From IMG/VR virus record IMGVR_UViG_2565956717_000009, positions 1 through 37,482 of that record: a stretch of 37,482 nucleotides of DNA; one strand, written 5' to 3'. The position numbers and the translations under genes were made by a program. The notes beneath the pieces were generated by a model that was not told where the DNA came from, searched no databases, and worked only from the letters and a program-made list of their open reading frames with translations. The stretch is from a virus. Taxonomy: Duplodnaviria; Heunggongvirae; Uroviricota; Caudoviricetes. Below are positions 1 to 37,482 of the stretch, piece by piece; position 1 is the stretch's first letter; each line of letters starts with the position of its first letter.

Positions 1-2946
1 TTAGTGCTTCCCTTCTATTAAGTCTAACCTAGCTTTTATTCTTTCTATTTCTCTGCGCTGCCATGCCGCCTCGATATAGAATAAGAGATCAGGTCTGACC
101 CCCCATCTAGATCCTGCTGGCGTTATTTCAACGCGCTCAATGATGTCTTCCATTACCATCACTGGATTATCATCCTCATCAACAATGATGCTCCCGTCAT
201 TATCAGTCAGCGGCATTTCCCTTTGGCCAGTAATGACGTCATCATATACTGCGGGATAATCGTCATAGCAAAGAAAGGCATAGCGGCATGTTGTGCTTTC
301 TTCTTCCATGAGTCCGTGAGAAATAAGAACATCACGAAGTTGCTGCGCGATTACACCATGATGTATCCTCGCCCCTTCTTCCCCCTTTATAGCGACAGCG
401 TTCAGCCATTTATAAGCGATATACCTGACGTCACCCCAGGCATCCAGCAATGCTTCGTCAGGAGAGACCGGCTCTGTCTTTAATGTTCCGTCACTGGTAA
501 CCACAGGATTGGAGCCAAGATAAACTGTCGAGAACCTGTTTCCCGGACCACCAAGAGCATTTACATTATCAAGATAAGGTTTAACATCTCCGTTCTCAAA
601 AAGATGTTCGAGTGCGTTATATACCGCGCGACGTGGAGTACTGCTTCCGGAACCATGCAACGTTATCATTGCACCATCTGCTGAAGACGTTGTTTCACCG
701 CCGCTAACGATTAATCTCTGAGCGGTAACATCATCAGACGGTACTTTCTTCGCAATAATGGCGTAATTACCCTCAAGTTTGACTTCCGCGCGAACTTGTC
801 CTGATGTACCTGCATGGACAGTCAGTGACTGGACGGCAACATCATCTGTGAAATCAACGGGTACAGGAACCGTCCTCACGCCTGACGTCGACATAAAAGT
901 AGGAAGCGTTCTGTTAGGAGTGGCTCCGTAGACAAAATCCCTTGAAACAAATTCTTCCTGTTTAATTTTCACCCTGAAACAATACAAATCAGCCGGGTGA
1001 CCATCGTGAACATAAGGATATTTTCTGTTGTTATCCCCTATGCTCCATGGGTTTAGAAAGTCTTCCCCACCGAAAATGTAGTACAGCCAGTTGTCTTTGA
1101 TACAAACTGAACCAACACCAACCGCAGAGTTAACTATTCCGCCCTGATAAATCTGATCAGTAACATTAACCCACTCTACATTATCCAGACTCCACTCATT
1201 GACGTTAACTCTGGTCATAAATGTTCTTGGATAATTTCCTGCATAACGGTTATCAGGTTCTCCTCCTTCCCACTCACCAAATGCGCGCTCACTGCCAAAA
1301 ATAATCAGCTCATCGCCAACTTTGGCAAAAGGAAAGTTTGAGTGATGAACATTATTTGGGAAGCGAAGAGAATTCCATGATGTACCTAAATCAGAGCTTC
1401 TGTGCAATGAACTACCGGGTTGAGTACTTAATGTCCCCCTGGTCGTCAGATACAGAATGCCATCATAATATTTTACACATGGCTCAGATGCATTCGCCTC
1501 ATATTCTGCAGGTATGCGTCTGCGAACAAAGCTACCAGGAGAACCGAAAGCATCAGAGAAATAGAGTATCCCAAGCTCGCGTGGACCAATATCACCATTA
1601 TGGTAGCCAACAGCAAAACTGTTATCGCTAATCGTCGCAAAACTGTGAATCTCAGTAACAGGAGTGCTTCCGTCAACAAAAGAAGGAATAGTTCCAAGAC
1701 TGGTTTTTCTCCATGGTGAAGAGTGAAATGATGTACCAAAACTCCAGTATCTACCCTCGTTATTCTGATCCACATCCTGGGTATTTTGCGTCGTAACTGT
1801 AAAAGTATTTTTATCAATAACAGTAGTCACCGTCATATTCCCGGTAACACCTGTAACACCAGAGTTTGAGAAGTTGACAAAATCACCAGCAAATAATCCG
1901 TGATCAGTAATGCGAATATAAGCGACTTGCTGATTTGCTGCTTTCGTTATACCACCATAAACGCGAAGGCTGCGACTCATTGGGCGATCCCACAACTCTG
2001 CAACCTGCAGTTTATTTCCGCTCACGGTCCGCGTCTCAATTACAGCAAAAAGGCGATTTCTGACAACCCCCATACACATGCAGTGATAGTTAACTGTGGG
2101 ATAGTTTTCATGTAAATCTGTAAGCCATTCCGGCGTTGTCCAGGTCTTCCCGTCATCTCCTGAGCGAACCCATGCAACATGGAGGTTATTTACACCATGG
2201 CGGTCTCCAGCCATAAAAGGCGCATAGATGACATTGTCATATACAAACGTTTTATCCTGCGTCCAGGCGTTGTACCACGGTGTATCTGTAATTTTAAATA
2301 ACTCTCCCTGGATAAAATCTTCAGAAGCATAAAAAAGAGGCTGACCCGGTATTCTCTCAAATAAAAAACGAGCATTTTTAAATCGACTGACATCTGGAAG
2401 AGTTGATACTTTAAAAGTAAGCCCTCGCCCATCTATCTTTTCACCACCTGTTGCAACAGAAAGTAATTCTGATAGAGCTGATGTATCATCATGAACACCA
2501 TCACCAATAGCCCCCCAACCTCTTACATCATAACTGTCTCTCCATCTTGCTATCTGAAGTTTTGGGTATTTATTCGCTCCATCTGGGTCTTCTAATTGCT
2601 GCCGTAACTGATCAGGATCATACTTCAGCACATTAGGAAAATAGAACTGCTGTGTACCATACGCATCATAAACAGCCATAGAATGGCCTTGCACGGTTAC
2701 GAATTTGGCAATCTGTCCGTTATATACCGGATATCCAGCAGCGTTAATCATTATTGGTTGCGAAACAGGAATGTGAGAACCGTCTTCGTTCTCTACATAA
2801 ACCTGAATCTGGTTTTCAGGATTTACCGGGTCAGTGTCAATTTTACCGATATAAATTTTGCCATTGGCTACGGCTTTAAAAGAACGCGCCATAGTGAAGA
2901 GTTGCGAAGGCATACTCACTACAACATTGGCTGTAATGTCTGTCAT
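1..2946 (-). CDS. Tailspike: P22 gp9-like head-binding N-domain + sialidase-fold (endosialidase-like) receptor domain + C-terminal intramolecular chaperone (peptidase S74-like)
   Basis: N-terminus [11 protein letters not shown]...[11 protein letters not shown]...LKYDPDQ matches recalled P22 gp9 head-binding domain; two Asp-box motifs ([16 protein letters not shown]); C-terminal ...[16 protein letters not shown]... resembles endosialidase/tail-fibre chaperone domain; 981 aa ORF. Confidence 0.88.
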
Positions 2947-3013
2947 TTAATTTGCTCCAGATACAAGGAATCGCCGCAGCATTGCCACAGTGATGCATTA
3001 TTAATCAAACAAA

Positions 3014-3028
3014 GAGACCGCTGTGGTC
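3014..3028. promoter_or_regulatory. Palindrome AGACC-GCTGT-GGTCT in tailspike/mnt divergent intergenic region; candidate operator
   Basis: Perfect 5-bp inverted arms with 5-nt spacer in the 146-bp divergent region; architecture loosely resembles recalled P22 Omnt. Binding protein not established. Confidence 0.25.
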
Positions 3029-3092
3029 TTATTGAGGATGCAACCAGCAGATAATAAGATGCCGATCCACTCACAAAAGCGAGGCATCAAGA

Positions 3093-3344
3093 ATGGGAAG
3101 AGATGACCCGCAATTTAATCTGCGGCTACCTTACGAATTAAAGGAAAAACTAAAACAGCGAGCCAAATCCAATGGCCGCTCTCTTAATTCAGAATTAGTT
3201 CAGATAGTGACTGATGCTGTATCAAAGCCATCCAAAATTTCAGGCTATCGAGACGATGCGGAACGCATCGCTGATGAGCAGTCAGAGCTTGTTAAGAAGA
3301 TGGTGTTTGATACGCTGAAGGATTTGTACAAAAAACCCACCTGA
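3093..3344 (+). CDS. mnt: Mnt-like ribbon-helix-helix repressor
   Basis: 83 aa; MGRDDPQFNLRLPYELKEKLKQRAKSNGRSLNSELVQIV...AERIADEQSELVKKMVFDTLKDLYKK closely matches recalled P22 Mnt; GAGG RBS 8 nt upstream. Confidence 0.8.
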   Translation: MGRDDPQFNLRLPYELKEKLKQRAKSNGRSLNSELVQIVTDAVSKPSKISGYRDDAERIADEQSELVKKMVFDTLKDLYKKPT

Positions 3345-3360
3345 AGGTGGGTTAATTTTT
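3331..3360 (+). terminator. Hairpin terminator at mnt 3' end (cccacc-tgaa-ggtggg + T-rich tail)
   Basis: 6-bp GC-rich stem at 3336-3341/3346-3351 flanked by A-run upstream and ttaattttt downstream; mnt stop codon lies in the loop. Confidence 0.55.
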
Positions 3361-3443
3361 GCATTTACCTGGGCCATATTGACTACTTATAAAATGAGAT
3401 CAATATTTAATCGCCCAATAACGGGTGTATGTTGAGGTATATC

Positions 3444-3623
3444 ATGGCGAAAAAACCAGGTGAAAACACAGGAAAAAACGGCGGAATATACCAAGAAGTT
3501 GGCCCACGCGGCGGTAAGAAAGACAATTTTGCAACCGTCAAGGACAACGAAAGGCTTCCACCAACAACAAAGCCAGGTCATGGCTGGGTATTGGATAAGC
3601 GAACTCCAGACAGCAAAAAGTAA
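3444..3623 (+). CDS. Small Gly/Lys-rich protein, YjzC-like (recollection)
   Basis: 59 aa from ATG 3444 with GAGGT RBS 5 nt upstream; KPGE..G.Y.EVG pattern; possible -35 TTGACT at about 3389. Confidence 0.5.
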   Translation: MAKKPGENTGKNGGIYQEVGPRGGKKDNFATVKDNERLPPTTKPGHGWVLDKRTPDSKK

Positions 3624-3628
3624 TAATC

Positions 3629-3651
3629 AAGCCGGGTCACTCCGGCTTTTT
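3629..3651. terminator. Bidirectional hairpin terminator between convergent genes
   Basis: aagccgg-gtcact-ccggctt followed by ttttt; sits between the 3' ends of 3444..3623 (+) and 3637..4002 (-). Confidence 0.55.
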
Positions 3652-4002
3652 GATATGTCGCTCGCAGAACTCAACAAGCCTGCTCATTAAGTAGCAGTAA
3701 GTCTCGTTGGCTCTTCCTGGTTCAACATCAACACCTACCCTTGAGCAGATATCGAATGCCATGTGAGCGCACTCATGGGCAATAGTAGATAGTTTGCCAT
3801 TGAACACGCCTATCACATGCAAAACACCATTCTCGCTACTCATTGTATGAGACGCTCCGTTGGCGTCCGAGTCATGCACGTCAACGCCAAGTTTTTGATG
3901 CAGGCGTTGCCATTCTGGAAAGTCTCTACAAAACACAATTGTACCGCTCTCAAAGAGCGGAACGAGCATCTTTGGTACTTTTCCAATGTTAACTTTTTTC
4001 AT
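3637..4002 (-). CDS. Small HExxH-motif protein (putative zinc metallopeptidase-like; ImmA/IrrE-like is a guess)
   Basis: 121 aa; HECAH at residues 76-80; AGGA upstream of ATG; A+T-rich coding sequence; no transmembrane segment evident. Confidence 0.5.
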   Translation of the reverse strand: MKKVNIGKVPKMLVPLFESGTIVFCRDFPEWQRLHQKLGVDVHDSDANGASHTMSSENGVLHVIGVFNGKLSTIAHECAHMAFDICSRVGVDVEPGRANETYCYLMSRLVEFCERHIKKPE

Positions 4003-4032
4003 GGTATCCTGCGTAAAACTAAGGAGGTTGGT

Positions 4033-4455
4033 GTGTTTGGTATATTAAAGAAAAGCAAGATAAAAAAATTAAGGGCAGAACTCGCCGAAACACAAAAACT
4101 GGCTTCACATTTTTACAAAATGAAATACGACGCTGAAGAGCGTGCATTCGTTGAGTTATGCGATTTATCTATTCGTATGGGAGTAGAGCCAGATGTAGCG
4201 GCAAAAACTCAACAAGGCATTGATATACTTGCAGATGTTGTTTTAAACAGGCAATATGCGTTTTATCTAAACGAGAAGGCCATTCAGATTTACTCGCAAA
4301 TCTTCCTCCTAGAAAAAAGAAGAGGAACTCACGATCGAGAAGAGTGGTTAAATGAAGTTGTTAAAAAATCTGGCTGGGAAGTTGTTTCATCAGAACTACC
4401 TCTTATTTGTGCTGATTTAATCGAAGAGGCAAAAGAGCGCCTATCCGATGGCTAG
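4033..4455 (+). CDS. Hypothetical alpha-helical protein, divergent from the HExxH gene
   Basis: GTG start at 4033 preceded by AGGAGG (4022-4027) at 5-nt spacing; in frame with ORF-track 3817..4455 but the long form has no RBS and overlaps the minus gene; 140 aa. Confidence 0.5.
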   Translation: MFGILKKSKIKKLRAELAETQKLASHFYKMKYDAEERAFVELCDLSIRMGVEPDVAAKTQQGIDILADVVLNRQYAFYLNEKAIQIYSQIFLLEKRRGTHDREEWLNEVVKKSGWEVVSSELPLICADLIEEAKERLSDG

Positions 4456-4458
4456 ACG

Positions 4459-4474
4459 AATCCATCCGTGGATT
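4459..4474. other. Hairpin (aatcca-tccg-tggatt) between convergent genes; no T-run
   Basis: 6-bp inverted repeat between the end of 4033..4455 and the gp16-like stop at 4480. Confidence 0.3.
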
Positions 4475-4479
4475 ACTAA

Positions 4480-6636
4480 TTACTCCTGTGCCATTCCGCT
4501 TAGCGATGCCACAATTCCAGCTCTTGCTAAACGCTGGAACTCTTCGTTTCCTAGTGCCTCGCGTATTGCCTTTACGGCGGCCTTATTTGCCATAAATCTG
4601 CGTTCCGCCGCCGCTAATGCACCATCACTTGCCCCAACCTTAACTGCCTTTGTTGCCTCTTGAACAGCCTTTTCAATAGCGTAACGACCACTGCGGGATG
4701 CAGCTAACTTTTCTATCGTCCCTTTAGCTATAGATCCAGAAACAGCCCCTACAACACCGCCAACAATCCCTCCACCAGTAGTACCAACAATAGCCCCTGA
4801 TGTTGAATTGCCTATTGCATTGAGAACTGTCATGACAGCTTTTGGCAGTCCTTGCTCAAGAGAGTTAATTGCCGGTATAGAGCGCCCCGTATGCTCTACA
4901 TATCGCAGTGGTCTGGTTGCTGCTCTGGCAAGGTCGCTGTATGCCCTAGCAATCTTACCCATTTCTGGCGAGTGCCTACTAATGGCAGTAATGTTCTGCG
5001 GCGTAAGGATCGACGCTATATGGAATACGCCAGCAGACTCTGATTTACCGCCACGCACCCCTTGCGATACCGCATCTTGTAATATTGATGCAATTGCAGG
5101 AGATCGCTCAGACTCTGGCAGCGCGCCAATAATCTGATGAAACTTTCCTGTCCCACTTTTTGATGAATTTTGCAAGGCTTTAATACCATCAGTGACTAAC
5201 TGATCAGTTGCAAGGTTTCTAAACGCTGCTTCAGCCTGTTCTTGTGCTGTAAATCTTGCTTTTGACAGATCATTAGCTTTTTGCCAGTCATCAAGAAAAC
5301 CGCCATTTTGAGCCATTATGCGCATATCTTCCGTTGCTGCATCACGAAGCTCCGCCATGCGCCTTGCCGTATTTGCCTCACCAGACCTTATATACTTCTG
5401 CTCAGCGTCAGCAAGTTTACTTCGCCATGCCTTCATGGCATCAAACGTGATTCCTTTTTTACCAGTTTTAGCATAAGCAGATGCAAATTGTTTCATCTCA
5501 GGAGTTAGCGGCATGCCAGCCAAAATATCACCCTGAATTGTAGCGTTCAGGTTTGACATTCTGGCCTTTGCGTCAGGCATCGTGGAGCGGACGCTATCCC
5601 ATGCTGCCTTTTCTGAGTTCTTCATTTTATCAATACTTGCTAAAACCCTTTGTTTTATGGCTGCACTTTTTTCTGATGCAGATCCAGCCTCAGCACCAAG
5701 TTCATCAAGTGCTGAGTGGAATTTCGACTGTATTTCACTAAAAGCCCTAGTATGTGCATCCTGAACAATTCCTGGTTCGGATGCCAATATCCCTTCGGCT
5801 TGTGCAATTCCACGACTTCCAGATCGCATTCCTGGTGTTAATGCGTTTATATCAATTCCAGCAGACTCAGCTGCTTTTGCTACATCTTCGGACACATTAG
5901 CGGCCTGACTGGCAATTGACTGACGCCCAGCACCTGACTTTGCCATCCTGGAAACATCATTAGCAGAATTCAGTGCTGCACCACCAAGAGCCTGTGAAAC
6001 CTTTGGCGCAATAACGCGCCCGACACCTGAAAGAACGCCTTGAGCACCAATATTGATACCACCGTTAATGGCAGCATTTTGTGCAAAATCACCCTCCTGA
6101 TTTGCAGCATCAGCAAGAGAACCGGCAATCATGTTTCCTGCGGAACCGATGTCTCCTGCGAGCTTTGCTGGCGCTCCAGCAGCTTTTGCCGCTGTGCCAA
6201 TTGGCAGGAGATACCCACCAATTGTTTCACCGGCTTGTGCGTAAGAGTCTGTCGGTCGATCGACTGGACGATAGACATCATCCAAAACCTTGGGGCCACC
6301 AAGCCCCTGGCTGATTGCATTAATCAGACTTGCGCCACCCTGCAATACGTCAAATGGTATGTTTACCAGACCACGACCAGCCTGTTCTGCAATTTGCCCT
6401 GCACTTTGACCACCAGTGAGCCAATCGCCAGCTTGTTGCATCAATGATGGTTCTTCTTTCTGCTGCTGAGGCGGATGGTATGCTGCATAAAACTGATCTC
6501 TTGCTTCAGCCCATTTGTCACCAGCCTTAGGGGCAACAACCTCATCAAAATATTGCGCTTGAGCCTGTGCTTTCTGTTCTTCAGTTAACGCCTGATACTG
6601 TGGAGAGGCGATAACATCTTTCCATGCTTTAGCCAT
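4480..6636 (-). CDS. Ejection (DNA transfer) protein, P22 gp16-like
   Basis: 718 aa, Ala/Gly/Gln-rich; position and order 7-20-16 immediately upstream of the immI region as in P22. Confidence 0.7.
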
Positions 6637-7985
6637 TAATCACCCCATAAAGACGAGAAACCGGACTTATTGCTGTCGCTTCCTGATTTTCGCTCACTAA
6701 CATATGTGTCATAACCTGATGAACTATATCCCATTGATTCAGCCTCCCTTGCTGCAACCTTTTGAAATACAGAATATTGCGATCGGATTTCAGATAACTG
6801 TTTTCTGACGACCTCTTCAGGCTGTGTTATATCGAGTTTCGCGATAAGGTTTTCCAGTTTTTGTCCTTCAGCATTGGAGAGGCTACCCATACCTCGCATA
6901 GTCTGCACGTTCTGGACAAACGCACCCGACTTTAATTCTTCTATCGCATTACGGTTTGCAAGCCCTTCAGCACTTGTGAAGCCATCTATATTTCTTCCTT
7001 CGAAGCGACCGATACCTTCAAGCTCCTTCTTACCAAGCAAAGAATCTATTTTCTCTATCCCTCGCTCACCAGTAATCAACGCATTGTTGTAATTATTGTT
7101 GCCATCAAGCCATCTCTTAGCCTGAGACATTCTGGCTGACGTTGCAGCTTTACCGGTTAGCGGATCAATTCCCGTCGCTGCTATCTGTGAGTTAAGAGAC
7201 AAAACATCCATATCCTGAAGTTGTCCTGCTCTTTCAAGGGCCGCCTGTGACTGCTTAAACACATACTTGTCGTGATTCAGTCTTGCCATTTGAGCCTTAT
7301 AGGAAAGATCCTGCCCCCTAATAGCCCTCGCATTCGTCATGTCATTATTGCGAATGGTTTCGTTAATTCTTTGCTGCTCCTGCTGGCGACCAACCATCTT
7401 GTCCTGAACAGCAAACGCCTTTTCTGGTCCAAGCGCACCGAGAGACATAGTAGTCAGCATGTGTGATAGCTGCTCTGGATTCTGGATACCTGTCTGAATC
7501 ATCCAGTCAGCATTAGCACCAACGCGATTTAACCTGTCCTTGTTGTCAGTAATGAATTTACTGTAGGCTTCCGGTCCCTGAGAAAGAGCGACGTTAGCCC
7601 TCATGGCTAAATCGCCCATATCGTTGCGTTGCTGATCATTAAGACCTGAAAACGCCTGTTGTGCCTGTGCAACAAACGCTGGATTTTCCTGGGCAAACTT
7701 AAATAGTCCCGATGGATCACCAGAAGCCCATGCATCAGCATGAACCTTATTGAACGCACTAATCGCTTTCTGTTGCTGTTCCTGCTTATAAATATCAGCA
7801 ACTCCAGCCAGACCACGTAACGCGGTCAGACCAACGTTATTTGCACCTGAGCGAGCCAGTTCATTGTTTTCGCGGATCAGACCAAGCGTTGCGTTAATGT
7901 CGCTTGCCTTTGGCGCATTCTCATTTTGCGCACCGATGCCAGCAAGAAACCCACCAGAATTAATACCCTGTTGCCACGTAGCCAT
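6636..7985 (-). CDS. Ejection protein, P22 gp20-like
   Basis: 449 aa; ATGA overlap with downstream gene; conserved order. Confidence 0.7.
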
Positions 7986-7995
7986 TGATTACCCC

Positions 7996-8688
7996 TTAAA
8001 ACAACGAGCCAAGCAGACCAAGACCAGCACCGATACCAGCACCCCACGGAGTTGATAGCTCGAGAGCACTGGCTATGCCACCACCCAAAAGTGCACCGGA
8101 TGCAGCACCACTAACCCCCTGCTGCAATGCTGACGGTCGGTTGGCGTTTGCCGCAGCCAGCGCCGCGCTTTGCTGTGAAATCTGACTCATGTTGTTGGCA
8201 TATGTCTGCCCGGCGTTTGCCTGTCCCTGAAGAGCGCCAAGACCGATATTTGCCAGGTTGTTGTAATTGTTCATTTGTCCAGATAGCCATTGCTGACCAA
8301 GCGTTGGTGCGATTGTTGCTAACTGATTACTGGTTGCGGTGGAACCCAATCCACCTGTTGCTTCCGCTGCCGCCAGACTCTGATAGCGAGCCTGACCAGC
8401 AAGATCTTTGTACTGCTGAGAGTTGTAATACTGGTTAAGTGCCTGACCTTGCCCCTCCAGAGACGATAAGTTCTCGAGGCTGCCGACATACTTCTCAGCC
8501 AGAGGAGTAAACGGTTTCAGGTTGTTCATGATGGTGTTGAACTGCTGATTTTGCAGGTCTGCGGCATACTTCTGAGCTTCTGCTGCATACTTTGCGCTTT
8601 TATCAGAACTGCCACCTTTCCCGCCTTTTTCAGGGCAATAAGGTTCCTCGCCGCGCAGTTTTCTGCCCAGCTTAAATGCATATAACAT
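7996..8688 (-). CDS. Ejection protein, P22 gp7-like
   Basis: 230 aa (recalled P22 gp7 is about 229 aa); Gln/Ala-rich; conserved position. Confidence 0.7.
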   Translation of the reverse strand: MLYAFKLGRKLRGEEPYCPEKGGKGGSSDKSAKYAAEAQKYAADLQNQQFNTIMNNLKPFTPLAEKYVGSLENLSSLEGQGQALNQYYNSQQYKDLAGQARYQSLAAAEATGGLGSTATSNQLATIAPTLGQQWLSGQMNNYNNLANIGLGALQGQANAGQTYANNMSQISQQSAALAAANANRPSALQQGVSGAASGALLGGGIASALELSTPWGAGIGAGLGLLGSLF

Positions 8689-8690
8689 GG

Positions 8691-9146
8691 CTATCTCCCG
8701 TGCTTCAGGAAGTCGATTAGTTCTTCGCGTGTGGCGCTGTAAAACGTCACGTCATCCACGCCTTTGAAGTATTTCTTGATGGTTCCTACACGCTTAAGGC
8801 CAATCATTGCGCAGTACATCTGCCCGTGGCGGAATTTGCGTGCAGCGAACGATGTGACGCACTGAACGGTGGTGTTAGTCAGAATGTATCGCCAGAACGC
8901 CAGCCCGATTTCCTTGCTGAAGCCGCGAATCTCTGGCAGGTACATGGCGTGGCAATCAAAGGTCAGCGGCTGAATCTCCTGATAGTAAACAATTCCGCCG
9001 AACTGCCCGTGCACGTTCACCTCAAAGTAACGGCATTCAGGTTTGTAGTCGTATCCATCACCGTTGTTGCTCCCGGCGATAATGTCAGGGTGATTTCCTA
9101 CGGCTTCTATCAGGTCGATGTTTCGCGTTGGTTTGAATGTAATCAT
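8691..9146 (-). CDS. P22 gp14-like protein (by position)
   Basis: 151 aa between tail needle and gp7 homologues; start overlaps the gp26 stop. Confidence 0.55.
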   Translation of the reverse strand: MITFKPTRNIDLIEAVGNHPDIIAGSNNGDGYDYKPECRYFEVNVHGQFGGIVYYQEIQPLTFDCHAMYLPEIRGFSKEIGLAFWRYILTNTTVQCVTSFAARKFRHGQMYCAMIGLKRVGTIKKYFKGVDDVTFYSATREELIDFLKHGR

Positions 9147-9847
9147 CAGTCAATCAGCCCATGTAATCTAAGTGCCGTTTCAAGCGCCAGAATACGCTGC
9201 CGCGCCTGCTGCAAACCTGTAGCGAGGGCTGCGACTTCGGATTGTGTGTACGTAGTGCCGACTGTGTATGACTGGTTAGCGTTGAATGAGCCAAGAAGAG
9301 GTGTACCTGTGGCTGCAGTCCATCCGGTATTTCTTGCTCCAACAACCTGAATTCCATCAACTGAATATGATGTTTTTACATCCAGCGGTGACTCAAGAGA
9401 CTGCAATTCGGTTACGGTTTTCGATACGTAATCACTCTTAATGCCAGAGACATCGTTTTCTACCTCATCCAGTCTTTGGTCAACAGTGACCAGATGCGCC
9501 TGAATATCGATAACCTCATCCAGCAAGTAATCAACATCGCTACGCAGTACGACTATCTTCCCTTCGGCAGTTGTTAACCTGACCTCAAGTAGATTTATCG
9601 CTTTTGTGTTTGCGGTGATTCTTGCGTCGTGATCAGCCAGTTCGACATCCTGTTCATCGTTTTTTACCTGGGCATCGTAAGCGCCCTGACCAGCCTGATT
9701 TGCCTTCCCGGCAATTGCGCCGACATCAGCCCCCTGATTAATGACATACAGCAGGTAAGACTGGCTGAATATATTGCGTGGAAGGATTGATGTATCGAGT
9801 CGTGTAGCCTGGATGATTACCGGCACATTGAGATTCGAATCAGCCAT
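9146..9847 (-). CDS. Tail needle protein, P22 gp26-like
   Basis: [25 protein letters not shown]... and C-terminus ...[45 protein letters not shown] match recalled gp26; start at internal ATG 9847 with GGAGG 7 nt upstream. Confidence 0.85.
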
Positions 9848-10385
9848 TAACATGCCTCCACGATTTACCAGACTGGATATTGTGAATCACCGTCTGACTG
9901 ACACAGTATTTTTTAGCAAGCTCTCTTTGATTAACTCCCTTTGATTTCTTTATTTCTATTACTTGCTCATATGATAGCTTTGAAATTGGATTATTTTCTC
10001 CTTTTAAAGCCGGAAACTTCACCCTGCCTTGAGATGAGCAATGCTTCATATTCTCCTTTTGAGTACACCACTCTAAATTAGAAGCATTATTATTTTTTCG
10101 GTTGTTATCTATGTGATTTATGAACGGCTTGCCTTCTGGATTGGGGACGAAAGCAAGAGCGACAAGCCTATGCACAAGCCATTTTACTTTAACTCCATCA
10201 ACACTAAGTGGCAAATATAGATAACCTTTATTATTCTCGTGTTGTTTTAGCCACCGCCCCTTTCTGAGTTGCGTGCTGCCATGCGCAGCTTTAACAACAC
10301 GTGAGTGAGAATATACTCGCCCATCCTCTGTTACGGCATATAAACCTTCATATCCAGGAATATCTTTTGCGTTTTCACTCAACAT
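9840..10385 (-). CDS. HNH homing endonuclease (NUMOD4-like N-motif + HNH + C-terminal HTH)
   Basis: [18 protein letters not shown] (NUMOD4-like), [12 protein letters not shown]...[24 protein letters not shown] (HNH), C-terminal [22 protein letters not shown]; strong AAGGAG RBS; A+T-rich. Confidence 0.85.
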
Positions 10386-10406
10386 ATCTACTCCTTTAGT
10401 TTCGAT

Positions 10407-11825
10407 TTATGTTACACGAATAGAAAGGCCTGATAATGTAACAGGACCTTTTGCAATAACTCTGAATTTAAATCCAATGAGGCGTCTAACTCGACCAACT
10501 TTTCGCCATAAAACGCGATTGTCATATACAAATGGTTTTTGTAATACGACCATTTGCTCACGACCGTAACTAATTCCATCTGTAGTGGCTGATATAAATA
10601 TTTTATCTATTCTATCACACACGCCGCCCGATGTTTCTAATTCAAGGTCATTTATTAAAGCGTTATCTGCCTTTATTAAAGGAGAATATAAAATATGTTC
10701 CTGCTGCTTGTCGTACTGGCTGCTGATATCGAACTGCAATTTCCCGGTCACCGATTCCAGCTTATCGCCGCACGTTATCTGATTGCCTTCGTAAATGAAG
10801 TCGATAGCGCGGTACACATCGTCATACAGGCCTGTTTTCAGCACACACCATTGCGGACCATTGGCGCTTGAAGATGCGTCGTACACGAGAACATGGCGCG
10901 GAAGGTGGATAATCAGCAACTCATGAGCATCAAATCGCAGCGATTCCATCACACCATCAGCCAGTTCATCAGCAGTGTAGGAGCGGAGGATTTTCTCAAT
11001 GCTCGCGCTGGCGATTGGTGACACCTGACCGGAACCGATGATGTACACAGACGGCGCACCTGTTGCCGGATTGCTGATGAACGCATACGAATCAGCAAAC
11101 GGCGTTTTGCAGTAAGTCCCGGCAATGCCTTTCTGCACCATCAGCGATGGCTGTGCGACATACAAAGCAGCACCAACTGTGGTTGCACCAGTCAGGGAGA
11201 AATATTCAATCGTCGATGAGCCAAAGCAGACGATGAAGTCTCGCCATGTTCCGATGCCGATGATGCCGTCAGGCTGTGATTCTGCCCGATATTGTGCGCT
11301 GTAGCGGTCAGGATGCGATTCGTCTTCAAGATCAGTGATAAACCATGAATCAGTACCGTCTTTTGACCACGCATAACGCCCACGTAAGCGAGTAATGTCA
11401 CGAACCGAACCTAATTCATACTGCGTAAATCCGCTGTCTGCAGGCCAGTTTGAGACGGTTTTAACCGTGCCATCATAGCGATACTCGAAAAGTTGACCAT
11501 TAACGCCTACCGCCTGTGATGTCCGACCATGCGCCATTGATACGCGACCACTTCCGGCAACATCACCGACTTCACTTTCTCCTTTGTACAGCTTGCCACC
11601 ACACACGCGATAAACAGCATTCTGCGCCATGTTGTACTCGACGCCTCGAGATACACCGTTCACATCAGAACGTTTTGCAATGCCCGGGAATGAGCGAAGA
11701 TATCCGCTGCTGTTAAGGATTTCTTTGGGTGTAGCCAACATATTTACTGGCAGATAGTCGATATAGTCGGCGTTTCGAAAGTCTTTGCCGACACCTTTCA
11801 TAAGCGGAAGTTGCTGAATCGGCAT
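10407..11825 (-). CDS. Tail accessory/hub protein, P22 gp10-like
   Basis: 472 aa, same length as recalled P22 gp10; conserved position. Confidence 0.75.
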   Translation of the reverse strand: MPIQQLPLMKGVGKDFRNADYIDYLPVNMLATPKEILNSSGYLRSFPGIAKRSDVNGVSRGVEYNMAQNAVYRVCGGKLYKGESEVGDVAGSGRVSMAHGRTSQAVGVNGQLFEYRYDGTVKTVSNWPADSGFTQYELGSVRDITRLRGRYAWSKDGTDSWFITDLEDESHPDRYSAQYRAESQPDGIIGIGTWRDFIVCFGSSTIEYFSLTGATTVGAALYVAQPSLMVQKGIAGTYCKTPFADSYAFISNPATGAPSVYIIGSGQVSPIASASIEKILRSYTADELADGVMESLRFDAHELLIIHLPRHVLVYDASSSANGPQWCVLKTGLYDDVYRAIDFIYEGNQITCGDKLESVTGKLQFDISSQYDKQQEHILYSPLIKADNALINDLELETSGGVCDRIDKIFISATTDGISYGREQMVVLQKPFVYDNRVLWRKVGRVRRLIGFKFRVIAKGPVTLSGLSIRVT

Positions 11826-11834
11826 TTATTCACC

Positions 11835-12296
11835 TCACGTACTCGGATCATCTTTCTCGATGTAAAACCGATTCCACGTAAACGCGCTTTTGTTACCACT
11901 ACCGCGAGGCATGTCATTTCGTCGCTCAAGTGGTGGTATTTTGGTTAAAGCGATACAGATTGTCTGATATGCACTGTCAGCAGCGGTAAGGAGAGCGTCT
12001 GACGGCTGAATGACGTTATCCATGCACACTTGCACAGCGAGTTTCAAAGCGACGCCATCATTTGCCCATGCAGGGATACCTGAATCATCGTCAGGTAACG
12101 GCATGATGCCGTTTTCTGTATCAGCAAACTGATACCCAAGCTCGATACCTTTAGCCTGCCATGCTGCCATCATGTCTTCGAGGTCATTAATGGCATCTTC
12201 AATTGCCTGAGGGTCAGCATCTGTCAACGTGGCATTGGAATACAGCCCGGCTTTTCGTAAAGCCTTAAGAACGAGATCACCCTTCGTTTTCGCCAT
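11835..12296 (-). CDS. Tail accessory protein, P22 gp4-like
   Basis: MAKTKGDLVLKALRKAGLYSNATLTDADPQAIEDAINDLEDMMAAW resembles recalled gp4 N-terminus. Confidence 0.75.
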   Translation of the reverse strand: MAKTKGDLVLKALRKAGLYSNATLTDADPQAIEDAINDLEDMMAAWQAKGIELGYQFADTENGIMPLPDDDSGIPAWANDGVALKLAVQVCMDNVIQPSDALLTAADSAYQTICIALTKIPPLERRNDMPRGSGNKSAFTWNRFYIEKDDPST

Positions 12297-12465
12297 CTTC
12301 TTCCGCCTTAGCCACTTTTTGCTTCGTTGCGGTTTCTTCAGGAGTTTTTACCCAGCCTTTTTTCAGGTGAGATTTAACTTCTTCGTCATCAACAATGATG
12401 TAATCGACAGCAAACTGACCACAGGTGATCATGTTGCCAGGCTTATAGAGCATTGTTCGTGCCAT
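12277..12465 (-). CDS. Small hypothetical protein with acidic C-terminal tail
   Basis: 62 aa from ATG 12465 with GGGAG RBS at 6-nt spacing, just after the coat terminator; overlaps gp4 start by 20 nt. Confidence 0.35.
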   Translation of the reverse strand: MARTMLYKPGNMITCGQFAVDYIIVDDEEVKSHLKKGWVKTPEETATKQKVAKAEEDGENEG

Positions 12466-12476
12466 TGTCTTCTCCC

Positions 12477-12500
12477 AATAAAAATGGGGCCGAAGCCCCA
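12477..12500 (-). terminator. Hairpin + T-run immediately downstream of the coat gene (partial terminator)
   Basis: On the minus strand TGGGGC-TTCG-GCCCCA followed by TTTTTATT, starting 7 nt after the coat stop. Confidence 0.5.
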
Positions 12501-12506
12501 CCAAAA

Positions 12507-13760
12507 TTACTGCCCGGCAATAACGATGCCCGTATATTCAGGAACCAGTACAGAGCAACCGTACAGAGTGGTGAAACGTGCAGTGGTTACGCCTTTGATG
12601 TGGTCGAAGGCGTAAGACATGATCAGCGTAGCGCCCTGCTCGGTGGTTGCTGTCATTACCTGTGGCCCCTGACCAGTCGGGAATGCCAGTTTGCCGTACA
12701 TCAGTTCAACAGAACCATCAGCCCAGAACAGGTTAGCCGGTGCGGCATTTTTGTTGAGAATGGTAATTGCTGCACCATTTGCCGCGTTAGCATCAACGTT
12801 TGCATATGGACGGCTGGCGACATCCGCGTTGTCAGGCGGCAAAATTTTCGGGGAGATAGTTACTGTCGTTCCGCTAACTGCCAGAACGCGGAATACCTGC
12901 GGCTGCCCGGTGGTGTCTTTGGTGATCTGGTGTACAGAATTCACCCCTGCAATGGTAAATGCATCGCCAACCTGCAAACCAGATGCAGATACCGTAATGG
13001 TCCCCTGTCGGTTATCCACTGGCATATCGTTGGCGTCTTTCGCTTCAACCTTGTGCGCAGGTTCGGCCGCCAGCGTAATGGAAGTCGCAGTCCCTTTCGG
13101 AACACGACCAGAAATATCGGTCTTGTAGCTATCAAAGGAAGCAATCGGAGGGATCTGCGCTTTTTCGTATGCTGTCAGGGTTGCGCCCTGAGCGTAGGCA
13201 CGGTGACCAAGCTCGCCAGCAAGGTCTTTGTAGTTGAAGGGGTTCCAGAAAGAGCGACGGTTGATACCCTGCGGTACACCAATCGCCGTCATGGTGGCAT
13301 CAATACCTGCCGCACAGTTCCACAAATCACGGCCCTGTGAACCAGTGGTTGAGTCAGCCATTGTGATCACGTTAGTAGCACGCTGCGTGACCATGGAAAT
13401 CAGGTCAGAGTCAATCTGTGCAGCAAGGCGCATACCTGCGGCGCGACCAGCTTCAGTTTTATGTTCCGGGTCACGCATTTCACGCGCATCCAGAGTGTAC
13501 AGAATGTTTTTAGGCTCCTTGAACACAGAAGGAACAAGGCGCTGAACCAGTGCTGTTGGCGTTTTGCTGCTGAGGTCGAGGCCTTCCTCAATGTTCATGT
13601 GGTAATGCTGCGGACGATACAGAACATCACCTGCTCGCTGCATTGCTGTATCACCGGGACGGAATTTTTTAGCGTTACGGGAAACTACGCAGGCGGCCTC
13701 AAAGCCTTCAACGTAGTTTTCGAACATGATTTCAAGGTCTTTTGCTAATTGGTTAGCCAT
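12507..13760 (-). CDS. Major coat protein (P22-like HK97-fold)
   Basis: 417 aa between scaffold and gp4; P22 gene order. Confidence 0.85.
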   Translation of the reverse strand: MANQLAKDLEIMFENYVEGFEAACVVSRNAKKFRPGDTAMQRAGDVLYRPQHYHMNIEEGLDLSSKTPTALVQRLVPSVFKEPKNILYTLDAREMRDPEHKTEAGRAAGMRLAAQIDSDLISMVTQRATNVITMADSTTGSQGRDLWNCAAGIDATMTAIGVPQGINRRSFWNPFNYKDLAGELGHRAYAQGATLTAYEKAQIPPIASFDSYKTDISGRVPKGTATSITLAAEPAHKVEAKDANDMPVDNRQGTITVSASGLQVGDAFTIAGVNSVHQITKDTTGQPQVFRVLAVSGTTVTISPKILPPDNADVASRPYANVDANAANGAAITILNKNAAPANLFWADGSVELMYGKLAFPTGQGPQVMTATTEQGATLIMSYAFDHIKGVTTARFTTLYGCSVLVPEYTGIVIAGQ

Positions 13761-13778
13761 GCTTAATGCTCCGATAGG

Positions 13779-14672
13779 TTATTTTTTTGCCTTTTTAGCG
13801 GCGAAATACGGCGTCCAGTCACCAGTTTCCAGCGCCTTGGCTTTCAATTTGTCGAGGTTGTTGATAACTGCGCCGTTGCTCCCCTTAACTGTCGGGGTTG
13901 TGGCTGCCGTGGTTTTTGCTTTTGGCATGATTCTGGCCTTCGATTCGATACGTTCCAGCAGACGACCAATTGCTACGGGGTTGGTAGCTTCTGCCAGTTG
14001 CTTGCGCAGTTCAGCGTTGCGACCGAGTGCCAGAACAACGATTTCCGGCTTCTCTGACTCAAACAGGATCGCGTTTTGTGTCTCGATGGGGATTTCCTCG
14101 AGTACGGCCTGTTCTGCTTCCTGATAGCCAGGAACCTTGAGAGCCTTAACACGTTGCTGATATTTGGATAATCGCTCTTGATAGGCAGCCTGAAGCTCCT
14201 GCTCCTTCTGCTTGCGAGCTATCTCCTGTTGCTGGTACTTGCCGTTATCCTCTGCCCACTTAGCCATGCGTTGCTGATAGATTTCTTCATCGAAACCGAT
14301 GTCCTCATCATCCAGTTTTGGCATTCGCGGTGGTTGAGTGATTACCGGCTGCTGCTCGACGGGTTTCTGAGACTGACGCATCAGCTCTTTCAGCTCGCGG
14401 TCTTTCTCTTTAATCGTCTTGCGCAGGTGTTTTACCAGTCCATGCTCTGCGCTATCTTCGCTGGTTGGCGAATCCAGCTTTTCGTCACCAAAGTAGAATT
14501 CCTGTTCTGATTCGTCGTCATCAGTGTCAGTAGCTTCCTCTGCATCATTTCCTGAGGACTCACTGCCATCTGCTGTTTCGACTTCTTCAGCCAGTTCGAC
14601 ATCATCAGGAATCTGCTCTGACGCGTCGGTTTCGATTTCAACTTCTGGTGTGTTTTCTGCCATCTGGTCCAT
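13779..14672 (-). CDS. Scaffolding protein
   Basis: 297 aa, highly acidic N-terminus, helical Lys/Glu-rich C-terminus; between portal and coat. Confidence 0.75.
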   Translation of the reverse strand: MDQMAENTPEVEIETDASEQIPDDVELAEEVETADGSESSGNDAEEATDTDDDESEQEFYFGDEKLDSPTSEDSAEHGLVKHLRKTIKEKDRELKELMRQSQKPVEQQPVITQPPRMPKLDDEDIGFDEEIYQQRMAKWAEDNGKYQQQEIARKQKEQELQAAYQERLSKYQQRVKALKVPGYQEAEQAVLEEIPIETQNAILFESEKPEIVVLALGRNAELRKQLAEATNPVAIGRLLERIESKARIMPKAKTTAATTPTVKGSNGAVINNLDKLKAKALETGDWTPYFAAKKAKK

Positions 14673-14762
14673 TTGTTACCCCTGTTTACTCGATGTTCAG
14701 CCCATCGGAAGGCAATAGGGTGCCAGGCCTCATAAAGACAGCCATTGCACGTTATGGGTTAA

Positions 14763-16961
14763 TTACTGCTGTGGTTGTTGCTGAGTTGATTTTTGTAGGA
14801 TGCTGCTGATGTCCATGCGCTGCGCATGACCCTGTGCCTGACTTTTCAGGACAAGCTCTGCATCAGCACGGGCATTGTCTCCTTGCTGTTGCTGGAACTG
14901 TCCGAGCAGTTTCAGAGCCTCGCGGATATCAGATTTCTGCTGACTATCGGCAGATGCGAGGATTTTCACAACATTTGCCGCAGCAACCTGAGCATCAGTC
15001 TGTGCCTGGAATGCTTTAACCTGAATGGCTGCCTGTTCGTTCTGCGCTTTCTGCAATTCAGCCTGACCAGCAAGAAGCTGACCTTGCGCTGCAACCATAG
15101 CCGGATCTGGCTGACTGGCCTGTTGTTGTTTCGCCTGCTCAACCATCTGCTGCTCTTCTGGCGTTCTCGGCTTGATAACTCCAGACAGAAGCAACTGATT
15201 GCGGTTGTATTCTTTAAGGTCATCCATCCCTTCGCCGTCCATATTGTCGAGAATCATCGACGATACAAGGTCGTGCTTCGGCGTTCCTGGTGGGATAAGT
15301 GCCAGCATGGAAAGTAACGACTTAACCGTTGCATCACGGCGAGTAGCGAACGACTGACCGACATCGACAGTCACTTCATAGTTACCCTGCGAAAGGTCGT
15401 TAAGCGCGATAACCTGCCCTGTCTGACGGTCAACCACTTCACCAGTCATCAGCGCCACGTCATCGCTGCCGTCCTCATTAACAATGCGCATTGGCGTATC
15501 GCTGCCATAGACTTCACGAGCCATAGAAAGCCACACGACGCCAGCGCGGCGCATGGATTTAGCCATGTTGTCCATGTAGATATAGGACTGCGTGTCCATC
15601 CGGTTAAAGATGCTATCAACGGTATCGGTAGCGACGTTGCTCGGCATATTCTCAAGCTGCGACGCACCTGTAATTTGCTGAATAGCCGTTCCGGTGTACT
15701 GCAATAGCCCGGCAAGAGCAGGAGGCATTTGTGTCGGAGGTGTATAACTGCTGACCTGAGCCTGCGCAGTAATATCTCCGTTTTTGTTTTTCAGACTTAC
15801 CATCGGCAGGAACGCCGGGCGCTTTTTGTTGCGCTCCGCCCAATGATTGGCGAGAGGACCAGGAATCATGTCAACATCAACTACAGGAATGCCATCACCG
15901 CCAGCCTGAGTAGCGTTATCTGCAATCATGGAAACCATCAGGTTCTCAAGACGCTGTGCATCCATCGCTTTTGCTGCGTGGCCTTCGATTCGCTCCTGAT
16001 TATCAACAAATGAGCGACGCCCATATACCGGGATGAGTGGAATATGTTCTCCCGGAATACGCTTTGGTTCTTCCAGCCATTCAGCGCCAGACAGAAGGCC
16101 GCAATAAACGCGGCGTTTCTTCACCGTTCGCTCACCAATCAGTTCGAATGCGCCATCGGTTAGCTCGTCGACAACATCTTTGATTTGCTCTTCATCATAG
16201 ATTGCCGTTTCTCCGCTAACAGGGTTGCGCCACGCCGTGAGCTTCACCTTCTCTATGCGAACTTCGTAGTAGCGTCCAACATAGATGGCATCGGGCGTTG
16301 ACCAGTCATATTGAGTGCCAGTGTCATCACGAGAAAGGCTTGCCGCGATGGAATCAGGGTATTCAGCCTCGAACGCTTTAGGCGTCATGGAGAACATTTC
16401 CATAGCCCACATAGCATCAGAGCGGTCATATTGCTTGCTGTCCTGATCGAAGAAGACGCATGTCGCTGGGTCGTAAACAGGAAGAAGGCTGATGCGTCGC
16501 TGCTCGTTACTCGGATCCATTTCATCTTCGTAATCAGCACACATGCGGAAACAACCGAATCCGCCCGTTACAGCATCATCAAATGCGTTATCACACGCTT
16601 CGCCACCGGATGTTTCCTGATAATCAGCGCGGAATTTGCCGTTCATCTTTTCGGCTAACGCTTCCGATGCCTTGTCATCCTTCGGCCTGAATTTAACGCT
16701 GATGCGATTCTGCCGATACTCGCCAATGATGCGATCACATTCACGGGAAATCTTATTCAGTTCAAAACGCGGATAATGCTCAAACCTGCCTTCATCAAAT
16801 GAGTAACCAGCGTTTGTGCTGCCTTCCCACTGTGCGCCGGACACCCGGACGAAACGTTGAGCCTCAATAATCTGCTCACGCATATCCTGCGTTGCTGACC
16901 AGGCATTATCAAAGTTGCACAGCACCTTGCGATGCCAGTCAGTCATCTTTTTTTCTGCCAT
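14763..16961 (-). CDS. Portal protein
   Basis: 732 aa (recalled P22 gp1 about 725 aa) with long C-terminal Gln/Ala-rich helical barrel; downstream of TerL. Confidence 0.9.
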   Translation of the reverse strand: MAEKKMTDWHRKVLCNFDNAWSATQDMREQIIEAQRFVRVSGAQWEGSTNAGYSFDEGRFEHYPRFELNKISRECDRIIGEYRQNRISVKFRPKDDKASEALAEKMNGKFRADYQETSGGEACDNAFDDAVTGGFGCFRMCADYEDEMDPSNEQRRISLLPVYDPATCVFFDQDSKQYDRSDAMWAMEMFSMTPKAFEAEYPDSIAASLSRDDTGTQYDWSTPDAIYVGRYYEVRIEKVKLTAWRNPVSGETAIYDEEQIKDVVDELTDGAFELIGERTVKKRRVYCGLLSGAEWLEEPKRIPGEHIPLIPVYGRRSFVDNQERIEGHAAKAMDAQRLENLMVSMIADNATQAGGDGIPVVDVDMIPGPLANHWAERNKKRPAFLPMVSLKNKNGDITAQAQVSSYTPPTQMPPALAGLLQYTGTAIQQITGASQLENMPSNVATDTVDSIFNRMDTQSYIYMDNMAKSMRRAGVVWLSMAREVYGSDTPMRIVNEDGSDDVALMTGEVVDRQTGQVIALNDLSQGNYEVTVDVGQSFATRRDATVKSLLSMLALIPPGTPKHDLVSSMILDNMDGEGMDDLKEYNRNQLLLSGVIKPRTPEEQQMVEQAKQQQASQPDPAMVAAQGQLLAGQAELQKAQNEQAAIQVKAFQAQTDAQVAAANVVKILASADSQQKSDIREALKLLGQFQQQQGDNARADAELVLKSQAQGHAQRMDISSILQKSTQQQPQQ

Positions 16962-16962
16962 A

Positions 16963-18378
16963 TCAACCTACACCACAAGGAATTGAGTAACTGGAATAGT
17001 CGGGTTGCGCAGCCGACTCCGGGCAATGCATACACATCATCAGCGCATCAGCCAGGTTAGGAGATGGAATACCGAGCTTCTGCTTCATTTCGACCTTAGT
17101 CATAAGCTCCAGCTTCCCGTTATTATTGAATTTGCGCTGAATCTGCGTCAGTTCTGCAAACAGCTTCTCCAGCATCTTCTCGCCTATCGCTTCTTTGTCG
17201 AAACTCAGCATGTCGTCGGGGTCTGCATACTCACCGTGGACAACCGCCCGATATGTCAGATACAGCCTGTCAGCCAGCGCGTAATAGAATTGCGCTCGCT
17301 TATTGCGGAATACATCGCCAATAGTGCGAACGTTGTCGCCCTGCACGACTTCATCAGCCCATGCTCCGGCCTGATATGGTGCATCTTCATCAAATGGCGA
17401 TTCGCTGCCCTTGAACATCGTAGCGGTGATTTTCTTACCGGAGAATGCTTCCGTTGTCTGTCTGCGTAGCCCTGCACCAACGCCATCGCCATCCCACAAG
17501 TAGTGGTCAGCGCCGTCTTCAATCGCCAGCGAAGTTGCCCAGTCAGCACCTTCATTGATGTCCATCAGCAGACCTTCGGCAATGCGCTTAACTACCGAAC
17601 CGTGGCGCGATGCATAACCTTTAGCATCCGGTCCTGTATCTGACGGGTCATGCGCAGAGACAACAGCGCCTTTCGCTTTCCATCCGAGTTTCTTGTGCGC
17701 ATCGGTTGCGGCTTCAAGCCATTCACGTTTGATGATTGCCATATCACTTGCGCTTACTGGCTCACCAAGCCAGATGTGACGATACAGTGTCGGATTTCTG
17801 CGTTTGCACTCTTCCATCTCCAGACGGAGAACTTCAGGAAAGTGCGGGTTGTCGGTGTAGTTCACCGTCAGCAGGCAAATATCATCGGGAGGATTTACGA
17901 CGAATCGCTGATAGGTATCGTCGAGGATGTTCTTCGGGTTAAAGCTCACCCATATTTCAGAGAACGGCTTACGGATGGTTGGGATCAGGATATCCCATGA
18001 TTCCTTCGTTACCGCTTCCGCTTCTTCCACCCAGCAGATATCAATGCCTTCGAGCGATTTAATCTTCGTCGGGTTGTTTTTTATGCCGTAGAACATGAAT
18101 TCAGCATTCGTTCCGAGATGACGAATCATTGAACGCTGAATTTCAAACTCAGCCGAATATCCTTCACGCTCGATGGTGTCTTCAAGCAGCCGGATTACCG
18201 AATCGCTGATACTGTTTTGCAGTTCACGAGCGCAGAGAATACGCACAGGCTGCCGACGCGCCGCTTCAACAAGCAGTCTCGCAATTGCCCATGATTTACC
18301 GCTACCTCGACCGCCTTTGGCGACTTTGTAGCGATGCGCCTCAATGAACGGTTCAAAGATAGGATTAATCGAGGTCAT
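16963..18378 (-). CDS. Terminase large subunit
   Basis: 471 aa; N-terminal P-loop KGGRGSGKS; overlaps TerS stop. Confidence 0.9.
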   Translation of the reverse strand: MTSINPIFEPFIEAHRYKVAKGGRGSGKSWAIARLLVEAARRQPVRILCARELQNSISDSVIRLLEDTIEREGYSAEFEIQRSMIRHLGTNAEFMFYGIKNNPTKIKSLEGIDICWVEEAEAVTKESWDILIPTIRKPFSEIWVSFNPKNILDDTYQRFVVNPPDDICLLTVNYTDNPHFPEVLRLEMEECKRRNPTLYRHIWLGEPVSASDMAIIKREWLEAATDAHKKLGWKAKGAVVSAHDPSDTGPDAKGYASRHGSVVKRIAEGLLMDINEGADWATSLAIEDGADHYLWDGDGVGAGLRRQTTEAFSGKKITATMFKGSESPFDEDAPYQAGAWADEVVQGDNVRTIGDVFRNKRAQFYYALADRLYLTYRAVVHGEYADPDDMLSFDKEAIGEKMLEKLFAELTQIQRKFNNNGKLELMTKVEMKQKLGIPSPNLADALMMCMHCPESAAQPDYSSYSIPCGVG

Positions 18379-18902
18379 TTTCCGAATAGAGTGCTCATCG
18401 GTGATGTTTCAATCTGGATTGCGCCGCCGTCTTTGCCTGTTAGTTCGTGAGAAGCTTGTTCTTTAAACGCCTGAACAGAAACATGCTTACCAAGAAGTTC
18501 GAGGTTTTTAACCTTATCAGGCCATTTGATTTTCTTCAGGAGTGCGGCGCTATCTGCGGATGCCATCTCCACGACATCCATTCCTGATAACGTTGTGCGC
18601 CATACCTTAGGCCAGTCTTTAATGGGTTTTAGCTCACCGTTTTGCAGGAGAATGTCAAGCACATCCATCTGGTCGATTTCAATAAGGCGATTAAGTACAT
18701 ATTCTGCATTAATACCAACAAGATCATTGCGTTGTGCTTTCAGTTCGGCGATTCTGAGTTGTATGTCAGGTTTTGACATGTTTTCGGACGCAGTACGGTT
18801 GGCTGTTTTTGCGCTGTACCCCGCCCGAATAGCCGCTTGCGTGGCGTTTAAATCGATGAGGTACTCGCGACAGAACATTTCTTGCTTGTCGGTGAGTGCC
18901 AT
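18375..18902 (-). CDS. Terminase small subunit
   Basis: 175 aa; LTDKQEMFCREYLIDLNATQAAIRAGYS typical of phage TerS. Confidence 0.85.
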   Translation of the reverse strand: MALTDKQEMFCREYLIDLNATQAAIRAGYSAKTANRTASENMSKPDIQLRIAELKAQRNDLVGINAEYVLNRLIEIDQMDVLDILLQNGELKPIKDWPKVWRTTLSGMDVVEMASADSAALLKKIKWPDKVKNLELLGKHVSVQAFKEQASHELTGKDGGAIQIETSPMSTLFGK

Positions 18903-18926
18903 TTAATTACCTTTGGGAGATGCCCA

Positions 18927-19460
18927 ATGAGTTTAGAAAAATTACTAATCAAAAACAGAAAGTGCGGTTCATGCTCTGTGTGCTGCACTTCGCTACGAAT
19001 TGAACAGCCAACGTTAAAAAAGTTGGCTGACATCCCATGCCAGCACCTTAAACATCAGGGAGGATGTGCAATTTATGATGAACGCCCTTCTGTTTGCCGC
19101 ACTTGGTATTGCGGATGGCGAATTCTGGATATAGGACCAGAGATGCGTCCTGATCGGAGTGGAGTTCTAATCCGTTATGATGGATCATCACTCTGCTTTC
19201 AACCCGTAGACAAAAACCGCGTATCTGCTTTGATCGAACCAGAGCCTCTGCGAATTTTGGGTGGCCTGATAGATCAAGGTATGAAAGTGGAAATATCGGT
19301 TCCAACAAAGGAAGGGTATTGCTCAGCCAATATTAATGTCACTGAGCATATGTCAGAGGTTGTAAAAAGCAGAGAGTATGTAAAAATGCGTTCGGCTCTT
19401 TTGGCGCTCATTCAATTCGCATCACGAGCAAAGACAGATCCAGTAGAACCGCTGGAATGA
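18927..19460 (+). CDS. YkgJ/UPF0153-family Cys-cluster protein (CxxCxxCC putative Zn/Fe-chelating domain)
   Basis: 177 aa from ATG 18927 with GGGAGA RBS at 6-nt spacing; KCGSCSVCC ... IPCQHL ... GGCAIYDERPSVCRTWYC matches the recalled PF03692 signature; opposite strand to the late operon. Confidence 0.7.
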   Translation: MSLEKLLIKNRKCGSCSVCCTSLRIEQPTLKKLADIPCQHLKHQGGCAIYDERPSVCRTWYCGWRILDIGPEMRPDRSGVLIRYDGSSLCFQPVDKNRVSALIEPEPLRILGGLIDQGMKVEISVPTKEGYCSANINVTEHMSEVVKSREYVKMRSALLALIQFASRAKTDPVEPLE

Positions 19461-19470
19461 TTATTCAGGT

Positions 19471-19492
19471 CGGGTTTAACACCCGGCTTTTT
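19471..19492 (+). terminator. Rho-independent terminator after the YkgJ-like gene
   Basis: cgggt-ttaac-acccg followed by gcttttt, 11 nt after the stop codon. Confidence 0.55.
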
Positions 19493-19735
19493 GAAATGGT
19501 ACTCATTGCATCGCTTAATTTTCTTTAAATGAGAAACGTCCTCTTTCTTAACTGAAGACATTAATTCTTTATCAGTTCGAACATTCATTTTTTTCCATTG
19601 CATGATCTTCGCTAATTTATAATTTGCAGTTCTCCTGCAACGATTTGTTATGTGATAGGATATCTCTCTTCGTTTGGCGGTCCATTACTTCAATATCGTG
19701 ATCATTAAGGTATAGGCTTTGTAATGCCTACATGG

Positions 19736-20215
19736 TTAAATGATTTGCCAGTCTTCAGCCATCAGGTCGCCAATGGATGGAGCCCATGTAGCAAGGCGGT
19801 TCTGTGAGTTTTTCAATACAAGCGTGTCATTGAAAGTTGGCTCGCCAACATATTCGCCAAAGCCATAACCCAACGCAGACGCTAATTTTTCTCCTTTCAC
19901 GAGATAAACAAACTGATCTTTCCCATTCCATCCTGCCCGCTGCAAACTTTTGCCCTGTTTTAACGCTTCCATGGCAAGGCCGAAACTTAGCCCTGATACC
20001 GGACGATAAGCCTTTTCGAATACTTCTTTTGGACTCCAGCTAACGTAGCCATCAAAGCGATCGGTGTTAGGTTTTCCGCCATCCAGATATTCAACCAGAT
20101 AGCCTTCGTCCTCGCCGTTTTCTCCGGCAGGAAGCTGCCAGCCACGAAAATCGTTATATGCCTGTCTCGTCATCGGAAAGGCGTTAATCAGTTTTACGCC
20201 AATATGCTGGGTCAT
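19736..20215 (-). CDS. DUF2829-like protein (Tad2-family candidate); in-frame upstream extension to 20338 possible
   Basis: C-terminal half contains AMEALKQGKSLQRAGWNGKDQFVYLV, matching the recalled DUF2829 signature; ATG at 20215 chosen over 20338 because the N-terminal 41 aa look non-protein-like. Confidence 0.5.
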   Translation of the reverse strand: MTQHIGVKLINAFPMTRQAYNDFRGWQLPAGENGEDEGYLVEYLDGGKPNTDRFDGYVSWSPKEVFEKAYRPVSGLSFGLAMEALKQGKSLQRAGWNGKDQFVYLVKGEKLASALGYGFGEYVGEPTFNDTLVLKNSQNRLATWAPSIGDLMAEDWQII

Positions 20216-20437
20216 AAAATTACCTATGGAGTTGGGAATAAAAAAACCCCGCGAATGCGAGGCTAAATCCTGGTGTTTGTGATGACTGGCTCTTATCTCA
20301 ACGCAGCCCCTTACCGCGCGCCAGATGCTCAATATCAAGCATCAGCAATGAGATGTTTAATCTGGATTCACTCCAGAAGTGATCACCACCCTGTCTACAG
20401 AGCCAGATGTGAAGGATGATGAGTAAAATTATCGTTA

Positions 20438-20875
20438 TCATCGAAGGCATTGCGCCCTGATGTACTCCTGCAGGTAGTTAACCTGCGCGGTTATTCTGTC
20501 GATTCCACTTCGTAGACGGTAATAATTGAGTTCAGCATCTGCTGTAAGTCTTGGGCTTTCTCCATCGCCCATGCTGCTGGCTCCGGTCGTTGACTTTGCA
20601 CAGGTGGCAGCGACTTGCAGGCGCTTACGACCAGCAGAAATATCAGCACGGAGACTTTCGATAGTCGCGTTAGCATCAGCAAGCTCCTTTGTATATCTGG
20701 CATCGAGTTCTGCTACATCACGTTGACGCTTCTGCATATCAGCGATTGTGGATGTGGCCTTATCGCGCTGCTCTTTGTAGGTAATGGCGTTATCACGGTA
20801 ATGATTAACAGCCCATGACAGACAGACGATGATGCAGATAACCAGAGCGGAGATAATCGCGGTTAACCTGCTCAT
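20438..20875 (-). CDS. Rz: Rz i-spanin
   Basis: [34 protein letters not shown] matches recalled lambda Rz; ATGA overlap with endolysin stop. Confidence 0.85.
20491..20676 (-). CDS. Rz1: Rz1 o-spanin lipoprotein, embedded in Rz in the +1 frame
   Basis: Signal peptide with lipobox (LVVSAC) followed by a Pro-rich segment, wholly inside Rz. Confidence 0.7.
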
Positions 20876-21375
20876 TGCTGCCCCCACAAACAGACTTCAC
20901 GCTCAATATCGCGACGGGTCATCAGCCCTTTCCATTGCTTACCGCCAGCGTATGTCCAGCGACGCAGCTGGTCACATGCGCCCTTGATATCGCCCTGGTT
21001 GATTTTGCGAAGAAGCGTCGATGTTCTGAAATTGCCAGCCCCCACGTTGTAGACGAACGAGTAAAGAGCGCCGCGCGTTGTTTCCGGTATATCGACTTTG
21101 ATGTACGGGTTAATTTGTCTGGCGACCGTGGCAAGGTCTTTGTTCAGGAGAGCTTTGCATTCTGCTTCGGTATACGTTTTACCGAGCATGATGTCTTTTC
21201 CGGTGTGTCCGTGACATACAGTCCATACACCAACAATATCTTTGTATGGTATGTAGCTGACACCTTCCAGACCATCGTTACCACTTGGTCCAGTGATTAA
21301 CACAGATGCTATAGCAATAGCCCCGCCACTTATCGCCGCTATTACGCTATTTCGTAGTGCCGGTGACATTGCCAT
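20872..21375 (-). CDS. SAR endolysin (T4-lysozyme-like, signal-anchor-release)
   Basis: N-terminal Gly/Ala-rich SAR helix ([20 protein letters not shown]) then lysozyme motif; very close to recalled phage 21 R. Confidence 0.9.
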
Positions 21376-21550
21376 TCAATCTGTCCTCGCGCTCTTTGCG
21401 CTTGTAGTACCAGTTGATGCCAAATGTGCCGACAGTACAAAGAATACCAATGATGACAGCCCAGTCATTCAGGGAGAGAATGCCACCCATCGCAGTCAGT
21501 CCTCCGAAGCTGTAACTGAACCATTCTCTGATTTTGTCCATACGGTACAT
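21347..21550 (-). CDS. Class II holin (pinholin-like) with dual-start motif
   Basis: 67 aa, two TMDs, MYRMDKI start (Met1/Met4 with Arg between), charged C-terminus; precedes SAR endolysin. Confidence 0.75.
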
Positions 21551-21556
21551 GCTCTA

Positions 21557-21572
21557 CCCCTTCATTGAGGGG
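21557..21572 (-). promoter_or_regulatory. sdi-like stem-loop over the holin translation initiation region
   Basis: cccct-tcattg-agggg hairpin immediately upstream of the holin start codons, in flanking sequence that matches the recalled lambda S-upstream leader. Confidence 0.35.
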
Positions 21573-21850
21573 ATTTGCTCTATTTAATTAGGAATAAGGT
21601 CGATTACTGATAGAACAAATCCAGGCTACTGTGTTTAGTAATCAGATTTGTTCGTGACCGATATGCACGGGCAAAACGGCAGGAGGTTGTTAGCGCAACC
21701 TCATGCCACCCGCTTTCACGAAGCCAGCCATTGCGCTGGTTTTCTTTTATGCAAAGCACACCGCACCGTAGCCACAGCGGATAAGGTGATTATTTTTGTC
21801 TGTCTGGTATTTGGTTTGATGTGCTTTCAGAAAGGCCGTGCTTAAAACGC

Positions 21851-21880
21851 AAAAAGCCCCGAGCTATTAACTCAGGGCTT
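21851..21880 (-). terminator. tR'-like terminator shortly downstream of pR'
   Basis: On the minus strand AAAGCCCTGAG-TTAATAG-CTCGGGGCT followed by TTTTT. Confidence 0.5.
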
Positions 21881-21914
21881 TATTTAACGAGTGCATTTAT
21901 CCATCGTTGAGTCA

Positions 21915-21943
21915 AATTTACCCAACTTTATTCAATAAGTCAA
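21915..21943 (-). promoter_or_regulatory. Late promoter pR' with Q-utilisation region (lambda-type)
   Basis: Minus strand reads TTGACT-17nt-TAAATT...GACTCAACGATGG, matching recalled lambda pR'/qut; directly downstream of Q. Confidence 0.7.
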
Positions 21944-21985
21944 TATTATGCCGTTAATATGTTGCCATCCGTGGCAATCATGCTG

Positions 21986-22609
21986 CTAACGTGTGACAGC
22001 ATTCAAAATGTTGTCTGCGATTGACTCTTCTTTGTGGCATTGCACCACCAGAGCGTCATACAGCGGCTTAACAGTGCGTGACCAGGTGGGTTGAGTAAGG
22101 TTTGGGATTAGCATCGTTACAGCGCGATATGCGGCGCTTGCTGGCATCCTTGAATAACCGACGCCTTTGCATCTTCCGCACTCTTTCTCAACAACTCTCC
22201 CCCACTGCTCCGTTTTGGCTATATCAACCGCACGGCCTGTACCGTGGCAATCTCTGCATCTTGCGCCCGGCGTCGCGGCACTACGGCAATAATCCGCATA
22301 AGCGAATGTTGCGAGCACTTGCAGTACCTTTGTCTTAGTATTTCCTTCAAGCTTTGCCACACCACGGTATTTCCCCGATACCTTGTGTGCAAATTGCATC
22401 AGATAGTTGATAGCCTTTTGTTTGTCGTTCTGGCTGAGTTCATGTTTACCACAGAATGCAGCCATTCCGAATCCGGCTTGTGATTGCGCCATCCCCATAG
22501 CAGCCATCACATCAGTACCGGAAAGAGAGTCAGAAGCCGTAGCCCGTGGTGAGTCGCTCATCATCGGGCTTTTTGGCGAATGAAATTTAGCTACACTTTC
22601 GAGTCTCAT
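21986..22609 (-). CDS. Q: Late antiterminator Q (lambda-type)
   Basis: 207 aa; MRLESVAKFHSPKSPMMSDSPRATASDSLSGTD... matches recalled lambda Q. Confidence 0.9.
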   Translation of the reverse strand: MRLESVAKFHSPKSPMMSDSPRATASDSLSGTDVMAAMGMAQSQAGFGMAAFCGKHELSQNDKQKAINYLMQFAHKVSGKYRGVAKLEGNTKTKVLQVLATFAYADYCRSAATPGARCRDCHGTGRAVDIAKTEQWGRVVEKECGRCKGVGYSRMPASAAYRAVTMLIPNLTQPTWSRTVKPLYDALVVQCHKEESIADNILNAVTR

Positions 22610-22794
22610 GGTCTACCCCTCTTGCCCTGTTTGACCATCAGGACGCCGTTAACTATTACGTGACGCTCACCTTTGCTGTCTCGGTTGTACTTGAGCACTG
22701 TTCCTCTTGCACAGGAAAGCATCCTCGCCACCTCGGTCTGATTGCCTCGTGTCTGGATAAGAAGCTCTGGTATCGTTTGAATTGTGGCGTTCAT
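22606..22794 (-). CDS. ninH: NinH-like protein
   Basis: 62 aa; ...GNQTEVARMLSCARGTVLKY... resembles lambda NinH; 4-nt overlaps with neighbours. Confidence 0.75.
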   Translation of the reverse strand: MNATIQTIPELLIQTRGNQTEVARMLSCARGTVLKYNRDSKGERHVIVNGVLMVKQGKRGRP

Positions 22795-23153
22795 GCGTTC
22801 TCCAGTTCGGTGATTTTTATTCCAAGCCGTCCGCCTGGTACTTTCACACCACGAATTACGCTAATGTCATCGAATTGCTCGTCGTCTTCCGCAAATCCGG
22901 CGTGGATAAGGGAATCGAGTAAACCTTTCAGGATGTTATCGAGGTCGCGGCGGCGGTAGTCTGGAACGTCTGCGATGACTTTGATGCGGAGTCGTGATTT
23001 GGTGAAAATATCTAACTTGAGTTGGTGGATGATTTGCTGAACGTCTTTTCGGTATTTCTGGCCTTTATGGCTGATGTAGTATTGGCTTCCCCGTCTTCGC
23101 CAGTAGGTATTCACCGACGGCGGGTATGGAAGCACAAACTGATATTCGTTCAT
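22791..23153 (-). CDS. rusA: RusA-family Holliday junction resolvase
   Basis: 120 aa; PPSVNTYWRR...DVPDYRRRDLDNILKGLLDSL...GGRLGIKITEL typical RusA. Confidence 0.85.
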   Translation of the reverse strand: MNEYQFVLPYPPSVNTYWRRRGSQYYISHKGQKYRKDVQQIIHQLKLDIFTKSRLRIKVIADVPDYRRRDLDNILKGLLDSLIHAGFAEDDEQFDDISVIRGVKVPGGRLGIKITELENA

Positions 23154-23440
23154 GACTTAATCTTCCCCTCCTTCAGCAGTATCGCCTGCGTCCTGATTAC
23201 GCCTTCGAGGTGGTAAAGTCTGGCGTCTTTGTTGTCGAGATTATGGGTGCGTCGGTCGATTTCATCGTGACACGCGCTACAAGCCCATGCGCCGATCAGG
23301 TCGTCAGGTTTCATTCCCGTTCCGCAAATTCCAGCCATCCGGTAATGTGCCAGAACTGTAGTTTCAGGATTACCATTGCATACGCCGTAAATACGTACCT
23401 GGCATTCTCTGCCGCGCGCTTCTTTGCGTAGGTTAGCCAT
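23150..23440 (-). CDS. YbcO-like (DUF1364) putative nuclease
   Basis: 96 aa, Cys-rich; position between Rha-like and RusA as in DLP12-type nin regions (recollection). Confidence 0.6.
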   Translation of the reverse strand: MANLRKEARGRECQVRIYGVCNGNPETTVLAHYRMAGICGTGMKPDDLIGAWACSACHDEIDRRTHNLDNKDARLYHLEGVIRTQAILLKEGKIKS

Positions 23441-24162
23441 TAAGCAGCCTCCCCTGTTACTTTCAGCATTCCGTTATCGAGCAGCTTTCTGGTCAGCCAC
23501 TGTTGACCACGCCCGGTGATTTTTGTGGTGAACGATATCTGTATTCCGTGATTTGTGTTGACCGCTGTTTCTTTCACTGTGAAATAGCCGCGATCCATAT
23601 ATTCCTGCATTGGCACATTTCGCCGGGAACCTGAAGCAATAAGGATTTTGTGATCGCGCATCCACGCAAACAGTTTGTTTGGACCAATTCCAACAACCTT
23701 TGCAAAGTTTCCAATCAAAATTCCGCTGGCCTCGCCAACGCGATCGGCAAACTCAACTTTAGGTGCGGCAATTGCGAGCTGGTTTTCCAGTTGCATTTTC
23801 TGCTCAGCAAGATCAGCAGCAAGGCGCAACGCTTCCGGTAGCGTTTTGGGGATATTAACCGCAGCTTCTTCAAGCTCTCGCCAGCGGTCAACAAGGCGAG
23901 CGGTGAATTCCGGCGACAACTGGGCAACAACAACAATACTATCTCGCTTACCTTGTTCGCCTTCGAAGACGTAATGCTCGTACTGAACATTGAACCCTAA
24001 GTTATTGATTCTTTCGGAAACCTCAATTTGAGGAAGCCGGATAACACCATTTTTAGCCAGCGTTTCGATGGTACGTTTCACATTGTCATGACGCTTACCC
24101 ACCAACTCAGCGATTTCAATGCTTGTCATTTTGATGGCATTGCCATTTATTAACTCATTCAT
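23440..24162 (-). CDS. Rha-family regulatory protein with antirepressor-like (KilAC) C-terminal domain
   Basis: N-terminal MTSIEIAELVGKRHDNVKRTIETL; C-terminal FADRVGEASGILIGNFAKVVGIGPNKLFAWMRDHKIL. Confidence 0.7.
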   Translation of the reverse strand: MNELINGNAIKMTSIEIAELVGKRHDNVKRTIETLAKNGVIRLPQIEVSERINNLGFNVQYEHYVFEGEQGKRDSIVVVAQLSPEFTARLVDRWRELEEAAVNIPKTLPEALRLAADLAEQKMQLENQLAIAAPKVEFADRVGEASGILIGNFAKVVGIGPNKLFAWMRDHKILIASGSRRNVPMQEYMDRGYFTVKETAVNTNHGIQISFTTKITGRGQQWLTRKLLDNGMLKVTGEAA

Positions 24163-24325
24163 CGTCTTCTTCCTCGTACATTGAGCTATTCGGATCGCTC
24201 ATCAGTTCTGCACAGCAGTGCTCACACACGTGAACTTCCAGCACATGCAGCTTCTGACCGCAATTAGCGCACGTTAAAGCCCGCTCGACGCTTTCTTGTT
24301 CGTAACTTCGATTTTGGTCAATCAC
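24155..24325 (-). CDS. ninF: NinF-like protein (GTG start)
   Basis: ...[39 protein letters not shown]... matches recalled lambda NinF; GTG with GAGGAA RBS overlaps NinE stop (GTGA). Confidence 0.7.
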
Positions 24326-24504
24326 CTTGTTTTCCTCGCACGATGTCTTAGCCACCGGATATCCCACAGGTGAGCCGTGTAGTTGAAGGTTTTTACGTCA
24401 GATTCTTTTGGGATTGGCTTGCGGTTATTTCTGGAGCGTTTCGTTGGAAGGTATTTGCAGTTTTCGCAGATGATGTCGGTGATACTTCGTCGCTGTCGTC
24501 TCAT
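24322..24504 (-). CDS. ninE: NinE
   Basis: 60 aa; [26 protein letters not shown]... matches recalled lambda NinE. Confidence 0.85.
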
Positions 24505-24911
24505 TCGTACCTCCTGTCGGTAAATCTGACACCCTTACCAATAGCCCATGCTGTCGTGTACTCAATCAGACTTGCCATACGCTTCACGCTCATCTGTGCG
24601 CTGCTCTCACGAATGTTGACGTATTCGCCTTCAAGCCCGGGCAAAACATCAGCTTCCTGCTTTGTCGCCACTGCATGACCGCTTATCAACAAAACCTTCC
24701 ATTGTTCTGGTTTTAACCATTTATCGCACCATTGAACCTGACGTGCGATATCCGCCAGCATCGCGTGAAATTTTGCGTTCTGGTCAAGGTTGCGCTTGTA
24801 GTCAGTAATGCGGATGGTGACTGGCTTGTCTTTATCGAGTGGTGTTGCGAGGATGGCATTTATTGCAGCTTGCTGTTGTTGCTTAGTTCGGAGGAAGATT
24901 GTTTGCTTCAT
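24501..24911 (-). CDS. ninB: NinB (Orf-family recombination mediator)
   Basis: 136 aa; ...[27 protein letters not shown]... resembles lambda NinB. Confidence 0.8.
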
Positions 24912-25198
24912 CGAAAATTCTTCTCTTTAATTCCAGCGGCTCTGATAGCTTTCATTACTGCAATTACCGTTTTGTCACGCCCATCCTCATAACCCATCGC
25001 ATAAGCACCTTCTTCACCATCTTTCCAAAAGTCGTCATTCGATTCGGGCCAGTCGATATCCAGTTCAATAGCTGCTCGCGATGCCTGCCATGCCTCCCAT
25101 GCAATCTCGACCTTGATGTGCATAATCTTCATCACGTCACTTGAAACGTGATATTTGTTTTTAAACCATTCTTCAAACTGCTTTCTTGATTCGTCCAT
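24908..25198 (-). CDS. Hypothetical nin-region protein
   Basis: 96 aa, 4-nt overlap with NinB start; acidic/Trp-rich; family not recognised. Confidence 0.45.
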   Translation of the reverse strand: MDESRKQFEEWFKNKYHVSSDVMKIMHIKVEIAWEAWQASRAAIELDIDWPESNDDFWKDGEEGAYAMGYEDGRDKTVIAVMKAIRAAGIKEKNFR

Positions 25199-25215
25199 CG
25201 ATACTTACCCTCAGT

Positions 25216-25422
25216 TCAACTCACAAAACGCCACGCCATTTTTGCTACAGCGACAGGCGCAACACCGATAATCACCCACAGGAGAATGCTACCGAAAAGC
25301 ACACCCACCAGGTCTTTACCTTCGCCTACCAACCGGACAAAACAGCCAGCAACCACAATGAACGTCGCCACCATCCACAGAGCACCGAGAAGCCTCAATG
25401 CAGAGAAAATCAACTCAACCAC
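25216..25422 (-). CDS. Small membrane protein (two predicted TM helices), GTG start
   Basis: 68 aa, hydrophobic throughout; sits directly after the terminator hairpin. Confidence 0.4.
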   Translation of the reverse strand: MVELIFSALRLLGALWMVATFIVVAGCFVRLVGEGKDLVGVLFGSILLWVIIGVAPVAVAKMAWRFVS

Positions 25423-25440
25423 GATTTACTCTCCCCCAAA

Positions 25441-25468
25441 TAAAAAGGCCTGCGATTACCAGCAGGCC
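25441..25468 (-). terminator. tR2-like rho-independent terminator in the nin region
   Basis: Minus strand GGCCTGC-TGGTAATC-GCAGGCC followed by TTTTTAT. Confidence 0.45.
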
Positions 25469-25494
25469 TGTTACAAGCTCAGTGATGTAGATGG

Positions 25495-25764
25495 TCATTG
25501 CTTCATCTCCCTTTCCATTTCATCAATGTCAACGTCATCAGGAAGATGGGAGCAATACGCCTCTATACCATGATGATTTATCTCATACCCTTTGAACGTT
25601 ACCATCTGGCGCGTAATCTCAACTTCGTTCAGGAATCCGTCATCGCATAACTGCCTGGCTATTTTCGATTTGGTCTGGATTATTGGTAGTGCCTGTTCTT
25701 TCAAAGCGCATGATATTTGTGCATCCCATGCCTTTTCGAGAATGGCTAATTGTTTTTTATTCAT
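25495..25764 (-). CDS. Hypothetical protein downstream of helicase
   Basis: 89 aa, start overlaps helicase stop; not recognised. Confidence 0.45.
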
Positions 25765-27137
25765 ACGTCAGCCCCTTGTGCATATCGTCTGCCACGCGCA
25801 GCAGGTGCATTTGATGCTGTGCAAATCTGTCTGGCTTCATCCTGGTCACATGCAACAAAGTGTCCGTTGCAGAACCGCTGGTAAACCGTACCAAGTGAGC
25901 CAAAACGGTTTTTCGTCACAATGATTTCAGCAAATGGCGCGGCGCTACTGTTCTCGTCATATACCGCTTCCCGATAGAGCATGATGATTGAGTCTGCGTC
26001 CTGCTCAATGCTTCCTGAATCACGCAAATCTGCGTTTGTCGGGCGTTTGTTTGGTCGCTTCTCAACATCGCGTGAAAGCTGACTCAGGGAGATAACAGGC
26101 GTTTTCAGGTCTTTCGCCATCGCCTTCAGGCTTCCGGAGATGTGAGCAATTGCGAGGTCGTTGCGATCTGCTTTCGGCTTCTCAATCAGGCCAAGATAAT
26201 CCGCCATGATGAGTGACAGGTTTGGATTTTCCTGTTTGTGCCGTTCTGCGATTGAGCGTATTTCTTCGACCGATAACCGCGAGGCATCGACTACCCATAC
26301 ATCCAAATCTGCAAGCTGACTCATGCCGTTAGCAACGCGCGCCCAGCCTTCGTCATCCATCGATGCAGGATTTCGCAGCACGCTAACCGACATCCTCCCG
26401 GCGTTGGCAATGCTTCGCTCTGCAATCTGCAATGCGCTCATTTCCATCGAGAAAATCAATACTCCGCGCCGGACGTCAGAACCAGGAATAACGCGGCTTG
26501 CAACGCCTTCGGCAATCTTCAGCGCCAGTTCGGTTTTCCCCATACCAGGACGAGCGGCGATAATCACCAGGTCTTCCGCGTTCATCCCTCCGGTGATGGC
26601 GTCAAGTTCTTCGATTCCGGTCTTCAGGGTATCGGACTCTTCTCCGTTCCTCAGACGCCTGTCAAGCGTGTCAGTGTAGTCAGTGATGATTTCCCCTAAC
26701 CGTACAGGTTTAACCTCGTCACGGGGCTTTCTGATGGCTGAAAGACGCTTTACGAGCTCGTCCATCGCCTGACTCGATGTATCGATGGTTCCGCTCTGAA
26801 TTGGTTCACGCATTTCATCCATGATTTCCAGCACCAGACGGCGGTGATAGTTATCCGCGACCATTCCGGCATATCCCTTCAGGTTTGCGGCACTCGGGCA
26901 GTTTTTGCTGGTCATCAGGATTGACGTGAAATGCTCCTCTCCGCACGCCTCGGCAACCATCAGCGCGTCGATTAGGTTTCTGTTTCGCGCCTGCTTGCGG
27001 ATAACCTCGAAGGCTTTCCGGTAGAGCGGAATTGAAAACGCTTCCGGCTCCAGCGTTGCCAGAACGTCGCTGGCGGTTGGTGTTAATCCACCAATCAGCA
27101 GGCCACCGATAACGCTCGCTTCGATATCCTGTTTCAT
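25761..27137 (-). CDS. Replicative DNA helicase (DnaB-like, P22 gp12-type)
   Basis: 458 aa; Walker [18 protein letters not shown]; DnaB-like N-terminus; ATGA overlap with O-like gene. Confidence 0.9.
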
Positions 27138-28081
27138 GCAATCCCCCTGTCTGCAAACTTCCCTTCCCGTACTCCCGTTAACGAGTCTTCCCTCAGCAGG
27201 TAATCAAAATCTGCCGTCCAGCCCGTGTCGTTGTCTCCGAAGTAAAACGGCTTGGCCTGATGCACAAACGCCCTGACATACGCTCTGAAACCGTCCACGT
27301 TTGGCGTTTTCAGTTGCGGGATGATTTTCTTCAGGCGGCGTTTGCGTTTCTCGTTGACCGCAACAGCGTGTGGCAGTCTGTCACCGACTTCGGTGTTGTA
27401 GGCGTTCAGGAAGGATTCGTAGTCGATTCGTTCTGCCTTGCGACGTTCAGGTTTAACCTGCCCATCGCCTCCCCCATTGGGGGGTAGGGGGGTATTATTT
27501 ATATTCTTGTTAATACCTTCTTGTTCATGATGTGCGGTTGTTTGTGCGGCATCATGTGCGCTTTCATGTGCGGCATGTACGCTGAAAGCCGCGCCATTAC
27601 TGGCTTCATCATGTGCGGCATCATGTGCGGTTGTTTGTGCGGCATCATGTGCGGGTGAATTGTCCATTTTTTGAGCGTATTCATGGTAATTTGTGATGGT
27701 GATCACACGACCTTTTTGCTTCTCTCCATCAATGGTGATCATCCCCTCTTTCACAAAAACCTGAAGCATCCGCTCAACCTGATCACGGCTTGCCGGCTTG
27801 CCATGCCTGTCGCATAACTGAAGACCTAAATCAGCTGCTGTCACAACCAGTTGACCGGGTTGCAGATGCCATTCATGACCTTTGAAATTCGCTTTGTATG
27901 GCTTTCTGGCGGCATTCAGGAGAAGGTTTTCCCACAGGGTGCGAAGATAAACATCTTTCGCCCATGACTGTTTCAGAATGCTCCGGTACAACGGAATGTA
28001 ACCAGTTTTCTGGTTCTCCATCCTGTTGCTCCTGCGCTCGTGTGCGGCGCTGAAATCGTAGATTTTTGCTGTATTGCTCAT
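27134..28081 (-). CDS. Replication initiator, lambda O / P22 gp18-like, with internal origin
   Basis: [13 protein letters not shown]... resembles lambda O N-terminus (MTNTAKILNF...); central low-complexity HDAA repeats encoded by DNA iterons. Confidence 0.8.
27520..27660. repeat. Tandem direct repeats (candidate ori iterons) inside the O-like gene, next to an A+T-rich tract
   Basis: Repeated atcatgtgcggc / ttgtttgtgcggc units; adjacent A+T-rich stretch 27489-27517 (tattatttatattcttgttaatacc), as in the lambda ori layout. Confidence 0.5.
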
Positions 28082-28083
28082 AA

Positions 28084-28356
28084 CTACCTGCCTTGACGAA
28101 AGACCTTAAGAACATCGTTAAACTGACTTACGGATATGTCTTCTTTGAGCAGCTTTTCCAGAAATGCGTTTGGAATGAACGTATATCCCTCCTCTTTTGG
28201 TAGAGACGGGAGCAACGCCCTCGCCTCAGCCTTCAGAAGCTCAGTTCTGGCAACTTTCACAAAAGAGATTTGAGTTCTTTCATCAATGGAACGAAGGAAG
28301 CGCAAACGCTTAACTTCTTTGTGTGTATCAGGTGGATTAAAGCCTTTGTTTCGCAT
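28084..28356 (-). CDS. Hypothetical protein inserted between cII/oop and the O-like gene
   Basis: 90 aa from ATG 28356 with GAGGT RBS at 7-nt spacing; ends 2 nt before the O-like start. Confidence 0.45.
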   Translation of the reverse strand: MRNKGFNPPDTHKEVKRLRFLRSIDERTQISFVKVARTELLKAEARALLPSLPKEEGYTFIPNAFLEKLLKEDISVSQFNDVLKVFRQGR

Positions 28357-28357
28357 A

Positions 28358-28437
28358 TAATTACCTCGCTGGATGTTGTTAAAATTCCATTTGTATTTGA
28401 TCAGAACGCTCGGTCTTGCACACCGGGCGTTTTTTAT
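28358..28437 (+). ncRNA. oop: OOP-like antisense RNA overlapping the cII 3' end
   Basis: Plus strand gatcagaacgctcggtcttgcacaccgggcgttttttattggtgag matches recalled lambda oop 3' end/terminator; 5' end not mapped. Confidence 0.5.
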
Positions 28438-28678
28438 TGGTGAGTCCATCAAGCGCATACTTAAAAGCCCTGCTAATCGGACTGATGTCTGATGCCATTC
28501 CGAAAGCACACAAGACCGAAGCAATAAATCTCCAGTCCGTTCTGCTTATCTTCGATTCATGACAGCCAATCATCTTTGCCAGACCGCGCTTGGTAAGCGT
28601 TGACAGGTTGATGAGTAAATCAGTTTCAGCGCGATCAATTTCTCGCTGTGTTGGCTTGCTGTAACTTGCTTGTGTCAT
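28379..28678 (-). CDS. cII: CII-like transcriptional activator
   Basis: 99 aa; C-terminus ...TNKKRPVCKTERSDQIQMEF matches recalled lambda CII tail; N-terminal region diverges. Confidence 0.75.
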   Translation of the reverse strand: MTQASYSKPTQREIDRAETDLLINLSTLTKRGLAKMIGCHESKISRTDWRFIASVLCAFGMASDISPISRAFKYALDGLTNKKRPVCKTERSDQIQMEF

Positions 28679-28762
28679 TTGTTAATTTTCCAATAGTGAA
28701 TAGTTAGTTGAAAGGTATGCGTGGAAACGCATATGTCCTTAGTTGGTCAGATATCTTGGGAC

Positions 28763-28777
28763 TCGCTTTGTCAGCGA
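28763..28777 (-). promoter_or_regulatory. nutR boxB-like hairpin (P22 type)
   Basis: Minus strand UCGCUGACAAAGCGA, same GACAA loop as nutL boxB; between cro and cII. Confidence 0.4.
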
Positions 28778-28815
28778 CGTAGGACGAATGTCCATTGTGA
28801 AAATAGCGGTGTTAC

Positions 28816-29025
<210 letters not shown>

Positions 29026-29042
29026 TTAGTACATGCAACCAT

Positions 29043-29106
29043 TATCACCGCTAGAGGTAAAATAGTCAACACGCACGGTGTTAGATATTTATCCCTTGCG
29101 GTGATA
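29043..29106. promoter_or_regulatory. Operators OR1-OR2-OR3 with divergent PR and PRM (lambda-type)
   Basis: OR1 29043-29059 tatcaccgctagaggta, OR2 29067-29083 caacacgcacggtgtta, OR3 29090-29106 tatcccttgcggtgata; PR -35 TTGACT and -10 GATAAT on the minus strand. Confidence 0.8.
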
Positions 29107-29113
29107 GATTTAA

Positions 29114-29830
<717 letters not shown>

Positions 29831-29837
29831 CACGTAA

Positions 29838-30275
29838 ATGATTAAAGAACGTATTTCTTATATCATTCCGATTGCGATGGATGAAGGCAACCCAGTAACT
29901 CCAGTTCTTATCTATGAAATGGATAAAGACTCCCATGAAGTGGATCTATCATTTGGCGCTTTTTTTATCGGCCTTAAGGCTACAAAAAAATATTCCATAG
30001 GCATTGAGGTTTTCAATGCTCAAGAAATACCGATACCAATTGACACAAAACTGTACTCCAACCATAAGTTTTTTACGGTAGCAGAAGCCAACGATGGAGA
30101 AACCATCGTATCAACTTCTATGAGAATTAACTTCCCAAGGGTGAAAATTATCAAGCCTGGGATATTCGAAGTTAGAGCATCACTGGTTAATCCTGATAAA
30201 GGCGAAGTAATTGATGTAAAAAGTTCGTTTTTTGACGTGAAGATAACAGGATCGGTTCGCGATGAGTTTAGATAA
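29838..30275 (+). CDS. Hypothetical protein, first gene of the cI-downstream (rex-position) cassette
   Basis: 145 aa, starts 7 nt after the cI stop; visibly A+T-rich; no recognised motif. Confidence 0.6.
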   Translation: MIKERISYIIPIAMDEGNPVTPVLIYEMDKDSHEVDLSFGAFFIGLKATKKYSIGIEVFNAQEIPIPIDTKLYSNHKFFTVAEANDGETIVSTSMRINFPRVKIIKPGIFEVRASLVNPDKGEVIDVKSSFFDVKITGSVRDEFR

Positions 30276-30633
30276 CAAGGTTGCTCAGCTTCGTCCAAAT
30301 CAAAACATATCTCGCCCAATTGGACACTATTCCACTGATGATGCATACTCACGGCATGCTGGAGGAAACGGCGGAGGTAACATGCTTGAGGCTAGAGTTG
30401 CAAAGCTAGAGTCTGATGTTGAATACATCAAGCGCGATCTCGCTGAAGTAAAGTCAGATATAAAATCTGTAGATTCTCGTCTGTCAGGTATTGAGACAAG
30501 CATTAGCTCAGCAAAAATCACCATCAAGGCATCTGCGGTCGTTGTCAGTTTCGTGTTCGCATTTTGCGCCTACATTTTTGGAAGTTATGTTTCCAAAATC
30601 CTTGATGCCTTAAACGGACTCGTTCTTAAGTAA
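30262..30633 (+). CDS. XhlA-like tail-anchored membrane protein (coiled coil + C-terminal TM), second gene of the rex-position cassette
   Basis: 123 aa; Gly-rich N-terminus, heptad-like LEARVAKLESDVEYIKRDLAEVKSDIKSVDSRL, C-terminal hydrophobic ASAVVVSFVFAFCAYIFGSYV; 14-nt overlap with upstream gene. Confidence 0.6.
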   Translation: MSLDNKVAQLRPNQNISRPIGHYSTDDAYSRHAGGNGGGNMLEARVAKLESDVEYIKRDLAEVKSDIKSVDSRLSGIETSISSAKITIKASAVVVSFVFAFCAYIFGSYVSKILDALNGLVLK

Positions 30634-30638
30634 CACAC

Positions 30639-30666
30639 AACCCGGCCTCAGCGCCGGGTTTTCTTT
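30639..30666 (+). terminator. t_imm-like rho-independent terminator ending the cI operon
   Basis: aacccggc-ctcagc-gccgggtt (8-bp stem) followed by ttctttg, 6 nt after the stop at 30633. Confidence 0.65.
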
Positions 30667-30823
30667 GCCTCACGATCCCCTTCACCCAATAACACATAAC
30701 CAATTGTATTTATTTGAAAATTAATAGATACAACTCACTAAACATCGCAATTCAGATCTCTCGATCACCTCCCAAGCCACACACCCCTGCAAAAAAATAA
30801 ATCTATATAAAAAACATACAGAT

Positions 30824-30886
30824 AACCATCTGCGGTGATAAATTATCTCTGGCGGTGTTGACATAAATACCACTGGCGGTGATACT
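30824..30886 (+). promoter_or_regulatory. Operators OL3-OL2-OL1 with PL (lambda-type)
   Basis: aaccatctgcggtgata (30824-30840), tatctctggcggtgttg (30844-30860), taccactggcggtgata (30868-30884); -35 TTGACA 30858-30863, -10 GATACT 30881-30886. Confidence 0.8.
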
Positions 30887-30954
30887 AAACACATCAGCAG
30901 GACGCACTACTCACCAGGGCGGTGAATATACAACGATTCGAATATGAATCTACG

Positions 30955-30969
30955 GCGCTGACAAAGCGC
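30955..30969 (+). promoter_or_regulatory. nutL boxB (P22 type)
   Basis: GCGCTGACAAAGCGC matches recalled P22 boxB; lies in the PL leader upstream of N. Confidence 0.5.
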
Positions 30970-31134
30970 AATAACCAAAGTGAACTTTGGGGTGTGGTGA
31001 AGGGTTCATGGACGGGAATATGTCGCACGTAAAGCGGCGAGGCCTGCGGGACTATTGCCGAATTGAAGTAGGCCGAAACAGGTCGAAATGGGTCTCCCAC
31101 CTACCACACCACCAAAGTTCATCAGGAGGTCTAT

Positions 31135-31518
31135 ATGACACGCAGAACTCAGTTCAAAGGCAATTCACGTTCTCGTCGTCGTGAGCGTTTAAAGGCAAAG
31201 GCATTAGCTAACGGCGTACTGGCCCGCGAAGAAGCAATAAGTTCAGAAGTATTACACCGCCCTACTCTAAGCAGAGCGCAGATTCAGGCTAAAGGTACTC
31301 ACGAAACGCCTGAGCGCATAGAAGACGCTAAGCCAATTAAGTTCATGGCACAGGACGTGATCTGGCAACAGAAAGAATACAGACGCAATCTGGAGAGAGC
31401 GGCCATTGTGTACGCGAATGAGTTTGGACATAAGCAACCAGAAACTGGTGTATGTCTTCCAAATGTAGCTCTTTACGCAGCAGGCTACCGGAAATCAAAA
31501 CAACTGACGGCGAGGTAA
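31135..31518 (+). CDS. N: Antiterminator N (P22 gp24-like)
   Basis: 127 aa; Arg-rich N-terminal motif GNSRSRRRERLKAKA; C-terminus ...LPNVALYAAGYRKSKQLTAR resembles recalled P22 gp24; GGAGG RBS. Confidence 0.75.
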   Translation: MTRRTQFKGNSRSRRRERLKAKALANGVLAREEAISSEVLHRPTLSRAQIQAKGTHETPERIEDAKPIKFMAQDVIWQQKEYRRNLERAAIVYANEFGHKQPETGVCLPNVALYAAGYRKSKQLTAR

Positions 31519-31520
31519 TT

Positions 31521-31892
31521 ATGGGTCAGGAAGAAAAATATGAGCTTAAAAAGCTCATTGGAGAAGACGCCATAGAAGAAATTGCAGCATTAACAACAGC
31601 TATAAAGAATATTAGGTATGCGCTAAATACGCTTATCTCCTCATGCGACAAAAATAGCAGGGAATTTTTGATACTTGGCGCAGCTCTAGGAATAGTTGAT
31701 GCGGCAACGCTTCACCTAATTACTCATGACGATATTCTTATTGAGCCGTATGAAACATTACTGCTTGTCAGGAAAAAAATGGCTGATGCCGCAGCAAATG
31801 GAGACCTTCAACTTTACATCGACTTAAGGAAAGTATTAAGGCGAATGGTCAGAACTGAAGGAGATATCCCCCCTGACAAAATAAGGGGGTGA
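31521..31892 (+). CDS. Hypothetical protein directly after N (sieB/ral position)
   Basis: 123 aa from ATG 31521, 2 nt after the N stop; A+T-rich; no recognised motif. Confidence 0.55.
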   Translation: MGQEEKYELKKLIGEDAIEEIAALTTAIKNIRYALNTLISSCDKNSREFLILGAALGIVDAATLHLITHDDILIEPYETLLLVRKKMADAAANGDLQLYIDLRKVLRRMVRTEGDIPPDKIRG

Positions 31893-31984
31893 GAGGATTT
31901 TACTATTTTTCTCGCTGTAGGGGTACACGAGAACCACCGAGCCTGATGTGGTTAAAAGACAGGCATACTAATAAACACTGCACT

Positions 31985-32012
31985 GTGTATTCATTCCAAC
32001 GAGTGAATACAC
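31985..32012 (+). other. Long imperfect inverted repeat (RNA hairpin) in the 228-bp noncoding stretch
   Basis: gtgtattca...tgaatacac, extendable to about 13 bp with one mismatch. Confidence 0.4.
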
Positions 32013-32073
32013 GGAGCAATGTCGCTCGTAACTAAACAGGAGCCGACTTGTTCTGATTATTGGAAATCTTCTT

Positions 32074-32099
32074 TGCCCTCCAGTGTGAGGGCGATTTTT
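32074..32099 (+). terminator. tL1-like rho-independent terminator
   Basis: gccctc-cagtgt-gagggc followed by gatttttta. Confidence 0.55.
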
Positions 32100-32120
32100 T
32101 ATCTATGAGGATATGAATAG

Positions 32121-32489
32121 ATGTCAAACATCAAAAAATACATCATTGATTACGACTGGAAAGCATCAATAGAAATTGAAATTGACCATGACGTAATGAC
32201 AGAGGAAAAACTTCACCAGATTAATAATTTCTGGTCAGACTCTGAATACCGACTCAATAAACACGGCTCTGTATTAAATGCTGTATTAATCATGCTGGCG
32301 CAACATGCTCTGCTTATAGCAATTTCAAGCGACTTAAATGCATATGGTGTTGTGTGTGAGTTCGACTGGAATGATGGAAATGGTCAGGAAGGATGGCCTC
32401 CAATGGATGGTAGTGAAGGAATAAGAATTACCGATATCGATACATCAGGAATATTTGATTCAGATGATATGACTATCAAAGCCGCCTGA
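32121..32489 (+). CDS. Ea10-like protein (by size and position; recollection)
   Basis: 122 aa between the N-proximal gene and cIII, as for lambda ea10. Confidence 0.45.
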   Translation: MSNIKKYIIDYDWKASIEIEIDHDVMTEEKLHQINNFWSDSEYRLNKHGSVLNAVLIMLAQHALLIAISSDLNAYGVVCEFDWNDGNGQEGWPPMDGSEGIRITDIDTSGIFDSDDMTIKAA

Positions 32490-32564
32490 GCGCGGCTTTA
32501 TCGCATACCAATGATGCTTCACCAGAGGCATTTTCGTTATGCAATCAAACAGAAGGAGTTACCC

Positions 32565-32699
32565 ATGATGCACTTTCAGCTCGCGGGTAGCGGCGTCATG
32601 TCCGCTTTCTACCCGCACGAATCTGAATTATCACGCCGAGTTAAACAATTAATCAGAGCAGCAAAGAAACAACTGGAGGCCTTATGCGCAATGAAATAG
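32565..32699 (+). CDS. cIII: CIII-like protein (FtsH inhibitor)
   Basis: 44 aa from ATG 32565 with AAGGAG RBS at 6-nt spacing; amphipathic ESELSRRVKQLIRAAKKQLEAL resembles the CIII core helix. Confidence 0.55.
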   Translation: MMHFQLAGSGVMSAFYPHESELSRRVKQLIRAAKKQLEALCAMK

Positions 32700-32836
32700 C
32701 CATTAATCACCAGATGCTTCGTGCTGCACAAAACAAAGCAGTAATAGCCAGATTTATTGGTGATTCCAAAATGTGGCTTGAAGCAAATAAAGCGATGAAA
32801 TCAGCTATCAACCTTCCATGGTATCGCAGGAAATGA
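32684..32836 (+). CDS. kil: Kil-like small protein
   Basis: 50 aa, below the ORF-track cutoff; GGAGG RBS; ...IARFIGDSKMW... resembles recalled lambda Kil; overlaps the cIII end. Confidence 0.45.
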   Translation: MRNEIAINHQMLRAAQNKAVIARFIGDSKMWLEANKAMKSAINLPWYRRK

Positions 32837-32940
32837 GTTTTACAGATAACTGGTCAGACGAAGAGTTCATTCGTCAGATGAACAAAATGCTCAATCAGCA
32901 CAAAGAACAGGAGAAAGATGATGATTCTGACTCTGAATGA
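32833..32940 (+). CDS. Small acidic hypothetical protein, ATGA-coupled to the Kil-like gene
   Basis: 35 aa (MSFTDNWSDEEFIRQMNKMLNQHKEQEKDDDSDSE); could be non-coding. Confidence 0.25.
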   Translation: MSFTDNWSDEEFIRQMNKMLNQHKEQEKDDDSDSE

Positions 32941-33229
32941 TAAGCGTGAAATATCGCAAATAATCGCAAGTTTTACTGATGAAGATTACGAACGAATCAA
33001 CAGTGAAGTTGATCGCCTCTGCAAACGTTGCGACCCAATAAGCGAAATGCTTCGCTCATATAAACCAGATGAACACACTAAGGACGCTATCGACTGGCTG
33101 GAAGATGCTGACTGTAACTATCAGGAAAAAGCCGCTGAATGGTTCTGGGATGCAATAACCGAAAGAGTTAAGGCTGAATATGCCTTCGCAATATTCAAAC
33201 GCAGACACATTTATGGAGAAGCAGCATGA
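32918..33229 (+). CDS. Hypothetical protein immediately upstream of recT
   Basis: 103 aa; AGGAGA RBS; 4-nt overlap with the recT start. Confidence 0.5.
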   Translation: MMILTLNDKREISQIIASFTDEDYERINSEVDRLCKRCDPISEMLRSYKPDEHTKDAIDWLEDADCNYQEKAAEWFWDAITERVKAEYAFAIFKRRHIYGEAA

Positions 33230-34128
33230 GCAATATCGTTGAATTCGTTAAACAGCAGGAGCAGTTATTCTGCGGAGCATTGACTGAACAGACGGTGACA
33301 TGGGCTAAGGAAAGCCAGTTTGCAATTCAGTATTTCCAGAAAAACGATTACCTGGCTAAAACAGCACTGGCAAACCCAACCAGCGCACAGAACGCCATCA
33401 TCAATGTTGCGGCGATCGGCATCACCTTAAACCCGGCCAGCAAACTTGCTTATCTAGTTCCGCGCGACGGCATGGTTTGCCTTGATATCAGCTATATGGG
33501 ATTACTTCACCTTGCGCAATCGACAGGTTCTATTAAGTGGGGGCAATGCAAACTGGTGTACTCAAACGACACTTATGAATCAAATGGCCTTGATTCAGCA
33601 CCAACCCACAAATACAACGCATTTGGTGAGCGAGGCTCTATTGTTGGTGGTTATTGCACGGTTAAAACAGCAGATGGTGACTACCTGACTGAAGAAATGA
33701 GTCTGGCAGAAATTAAAGCAGTGGAAGCAACGAGCAAGGCAAAGAATGGACCGTGGAAAACATTCTGGGAAGAGATGGCGCGTAAAACAATAGTTAAACG
33801 CGCCAGCAAATACTGGCCTAAAGCCCAGCGACTGGATAATGCCATTCACCTGCTTAACGAAGATGAAGGTATGCATCAGGAACCAGTTATGCCGCACAAA
33901 TCAGAGGAAGATATCCACGAAGATGAACGGAAACGCCAGCAGGAAATAACGGATAAAGCACAACTTCTTTGTGATGAAATGGCCCAGGCTGAAAACATGG
34001 ATGATTTGAAGCGATATTTTGCAGAAGCATATCGCCTGACATCTGGAATGAAATTGCAGCAGAACGTACAAGCCATTTACATAGAATGCAAAGCGAAACT
34101 GGAGGTTGCCAGTGAGCAAACTATATGA
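33226..34128 (+). CDS. recT: RecT-family single-strand annealing recombinase
   Basis: 300 aa; ...KNGPWKTFWEEMARKTIVKRASKYWP... matches recalled E. coli RecT (NGPWVTHWEEMAKKTAIRRLFKYLP). Confidence 0.9.
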   Translation: MSNIVEFVKQQEQLFCGALTEQTVTWAKESQFAIQYFQKNDYLAKTALANPTSAQNAIINVAAIGITLNPASKLAYLVPRDGMVCLDISYMGLLHLAQSTGSIKWGQCKLVYSNDTYESNGLDSAPTHKYNAFGERGSIVGGYCTVKTADGDYLTEEMSLAEIKAVEATSKAKNGPWKTFWEEMARKTIVKRASKYWPKAQRLDNAIHLLNEDEGMHQEPVMPHKSEEDIHEDERKRQQEITDKAQLLCDEMAQAENMDDLKRYFAEAYRLTSGMKLQQNVQAIYIECKAKLEVASEQTI

Positions 34129-34594
34129 AATAGCCAATGAATACGCAAAATTGATGGATTCAGATTTAGAGCCAGAGATGATTGCTGACACAATAGAAGG
34201 CATGGAAGGAGAATTTACCGATAAAATAGAGCAACTTCTCGCCATTATTAAAAATGAATCTGGTTATGCTGAACGCCTCAAGGACGAGGCAAAGTCACTG
34301 AATGAACGAGCCGCAGTAATTCAAAATAAGATTGACAGCATTATGGCGTATATAGCGTCATCGCTTGAAATGGTTGGCAAGAAAAAGATTCGAGCAGGTA
34401 TCCACCAGGTAACAATCCGCAAACCGTCAGAAACTGTAGAAATCATCGACTCAAGCGCCCTTCCTCAAGAATACGTTGAGTTTGAAACGACAATTAAAGC
34501 CGACAAACTGGCAATCAAACACCAACTAAAAGCAGGAATAAATATCCCCGGCGCTCAACTCAAAGTTGGGAAACCTTCACTTCTTATCAAATAA
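34112..34594 (+). CDS. Gp157-family-like protein (recollection), GTG start
   Basis: About 160 aa, coiled-coil N-terminus; GGAGG RBS 6 nt before GTG 34112; overlaps the recT 3' end. Confidence 0.45.
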   Translation: MSKLYEIANEYAKLMDSDLEPEMIADTIEGMEGEFTDKIEQLLAIIKNESGYAERLKDEAKSLNERAAVIQNKIDSIMAYIASSLEMVGKKKIRAGIHQVTIRKPSETVEIIDSSALPQEYVEFETTIKADKLAIKHQLKAGINIPGAQLKVGKPSLLIK

Positions 34595-34605
34595 CGGTAT
34601 CGCCT

Positions 34606-34920
34606 ATGAAAAAGACTCCATGGGAGAAATGGGAAGTCGATTTCTTGCGCGAAGTAGCGGCGACAATGCCAGTTGAAGTTATCGCTGAAAAACTGGAAAG
34701 GACTGAAAAAGCAGTAATGGCGAAAGCAACAAGGATTGGCGCTGACATTGTTAGCCGACTTCGTGGAAGACGATGGACAAGAGCCGAAGTATCACTTTTC
34801 GGTAAGTTCTCCGCAGAAGAAATAGCAATTGCAACCTGCCGCTCAATTTATTCAGTAAGAGCTATGCGATACAAGCTAAAAAAACTCGATGAAGAAAGAG
34901 CAGGCATACGAATAAATTAA
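34606..34920 (+). CDS. Hypothetical protein
   Basis: 104 aa; basic; possible HTH-like segment (WTRAEVSLFGKFSAEEIAIAT); family unknown. Confidence 0.45.
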   Translation: MKKTPWEKWEVDFLREVAATMPVEVIAEKLERTEKAVMAKATRIGADIVSRLRGRRWTRAEVSLFGKFSAEEIAIATCRSIYSVRAMRYKLKKLDEERAGIRIN

Positions 34921-34936
34921 CATGGAGTAATTAACA

Positions 34937-35218
34937 ATGAAGCTAAACATCGACCTCGGCAAATACGTTATTACTGGAACAAAACGCGACCTGATTCTTA
35001 ATGAAAGAGGAATTATCAAAGAAGGTGAGAATGCAGGGAAAGAAACACTAAGCCGTATCGGTTATTACAGCAAGTTTGAGCATCTGGTCAAAGAGTTATG
35101 CAACCGTGAAATCCTGTTATCTCAGGCGCAGACGCTACAGGATATTCAGCAGCATATCGAAACTTTAGGTATGTCACTTAGCATGGCTATTGACCAGTTC
35201 GTGGAGAGTAAACCATGA
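34937..35218 (+). CDS. Hypothetical protein
   Basis: 93 aa ORF in the early-left operon. Confidence 0.45.
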
Positions 35219-35382
35219 GAGGACTTGCATACAATCCCGGCATTCTTCCGGCAGAAATGATTATTCGCCAACGCGTAAAGCCAATGCCATCGAGAGAGGA
35301 ATTGCTTAAAAGAAAGAGTTTCGGTTCTGTTAATGACAACAAATATCTGAATGCTATGTGGCGCAAAGGAGGCAACCAGTGA
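35215..35382 (+). CDS. Small hypothetical protein
   Basis: 55 aa, ATGA-coupled to the upstream gene; below the ORF-track cutoff. Confidence 0.3.
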
Positions 35383-35633
35383 GTAATTCAGCACGACTAC
35401 AGCTTGGTTTTTCACCGCTATCAAAAACTATCATGCTGGCAAAAATGCGCGATGTTGAAGGTGGACGTATGCGCGTTGGCAATGATCCAGGTCGTGATGT
35501 TACCAATGAGGCTGCTCAATTGGTGTGGCGACTGGTCATGGCTGAAGGTGGTGAGATCGCGCGGGAGCTGGATGATGGTTCTCGCATGGTGTTGAAGGCA
35601 GAAAAGCAGGAGGCAACCAGTGAGCCAGATTGA
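35379..35633 (+). CDS. Hypothetical protein bounded by a duplicated 16-bp junction sequence
   Basis: GTG start 6 nt after AAGGAGG; the RBS/start motif GGAGGCAACCAGTGAG recurs at 35609-35624. Confidence 0.4.
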
Positions 35634-36064
35634 TTATCAGGCACTGCGTGCTAAGGCAGAAAAAAGCAACGTGTGGCGAGTGGTCGCTCGAATATGGAGA
35701 GGGCCGATTTGATGGTGATGATGCGCTAATTCATCGCGAGGCTGCTGGATATATTCCTATTTGCAGAATTGAAGGAGCGCATCCAGAAAGCGGTTTCGAT
35801 GAAGATTTCCAAATGGAACAGCAGGCCAATGCTGAATTCATCGCCGCAGCCAATCCGGCTACCGTGCTGACACTGCTGGACGAGCTGGAAGCAGCAAAAA
35901 AGCGCATTGCAGAACTGGAAGCACGGGAAATATCGCTCCCAGAACGTAGCAGCATGCTTCATCGAACAGATTTTCACGAGGATTACCAAACGGTAATGGC
36001 ATACAAAGTTTCTGAGGTCATCGCTGCAATCCGCGCCGCTGGCATTCGCATCAAAGGAGAGTGA
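35620..36064 (+). pseudogene. Ea22-like protein with an apparent +1 frameshift at an A6 tract (35660-35665)
   Basis: GTG 35620 opens frame 1 ([15 protein letters not shown]...), which stops at 35710-35712; frame 2 continues (...ATCGEWSLEYGEGRF...MEQQANAEF...IRIKGE) to 36064; removing one A joins them into a single roughly 148-aa protein. Confidence 0.3.
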
Positions 36065-36065
36065 G

Positions 36066-36257
36066 ATGAACGGACAAATCTCAATTGTTCGACCGGGAGC
36101 ATGTGACGATCGCGAGATACGAATGATTATTCGTCTGGCGATGGGGAAAACAATAACAGCTCTCATTACTCCAGAAAATCTCGCATTAGCTTTAACCGGA
36201 AAGTCAGACCTGCCAGTGGAGCTAAAACTGCGAAATGTTGAGATTAAGGTGAAATAG
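36066..36257 (+). CDS. Hypothetical protein
   Basis: 63 aa; AAGGAGA RBS 6 nt upstream. Confidence 0.5.
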   Translation: MNGQISIVRPGACDDREIRMIIRLAMGKTITALITPENLALALTGKSDLPVELKLRNVEIKVK

Positions 36258-36259
36258 CC

Positions 36260-36874
36260 ATGACCACTATTACCAAAGAACGTATTGAATTGTTCATTAA
36301 AGATCCGCTTGAAAACGGGCTTACTCGTGGCGAACAAATGGAACTGGCACGAATTGCACTGGCATCACTGGAACGCGAACAGATTCGCCACGAGCATGCC
36401 AAATGGTCTGACTCCACATTTGGCTGCGTTGGCCCCATTGGTCCGCTGAAACATCTCTCAAAAGAGGCTCTGGAAGCCGCAGCCGAACCTGACGATCTCA
36501 GCGAGTGGGCTGATATGCAGTTCCTGTTGTGGGATGCACAGCGCCGTGCTGGTATCAGTGATGCTGAAATTACCGCTGCTATGGAAGATAAATTGAAGAT
36601 CAACATGAAGCGCCAGTGGCCTGAACCAAAAGATGGTGAGCCTCGCTTGCACATTAAAGAACCCGGCAACTCTCCGGTAACTCCGGATGGTTGGATAAGC
36701 TGTAGTGAGCGAATGCCAAGCGAAGAAGATGTTTTGGTTTATTGCTCAGACACAAAAGAGCAGATGGTAGGGTTTCACAAAGGTAAAGGGTTATTTCAAT
36801 TCTTTTACATGAATGGTGTTGAGGGGGTATGTGAGCCGTCACACTGGATGCCGCTACCAGAGCCTCCACTTTGA
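36260..36874 (+). CDS. DUF550/DUF551-type prophage protein (recollection)
   Basis: 204 aa; C-terminal ...PDGWISCSERMPSEEDVLVYC...HWMPLPEPP resembles DUF551. Confidence 0.5.
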   Translation: MTTITKERIELFIKDPLENGLTRGEQMELARIALASLEREQIRHEHAKWSDSTFGCVGPIGPLKHLSKEALEAAAEPDDLSEWADMQFLLWDAQRRAGISDAEITAAMEDKLKINMKRQWPEPKDGEPRLHIKEPGNSPVTPDGWISCSERMPSEEDVLVYCSDTKEQMVGFHKGKGLFQFFYMNGVEGVCEPSHWMPLPEPPL

Positions 36875-36970
36875 AAGCGAAGCTTATACATATCTTTTAC
36901 ATCAGCAATCTATTGTTAATCTCCAATCAATGTTACGTTGTCATCTCACTCATGCTTTGGAGGTAGTGAT

Positions 36971-37150
36971 ATGTCTTGTCCAAAATGCGGTTCTGGAAAT
37001 ATTGCAAAAGAAAAAACAATGCGTGGATGGTCTGGTGATTATGTGTGCTGCGATTGCGGATACAACGACTCTAAAGACGCATTTGGAGAGCGTGGTAAAA
37101 ACGAGTTTGTTAAAATTAATAAAGAACGCGAAGGCAACGAAAAAAGCTAA
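36971..37150 (+). CDS. Zinc-ribbon protein
   Basis: 59 aa from ATG 36971 with GGAGG RBS at 7-nt spacing; CPKCG...CCDCG pairs. Confidence 0.5.
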   Translation: MSCPKCGSGNIAKEKTMRGWSGDYVCCDCGYNDSKDAFGERGKNEFVKINKEREGNEKS

Positions 37151-37213
37151 TTTATTTATTCATATATTAAAACAATGTAACCAATATTCGAATTGAAGAA
37201 CTGAAAGAACACC

Positions 37214-37236
37214 AAGCCGCCTGATGGCGGTTTTTT
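37214..37236 (+). terminator. Rho-independent terminator
   Basis: gccgcc-tgat-ggcgg followed by tttttt. Confidence 0.55.
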
Positions 37237-37281
37237 ATTGCCTGATTTGCAGGTTCGATTCCCTATTCGGAGATAGCACTC

Positions 37282-37482
37282 ATGCAACACGAACTACAAC
37301 CTGATTCACTGGTTGATTTGAAATTCATCATGGCTGATACTGGCTTTGGTAAAACCTTCATCTACGACCGGATTAAGTCCGGCGACCTGCCTAAAGCCAA
37401 AGTTATCCACGGTCGAGCAAGATGGTTATATCGTGACCATTGTGAATTCAAAAATAAGCTCTTAAGCCGCGCCAATGGGTAA
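37282..37482 (+). CDS. AlpA/excisionase-family small DNA-binding protein
   Basis: 66 aa; ...LVDLKFIMADTGFGKTFIYDRIKSGDLPKAKVIHGRARW... resembles AlpA/Xis-type winged-helix proteins; stop is the last codon of the window. Confidence 0.55.
   Translation: MQHELQPDSLVDLKFIMADTGFGKTFIYDRIKSGDLPKAKVIHGRARWLYRDHCEFKNKLLSRANG

Follow-up and report, generated by a model that had tools for sequence, protein, structure and literature searches.

A two-gene cassette stands directly behind the lambda-type cI gene of a Caudoviricetes genome (IMG/VR record IMGVR_UViG_2565956717_000009), at the place where lambda carries rexA and rexB. Does this pair serve as an exclusion system of its own? A preliminary description of the window, by which we mean the whole stretch of 37,482 nucleotides analysed, had proposed that it does.

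Position of the cassette in the immunity region

The repressor gene (29117–29830, 237 amino acids) was assigned by Pfam matches to HTH_3 and Peptidase_S24 (E = 6.8e-29). It is preceded by OR1, OR2 and OR3 with the PRM region (29043–29116), where the operators were read from the sequence and from homology to lambda; all features of the immunity region given here lie on the plus strand. Homology to lambda extends over window positions 28802–29826 (lambda 38255–37231, 97.6% identity), stops at 29826 and restarts exactly at 30639, which is lambda 35826 (89% identity to lambda 35826–35550). Because the homology stops and restarts at these points, we conclude that lambda 35827–37230, comprising rexA and rexB, has been replaced by the cassette. 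The swap is exact in that both lambda's own cI end and its t_imm are kept and, on this lambda-immunity background, it makes the cassette open to direct testing in standard lambda genetics.

Gene 1 begins with an ATG at 29838, which confirms the earlier statement that it starts 7 nucleotides past the cI stop codon (29828–29830). The ATG of gene 2 at 30262 precedes the end of gene 1 at 30275, and this overlap of 14 nucleotides agrees with the claim of a translationally coupled pair encoding 145 and 123 amino acids. The strong t_imm-like terminator reported before OL/PL proved to be lambda's own t_imm (30639–30668), as judged by a terminator scan, by the lambda homology restarting at 30639 and by folding (hairpin 30639–30660 plus UUUUCUUU; -15.5 kcal/mol, z = -3.2). 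The right-hand edge of the slot is formed by OL3, OL2 and OL1 with PL (30824–30886), whose hexamers TTGACA and GATACT lie within 30858–30886. Since the terminator scan found none from cI to 30639, we infer that the PRM region serves as the promoter for a single transcript carrying cI, gene 1 and gene 2. A promoter-like site inside the cassette (30321–30349) matches 9 of 12 consensus positions and was given no weight because such a match is within chance expectation. No Rfam family was matched anywhere in the window. The GC contents (0.374 for gene 1, 0.427 for gene 2, 0.458 for cI and 0.469 for the whole window) bear out the remark that the cassette is richer in A+T than cI.

Other E. coli prophages with lambda immunity carry in this slot either rexAB or a 129-amino-acid protein, alone or together with an NYN-domain protein, and a Nissle 1917 prophage, which is of another immunity type, has a 185-amino-acid protein and a DUF1828 protein behind its repressor. 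These arrangements indicate that the position behind the repressor is a hotspot for cargo. Together with the exact swap and the recurrence of the family behind other repressors (see below), they uphold the placement of the cassette in the rexAB slot.

The likeness to rexAB lies in layout. In both cases two genes come right after cI and are followed by t_imm and then OL/PL, and one soluble protein is paired with one membrane protein, as predicted for the cassette. The proteins are unlike RexA and RexB, as had been proposed, with hhalign probabilities of 0.1% (gene 1 profile against lambda RexA) and 0.5% (gene 2 profile against lambda RexB) and no similarity of sequence or profile. RexA has 279 amino acids, whereas gene 1 encodes a predicted beta-sandwich of 145; RexB (144 amino acids) is polytopic with four transmembrane segments, whereas gene 2 encodes a predicted single-pass, tail-anchored coiled coil. 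The hallmark of RexAB is the exclusion of phages such as T4 rII, accompanied by membrane depolarisation.

Predicted architecture of the two proteins

Gene 1 (29838–30275) encodes an acidic protein, the variable partner of the pair, which matches phrog_5893 over its full length (E = 8.5e-65); PHROGs labels this family 'unknown function'. Its maximum 19-residue hydropathy of 0.81 is in keeping with the earlier view that it is soluble, and structure prediction suggests a cytoplasmic Ig-like beta-sandwich. We infer a role as sensor or regulator. Fold comparison returned only generic Ig-like matches with TM-scores of about 0.5 (GH2 Ig domains, adhesin repeats, Wzt CBD, RhoGDI, MD-2 and NPC2), and a specific functional fold was rejected; a predicted generic beta-sandwich says little about function. 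Lipid-binding Ig-like folds recur among these matches, which we record as a lead only. Homology to XepA and YomS was also considered and rejected, as both were absent from the sequence profile search and from the top fold matches.

Gene 2 (30262–30633) matches phrog_6136 over its full length (E = 1.3e-45; likewise 'unknown function' in PHROGs) and is predicted to encode a tail-anchored coiled-coil membrane protein. In the AF2 model, residues 1–39 are disordered and residues 40–122 form one helix. The disordered stretch consists of a variable N-terminal module (residues 1–33, 30262–30360, pLDDT < 50) and finishes in GGNGGG. The coiled coil (residues 42–88, 30385–30525) contains a near-invariant core, LEARVAKLESDVEYIKRD, and comprises seven perfect heptads with L, I, V or M at 13 of the 14 a/d positions; its profile matches in the PDB are generic and several are trimeric (Lpp, P22 gp26, CC-Tri). 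The C-terminal anchor, here called type A (30526–30633 with the stop codon), consists of a transmembrane helix at residues ~89–110, with a maximum 19-residue hydropathy of 2.11 at residues 92–110, and a 13-residue tail, KILDALNGLVLK, that is strongly conserved among type A anchors. The model, the heptads and the hydropathy thus agree with the Gly-rich N-terminus, coiled coil and single C-terminal transmembrane helix described previously.

Comparison with the pair of the type found in Salmonella phage epsilon34 gave a dN/dS of 0.11 in gene 1 and of ~0.43 in the N-terminal module of gene 2, and because of these values we regard both as real genes under purifying selection. Homologues of gene 2 carry alternative anchor modules at the C-terminus, of at least five kinds and each with a single transmembrane segment. 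Sequence identity in the N-terminal module follows identity of the partner (rho = 0.30) more closely than identity in the core does (rho = 0.08). In E. coli EPSSH018, gene 1 is identical, but gene 2 encodes 107 amino acids under another protein accession. These comparisons indicate that the variable N-terminus is inherited together with the gene 1 partner, and that gene 2 is a mosaic of this partner-linked N-terminus, an invariant Gly-plus-heptad core and exchangeable anchors.

The Gly tract is encoded by GGA GGA AAC GGC GGA GGT and is followed by an internal ATG (30361–30384 together), so that Shine-Dalgarno-like GGAGG motifs precede Met41 (30382–30384). This methionine is conserved in homologues of gene 2 and is missing from three sequences, two of which use GTG at the same codon and one TTG at the codon that follows; natural short forms of gene 2 (L061, P0053) start at its position. 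GGAGG or AGGAG occurs in 29 of 38 unique homologue tracts where synonymous resampling predicts 19.0 ± 3.0 (p ~3e-4), and in 18 of 24 clusters below 80% nucleotide identity where 11.9 are expected (p ~0.004), an enrichment that is only moderate against the codon usage of the cassette and that comes from tract sequences sharing kinship. These findings suggest that a second gene 2 product of 83 amino acids is probably made from Met41. The two in-frame candidate starts predicted from the sequence are 40 codons apart, as compared with 2 codons for the dual starts of lambda S (S105/S107); motifs of this kind are typical of holin-antiholin genes. Lambda rexB is additionally expressed on its own from PLIT, a possible parallel to the putative start within gene 2. 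If real, this start would let one Gly-codon sequence double as protein linker and ribosome-binding site.

Related loci and known systems

Gene 2 has 73 close homologues, and relatives in at least 567 clusters were recovered by profile search. In all 93 related loci considered, an upstream partner adjoins gene 2, spaced from it by -34 to +6 nucleotides in nearly every case. The partner is a diverged beta-sandwich family member in 65 loci, a zinc-ribbon protein in 14 and a 94-amino-acid type in 9. In about 80 of the 93, the gene immediately before the pair encodes a lysogeny repressor (cI-type, HTH-only or Mnt): 60 come right after an HTH-S24 cI-like repressor read from the same strand, no fewer than 14 follow Mnt/Arc-type repressors, which is the orf59a-sieA slot of P22, and several stand behind HTH-only repressors; the remainder occupy moron positions among tail genes. 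The cassette is confined to prophages of Enterobacterales and is present in 16 of 5,426 complete E. coli genomes, with EPEC E2348/69 among the pathogenic strains that carry it. No plasmid-borne copies were found, megablast revealed no near-identical copies in sequenced phages, and no fusions of gene 1 to gene 2 occur among the best 120 proteins of the profile search, all of 82–159 amino acids. The zinc-ribbon partners and the relatives in the sieA slot of P22, like the mosaicism and the likely internal start of gene 2, go beyond the preliminary description.

An orthologous pair is present in Salmonella phage epsilon34 (genes 45 and 44; also genes 40 and 39 of g341c, and phrog_5893 and phrog_6136). 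It too stands between the prophage repressor, which it follows directly, and OL/PL, and it shares 74% identity with gene 1 and 60% with residues 1–67 of gene 2. The differences are a repressor of other specificity and, in gene 44, a C-terminal coiled-coil and transmembrane module of another type. The epsilon34 genome paper of 2008 already remarked that genes 45 and 44 follow the repressor 'like rexA and rexB' and have no known function (PMC2629481). The designation of the cassette as undescribed therefore holds in the sense that literature searches on XhlA-like defence proteins, protein accessions and PHROG identifiers returned no functional study, but not in the sense that the pair had escaped remark, and both families are in PHROGs.

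Gene 2 had also been called XhlA-like, and a check for XhlA- or holin-like folds by profile and structure had been suggested. The architecture fits: XhlA of PBSX, SPP1 gp24.1 and SPbeta BhlA are likewise short proteins, with an N-terminal coiled coil in the cytoplasm and a single transmembrane helix at the C-terminus, and PGAP labels relatives of gene 2 'hemolysin XhlA'. Family membership does not follow, as gene 2 scores 19.3 bits against Pfam XhlA (PF10779), below the gathering cutoff of 34.7, and its hhalign probability against SPP1 gp24.1 is 26.7% over 26 coiled-coil columns. Because of these values, we rejected true membership and keep XhlA as an architectural analogy only; for gene 1, the same check yielded the generic fold noted above. 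XhlA lacks the extra disordered N-terminus and Gly tract of gene 2, and the cassette differs in its Gram-negative hosts, its place in the immunity region and the lack of an adjacent XhlB-type holin or endolysin.

Among known defence genes, PADLOC-DB v2 gave zero matches for gene 1 and only chance-level coiled-coil matches for gene 2 (E = 0.0037 and 0.034), NCBIfam likewise yielded no known defence or Rex family, and no solved structure of known defence function is similar to either protein. Pairs of comparable design reportedly exist in mycobacteriophages: gp30/gp31 of Butters and gp30/gp31 of Sbash are said to be prophage-expressed cytoplasmic and membrane proteins for heterotypic defence, with membrane components that are reportedly polytopic. 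Their proteins and hosts are other than those of the cassette.

Possible functions of the cassette

We consider the cassette a candidate phage-exclusion system because a conserved, uncharacterised pair sits behind repressors in many prophages. A defence or abortive-infection function is well motivated by this position and by modularity, since swappable partners and anchors suggest the kind of construction seen in defence systems. On the other side, genes behind repressors need not serve defence; the 434 hex gene modulates repressor cleavage. More specifically, we hypothesize that the prophage expresses the cassette as an exclusion module of two components, which occupies the slot of lambda rexAB and fills the role of that pair, a reading to which we give nearly an even chance. 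Slightly less probable is the broader proposal that the cassette is the first example of a widespread and hitherto unrecognised modular family of prophage defence in Enterobacterales, with a dual-start, tail-anchored coiled-coil effector that has an invariant Gly-plus-heptad hinge, swappable cytoplasmic sensors (beta-sandwich or zinc-ribbon) and anchors, and members in both classical exclusion slots, rexAB behind cI and sieA behind mnt.

Such a module might operate as follows. In the lysogen, ribosomes leaving cI would start again on gene 1, and after it on full-length gene 2, and both proteins would therefore be made at a low level, and the Gly-codon Shine-Dalgarno would allow independent synthesis of the short gene 2 product from Met41. 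Gene 2 would be inserted through its C-terminal helix with the N-terminus in the cytoplasm, and would form oligomers by way of its parallel coiled coil of seven heptads. The beta-sandwich partner, or the zinc-ribbon protein in other phages, would bind the disordered N-terminus of the long form and keep the complex inactive. If this partner and N-terminus module senses a product of a superinfecting phage, the triggered membrane oligomer could damage the inner membrane or block a membrane step and thereby stop the infection. The interaction between the two proteins and a pore-forming activity are conjecture at this point.

Should the cassette exclude phages, it would represent a compact defence family of ~0.8 kb, carried by temperate phages of E. 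coli, Salmonella, Klebsiella, Enterobacter, Yersinia and relatives and made up of hundreds of protein clusters that current defence-finding tools have overlooked. It could also serve as a simple model of a soluble sensor that gates a single-pass membrane effector. Such gating is the core of the 60-year-old Rex problem, for which the cassette would be a much smaller and naturally modular case.

Superinfection exclusion might instead be non-abortive, with gene 2 disturbing ejection or translocation of the phage genome and gene 1 acting as a chaperone or as an insertion or stability factor. Exclusion at the DNA-entry step is known for P22 SieA, HK97 gp15 and T4 Imm, and SieA and gp15 are, as predicted for gene 2, prophage-expressed inner-membrane proteins from moron slots. 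Relatives of gene 2 stand in place of orf59a-sieA at exactly this position downstream of mnt in P22-like phages, others are found among tail genes, where we take the gp15 exclusion moron of HK97 to be located, and the periplasmic tail of type A, KILDALNGLVLK, shows strong conservation, all of which would suit action at DNA entry. However, the C-terminal anchor comes in at least five unrelated and mutually exchangeable kinds, which argues against a specific contact with ejection proteins within the membrane or in the periplasm. Gene 2 is conserved in a part predicted to be cytoplasmic, and its variable cytoplasmic partner is obligate, whereas SieA works alone. With these points against it, we judge this alternative unlikely. 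The relatives in the sieA slot also led us to consider relatedness to SieA itself, which is predicted to span the membrane three times (four times in types B and C) and carries an FxRYPxEAxxFNK motif in its cytoplasmic portion (PMC10883804). Gene 2 has one transmembrane helix, lacks this motif and shows no similarity to SieA, and relatedness was rejected.

It is likewise improbable that the pair serves the life cycle of its own phage, be it through the lysogeny-lysis switch or repressor stability (compare RexA, RexB and 434 Hex), or as a holin accessory related to the xepA-xhlA unit of Bacillus prophages that acts at induction. A putative dual start, as in holin-antiholin genes, and the XhlA architecture of gene 2, with weak PF10779 matches in 31 of 49 family members (E <= 0.01, best 8.3e-6), would fit a lysis accessory. 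The gene order of PBSX, in which xepA presumably lies immediately upstream of xhlA, is similar. The PBSX lysis cassette, too, pairs a beta-sandwich protein, XepA, with the putative holin XhlA (PMC6834076), and genes downstream of cI are able to regulate the switch (PMC3564112, PMC11077077). However, lysis cassettes never harbour the pair, which always occupies slots expressed during lysogeny, and this prophage already has its own holin, lysozyme and Rz at 20438–21550, away from the cassette. Neither an XhlB-type holin nor an endolysin is a neighbour, the hhalign probability for SPP1 gp24.1 is only 27%, and XepA and YomS do not appear among the profile or top fold matches.

In comparison with exclusion, a host-fitness or addiction moron, in which gene 2 would be a membrane toxin neutralised by gene 1, so that the pair stabilises the prophage, or a tail-anchored stress protein like ElaB, YqjD or YgaM, of use to the lysogen irrespective of phages, is doubtful: a small neutraliser-like gene upstream of a small membrane protein, the probable tie of expression to the repressor, a tail-anchored coiled-coil architecture that we take to resemble that of E. 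coli ElaB and YqjD, and the presence of the cassette in pathogens such as EPEC E2348/69 would be expected of it, but Pfam and NCBIfam gave no DUF883 or toxin-antitoxin family match for either gene, the cassette is rare in E. coli and limited to prophage hotspots known for exclusion genes, and the swapping of partners and anchors suits an arms race better than housekeeping.

The cassette in the rexAB position

The cI ORF (29117-29830; Pfam HTH_3 and Peptidase_S24) is followed in the same direction by gene 1 (29838-30275, 145 aa), which begins 7 nt past the cI stop codon, and by gene 2 (30262-30633, 123 aa), which overlaps the last 14 nt of gene 1. A hairpin rich in G+C and a T-run (30639-30668; fold -15.5 kcal/mol, z = -3.2) lie downstream, with OL3-OL1 and PL (30824-30886) beyond this terminator. 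The pair is thereby fused to the cI operon, and the coordinates, fold and BLAST alignments agree with the preliminary description on every structural point (7-nt gap, coupled genes, terminator before OL/PL).

BLAST comparison with lambda yields 97.6% identity over 28802-29826 (lambda 38255-37231), a stretch reaching from cro to at most 4 nt short of the cI ORF end. Identity restarts precisely with the first base of the terminator (30639 = lambda 35826), which in lambda directly follows the rexB stop codon. Because identity stops near the end of cI and restarts there, the cassette is a precise swap for lambda 35827-37230 (rexA and rexB) and does occupy the rexAB slot, as had been proposed. For the same reason the terminator, described earlier as t_imm-like, is lambda's own t_imm. 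The cassette is also A+T-richer than cI, as claimed, with GC contents of 0.374 (gene 1) and 0.427 (gene 2) versus 0.458 (window, 0.469).

Lambda homology stops near 30925, just past PL, and the N protein (31135-31518) is presumably nearer the H-19B/933W type than lambda N. Together these features make the immunity region a mosaic of lambda cro-cI-OL/PL and a foreign N/nutL. For the related N of epsilon34, the annotation gives similarity to H-19B N. A 146-aa ORF (31452-31892, + strand) shares 67 nt with the 3' end of N and has no match in Pfam. OR1 (29043-29059) reads TATCACCGCTAGAGGTA, departing at one base from lambda OR1 (TATCACCGCCAGAGGTA).

Both genes are under purifying selection: measured against epsilon34-type orthologues, dN/dS is 0.11 in gene 1 and ~0.43 across the N-terminal part of gene 2. 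Each matches over its full length a PHROG family of unknown function (gene 1, phrog_5893, E = 8.5e-65; gene 2, phrog_6136, E = 1.3e-45). Among 5,426 complete E. coli genomes, 16 carry the cassette at 98-99.8% identity. One of them is EPEC E2348/69, whose annotation calls both genes hypothetical; a search of plasmids found no copy.

Partners and genomic slots

Relatives of gene 2 form 73 close clusters and number at least 567 by profile search. Among the matches listed, they are 82-159 aa long and all derive from Enterobacterales (Escherichia, Salmonella, Klebsiella, Enterobacter, Citrobacter, Yersinia, Providencia, Serratia, Pantoea, Erwinia and others). Pairing is obligate: in a comparative set of 93 assembled loci, every one has a partner gene closely coupled on the upstream side of gene 2, and the gap is almost always -34 to +6 nt. 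The partner belongs to a diverged beta-sandwich family that includes gene 1 at 65 loci, to zinc-ribbon types (CxxC...CxxC) at 14 and to a 94-aa type at nine. One singleton and three partners found by inspection only stand outside this clustering and resemble the listed groups.

The gene 1 protein lacks any hydrophobic segment and is acidic (pI 5.4), in keeping with its earlier description as soluble. Its AlphaFold2 model, built from a 20-sequence alignment, is an eight-stranded beta-sandwich (mean pLDDT 87, pTM 0.81), and its family is small (19 proteins in a profile search of 1.84 billion representatives).

The position of the cassette is strikingly consistent and slot-specific. It lies directly behind an HTH-S24 cI-like repressor on the same strand at 60 of the 93 loci, behind a Mnt/Arc-type repressor in P22-like immI regions at 14 or more, and behind HTH-only repressors at several; the rest occupy moron positions among tail genes. 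In P22, the immI slot, between mnt and gene 16, is filled by orf59a-sieA. SieA, with three or four predicted transmembrane segments (PMC10883804), is unrelated to gene 2.

The imm-lambda slot of E. coli is polymorphic: besides this cassette it can contain rexAB or a 129-aa protein, the latter alone or accompanied by an NYN-domain protein. The cargo is the 129-aa hypothetical protein in O157:H7 and a truncated copy of it plus the NYN-domain protein in strain TBE6. In Nissle 1917 and NU14, where the immunity type is different, a 185-aa protein and a DUF1828 protein lie behind the prophage repressor. All this alternative cargo is uncharacterised (comparison loci L098 1454-2311, L099 1454-1843, L100 1446-2752; locus-internal positions).

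Enterobacter phage ENT1 (L003 3578-4294) represents a natural partner swap: a 127-aa zinc-ribbon protein (CPxC...CxxC) follows the repressor in place of the beta-sandwich partner, and next come a gene 2 homologue of 70% identity and a terminator like that of the window. Prophages of Providencia and other hosts (L011 3523-4369, L054 2544-3276, L068 2516-3360) have the pair among tail genes, which shows that the cassette travels as a unit between moron slots. These copies lie after the tape-measure gene or adjoin genes that by eye look like lambda K and L, with predicted lipoprotein morons beside them.

Gene 2 architecture and a candidate internal start

The gene 2 protein is predicted to be disordered over residues 1-39 and to form one unbroken helix over residues 40-122. 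Residues 42-88 comprise seven heptads, whose a/d positions are L/I/V/M in 13 of 14 cases and which continue straight into a hydrophobic segment (92-110; hydropathy 2.11) and then the tail KILDALNGLVLK. The Gly-rich N-terminus, coiled coil and single C-terminal transmembrane helix described earlier are thus all present. Profile searches of the PDB matched generic coiled coils, several of them trimeric. The proposed likeness to XhlA holds for architecture, but family membership is not established, since the protein scores 19.3 bits against Pfam XhlA (threshold 34.7) and its profile reaches 27% probability by hhalign with SPP1 gp24.1, a studied XhlA-type protein. Weak matches to Pfam XhlA were obtained for 31 of 49 family members (best E = 8e-6).

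Gene 2 is modular. Alignments reveal a variable, disordered N-terminus of 25-55 residues ending in an aromatic/His residue and Gly tract, a near-invariant core (GGGxGGG-x-M-LEARVAKLE[SA]DV.YI[KR]RD), and at least five unrelated C-terminal versions, each with one terminal transmembrane helix. The N-terminal module is inherited with the partner: across pairs of loci, partner identity tracks N-terminal identity (rho = 0.30) but hardly follows core identity at all (rho = 0.08). In E. coli EPSSH018 the gene 1 protein is identical and gene 2 differs in length (107 aa) and accession; epsilon34 similarity stops inside gene 2, at 30378. Swappable modules on the putative sensor and effector sides of a conserved hinge have the look of modular defence systems, although the pattern could alternatively reflect ordinary lambdoid mosaicism.

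The Gly tract codons (GGA GGA AAC GGC GGA GGT) place GGAGG motifs 4-21 nt 5' of the conserved Met41 ATG (30382). GGAGG or AGGAG occurs in this Shine-Dalgarno window in 29 of 38 unique homologue tracts, versus 19.0 +/- 3.0 expected when synonymous codons are resampled at the cassette's own frequencies (p ~3e-4), and in 18 of 24 clusters below 80% identity (11.9 expected; p ~0.004). Three sequences lack Met41; two have GTG at the same codon and one has TTG one codon downstream. Some natural genes start at the Met41 equivalent (L061, P0053). From this enrichment, the substitute start codons and the natural short genes, we infer that gene 2 has two products, one of 123 aa and one of 83 aa. The second start is probable, supported but unproven, and the putative 83-aa product would not carry the partner-linked N-terminus.

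A sigma-70-like site (30321-30349, + strand; TGGACA, 17 nt, CATACT) with 9/12 matches, within chance expectation, lies inside the N-terminal coding region ~30 nt 5' of the internal Shine-Dalgarno/ATG. Although its match is at chance level, it could yield a short-form transcript, as PLIT does for rexB in lambda.

Proposed function and other prophage features

Neither protein matched anything in PADLOC or NCBIfam, and hhalign with lambda RexA and RexB returned probabilities of 0.1% and 0.5%, in line with the stated lack of resemblance. The architecture has an intriguing parallel in the PBSX lysis cassette, which encodes both the putative holin XhlA and the beta-sandwich protein XepA (PMC6834076). 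XepA/YomS were neither recovered by sequence with gene 1 nor among its top fold matches.

We tentatively favour, at somewhat less than even confidence, a two-component exclusion module expressed in the lysogen. Low levels of gene 1 and long gene 2 would come from re-initiation after cI, and a larger amount of the short form from the internal Shine-Dalgarno. Gene 2 would be tail-anchored, its N-terminus facing the cytoplasm, and would oligomerise via the coiled coil, while the partner would bind the N-terminus of the long form and sense a product of the incoming phage. Activation might then compromise the inner membrane or a membrane-linked step.

We consider it unlikely that the cassette encodes an entry-blocking exclusion protein, and there is a similarly small chance that it is a moron serving addiction or host fitness. 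Involvement in the switch or lysis of the phage itself is also doubtful, as the prophage has a separate holin, lysozyme and Rz (20438-21550). The cassette is a strong, directly testable candidate for prophage exclusion with a membrane effector. The pair is not wholly undescribed, as first claimed, because the rexAB-like position of the epsilon34 pair was pointed out in 2008 (PMC2629481), but a literature search found no functional study of it. What appears to be new is the view of the whole family, the precise replacement of rexAB in a lambda-immunity background, the presence of relatives in the sieA slot, and the probable internal start.

Elsewhere, a 199-aa ORF just downstream of Rz (19736-20338, - strand) has a Tad2-like (Thoeris anti-defence 2) domain (PF11195, E = 2.4e-21), making it a possible late-region counter-defence gene. 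The tailspike ORF (1-2946, - strand), which begins at window base 1, joins a P22 head-binding domain to a K1 endosialidase (beta-propeller, beta-barrel, S74 chaperone), which indicates a P22-like/CUS-3-like podovirus with lambda immunity. A replication-initiator-like protein (27134-28081, - strand) contains repeated motifs, with PHMMPHK repeats filling overlapping frames; judging from lambda O, these are likely intragenic ori iterons.

Follow-up and report, generated by a model that had tools for sequence, protein, structure and literature searches.

In the window (the whole 37,482-nucleotide stretch, IMG/VR record IMGVR_UViG_2565956717_000009), which is a mosaic lambdoid phage or prophage of P22-like/Kapi1-like character, the region following the antiterminator gene N very probably consists of two independent mosaic modules of the PL operon: hkaQ, encoding a small helical protein, and a PreS module composed of a hairpin, an sRNA and the terminator tL2a, with the sieB-like gene hkaP missing between them. 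The region is mostly already known, as the PreS sRNA locus plus the known ORF hkaQ, and the main value of the analysis is corrective: the apparent riboregulator is PreS, by which lambdoid phages raise the synthesis of the host beta-clamp. The first-pass annotation had read the region as a candidate defence or anti-defence gene with its own RNA-level control; its observation was confirmed, and its interpretation was partly supported. The features are:

29117-29830: lambda-type cI gene.
30858-30886, + strand: promoter PL (TTGACA-17-GATACT; 10/12 matches in the promoter scan).
31135-31518, + strand: antiterminator gene N, 933W/H-19B type, 127 aa (Pfam N_peptide, 9.8e-16).
31521-31892, + strand: hkaQ-family gene, 123 aa here (120 aa normally), predicted all-helical.
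31868-31892, + strand: C6 run and CCCCC(C)/GGGGG hairpin ending just before the hkaQ stop codon (alignments, local fold).
31885-31900, no strand: junction at which the 545-bp sieB-like hkaP cassette of HK620, with tL1, is absent (alignments).
31893-31965, + strand: HK620-type spacer, in HK620 upstream of the hkaP start (alignment).
31985-32012, + strand: conserved hairpin 5' of the PreS +1 (fold energy, covariation).
32014-32100, + strand: Hfq-dependent sRNA PreS (LPR1), ~88 nt (identity to lambda).
32049-32075, + strand: PreS seed region (primers P838/P839, P888/P889).
32073-32100, + strand: intrinsic terminator tL2a, the 3' Hfq-binding end of PreS (terminator scan).
32121-32489, + strand: ea10 (DUF2528; Pfam DUF2528, 1.8e-47).

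The early-left operon lies on the + strand in the window's orientation. Its promoter, which on reading the sequence we take to be the lambda OL/PL, drives this leftward early operon (N, hkaQ, PreS, ea10); cIII, kil, RecT and a Gp157-family gene follow downstream of ea10. At the nucleotide level the N gene is 98.6% identical to that of 933W. Its final ~65 nt (31453-31520) occur both in the 127-aa N of 933W type and in the 90-aa N of HK620 type; in the window the 933W-type N is joined to hkaQ, and a 90-aa N precedes every other hkaQ copy with N examined.

The 228-bp noncoding stretch between hkaQ and ea10 (31893-32120), described earlier as structured, is indeed so (-74.5 kcal/mol, z = -5.0 versus shuffled sequences). 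It has three parts: an HK620-only spacer, which the alignment showed not to be shared with lambda or 933W; a conserved block; and the last 20 bases, which form the ea10 ribosome-binding region. From ~31966-31979 through the T-run at 32100 the sequence is near-invariant among lambda, 933W and HK620 regardless of the gene upstream. Positions 32014-32101 were identical to the PreS of lambda (NC_001416) at 88 of 88 bases, with 1 mismatch to 933W and 4 to HK620, and the match ran from the +1 (GAGCAATGTCGCTCGTAACT) to the U-tail. Judged by its sequence, the noncoding region is the already described lambda sRNA PreS/LPR1. This Hfq-dependent sRNA was found in lambda between ral and ea10, with tL2a as its 3' end (Silverman et al., bioRxiv 10.1101/2024.10.31.621285); it gives bands of ~88 nt and ~68 nt in the lytic cycle only, pairs with the dnaN leader and opens its ribosome-binding site, leading to more beta-clamp, represses alaS, and promotes both phage DNA replication and the yield of progeny (bioRxiv 10.1101/2024.10.31.621285). 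PreS is also covered in a review (PMC12197685). The +1 was placed at 32014 from the cloning primer P810 and the Northern sizes of the preprint; going by the published size only, the processed form of ~68 nt would start near 32033.

The likeness to lambda PreS extends from the 88-nt sequence to the operon, the PL-sense strand, the site immediately upstream of ea10, the tL2a end, the seed and the complementarity to dnaN; the upstream neighbour differs, being ral in lambda and hkaQ in the window. In the seed, the positions altered in the M1 (CTG, 32053-32055) and M2 (GAA, 32063-32065) mutants are intact. Perfect complements of 12 nt (-47 to -36) and 11 nt (-27 to -17) were found between PreS and the MG1655 dnaN leader, a length of 11 nt being reached by 3 of 2000 shuffles. 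This exact-complement search was used instead of unconstrained RNAduplex, which returned a meaningless full-length PreS-dnaN duplex no better than those of shuffles. Since the sequences are identical, the PreS of the window should act as that of lambda does.

No Rfam family matched the window at the gathering score, PreS matching no family of the release searched; sub-threshold RyhB and weak S15 matches reflect the terminator only. HnrS (EcOnc10-12) was rejected as the identity of the RNA, HnrS lying in the late genes. A GTG ORF of 48 aa (31889-32035) does exist in the stretch, and a hypothetical protein is annotated there in some phage records; that the stretch encodes this small protein is nevertheless extremely improbable, given that the ORF spans two module boundaries with different histories and that the variation compensates RNA pairs and is not codon-like.

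The long hairpin reported at 31985-32012 stood up to analysis. Its stem of 12 bp (14 bp when counted over 31983-32014) carries a CAAC loop and folds at -17.7 kcal/mol (z = -6.3), and its 3' end at 32012 is one base before the PreS +1. In an alignment of 28 representatives, taken from 92 distinct module copies (phage records and IMG/VR contigs), there were four unrelated stems, all in register: GUGUAUUCAUUC, AAUGACCA, AUAGCAGA and AAUGCGGA. Compensatory double changes were present at 8 of the 12 pairs and 98.2% of the cells were paired over the 28 sequences, versus 27-48% in the control in which the partner was slid by 1-3 columns. RNAalifold predicted the same helix, and one internal helix of PreS covaries as well, with A-U replaced by G-C in 11 sequences. 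The preservation of a PreS-abutting hairpin by compensatory evolution, with four stems, goes beyond the preprint, the text of which makes no mention of the hairpin, RNase E, RNase III or a transcription start.

The inverted repeat changes in sequence from one phage group to another, in the manner of coevolving operators, which would suit a DNA palindrome serving as a protein-binding site, or else an RNA element of the opposite strand. Such a role is quite unlikely: read on the opposite strand, the U.G pairs (at one position in 26 of the 28 sequences, at a second in 9) would become C.A mismatches; the minus strand folds more weakly (-13.1 kcal/mol); and the constant spacing of 1-3 nt between the repeat and the PreS 5' end speaks for a role in RNA. 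The U.G pairs and the folding energies thus favour a hairpin acting as PL-sense RNA.

The promoter scan found no -10/-35 elements before the PreS +1, and a promoter of its own for PreS was rejected, there being no hexamers and the bases from -12 to -7 varying freely between hairpin types. This and the restriction of expression to the lytic cycle suggest that PreS arises by processing: it would be cut from the PL transcript, and the hairpin may mark or protect the 5' cleavage point. We infer that the hairpin helps to define the PreS 5' end through such processing. The hairpin-PreS junction fits the RNase E consensus poorly. Processed, terminator-ended Hfq sRNAs exist, for example the 3'UTR-derived sRNAs of enterobacteria; PreS resembles them in having no detectable promoter of its own, a Rho-independent 3' end and expression only with the parent operon, and differs from them in being flanked on both sides by coding genes within an antiterminated operon and in the covarying hairpin at its 5' boundary. 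In HK022 (L010, 660-812) IS903 is inserted within the 5' arm of the hairpin and PreS is intact, a natural test case; because PreS is kept there, the hairpin may be dispensable.

The terminator at the end of the module consists of a stem (32073-32094) followed by T6 (32095-32100), with -12.9 kcal/mol and z = -4.5, so that PreS ends in a GC-rich stem and poly-U, as Hfq-dependent sRNAs do. A terminator had been proposed at 32074-32099 as tL1-like; the terminator is real, but it is homologous to tL2a and not to tL1, because HK620 annotates the same site as tL2A and has its tL1 inside hkaP, that is, within the 545-bp segment missing here. The PreS terminator has also been equated with lambda tL2a (bioRxiv 10.1101/2024.10.31.621285). 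The terminator scan found no credible intrinsic terminator between PL and tL2a, including the interval between N and hkaQ. With tL1 gone, tL2a is consequently the first intrinsic terminator after PL, and an N-independent transcript of ~1.2 kb carrying N, hkaQ and PreS would be expected. In a cassette-less phage N, HkaQ and PreS may therefore all be made from this immediate-early transcript, whereas HK620 has tL1 ahead of PreS; in the same way, PreS expression in the window, with no tL1 upstream, may not need N, in contrast to lambda. That PreS may be an immediate-early product in phages lacking the sieB/tL1 cassette is a second point beyond the preprint. Rho-dependent termination between N and PreS is possible. 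The ea10 Shine-Dalgarno (GAGGA, 32107-32111) lies just beyond tL2a and the ea10 start 20 nt past the terminator, so ea10 expression needs read-through of tL2a.

The hkaP cassette of HK620 (L002, 2385-2935) is flanked by an imperfect direct repeat of 11-13 bp (left, GGGGGTGAAGAGG; right, GGGGTAAGAGG), and this repeat at its bounds suggests that the cassette was gained or lost by short-homology recombination. E. coli TW10590 has the same cassette-less junction as the window, so that the junction is not an assembly artefact.

The same hairpin-PreS block was found downstream of ral (lambda), L0079 (933W), hkaP (HK620) and Nmad5; 2237 of 5426 complete E. coli genomes (41%) carry it, as do 387 phage records. 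Searched with the covariance model of the module, the window gave one copy and the loci of distant hkaQ homologues gave none, so that the two modules are independent. These results bear directly on the proposal of a defence or anti-defence function for the ORF, with the downstream hairpin and terminator as its own cis-acting RNA control. Its favourable points are that relatives carry sieB, ral, Nmad5 and other genes in the slot after N and that the ORF belongs to no known family; the hairpin-to-terminator block is, in contrast, a separate module, nearly invariant behind unrelated genes, identical to a trans-acting sRNA and missing from the distant hkaQ loci, and we consider the proposal very unlikely. 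The claim of RNA-level control of the gene itself was accordingly abandoned, the stretch being an independent conserved module that encodes the trans-acting PreS. For the protein taken by itself, a defence or anti-defence role is possible, the PADLOC and fold results speaking neither for nor against it.

A diverged PreS-like module lies upstream of gene 17 in Salmonella P22-like phages (ST104, L), distinguished by an insert of 13 nt, a seed that differs in part and a different terminator stem; it was located at 701-810 of L011, at 701-810 of L012 and in IMG/VR loci such as L055, L078, L094 and L043. Every combination of hairpin type with PreS body type is seen, a sign that the two have recombined. 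Copies of the Salmonella phage P22 type go unmentioned in the text of the preprint, whose search used a cut-off of at least 92% identity, and this diverged Salmonella/P22-type PreS, recombining independently of the hairpin type, is a third addition to it. The PreS pattern scan of genome contigs returned mostly lambda-identical DNA in unrelated taxa, plus four chance coding matches. The lambda-identical copies were in assemblies of Pseudomonas, Shewanella, Bradyrhizobium, Kitasatospora, Bacillaceae and others (L015-L017, L021-L027, L029-L031), on contigs of low coverage, some of them ~48.5 kb long, and are most likely contamination with lambda DNA.

The other module is a genuine coding gene. 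The 123-aa ORF noted after N, in the variable accessory slot that carries sieB or ral, runs from an ATG at 31521 to a TGA at 31890-31892, and its dN/dS of 0.146 (versus a 63%-identical homologue) points to purifying selection. Its start lies 2 nt past the stop of N, and its Shine-Dalgarno (GAGG) is contained in the 3' end of N; its translation is probably coupled to that of N. The gene had been called A+T-rich; its GC content is below that of the window, but only mildly (40.6% versus 46.9%, with 48.2% for N). The product had been taken as soluble: the AF2 model is helical (four helices, pLDDT 73.7), but solubility is less certain, given a strongly hydrophobic helix at residues 49-67 (Kyte-Doolittle 19-residue mean 2.03).

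The window hkaQ has 98% nucleotide identity to hkaQ of HK620 (AAK28865; phrog_7374), which is annotated "unknown" and occupies the same position 2 nt after N. The two loci differ in three respects: HK620 has the convergent sieB-like hkaP next to hkaQ and the window lacks hkaP; the N upstream is of the 90-aa HK620 type in HK620 and of the 127-aa 933W type in the window; and the HK620 protein ends in DIPLTK whereas that of the window ends in DIPPDKIRG. The last difference is due to the C6 run at 31868-31873, which has one C more than HK620, TW10590 and all E. coli copies among the matches listed (each of these aligns over 371 nt with the 372-nt query); the frame of the last codons is shifted by the extra C, the usual protein being 120 aa with the DIPLTK end. 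Either a true mutation or a sequencing error in the homopolymer could account for it.

That the ORF is of no recognised family was borne out. HkaQ had no match in Pfam (E <= 1, including SieB PF14163 and N_peptide) or in NCBIfam, and none of the PADLOC-DB defence profiles matched at E <= 1. It did match phrog_7374, of function unknown, along the full-length profile (1.1e-77, residues 1-117), and this match and the position directly after N place it in that family. Remote homology and structure prediction, proposed earlier as a check, yielded the helical model but no informative match: single-sequence and profile searches of the PDB gave chance matches only, and the fold comparison was likewise uninformative. 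Lambda Ral and SieB share the slot after N and the early-left operon with HkaQ without sequence or profile similarity. No similarity to Ral was detected, phrog_7374 being the sole PHROG match, and none was found to 933W L0079.

The hkaQ family is tiny and rare among phages. A word-indexed search of 5.8 billion proteins returned 5 clusters, an exhaustive HMMER scan of 1.8 billion representatives returned 5 true relatives, and a profile search added two further members. Two long repeat proteins (P0009 and P0010) were rejected as relatives, matching only via a PHDD-like repeat. All members with a named organism are from Enterobacterales (E. coli, E. albertii, Symbiopectobacterium), several others coming from metagenomic reads; among complete E. 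coli genomes hkaQ is present in 96 of 5426 (1.8%). The conserved core covers approximately residues 20-80 and includes the invariant motif IVDAATLHL..H.D.L.EP, and the short homologues (92-93 aa) have no helices 3-4.

RefSeq/PGAP names the protein "antitermination N domain protein", which implies that HkaQ is a component of the N antitermination system. Apart from the name, this agrees with hkaQ lying always directly after N and with a shared homology block that starts ~65 nt inside the end of N. Against it, BLASTP to the N of the window gave E = 22, the protein matched neither N_peptide nor any other Pfam or NCBIfam model and has no similarity to a PF26859 protein, the longer database versions start in another frame of N, and lambda and 933W antiterminate without hkaQ. 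We found no support in the sequence for the RefSeq label, and membership in the N system is highly improbable. Some database versions of HkaQ extend upstream to a start in another reading frame of N.

As for the function of HkaQ, its neighbourhood was compared among relatives. The gene follows N directly in five lineages (39-63% identity) and converges on a SieB-family gene in most of them; hkaP of HK620 is annotated as "putative superinfection exclusion protein", and other E. coli prophages have Ral (strain PK8217) or an Nmad5-family gene in the slot after hkaQ. HkaQ might have a functional link with superinfection exclusion of the SieB type, for instance by conferring escape from, or immunity to, SieB-like abortive infection: an hkaQ-like gene is convergent with, and sometimes overlaps, a SieB (PF14163) or sieB-like gene in the HK620, P0008, P0025 and P0026 lineages. 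Lambda sieB, however, adjoins N without any hkaQ, so that the adjacency may reflect slot position alone, and hkaQ occurs without SieB in the window, in TW10590 and in the strains with Ral or Nmad5 in the slot; we regard a specific link to SieB as doubtful. Our best guess, a tentative one, is an early counter-exclusion or host-takeover protein. A more far-reaching and rather speculative possibility is that HkaQ founds a new immediate-early counter-exclusion family (acting, for example, against SieB-type abortive infection), made together with PreS on a single N-independent PL-tL2a transcript, with the hairpin as a dedicated PreS-releasing signal. HkaQ is in any case a small orphan early gene product that can be tested for counter-defence.

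Two overlapping ORFs between cI and OL/PL (29838-30275 and 30262-30633; 145 and 123 aa) occupy the slot of lambda rexA/rexB. Pfam and PADLOC gave no significant match for either, the second showing weak XhlA and CorA-like matches and nothing else; both are candidates for an exclusion system expressed from the prophage.

Follow-up and report, generated by a model that had tools for sequence, protein, structure and literature searches.

A RecT–Gp157 recombination module that has no exonuclease gene in the early-left operon of a lambdoid prophage

Gene content of the early-left operon

The window analysed here is a stretch of 37,482 nucleotides (IMG/VR record IMGVR_UViG_2565956717_000009). Its plus-strand operon runs from N (31135) to a torI-like excisionase gene (37282-37482). 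Within it, the block 32818-34920 is probably the homologous-recombination module of the pL (early-left) operon of a lambda-immunity lambdoid prophage, flanked by N, cIII and kil upstream and by ea genes and xis downstream. The block holds the position of gam-bet-exo in lambda and of arf-erf-abc1-abc2 in P22. The genes and features are as follows.

32511-32699, plus strand: cIII, at the upstream edge of the recombination module (Pfam PF08134, E 4e-30, ORF residues 20-56)
32684-32836, plus strand: kil (Pfam PF06301 Lambda_Kil, E 1.7e-20)
32818-32940, plus strand: 40-aa acidic ORF, pI 4.2 (phrog_17766, E 8e-16, and phrog_2123, E 5e-10; residues 6-25 only)
32918-33229, plus strand: 103-aa acidic helical protein (phrog_3486; HK140 gp42), in the Gam/GamL slot, abutting recT
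33226-34128, plus strand: recT, single-strand annealing protein (PF03837, E 1.7e-33; phrog_148, E 1e-91; PDB RecT 7UB2, E 7.6e-5)
33871-34128, plus strand: RecT C-terminal tail, residues 216-300 (~85), of the Gp157-associated type by sequence comparison
34112-34594 (ORF from 34106), plus strand: gp157 (Sipho_Gp157; PF05565, E 2.7e-36; phrog_253 'Mu Gam-like end protection', E 9e-53)
34606-34920, plus strand: basic protein of 104 aa, pI 10, in which a helix-turn-helix-like motif is repeated (phrog_323, E 2.8e-20)
37282-37482, plus strand: torI-type excisionase, final gene of both the early-left operon and the prophage

All ORFs of the module are intact and tightly coupled. The 103-aa protein likely starts at ATG 32921, and its stop codon overlaps the start of recT (GCAGCATGA). 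Because homologues of Gp157 are 160 aa long, gp157 probably starts at GTG 34112, behind GGAGG (GGAGG-N6-GTG), with a 17-nt overlap with recT; the true start of cIII is probably ATG 32565. RecT matches PF03837 over residues 31-208 with 116.3 bits (curated cutoff 24), and Gp157 matches PF05565 over profile positions 1-162 of 162 with 125.5 bits (cutoff 28.6). The Pfam and PHROGs matches and the overlaps confirm the gene order called by the sequence-only reading, namely RecT preceded by a 103-aa protein and followed by an overlapping Gp157-family protein. The module is of the HK140 type, with a small Arf-like stub followed by the 103-aa slot protein, RecT, Gp157 and an Abc1/Mu-gp9-like protein.

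The two outermost ORFs are small. Only the N-terminal 20 residues of the 40-aa ORF resemble a PHROG named 'recombinase', as are two small genes next to erf in the annotation of HK97. The ORF resembles P22 Arf over 12 residues (BLASTP E 0.007), is present in 76 of 80 related loci and probably represents a mosaic-exchange junction. The 104-aa gene directly follows the Gp157 gene in 80/80 close loci. Its product shares phrog_323 with P22 Abc1 (E 1.3e-23) and with Mu gp9 (E 5.2e-29), whose gene is the neighbour of gam in Mu; it also resembles Mu gp9 by BLASTP (E 5e-5). Abc1 matches the phrog_323 profile over 93-190 and the 104-aa protein over 145-269, regions that overlap only partially, and BLASTP found no similarity between these two proteins, so that the shared PHROG is their sole link.

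No exonuclease gene was found in the operon. Pfam and PHROGs searches of the plus-strand ORFs from N to the torI-like gene returned no YqaJ, DUF3799/RecE, lambda Exo or other nuclease family, and PADLOC found no compact exonuclease among the pL ORFs. A tblastn search of the window with seven reference nucleases (lambda Exo, three YqaJ and three DUF3799 proteins) gave zero matches, and neither Exo-gene fragments nor a remnant of a Bet-type tail lie between recT and gp157. The nin region, on the opposite strand, has only NinB, RusA and YbcO. In the complete genome of HK140, which has the same cassette, an exonuclease is neither annotated nor matched by tblastn. The sequence-only reading had likewise reported no exonuclease gene, and had named two places where one might hide. 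The first, a compact exonuclease among the flanking ORFs, is ruled out by the negative Pfam, PHROGs, PADLOC and tblastn searches. The second, just past the window, is ruled out by the layout of the prophage end: the last base of the window is the end of the stop codon of the torI-like ORF, the gene annotated TorI is the last phage gene in a related prophage of E. coli VE-F5 with host dsdC directly after it, and HK140 is without such a gene.

HK140, mEpX1, Gally, Kapi1 and Louie, all of them viable phages, carry the same cassette. Among 80 IMG/VR loci, RecT, Gp157 and the 104-aa protein occur together in 80/80, the 103-aa protein in 76/80 and Exo, YqaJ or DUF3799 in none; among a further 90 loci, RecT and Gp157 occur together in 86 and nucleases in none. 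No YqaJ/lambda-Exo or RecE/DUF3799 gene adjoins the annealing gene in the window or in any of the 170 related contigs. The window has the arrangement of the P22 functional type, an annealing gene contiguous in the early-left operon with no nuclease gene. The phage codes for an annealing protein and for no exonuclease, and viable phages keep the cassette conserved and intact in this form.

A RecT gene without an exonuclease partner had been singled out as unusual by the sequence-only reading, which the published catalogue does not support. In its survey passages, Zheng et al. 2025 (PMC12315714) report 84 of 246 lambdoid recombination modules without a nuclease, and list HK140 as SAP-4 plus MuGam with no nuclease. 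The module of Gally has been named recT-gam-abc1 (PMC9928086). For an E. coli prophage of lambda type the cassette is ordinary and has been catalogued before, and the module in the window can be annotated as a routine HK140-type Rec module, with no anomaly.

The RecT C-terminal tail and Gp157

RecT of the window is of single-strand annealing protein sequence type 4 (SAP-4) in the catalogue passages of PMC12315714. It is 87.5% identical to HK140 RecT, while its core is nearer to that of phage EC.P3 (98.7%). The tail, which has no Pfam match, follows the identity of the downstream gene. Specifically, it is present in 7/7 Gp157-partnered RecTs (42-93% identical) and in 0/7 exonuclease-partnered RecTs (BLASTP, E<=10). 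In the six of these seven that were aligned, tail identity is 17-22% despite cores that are 51-82% identical. Among the 90 further Gp157 loci, the tail is present in 86 and a Bet-type tail in none. The Bet C-terminal domain, which is reported to bind both lambda Exo and E. coli SSB (PMC6393309), is homologous to 5/7 of the exonuclease-partnered tails (E 4e-6 to 1.5e-39); it has no match in RecT of the window, where a Bet-type Exo-binding domain was not found. Gp157 identity correlates better with tail identity (r 0.95) than with core identity (r 0.71).

The gp157 gene lies in the position that the exonuclease gene occupies in sister modules. The catalogue of PMC12315714 places Gp157 among the MuGam-type anti-RecBCD proteins, and at 98% identity to the HK140 protein listed there as MuGam type, Gp157 of the window would by sequence fall into this recognised gene type. 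Our own comparison makes the link to Mu Gam marginal. Gp157 aligns in register over 115 residues with PF07352 (Phage_Mu_Gam) at 15.5 bits and E 0.018, below the cutoff of 28.3; the HK639 homologue reaches E 0.0038, no match was obtained for two other homologues, and hhalign of Gp157 with Mu Gam gives a probability of 0.85%. The AF2 model of Gp157 contains a long helix (residues 21-88) and a hairpin, with pLDDT 81. A related-locus search with one metagenomic Gp157 (locus L011) returned no relatives.

These features suggest that Gp157 would hold the place of the exonuclease as the protein to which RecT is matched. The last ~85 residues of RecT would be a partner-specific tail, swapped for the Bet C-terminal domain when a lambda-type Exo follows. 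RecT would anneal single-stranded DNA, and the single strands would come from host enzymes or replication forks. If Gp157 is Mu Gam-like, its dimer would cap double-strand ends, keep RecBCD off and position RecT there. The switch of the tail with the downstream gene goes beyond the published catalogue, and the functional meaning that we give it is inferred; the catalogue of PMC12315714 counts two Rec genes (RecT and MuGam), gives the 103-aa gene no role and does not treat the RecT tail.

It is possible, though we think it somewhat unlikely, that Gp157 only protects ends or counteracts RecBCD, independently of RecT, that the contact of the tail is with a host factor, for instance SSB, and that the covariation reflects adjacency and joint inheritance. 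The coding sequence of the tail directly adjoins and overlaps gp157, so an exchange of gp157 would easily carry the tail along and the correlation between the two may be mere physical linkage. Because the Bet C-terminal domain binds host SSB in addition to Exo, the RecT tail may likewise be directed at a host protein. Nor is Gp157 specific to RecT, because in Firmicutes Mu gam-like/orf157-like genes are located upstream of Erf and Sak4, which belong to other annealing families (PMC8093625). However, the exchange points are at the core/tail boundary inside recT and not at the gene boundary, in 14/14 phages and in 86/90 and 80/80 contigs, and unrelated tails are joined to cores that are up to 82% identical. 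A need for the tail to match its partner would predict such a boundary pattern, which is also seen for the Bet tail and Exo, a pair whose contact has been solved.

The 103-aa protein in the Gam/GamL slot

The 103-aa protein belongs to phrog_3486, annotated as 'function unknown', and has no Pfam, PADLOC or PDB sequence match. About 50 clusters of ~100-aa relatives were found among 1.8 billion representatives. A gene of this family is always the first gene of the recombination module, whether before RecT plus YqaJ, DUF3799 plus RecT or RecT plus Gp157. The same slot is occupied by true lambda Gam (PF06064, E 1.5e-50) or GamL in Dewey, HK639, phi80 and Ss-VASD. Among 166 loci, many of which are close relatives and not independent events, the 103-aa protein is present in 82, Gam or GamL in 70 and both in none; the distance to recT is mostly -6 to +6 nt. 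With pI 4.7 and a net charge of -8, the 103-aa protein is acidic like GamL and Gam.

Homology to the known inhibitors was not detected. None of 36 family members matches Pfam, including Gam PF06064, and a related-locus search with the alignment of these 36 members yielded no conserved stretch. A BLASTP hint of similarity to Gam (E 0.001 over 23 residues) failed, as hhalign covers only 25 columns with a probability of 16%. For GamL (PF28165), hhalign gives 6% and 0.2% against single GamL sequences, and profile-profile hhalign of 36 members against 26 GamL sequences gives a probability of 0.2% (E 0.32). For P22 Abc2, BLASTP gives E 2.9 and the charge is opposite (pI 4.7 versus 8.9); homology to Arf was rejected as well. 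The AF2 model has five helices with pLDDT 77, a moderate confidence from a shallow alignment; a Foldseek search of this model against the PDB found nothing at E<1 and did not retrieve the Gam entries 2UUZ and 5MBV.

The 103-aa protein is nevertheless a likely candidate for a so far unrecognised host-nuclease inhibitor, as judged from slot occupancy and acidity, which are circumstantial evidence for this role. Translationally coupled to recT in the Gam/GamL slot, it would neutralise or redirect a host nuclease, probably RecBCD. The sequence-only reading had proposed that the small neighbours of RecT are host-nuclease modulators or a non-canonical partner, and had suggested profile searches for exonuclease or inhibitor folds. 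The proposal stands in part. In its favour are the MuGam-type classification of Gp157 in the catalogue passages of PMC12315714 and the Gam/GamL slot of the 103-aa protein. On the other side, the profile searches found no YqaJ or other exonuclease in the neighbours, the similarity of Gp157 to the Mu Gam profile is marginal and below threshold, and no homology of the 103-aa protein to Gam, GamL or Abc2 could be detected.

If ends are already protected by Gp157, the presence of a second inhibitor calls for an explanation, although Dewey and HK639 also pair Gam or GamL with Gp157.

The 103-aa protein might instead assist or regulate the recombination genes, for example as a cofactor resembling Arf or as a factor required for coupled translation of the first of them, which we consider unlikely. 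It is translationally coupled to whichever recombination gene comes first, the E-A/V-A conserved at its C-terminus coincides with the ribosome-binding site of the next gene and the ATGA overlap, the small acidic cofactor Arf occupies the corresponding place in P22, and there is the lack of a homology or fold match to known inhibitors noted above. However, the 103-aa protein and Gam or GamL never share any of the 166 loci, though both kinds of gene abut recT, and exclusion of an inhibitor is not expected of a cofactor. Moreover, nuclease genes follow the 103-aa gene as readily as do RecT genes from widely differing subfamilies; the protein is therefore not matched to one annealing protein.

The distribution of Chi sites bears on the inhibitor role. 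The window has zero Chi sites, a pattern reported for phages that carry an anti-RecBCD gene in the Chi passages of PMC12315714. This fits an anti-RecBCD function of its own, but says little alone for one 37-kb sequence in which ~1 site is expected by chance. ENT47670, SEN22 and phiEt88, in which the 103-aa protein is the only candidate inhibitor, also have zero Chi sites each. No other inhibitor is recognisable in ENT47670 and phiEt88, and SEN22 is listed under 'no anti-RecBCD', with 0/0 Chi sites, in the same passages of PMC12315714.

Relation to other recombination modules

Two further explanations concern the exonuclease itself. Gp157 could be a compact nuclease, so far unrecognised, by which ends are resected for RecT. 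It lies exactly in the exonuclease position of sister modules, the RecT tail covaries with it, and several charged residues and one histidine are invariant in its C-terminal half. This is very improbable, as Pfam and PHROGs give no nuclease family match for Gp157, its model, a 68-residue helix with a small hairpin region, has no known nuclease fold, and both PHROGs and the literature place it with the end-binding Mu Gam. Scarcely credible is a decayed module that lost its exonuclease gene by deletion, for although relatives with RecT cores 48-82% identical do have a downstream Exo gene, the ORFs are all intact and tightly coupled, the layout is the same in 166/170 sampled contigs and in the plaque-forming or inducible phages HK140, mEpX1, Kapi1, Louie and Gally, and the RecT tail is dedicated and conserved and not an orphaned Bet-type tail.

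In the boldest reading, which we consider less likely than not, Gp157 would be the dedicated docking partner of RecT via the ~85-residue tail and, in addition, the 103-aa family would be a fifth, hitherto unrecognised class of RecBCD or host-nuclease inhibitor. If so, end-binding Gp157 would replace the exonuclease in bringing the annealing protein to ends, in a third kind of two-component phage recombinase, and the 103-aa family would displace Gam or GamL non-homologously. If confirmed, both ideas would be of modest importance. A tail matched to an end-binding protein would show how double-stranded DNA is recombined by phages that lack a resection enzyme of their own, and might offer recombineering tools that need no cognate exonuclease. 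A new inhibitor family would enlarge the set of proteins guarded against by abortive-infection systems, and the 103-aa family would fill gaps listed as 'no anti-RecBCD' in the catalogue passages of PMC12315714, such as that of SEN22.

The closest known systems are HK140, mEpX1 and Gally, in which the genes and their order are those of the window and the module is likewise located between kil and the ea/xis genes. Compared with HK140, the differences are allelic only (identity 99% for the 103-aa protein, 87.5% for RecT, 98% for Gp157 and 99% for the 104-aa protein). HK639 and Dewey have the same RecT core, the Gp157-type tail, Gp157 (61-95% identical) and no nuclease, but a recognised inhibitor of RecBCD (GamL PF28165 or Gam PF06064) fills the slot in which the window has the 103-aa family.

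Lambda Red, phi80, Ss-VASD and ENT47670 share with the window the order of small acidic slot protein, annealing protein and third gene. Relative to the RecT core of the window, core identity is 48-73% in phi80, Ss-VASD and ENT47670, and ENT47670 has a member of the 103-aa family before RecT and Exo. Unlike in these phages, where the third gene encodes a YqaJ/lambda-Exo nuclease, the third gene of the window encodes Gp157 and its RecT tail is not of Bet type.

P22 has the classic nuclease-less lambdoid recombination module. Like the window, its arf-erf-abc1-abc2 genes provide an annealing protein and no phage exonuclease at the same place of the pL operon, and small proteins acting on host RecBCD accompany the annealing protein. 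The 104-aa protein of the window falls into the PHROG of Abc1, and the start of the 40-aa ORF is faintly Arf-like. The annealing protein is Erf in P22 and RecT in the window, however, Gp157 is absent from P22, and the window is without an Abc2 homologue. In Mu, as mirrored in the window, a gp9-like helix-turn-helix protein adjoins a protein annotated as Mu Gam-like; the gene order is reversed, no annealing protein lies beside gp9-Gam, and Gp157 of the window falls below the threshold of the Mu Gam profile.

Layout of the prophage and its recombination cassette

The window holds a lambdoid prophage with lambda-type immunity. The early-left operon lies on the plus strand and runs from N to a torI-type excisionase gene, whose end is the last base of the window. 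Five closely packed genes follow cIII and kil.

Immunity and early-left features
28816-29016, cro
29117-29830, cI
31135 (start), plus strand, N, first gene of the early-left operon
32511-32699, plus strand, cIII, before the cassette
32684-32836, plus strand, kil, before the cassette
32818-32940, plus strand, 40-aa ORF, first of the five cassette genes
32918-33229, plus strand, 103-aa ORF, no match in Pfam, PADLOC or PDB
33226-34128, plus strand, recT, identity unambiguous (PF03837, E 1.7e-33; phrog_148, E 1e-91; PDB RecT 7UB2, E 7.6e-5)
34112-34594, plus strand, Sipho_Gp157 gene (full-length PF05565 match, E 2.7e-36)
34606-34920, plus strand, gene of a basic 104-aa protein (phrog_323)
37282-37482, plus strand, torI-type excisionase, last gene of the operon

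The sequence-only reading had described a recT without an exonuclease partner, preceded by a 103-aa protein and followed by an overlapping Gp157-family protein; gene calls and PF05565 bear out this arrangement. The stop codon of the 103-aa ORF overlaps the recT ATG. Because Gp157 homologues are 160 aa long, the Gp157 start was placed at GTG 34112, with GGAGG upstream and a 17-nt overlap with recT. Matches to YqaJ, DUF3799/RecE, lambda Exo and other nuclease families are absent from all ORFs of the early-left operon, which speaks against a compact exonuclease on either side of recT. The nin region encodes NinB, RusA and YbcO only. Using tblastn, seven exonuclease references (lambda Exo, three YqaJ and three DUF3799 proteins) find nothing in the window or in the complete genome of HK140, which has the same cassette and no annotated exonuclease. 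An exo gene just beyond the window, the other concern of that reading, is not there. Specifically, the corresponding prophage of E. coli VE-F5 ends at the torI gene with host dsdC directly after it, and thus the window contains the operon up to its very end. The cassette is almost certainly a nuclease-less module of the HK140 type.

Several other ORFs deserve mention. PHROG matches of the acidic 40-aa ORF are confined to its first ~20 residues (one PHROG is annotated 'recombinase'), and its likeness to P22 Arf spans 12 residues; it looks like a mosaic-junction scar between kil and the recombination module. A 146-aa ORF of unknown function (31452-31892, plus strand; phrog_7374) overlaps the 3' end of N by 67 nt in a different frame, and its true start is probably internal, since the profile match starts at residue 24. 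Two ORFs of unknown function directly 3' of cI (29838-30633, plus strand) occupy the position of lambda rexA/rexB and are possibly exclusion or defence genes that the prophage expresses. The first encodes 145 aa (phrog_5893), the second 123 aa (phrog_6136) with a coiled coil, a C-terminal hydrophobic segment and weak XhlA/CorA-like matches. Near the operon end, a dATP/dGTP pyrophosphohydrolase domain (PF04447) is fused to DUF551 (36260-36874, plus strand), and a Lar-like zinc-ribbon ORF comes after it (36938-37150). The torI end of the prophage does not carry the integrase.

The RecT tail and Gp157

We compared RecT from 14 phages, whose cores (residues 1-215) are about 51-87% identical to that of the window. 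Seven are followed by Gp157 (HK140, Dewey, HK639, the Aeromonas phages phiA005 and 4_L372X, one contig from a metagenome, and the window itself) and seven by an exonuclease (phi80, Ss-VASD, Aeromonas 56, Vibrio 1.198.A, ENT47670, Midgardsormr38 and Yersinia YenM_12). The window-type tail, the last ~85 residues, is common to all seven Gp157-followed RecTs (42-93% identity, BLASTP E 1e-14 to 1e-55). In contrast, it has no BLASTP match at E<=10 in the seven exonuclease-followed RecTs, with 17-22% identity in the six aligned. The C-terminal domain of lambda Bet, which has been crystallised bound to lambda Exo (PMC6393309), is clearly homologous to five of these seven tails (E 4e-6 to 1.5e-39). The cores of Aeromonas phiA005 (Gp157) and Aeromonas 56 (Exo) are 82% and 75% identical to the window, and their tails are unrelated. 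A further set of 90 contigs, with Gp157 of the HK639 or phiA005 type, includes 86 in which the core is joined to a Gp157-type tail; Bet-type tails and exonucleases are absent from all 90. Within Gp157-type modules, tail divergence follows Gp157 divergence (r 0.95) more closely than the divergence of the core follows it (r 0.71).

We infer from these comparisons of sequences that the tail is a module specific to the partner, with Gp157 in the exonuclease's place as the protein matched to RecT. A partnership between Gp157 and the tail is somewhat favoured. Alternatively, the pattern could stem from nothing more than neighbouring positions on the DNA, or the contact of the tail could be a host protein, since host SSB is another ligand of the Bet domain (PMC6393309). 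The 2025 survey of lambdoid recombination modules explicitly set partner-domain shuffling aside (PMC12315714). The RecT of Cronobacter phage ENT47670 (locus L015, 3809-4738) is a chimera, a clean natural case of domains exchanged between the RecT and Bet lineages. It shares 48% identity with the window RecT in the core and 72% with the lambda Bet C-terminal domain over its last ~76 residues, and the Exo encoded next to it has 87% identity to that of lambda.

Gp157 itself is treated here as likely Mu Gam-like. PHROGs labels its family 'Mu Gam-like end protection', and the 2025 survey types it as MuGam (PMC12315714). The Mu Gam Pfam profile matches in register but below threshold (E 0.018 for the window Gp157, E 0.0038 for that of HK639); two other Gp157 members have no match, there is no reciprocal match, and hhalign against Mu Gam is non-significant. 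Because these tests are weak, we file Gp157 under PF05565. One point in favour of the likeness is the gene neighbourhood: gp9 adjoins gam in Mu, and gp157 is followed by the 104-aa gene, a relative of Mu gp9 (both phrog_323; BLASTP E 5e-5). P22 Abc1 is also in phrog_323, and BLASTP finds no direct similarity between it and the 104-aa protein.

The 103-aa protein and its slot

The 103-aa family is small (at 50% identity its members form about 50 clusters out of 1.8 billion representatives) and consists of acidic helical proteins of ~100 aa with pI 4.4-5.5. In every context examined, the gene immediately follows cIII or kil and opens the recombination module. It is followed by RecT and Gp157, by RecT and YqaJ (two genomic contigs, ENT47670, Midgardsormr38), by a DUF3799 exonuclease and RecT (two contigs, phiEt88), or by DUF3799 and an unknown 189-aa protein (Salmonella phage SEN22). 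Thus, the 103-aa protein is neither an exonuclease substitute nor restricted to one RecT subfamily.

In SEN22, the exonuclease and the 189-aa protein (SEN22_31; locus L014, 4630-5199; phrog_11517, no Pfam match) lie between a 103-aa protein with 95% identity to that of the window and the same 104-aa protein. The module has no recognisable annealing protein. Table 1 of the 2025 survey lists this type as SSB+ and nuclease+ without SAP (PMC12315714), so the 189-aa protein was presumably counted there as SSB; it could be an unrecognised annealing protein.

Among 166 contigs with sequence 5' of recT, the slot holds the 103-aa gene in 82, Gam/GamL in 70 and nothing recognisable in 10; the 103-aa gene and Gam/GamL never occur together, and the gene in the slot stops at most a few bases from where recT begins. 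The slot between kil and RecT-Gp157 is filled by true lambda Gam in Dewey (PF06064, E 1.5e-50), and the same slot by GamL in HK639, phi80 and Ss-VASD. The tests speak against homology to these proteins or to Abc2: hhalign gives 16% probability over 25 columns against Gam and 0.2% against the GamL profile, Abc2 shows no similarity, and an AF2 model (pLDDT 77) has no PDB match. We read the 103-aa protein as an analogous host-nuclease inhibitor, a non-homologous displacement of Gam or GamL, and hold the chances of an inhibitor role for the family to be about even. The main rival is an Arf-like cofactor.

Chi (GCTGGTGG) is absent from both strands of the 37.5-kb window, where about 1 is expected by chance, and from ENT47670, SEN22 and phiEt88, the three phages with the 103-aa protein as only candidate inhibitor. 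The 2025 survey reports Chi absence for phages carrying an anti-RecBCD gene (PMC12315714). HK140 has four Chi sites, on one strand.

In 10 IMG/VR contigs (within L114-L193), lambda Gam and GamL queries both match the single slot gene before recT, suggesting intermediates between the two families; the marginal match of phi80 GamL to the Pfam Gam profile (E 0.085) agrees with this. In phi80 (L100, 1222-2479), the annotation of GamL reads 'toxic without Mog', and directly 5' of it lies a gene for a 322-aa 'anti-toxin for Gam'; that gene has no counterpart beside the window's 103-aa protein.

Possible mechanism and relation to known modules

The phage contributes no resection enzyme. By its family membership, RecT would anneal single strands, and by analogy with P22 and from general knowledge, the ssDNA may come from host nucleases or replication forks. 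Gp157 would bind ends and shield them from RecBCD, contacted by the RecT tail, and the 103-aa protein would inhibit or redirect RecBCD.

The suggestion that the neighbours may be nuclease modulators or a non-canonical partner leads in the right direction, but what it describes is a common, already catalogued module type. The cassette occurs at 90-99% DNA identity in 683R2, Louie, Kapi1, 611R6, HK140, mEpX1, Gally and other phages. In 80 viral contigs gathered via Gp157, RecT, Gp157 and the 104-aa gene are together in all 80 and the 103-aa gene in 76, with no exonuclease within 5 kb in any. Two things remain novel, the RecT tail with its putative partner specificity and the slot family of 103-aa proteins, which has no assigned role. 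The 2025 survey counts 84 lambdoid modules without a nuclease gene (PMC12315714), and the De Paepe laboratory named the Gally module recT-gam-abc1 (PMC9928086). Given the shared cassettes and these publications, the arrangement is known and ordinary among lambdoid phages, and its classic nuclease-less precedent is arf-erf-abc1-abc2 of P22.

Follow-up and report, generated by a model that had tools for sequence, protein, structure and literature searches.

A repeated translation-initiation linker and a frameshifted Ea22-like gene in the early-left region of a P22/HK620-like prophage

The Ead/Ea22-like family (Pfam PF13935) includes the Ead protein of phage P22 and the Ea22 protein of phage lambda. 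Lambda Ea22 influences the lysis–lysogeny decision (PMC7093339), and the versions from both lambda and the Stx phages favour lysogeny (PMC7093339, PMC10834534). The prophage described here has a member of this family between the recombination genes and xis, where lambda carries ea22, but, unlike P22 Ead and lambda Ea22, its copy is frameshifted and would be incapable of making the family protein. It thereby resembles the prophage pseudogenes that arise from homopolymer frameshifts, such as the ead/Ea22-like genes labelled "frameshifted" by PGAP, with which it has in common that an accessory gene is disrupted by an indel of one base in a short run of A. Frameshifted Ea22-like genes of this kind are also present among its RefSeq relatives, e.g., in strain 09-00049, whereas the allele in question is a rare one, found in two assemblies.

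The joints between the genes of this region have their own precedents. [quoted passage not shown] 2008; PMC2327257), and that study credits the HK620 genome paper (Clark et al. 2001, J Mol Biol 311:657) for the short conserved flanks. As far as the case of HK620 is described in that citation, it concerns the same phage group (Lederbergvirus/HK620-like), the same early-left accessory region and alternative modules at gene boundaries, as here; it differs from the present locus, where a direct repeat 241 bp apart surrounds a single gene. In the literature on junction sequences of the ea region, we found this indirect citation of Clark et al. and no direct description, while the epsilon34 genome paper held nothing relevant. 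The other close comparison is with the coupled ATGA/GTGA junctions of phage operons: like them, the linker considered below has a GGAGG 6 nt before a GTG and, in the first of its two copies, an overlapping upstream TGA. What sets it apart from them is only that an entire initiation region of 16–22 nt is identical across unrelated gene pairs. Neither the linker nor the Ea22-like frameshift is out of the ordinary: both are features of mosaic prophages that are already understood.

The window, i.e., the whole stretch of 37,482 nucleotides that we analysed, is a P22/HK620-like prophage with the tailspike and virion genes on the minus strand and the immunity genes, recT, the ea genes and torI (xis) on the plus strand. 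Positions 32648–37482 match Escherichia coli HVH 108 (GCA_000495095.1, scaffold KI538815.1) at 100%, and this strain is the likely source of the window, as an argW-type prophage. The early-left "ea" region, from recT to torI, can be viewed as a chain of small accessory genes that would be joined by a reusable junction.

The linker and the genes it joins

The initial annotation had pointed to a 16-bp motif occurring twice, 241 bp apart. Two exact copies of this 16-mer (GGAGGCAACCAGTGAG) are indeed found at 35368–35383 and 35609–35624, compared to none in 100 dinucleotide-preserving shuffles, and a search of the window with up to 2 mismatches allowed returned no copy besides these. The true identity is, in fact, 17 bp (35367–35383 and 35608–35624, at the same spacing of 241 bp), and at the population level the linker is longer, with a form of about 22 nt (CGCAAAGGAGGCAACCAGTGAG). 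The features around it are as follows:

34101..34116, plus strand: diverged third copy of the linker, GGAGGTTGCCAGTGAG, at the recT/Sipho_Gp157 junction
35215..35382, plus strand: DUF2737 gene, 55 aa (Pfam PF10930, 101.8 bits; gathering threshold 25)
35367..35383, plus strand: linker copy 1, AGGAGGCAACCAGTGAG, with the SD sequence GGAGG at 35368–35372, a 6-nt spacer, GTG at 35379 and TGA at 35380–35382
35379..35633, plus strand: DUF7446 cassette gene, 84 aa (Pfam PF24233, 61.5 bits, residues 7–79; gathering threshold 24.1)
35608..35624, plus strand: linker copy 2, the same 17-mer, holding GTG 35620, the start of the Ea22-like gene

Each 17-mer copy constitutes a whole initiation region—GGAGG, 6 nt and GTG—and the unit that repeats spans 241 bp, from GTG 35379 to 35619. 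DUF2737 and DUF7446 are joined by copy 1: the final codons of the former (…MWRKGGNQ) and its TGA stop sit within the linker, with the stop overlapping the next start (GTGA). Copy 2 joins DUF7446 to the Ead/Ea22-like gene, and is traversed by the DUF7446 frame (tail …KQEATSEPD) in a different frame from that of the Ea22-like gene. The DUF7446 stop (35631–35633) lies 9 nt past copy 2, i.e., 14 nt past the downstream start, resulting in a 14-nt overlap with the start of the Ea22-like gene. Hence, the earlier statement that the repeat exactly brackets one small gene holds on the left, where the gene starts at GTG 35379 inside copy 1, but not on the right, where it runs beyond copy 2. At both copies, the SD lies 6 nt before the start codon, within the 5–9 nt expected of a coupling junction, and the upstream stop overlaps or adjoins the start. 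The linker would accordingly be read as a translation-initiation and coupling element, with the coupling itself predicted from this arrangement of stops and starts. RNA folds of the two copies were no better than those of shuffled sequence, and a 19-nt inverted match (84%) between copy 2 and the 5′ end of torI was judged to be due to chance.

RefSeq relatives of the 84-aa gene are annotated as DUF7446 family proteins, and the exact protein sequence is found in a 327-member cluster. At the third, diverged linker copy, which is also present in the SCU-124 prophage, RecT reads through the element and ends in the tail …LEVASEQTI, like the …EATSEQD tails at other loci. No promoter-like sites were found in 34900–37482, where the only convincing terminator is at 37214–37233. 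This hairpin and its T-run are followed by TTGC-N5-TTGC (37238–37250) upstream of torI, and the segment 37214–37250 is identical to a region of HK620 annotated as a cII-binding site and integration promoter. Searches of Rfam at a permissive threshold with 33000–37482, and of NCBIfam with five proteins, returned no matches.

We then compared 237 related loci from RefSeq E. coli, HK620 and IMG/VR contigs, and scanned IMG/VR with the linker itself, which matched at least 120 contigs. The 237 listed loci contain 235 exact copies of the linker. Among the A5-pattern loci (n = 120), named for the A-run of the Ea22-like gene that is treated below, 58 show a lone linker at the start of Ea22, and in 18 (up to 20, depending on the count) DUF7446 is enclosed by a pair at the 241-bp spacing. 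In others, the linkers are spaced by 560, 626, 482, 256, 224 or 1695 bp and enclose Ea22 paralogues, a 161-aa ORF, an 89-aa ORF and other genes. The ORFs downstream of exact linkers in the listed loci fall into 14 protein clusters, 5 of them recurrent and unrelated, though some of the singletons may be chance matches to a 16-mer in a very large collection. On the upstream side, the preceding ORF stops in the GTGA with the tail …RKGGNQ at 160 copies in the listed loci, and reads through the linker in another frame with the tail …EATSExD at about 70. As the linker is thus read in two frames, its conservation is at the nucleotide level rather than that of the peptide.

These relatives support the original suggestion that a module was inserted at a conserved linker, for they include strain 09-00049 (L003) and 58 other one-copy loci without DUF7446 as well as other cassettes and unrelated genes behind the linker. 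For example, strain 09-00049 displays DUF2737, a single linker and the Ea22-like gene in succession, without DUF7446—the joint that is expected from gain or loss of DUF7446 at the repeat. DUF7446 itself occurs in 24 copies in the listed relatives, in at least 3 different left-hand contexts. Further, the window and the SCU-124 prophage cease to be homologous exactly at the start of the linker; in SCU-124 and HK620, DUF2737 has another tail and leads into a different module, and the hkaH/hkaG junction of HK620 shows the linker with one mismatch. In related phages, the same short sequence bounds alternative unrelated modules, and the presence/absence polymorphism has its joint exactly at the linker.

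A different kind of insertion is seen in five of the loci (L139, L166, L190, L198 and L224). Their 16-codon ORFs, which all stop at one and the same position, were considered as recurrent frameshifts and rejected as such: in the roughly 120 nt from the Ea22-like GTG, they are 5′ remnants of the Ea22-like gene (VSEINYQELRQVKEKA, then a stop) followed by inserted AT-rich foreign DNA. A second SEINYQE… start is found downstream, such that the conserved 5′ end of the Ea22-like gene is duplicated around the insertion.

At the level of DNA, identical linkers in front of unrelated cassettes would offer short stretches of homology for the gain, loss and swap of cassettes, with DUF7446 being one such cassette between DUF2737 and the Ea22-like gene. 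A phage single-strand-annealing recombinase, e.g., the RecT encoded 1.3 kb upstream, would be a likely agent, and replication slippage between the direct repeats an alternative one. The minimal efficient pairing segment of Redβ is 23–27 bp (PMC3945230). Since the 17 bp of perfect identity fall short of this, a linker by itself would recombine with low efficiency, and part of the pattern could stem from exchange in longer flanking homology, such as the 3′ end of DUF2737 and the conserved 5′ end of Ea22. It is from the positions of the joints that we infer recombination at the linker as the mechanism.

The A-run and the second null allele of the Ea22-like gene

The second part of the locus comprises the following features:

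35620..36064, plus strand: Ead/Ea22-like gene, a putative pseudogene of 445 nt compared to 444 nt in intact homologues (147 aa)
35620..35712, plus strand: predicted truncated mutant product, 30 codons, the last 15 out of frame
35660..35665, plus strand: A6 run, the frameshift site, at codons 14–16; A5 or AGAAA in intact alleles
35663..36064, plus strand: remaining Ea22-like coding sequence in the +1 frame; in the source annotation, a 138-aa hypothetical protein from GTG 35648
36066..36257, plus strand: next gene, 63 aa, predicted to be coupled to the Ea22-like stop (GGAGAGTGAGATG)

The initial annotation had noted that the frame opened by GTG 35620 stops after 30 codons while another frame continues, and had placed the switch at the A6 run. 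Our analysis agrees on each count: the first ORF ends at 35712, the other frame is open to 36064 (listed ORF 35630–36064, 144 aa) and an alignment with two close relatives, whose Ea22-like genes are intact (147 aa) and have A5 or AGAAA at the site, puts a single extra base in the run. There is, therefore, no intact ORF for a PF13935 protein in the window, as the frame from GTG 35620 is broken. Once repaired to A5, the gene codes for a 147-aa protein that matches PF13935 with 80.9 bits (E = 1.8e-22, residues 2–107; gathering threshold 27), the match covering only positions 1–90 of the 139 in the profile. Since this match begins at residue 2 and extends across the A-run, the gene does begin at GTG 35620. 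The competing proposal of a gene starting at the internal ATG 35813, with a spurious ORF upstream of it, fails, as the homologues have conserved coding sequence upstream of that codon.

The closest intact allele lies on an IMG/VR contig (L097), whose sequence differs from that of the window across 35214–36270 only in lacking the extra A; over 34933–37482 (2,550 bp), the two differ by 10 mismatches, with the extra A as the single gap. An ordinary one-base insertion, converting A5 to A6 at codons 14–16, would end translation from GTG 35620 at 30 codons. The A6 allele would then be a null (pseudogene), with the loss of Ea22-like function being predicted from the premature stop. The translation of the 63-aa gene that follows (36066..36257) may also be affected by this upstream stop.

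Two inactivating changes, the A6 frameshift and a nonsense mutation, fall in the first 21 codons of the same allele. With the latter, W21* (L238–L244), TGG is changed to TGA by the equivalent of 35683 G>A, while A5 is intact. It is found on at least 14 contigs (GCV89862.1, GCX27596.1 and several Logan and ENA assemblies), for which gene callers list just the 83-aa product from ATG 35813; the identical intact Ea22-like protein is on 15. Among the loci of the W21* set, L238–L242 lack the DUF5405 gene that occupies 34937–35218 in the window; this gene is a presence/absence cassette whose joint in those loci is at the start-codon region (…ACCATGA…), without the linker.

Competing explanations

Taken as a whole, the locus is very probably explained by a linker-joined cassette, with the linker acting both as RBS/coupling element and as short homology, together with a null Ea22-like gene created by a one-base insertion. 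The extra A could in principle be a homopolymer sequencing or assembly error that conceals an intact Ea22-like gene in the true prophage: only one base of a homopolymer is involved, and nothing else separates the window from the intact L097 allele across some 1 kb. Moreover, the A6 40-mer is absent from 5,426 complete E. coli genomes (A5 control: 127), as is the A6 24-mer from IMG/VR, GTDB representative genomes and JGI metagenomes (A5: 119 IMG/VR contigs). However, an exact protein look-up recovered the out-of-frame 138-aa product both as ESP44114.1 of HVH 108 and on an ENA metagenome scaffold (ERZ28601782, KORP19-1 scaffold_680; L245), which was independently sequenced and combines the A6 with 12 substitutions relative to the window. 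Additionally, about 26 kb of the window that are 99.3–99.7% identical to SCU-124 show no gene-breaking homopolymer indel. On these two grounds an error, as had been allowed for in the initial annotation, is very improbable, and the A6 is, on the comparative evidence, a real inherited frameshift mutation. Of the options first offered, it is thus the pseudogene that stands, with intact homologues of 444 nt and the A6 in two assemblies. The two carriers probably share the mutation by descent and so confirm its reality, though not its recurrence. The third option, a slippage-prone site, can be put more broadly as a programmed or usefully leaky recoding site, at which +1 ribosomal frameshifting or transcriptional slippage would yield the full-length Ea22-like protein. 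A tRNA-Lys on AAA 35662–35664 could re-pair perfectly on AAA 35663–35665, and 5 nt upstream there is a TAAGG that partly resembles an SD; yet the TAAGG is found in in-frame alleles too, and all homologues examined read through the site in one frame. An A5 is what 127 complete E. coli genomes and 119 viral contigs have here; the A6 form was not found in the former collection, nor A4, A6 or A7 in IMG/VR, and the site varies among 93 related genes of the listed loci (GAACGT, GAGAAA, GAAAAA and others). The downstream RNA structure is not significant (z = +0.48 versus shuffles). Efficient transcriptional slippage needs runs of about 8–9 nt or more, while this one is of 6 nt, and the lack of A4, A6 and A7 forms in IMG/VR is not the pattern of a phase-variable tract. 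Neither a conserved two-frame architecture with a shift motif nor a stimulatory element specific to the shift allele was found. Given that every homologue does without frameshifting, that the run lacks conservation and that a stimulatory structure is missing, we regard the site as not programmed: neither recoding nor phase variation at the A6 is supported by the comparison of alleles, and such a role is extremely improbable.

For the linker, the counterpart of these alternatives is that the 17-mers are alike through RBS convergence or chance, with no cassette having been inserted there. The motif is, after all, a canonical SD and start codon, which translational selection could favour independently at each site, but the spacer CAACCA and the AG after the start are identical too, where chance would predict no such match. 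The form of about 22 nt recurs in more than 200 copies before unrelated genes and in two reading frames, the presence/absence joints are clean and, elsewhere in this operon, genes are joined through RBS sequences of quite another kind, all of which makes convergence very improbable. A more debatable alternative is that loss of the N-terminus of the Ea22-like protein has been selected, either because the full-length form is costly in lysogens or because the re-initiated 83-aa form from ATG 35813 is functional. Two independent nulls on 16 contigs together, against 15 for the identical intact allele, a remaining prophage that looks intact and the action of lambda Ea22 on the lysis–lysogeny decision (PMC7093339) would fit with such selection. 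Against it, ATG 35813 has no SD, accessory prophage genes commonly decay and the contig counts are inflated by clonal strains; as these counts are not independent, selection for loss is only a minor rival, and we hold it to be unlikely. Somewhat more doubtful still is a combined scenario, in which the linker would be a dedicated nucleotide-level signal for cassette exchange—a homology-driven analogue of the integron array, serviced by the phage annealing recombinase—and the A6 and W21* knock-outs would be products of selection on lysogens, not of neutral decay.

Certain further observations were made in the course of these comparisons. An A6 that is in frame (GCTGAAAAAACA, AEKT) occurs at the equivalent position in seven Ea22-like genes of the listed loci (within L125–L237), indicating that A6 is tolerated when in frame. 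The only clean homopolymer indel in the roughly 26 kb compared with SCU-124 is at 32095 (T7 versus T6 in SCU-124), which is intergenic and upstream of the ORF at 32121. On the metagenome scaffold L245, nearly all of the 12 substitutions are concentrated in the gene at 36260–36874 (at 36445–36625), suggestive of a small recombination patch; the protein it encodes is of a fusion type, combining DUF551 with a dATP/dGTP pyrophosphohydrolase domain (PF04447, formerly DUF550). The recT gene of the same scaffold (about 569–1481) is split into calls of 30 aa and 218 aa on account of an N run (scaffold gap) at the equivalent of window position 33306, and not of a mutation.

Significance for the ea region of lambdoid prophages

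The significance of the locus goes little beyond annotation. The "hypothetical protein" ESP44114.1 of HVH 108 (138 aa) is what is left, out of frame, of an Ead/Ea22-like gene with a frameshift; likewise, the "hypothetical proteins" of 83 aa, GCV89862.1 and GCX27596.1, represent the tail of the W21* allele of that gene. If the P22-type Ea22-like proteins act on the lysis–lysogeny decision like lambda Ea22, these natural nulls would be ready material for testing that role. More generally, the locus provides a worked example of how the exo–xis/ea accessory genes of lambdoid prophages would be shuffled at a reusable initiation/coupling junction.

What the first reader, a model, noticed from the sequence alone, without database searches (positions are those of the whole stretch)
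36260..37150. DUF550/DUF551-type protein and a zinc-ribbon protein at the distal end of the early-left operon
The 204-aa protein resembles the prophage family annotated as dATP/dGTP pyrophosphohydrolase-like (DUF550) with a C-terminal DUF551, hinting at nucleotide-pool manipulation. It is followed by a 59-aa CxxC...CxxC zinc ribbon with a strong RBS. These are accessory genes of unknown role.
Basis: partly seen in the sequence, partly recalled or inferred. Interest (0 to 1): 0.35.

Follow-up and report, generated by a model that had tools for sequence, protein, structure and literature searches.

The report
P22-type eaA and eaG accessory genes
These are the already catalogued eaA-like and eaG accessory genes at the far end of the early-left operon of a P22/HK620-type E. 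coli prophage: the first is very probably an active MazG-type nucleotide pyrophosphatase joined to a small variable binding domain, the second a tiny zinc-ribbon protein, and neither has a known role.

Summary
ORF 36260-36874 (204 aa) matches PF04447 (DUF550, now named dATP/dGTP pyrophosphohydrolase; 143 bits) and PF04448 (DUF551; 68 bits). ORF 36971-37150 (59 aa) is a CxxC...CxxC zinc ribbon behind a GGAGG ribosome-binding site. They are the counterparts of phage P22 eaA and eaG, in P22 gene order, followed by the lambda-type t'I terminator, a cII-type PI site and a TorI-type xis. An identical 204-aa protein is already in E. coli records.

New here:
- It keeps the four metal ligands and the phosphate and guanine-contacting residues of MazZ.
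- It is under strong purifying selection against the P22 allele.
- The window has no PurZ or DatZ, so the diaminopurine (Z-genome) role does not apply.
- DUF551 models as an SH3-like barrel, with conserved ends and a hypervariable core.
- The gene is built from swappable cassettes with sharp DNA boundaries.
- EaG resembles Rac Lar/RalR only in its zinc knuckles. Membership is not established.

Substrate and biological role remain untested. The finding is ordinary and low in novelty.

The parts
36260..36874 (+). eaA-like gene (204 aa): N-terminal module, DUF550 (MazG-like) domain, linker, DUF551 domain
   Evidence: ORF. Pfam PF04447 and PF04448. P22 EaA has the same two-domain architecture and 56% identity by tblastn. 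An identical protein, P0001, is on record in E. coli.
36260..36370 (+). Conserved N-terminal module (residues 1-37, helical), shared with proteins that carry other middle cassettes
   Evidence: 92-93% DNA identity to HK620 hkaE and P22 eaA up to position 36371. HK620 hkaE has the same N-terminus but no DUF550. The model shows helices at residues 6-14 and 23-54.
36383..36670 (+). DUF550 / all-alpha NTP pyrophosphohydrolase (MazG-like) domain, residues 42-137
36689..36868 (+). DUF551 domain (residues 144-203): predicted SH3-like small beta-barrel with conserved ends and a variable core (core DNA 36718-36835)
36959..36963 (+). GGAGG ribosome-binding site of eaG
   Evidence: Read directly from the sequence. 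The P22 record annotates the same site.
36971..37150 (+). eaG (59 aa): CxxC...CxxC zinc-ribbon protein
   Evidence: ORF. phrog_2945 at E=1.7e-31. 95% identical to P22 EaG. RefSeq relatives name it 'Eag protein'. The best Pfam hit is Lar_restr_allev at 23.4 bits, below the cutoff of 28.6.
37214..37240 (+). Intrinsic terminator equivalent to lambda/P22 t'I
   Evidence: Eight-pair stem with 5 G-C pairs, followed by a T-run. Window 37177-37244 is 97% identical to lambda 29165-29098. P22 record L06296 annotates this sequence as t'I.
37238..37250 (+). TTGC-N5-TTGC cII-type activator site of the integration promoter PI (promoter about 37237-37275)
   Evidence: Coordinates transferred from the HK620 annotation across a 98.9% identical, 647-bp ungapped match. 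The repeat can be read directly in the sequence. The function is inferred from the annotation and was not tested.
37282..37482 (+). TorI-type excisionase (context; marks the end of the operon and of the window)
   Evidence: phrog_66 excisionase. Relatives annotate it as torI.
36066..36257 (+). eaI-like gene (63 aa), immediately upstream (context)
   Evidence: phrog_1222 at E=6.5e-41. It occupies the position of P22 eaI and HK620 hkaF.

Best explanation
The interval holds two conserved, non-essential accessory genes of P22-like phages, eaA and eaG. They are transcribed late in the N-antiterminated early-left (PL) transcript on infection or induction, just before the t'I terminator and xis. The eaA-like protein is a three-part mosaic: a short helical N-module, a MazG-type all-alpha nucleoside-triphosphate pyrophosphohydrolase domain (DUF550), and a small SH3-like beta-barrel (DUF551). 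I infer that the DUF550 domain is catalytically active. It would bind divalent metal through E69/E72/E82/D85 and cleave a purine (deoxy)nucleoside triphosphate to the monophosphate plus pyrophosphate. A guanine-type substrate is most likely, because the counterpart of MazZ D60 (D92) is kept. I also infer that DUF551 acts as a variable docking module that places the enzyme on a partner. EaG is a 59-aa zinc ribbon that most likely acts by binding a protein or nucleic acid. Shown: the gene identities, domain content, predicted fold, retained active-site residues, purifying selection, cassette structure and operon position. Inferred: enzymatic activity, substrate, DUF551 as an adaptor, and any physiological role, whether sanitising or re-balancing the nucleotide pool early in lytic growth or something else.
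Confidence: 0.55

Rival explanations
1. The DUF550 domain acts on guanosine alarmones, not on DNA precursors. By removing (p)ppGpp early after infection or induction, it would blunt stringent-response-linked abortive infection or shift the lysis-lysogeny decision.
For: A phage MazG-like enzyme (Atd1, from Pectobacterium phage PcCB7V) dephosphorylates ppGpp but not rNTPs, and protects against TIR-STING and retron-TIR toxicity (bioRxiv 10.1101/2022.06.09.495361). The guanine-contacting aspartate of MazZ is conserved here as D92. The gene sits among early-left genes such as ea22, which is reported to influence lysogeny (PMC10834534).
Against: Nothing shows that Atd1 belongs to PF04447. No ppGpp data exist for any DUF550 protein. 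The two DUF550-related enzymes that were assayed act on (d)GTP or on dGTP and dATP.
Confidence: 0.12
2. The distal end of the operon is an anti-defence island. EaG would be a diverged Lar/RalR-type zinc ribbon that alleviates type I restriction, or a small DNase toxin. EaA would hydrolyse a linear purine-nucleotide immune signal such as dITP. The hypervariable DUF551 barrel would target variable host defence proteins.
For: EaG's best Pfam match is Lar_restr_allev at E=7e-5. Pairwise, it aligns to Rac RalR over 54 residues at 30% identity, E=1e-3. RalR occupies the equivalent place in Rac, between recT and xisR. RalR/Lar is a documented restriction-alleviation protein and DNase toxin (PMC4041452). 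Two DUF550 cluster representatives carry a Lar-like zinc ribbon in the same polypeptide. At least 22 DUF551 core types lie between conserved flanks. dITP is a known defence messenger (bioRxiv 10.1101/2024.12.20.629578).
Against: The Lar hit is below Pfam's threshold (23.4 against 28.6 bits). hhalign of the EaG family against five Lar-family sequences gives only 24% probability, and only over the zinc knuckles. The WNxR motif, which is invariant in those five Lar sequences, reads INKER in EaG. Zinc ribbons cross-match many families. PADLOC has no hit to either protein. The two fusion hits are also sub-threshold. No anti-defence phenotype is reported for either gene.
Confidence: 0.1
3. The genes are dispensable mosaic passengers. 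They would be conserved mainly because the surrounding DNA (N-module, linker, tail, spacer and t'I block) serves as recombination junctions and regulatory sequence, and the proteins would contribute nothing measurable.
For: The block 36836-37240 is 97-99% identical in P22, HK620 and VE-F5, synonymous sites included, so recent exchange explains the similarity better than selection does. HK620 lacks the DUF550 cassette entirely. Frameshifted eag variants are common in databases. In VE-F5 the 5' end of the eaA-like gene is a pseudogene fragment. Published genome tables list both genes as 'unknown'.
Against: Strong purifying selection acts on DUF550 between diverged alleles (pN/pS 0.18). The catalytic residues are kept in at least 143 of the 144-148 representatives aligned at each position. 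The domain is found in 984 phage records, including virulent Klebsiella phages and mycobacteriophages, and in 4561 cluster representatives. Intact EaG clusters, with 165, 147, 49 and 47 members, greatly outnumber the frameshifted ones.
Confidence: 0.15

Closest known systems
Phage P22 EaA (317 aa; GenBank L06296 / NC_002371)
   Same: It has the same DUF550 + DUF551 architecture. It has the same N-terminal module, the same linker and the same C-terminal tail at 92-97% DNA identity. It occupies the same position between eaI and eaG.
   Different: The window's protein is 113 residues shorter. Its DUF550 allele is diverged (80% aa, 71% nt). Its DUF551 core is a different type with no detectable DNA similarity.
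Phage P22 EaG / HK620 HkaD ('Eag protein')
   Same: The proteins are 95-98% identical and 59 aa long, with the same RBS and the same t'I terminator downstream.
   Different: There is essentially no difference. In P22, eaC follows t'I, whereas here and in HK620 the TorI-type xis follows.
Cyanophage S-2L MazZ (PDB 7ODY), a (d)GTP pyrophosphohydrolase of the Z-genome cluster
   Different: Sequence similarity is marginal (phmmer E=0.38 against the PDB). [quoted passage not shown] It has no N-module and no DUF551.
Acinetobacter phage SH-Ab 15497 DUF5664-DUF550 dATP/dGTP pyrophosphohydrolase (the source of the Pfam name)
   Same: It belongs to the same Pfam family, PF04447. The ExxE and ExxD motifs and the KxxxNxxRxW segment align.
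   Different: It is a distant member, scoring 33 bits against 143 bits for the window's protein. It is fused to DUF5664, a domain that is active by itself in another phage (Arthrobacter phage Wayne). It is 385 aa long and lies in a purZ/datZ cluster.
DUF551 proteins: E. coli CPS-53 YfdS and the Stx-phage Ea22 variant V2
   Same: They share the portable C-terminal DUF551 module found on prophage early-region proteins (PMC10834534, PMC4776307).
   Different: Their N-terminal partners differ (an Ea22 coiled coil, or none). The only phenotype reported is H2O2 sensitivity of a yfdS mutant. No structure or ligand is known.
Rac prophage Lar/RalR (PF14354), a restriction-alleviation protein and type I toxin DNase
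   Same: It is similar in size (64 aa). It has a CPxCG...CxxC zinc ribbon with similar spacing (17 against 19 residues). It sits at the equivalent place in the operon, near xis.
   Different: EaG falls below the family threshold, lacks the WNxR motif, and reaches only 24% hhalign probability. No RalA-like antisense RNA was detected.

Membership tests
Pfam PF04447 (DUF550 / dATP-dGTP_PPHyd) | Profile HMM score above the curated gathering cutoff, over the full profile length | tested here: met
   143.1 bits against a cutoff of 23; profile positions 1-96 of 97; residues 42-137.
Pfam PF04447 (DUF550 / dATP-dGTP_PPHyd) | All-alpha NTP pyrophosphohydrolase (MazG-HisE) fold | tested here: met
Pfam PF04447 (DUF550 / dATP-dGTP_PPHyd) | Acidic metal-binding motif ExxE...ExxD, plus a phosphate-contacting Arg | tested here: met
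   E69, E72, E82, D85 and R118 are present. E72, E82, D85 and R118 are identical in every aligned representative, and E69 in 147 of 148. They correspond to MazZ E35, E38, E50, D53 and R83.
Pfam PF04447 (DUF550 / dATP-dGTP_PPHyd) | dATP/dGTP to dNMP + PPi activity | not testable with these tools
   This needs a biochemical assay. Activity is known only for distant members.
MazZ of the Z-genome (2-aminoadenine) cluster | Co-conservation with purZ and datZ in the same genome | tested here: not met
   tblastn of PurZ and DatZ from SH-Ab 15497 and S-2L against the window finds nothing better than E=0.14.
Pfam PF04448 (DUF551) | Profile HMM score above the gathering cutoff | tested here: met
   67.8 bits against a cutoff of 22; profile positions 1-67 of 68. 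The signature flanks W..S/D-E..P and (S/T)HWMPLP are present.
P22 EaA orthologue group | DUF550 + DUF551 protein encoded between eaI and eaG at the distal end of PL | tested here: met
   Architecture; synteny; 56% identity to P22 EaA.
P22 EaG ('Eag protein', phrog_2945) | 59-aa zinc ribbon directly upstream of t'I | tested here: met
   95% identity to P22 EaG. phrog_2945 at 108.8 bits. The terminator is 97% identical to lambda t'I.
Lar/RalR (Pfam PF14354) | Profile HMM score above the gathering cutoff | tested here: not met
   23.4 bits against a cutoff of 28.6, and only profile positions 5-43 of 58. RalR itself scores 53.5 bits.
Lar/RalR (Pfam PF14354) | CPxCG...CxxC zinc ribbon followed by a helix carrying the WNxR motif | tested here: not met
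   The ribbon is present. The motif reads INKER instead of WNxR, and W is invariant in the five Lar-family sequences aligned.
Lar/RalR (Pfam PF14354) | Profile-profile homology | tested here: inconclusive
   hhalign probability 24%, with 31 aligned columns. Both alignments are very shallow.
Lar/RalR (Pfam PF14354) | Restriction alleviation or DNase toxicity | not testable with these tools
   This needs plating on EcoKI-type hosts and toxicity assays.

The most novel reading that the evidence does not exclude
EaA-type proteins are targeted anti-defence enzymes. A MazG-type hydrolase would destroy a linear guanine or purine nucleotide signal, such as (p)ppGpp or dITP, or would locally deplete a (d)NTP. 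It would be delivered to variable host targets by the hypervariable SH3-like DUF551 barrel. Conserved DNA junctions (the N-module, the GNSPVxPDxxGW linker and the HWMPLPEPP tail) would let phages swap both the enzyme and the targeting cassettes. EaG would be a diverged Lar/RalR-type anti-restriction zinc ribbon. Together these would make the last 900 bp of PL a compact counter-defence island.
Probability: 0.1. Interest if true: 0.6.

Novelty: already known. Interest (0 to 1): 0.15.

Why it matters
The practical value is modest. The 'ea' genes between the recombination functions and xis are among the least understood parts of the best-studied temperate phages. They occur in most sequenced E. 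coli genomes: 3987 of 5426 complete genomes match some part of this 1.9-kb stretch. This analysis gives a concrete, cheap hypothesis, namely an intact MazG-type active site with a probable guanine preference, attached to a diversifying SH3-like module. It also shows that the database name 'dATP/dGTP pyrophosphohydrolase' is carried over from a distant Z-genome enzyme whose pathway is absent here. If the enzyme proved to act on alarmones or on immune nucleotides, it would add a widespread counter-defence module. If it merely cleans the dNTP pool, it is routine.

Tried and rejected
- **Z-genome role (MazZ, which feeds PurZ).** Rejected, because the window has no PurZ or DatZ.
- **EaG as a relative of lambda Ea8.5 or lambdap35, which occupy the same position in lambda.** No similarity by BLASTP.
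- **EaG as a Lar/RalR family member.** Not established: it is sub-threshold in Pfam, lacks WNxR, and reaches only 24% hhalign probability.
- **Defence-system membership.** PADLOC has no hit to either protein.
- **NCBIfam.** No family for the 204-aa protein, and only sub-threshold archaeal zinc-ribbon hits for EaG.
- **A hidden RNA gene or RalA-like antitoxin.** Rfam finds only a chance-level STnc130 match (24 bits against 55).
- **Own promoter for eaG (moron architecture).** The promoter scan finds none in 35500-37482.
- **Repeats.** Only short, chance-level pairs.
- **Antisense ORFs 36244-36669 and 35726-36337.** No family support.
- **Diversity-generating retroelement as the cause of DUF551 variability.** Not pursued. 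The variable cores differ in length and throughout their sequence, and they are bounded by conserved recombination junctions, which fits cassette exchange.
- **Full-length model for DUF551.** Confidence was too low (pLDDT 48-66), so the domain was modelled again on its own.

Full report
**Observation.** ORF 36260-36874 (+) encodes 204 aa. It starts at an ATG 8 nt after AAGGTG and 2 nt after the stop of the upstream 63-aa ORF. ORF 36971-37150 (+) encodes 59 aa and starts at an ATG 7 nt after GGAGG. Pfam places residues 42-137 of the larger protein in PF04447 (formerly DUF550, now 'dATP/dGTP pyrophosphohydrolase'), at 143.1 bits against a cutoff of 23 and over 96 of 97 profile positions. It places residues 144-203 in PF04448 (DUF551), at 67.8 bits against 22. 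The small protein has C3-x2-C6 and C26-x2-C29. Its only significant family is phrog_2945, of unknown function. ORFs on the opposite strand have no family support.

**Context.** The window is a P22/HK620-type (Lederbergvirus) prophage of E. coli.
- Positions 32682-37482 align co-directionally with the kil-recT-...-ead-eaA-like-eag-torI stretch of E. coli VE-F5, and with the corresponding part of HK620, at 91-99% identity.
- The classical P22 record L06296 gives the order eaF-eaD-eaI-eaA-eaG-t'I.
- The window reproduces that order: Ead/Ea22-like (35630-36064), EaI-like (36066-36257), EaA-like (36260-36874) and EaG (36971-37150).
- Next comes an intrinsic terminator at 37214-37240. It lies in a stretch that is 97% identical to lambda 29165-29098, the t'I region.
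- After it come the TTGC-N5-TTGC activator site of PI at 37238-37250, transferred from the HK620 annotation, and a TorI-type xis (37282-37482).
- 'Distal end of the early-left operon' is therefore correct.
- The 204-aa protein exists with 100% identity in public E. coli assemblies (P0001, 15 contigs).
- EaG is 95% identical to P22 EaG. Published genome tables list both genes as 'unknown' (PMC4837284).

**The DUF550 domain.**
- The AlphaFold model has pLDDT of about 95 for residues 30-120.
- The MazZ paper assigns metal ligands E34/E35/E38 and E50/D53. It names R83 as the probable transition-state residue, K76/N80/W85 as pocket residues from the second chain, and D60 as the contact to the guanine 2-amino group. 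E34 is not conserved even among MazZ proteins (PMC8342488).
- In the phmmer alignment, these residues map to K68/E69/E72, E82/D85, R118, K111/N115/W120 and D92 of the window's protein.
- The SH-Ab 15497 enzyme aligns the same way (HEIPE with KEALE, EFAD with EWAD, KMEINQARDW with KLKINMKRQW). One profile alignment to MazZ shifts the first motif by a few residues. The ExxE-(9 to 11)-ExxD spacing supports the first register.
- Each mapped residue is kept in at least 143 of the 144-148 representatives aligned at that position. These come from clusters at 50% identity.
- Against the diverged P22 allele, the domain is 80% identical in protein but 71% in DNA. Synonymous sites are saturated (pS 0.83) and pN is 0.15. 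That indicates strong purifying selection.
- I conclude that the domain is very probably an active metal-dependent NTP pyrophosphohydrolase, with a purine and probably guanine-type substrate. This is an inference, because nothing in the EaA branch has been assayed.

**How far the name can be trusted.** The Pfam name comes from the SH-Ab 15497 protein (PMC12884076 and PMC8342488). That protein scores only 33 bits against PF04447 and also carries DUF5664. A DUF5664 protein from another phage, Arthrobacter phage Wayne, hydrolyses dATP, dUTP and dGTP on its own. In Z-genome phages the activity supplies dGMP to PurZ and removes dATP. The window has neither PurZ nor DatZ. DUF550 is also common in phages with no Z-pathway, including 384 Klebsiella phage records and 41 mycobacteriophage records among 984 matching records. 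The biochemical class therefore transfers reasonably, but the physiological role does not.

**DUF551 and the mosaic.**
- Modelled alone with 73 homologues, DUF551 gives a confident five-stranded barrel (pLDDT 89.6).
- The domain has invariant ends (W..S.R-M-P and (S/T)HWMPLPEPP) and a highly variable middle.
- In 255 proteins gathered here, there are 84 unique cores in at least 22 types sharing less than 40% identity.
- DUF551 often stands alone as a 53-130 aa protein, or sits on Ea22-type proteins.
- DNA comparison gives sharp cassette boundaries:
  - N-module, 36258-36371: 92-93% identical to HK620 and P22.
  - DUF550 cassette, 36371-36660: absent from HK620 hkaE, which carries an unrelated middle segment; 71% identical to P22.
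  - Linker, 36665-36717: 94-98% identical.
  - DUF551 core, 36718-36835: no match in the three relatives.
  - Tail, spacer, eaG and t'I, 36836-37240: 97-99% identical in all three.
- The same GNSPVxPDxxGW linker precedes a different cassette, a Lar-like zinc ribbon, in two DUF550 cluster representatives.
- This is the module shuffling already described for Ea22 (PMC10834534).
- The most economical reading is that DUF551 is a protein- or nucleic-acid-binding adaptor whose specificity varies by cassette exchange.

**EaG.**
- The family is narrow (E. coli, Shigella and Salmonella P22-like and some lambdoid phages) and nearly invariant.
- Its best Pfam match is Lar_restr_allev (E=7e-5), but at 23.4 bits it is below the cutoff of 28.6.
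- Rac Lar is now called RalR. It is a restriction-alleviation protein and a DNase toxin of a type I toxin-antitoxin pair (PMC4041452). It lies between recT and xisR, which is the same relative position as EaG.
- Pairwise, EaG and RalR align over 54 residues at 30% identity, E=1e-3.
- A profile-profile comparison gives only 24% probability and is restricted to the zinc knuckles.
- The WNxR motif, invariant in the five Lar-family sequences I collected, reads INKER in EaG.
- EaG shows no similarity to lambda Ea8.5 or lambdap35, which occupy that position in lambda.
- EaG is therefore a zinc ribbon of unknown function with a weak, unproven Lar/RalR lead.

**Mechanism and rivals.**
- *Best reading (about 0.55 for the mechanistic part, near-certain for identity).* EaA-like is an active MazG-type purine (d)NTP pyrophosphohydrolase carried on a variable SH3-like adaptor. 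It is made early from the antiterminated PL transcript. EaG is a small zinc-ribbon binder.
- *Rival 1.* (p)ppGpp hydrolysis, as shown for the phage MazG-like Atd1.
- *Rival 2.* An anti-defence island, with EaG as a Lar-like protein and EaA degrading a nucleotide signal such as dITP.
- *Rival 3.* Dispensable passengers kept by flanking recombination junctions. Purifying selection and the wide distribution of the domain argue against this one.

**Verdict.** The genes are long-known, database-annotated accessory genes (P22 eaA and eaG), so novelty is 'already known' and interest is low. The useful additions are these:
- The active site is intact.
- The Z-genome rationale behind the family name does not apply.
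- DUF551 models as an SH3-like barrel with a hypervariable core.
- The cassette boundaries are mapped at the DNA level.
- Lar/RalR membership of EaG is not established.

Noticed in passing
window 35609-35712 (and 35630-36064): The ead/Ea22-like gene just upstream appears frameshifted. The GTG start at 35620, behind GGAGG at 35609-35613, reads only 30 aa ([15 protein letters not shown]...) to a stop at 35710-35712, and the rest of Ead continues in another frame. Compared with VE-F5 and HK620, the window has one extra A in the run GCAGAAAAAAGC at about 35657-35663. This is either a pseudogene or a homopolymer sequencing error.
   Followed up: partly
window 36813-37196 (+), overlapping eaG: An alternative-frame ORF of 127 aa matches the same PHROG as EaG (phrog_2945, 62 bits). 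Several database 'EaG' entries are chimeras of the two frames (for example P0138, P0153, P0154, P0136). A-runs at 37010-37015 and 37136-37141 are the likely slip sites. The family profile is therefore contaminated by frameshifted calls.
   Followed up: partly
window 36258-37240: DNA mosaic boundaries inside one gene are sharp. The conserved N-module, linker and tail+eaG+t'I block are 92-99% identical to P22, HK620 and VE-F5. They are separated by a replaceable DUF550 cassette (36371-36660) and a replaceable DUF551 core (36718-36835).
   Followed up: yes
P0213 residues 102-148; P0222 residues 118-162 (DUF550 cluster representatives): Two EaA-type proteins carry a Lar-like zinc-ribbon cassette (PF14354 at 27.5 and 23.6 bits, both just below the cutoff) upstream of DUF550. 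It is preceded by the same GNSPVxPDxxGW linker that precedes DUF551 in the window. This hints that the linker is a general cassette junction and that Lar-like ribbons and DUF550 are functionally linked.
   Followed up: partly
window 37177-37250: The 68-bp stretch 37177-37244 is 97% identical to lambda 29165-29098 (the t'I terminator region). It overlaps the TTGC-N5-TTGC cII-type site of PI at 37238-37250, so the terminator's T-run and the activator site share bases.
   Followed up: partly
window 37282-37482: The TorI-type excisionase also matches the PADLOC model 'mad1' (49.8 bits). The window ends exactly at its stop codon. In E. coli VE-F5 the chromosomal gene dsdC follows about 180 bp later, so xis lies at the prophage edge, with int presumably at the other end.
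   Followed up: no
window 37205-37332 (- strand): A sub-threshold Rfam match to the enterobacterial sRNA STnc130 (24.3 bits against a gathering score of 55; E=0.99) lies antisense to the PI region and the 5' end of xis. It is probably chance.
   Followed up: no
L001 3639-3764 (E. coli VE-F5 relative): In this close relative, the 5' N-module of the eaA-like gene is annotated as a separate pseudogene fragment. The DUF550-DUF551 part is called from an internal start. This shows that the gene is sometimes disrupted in natural prophages.
   Followed up: no
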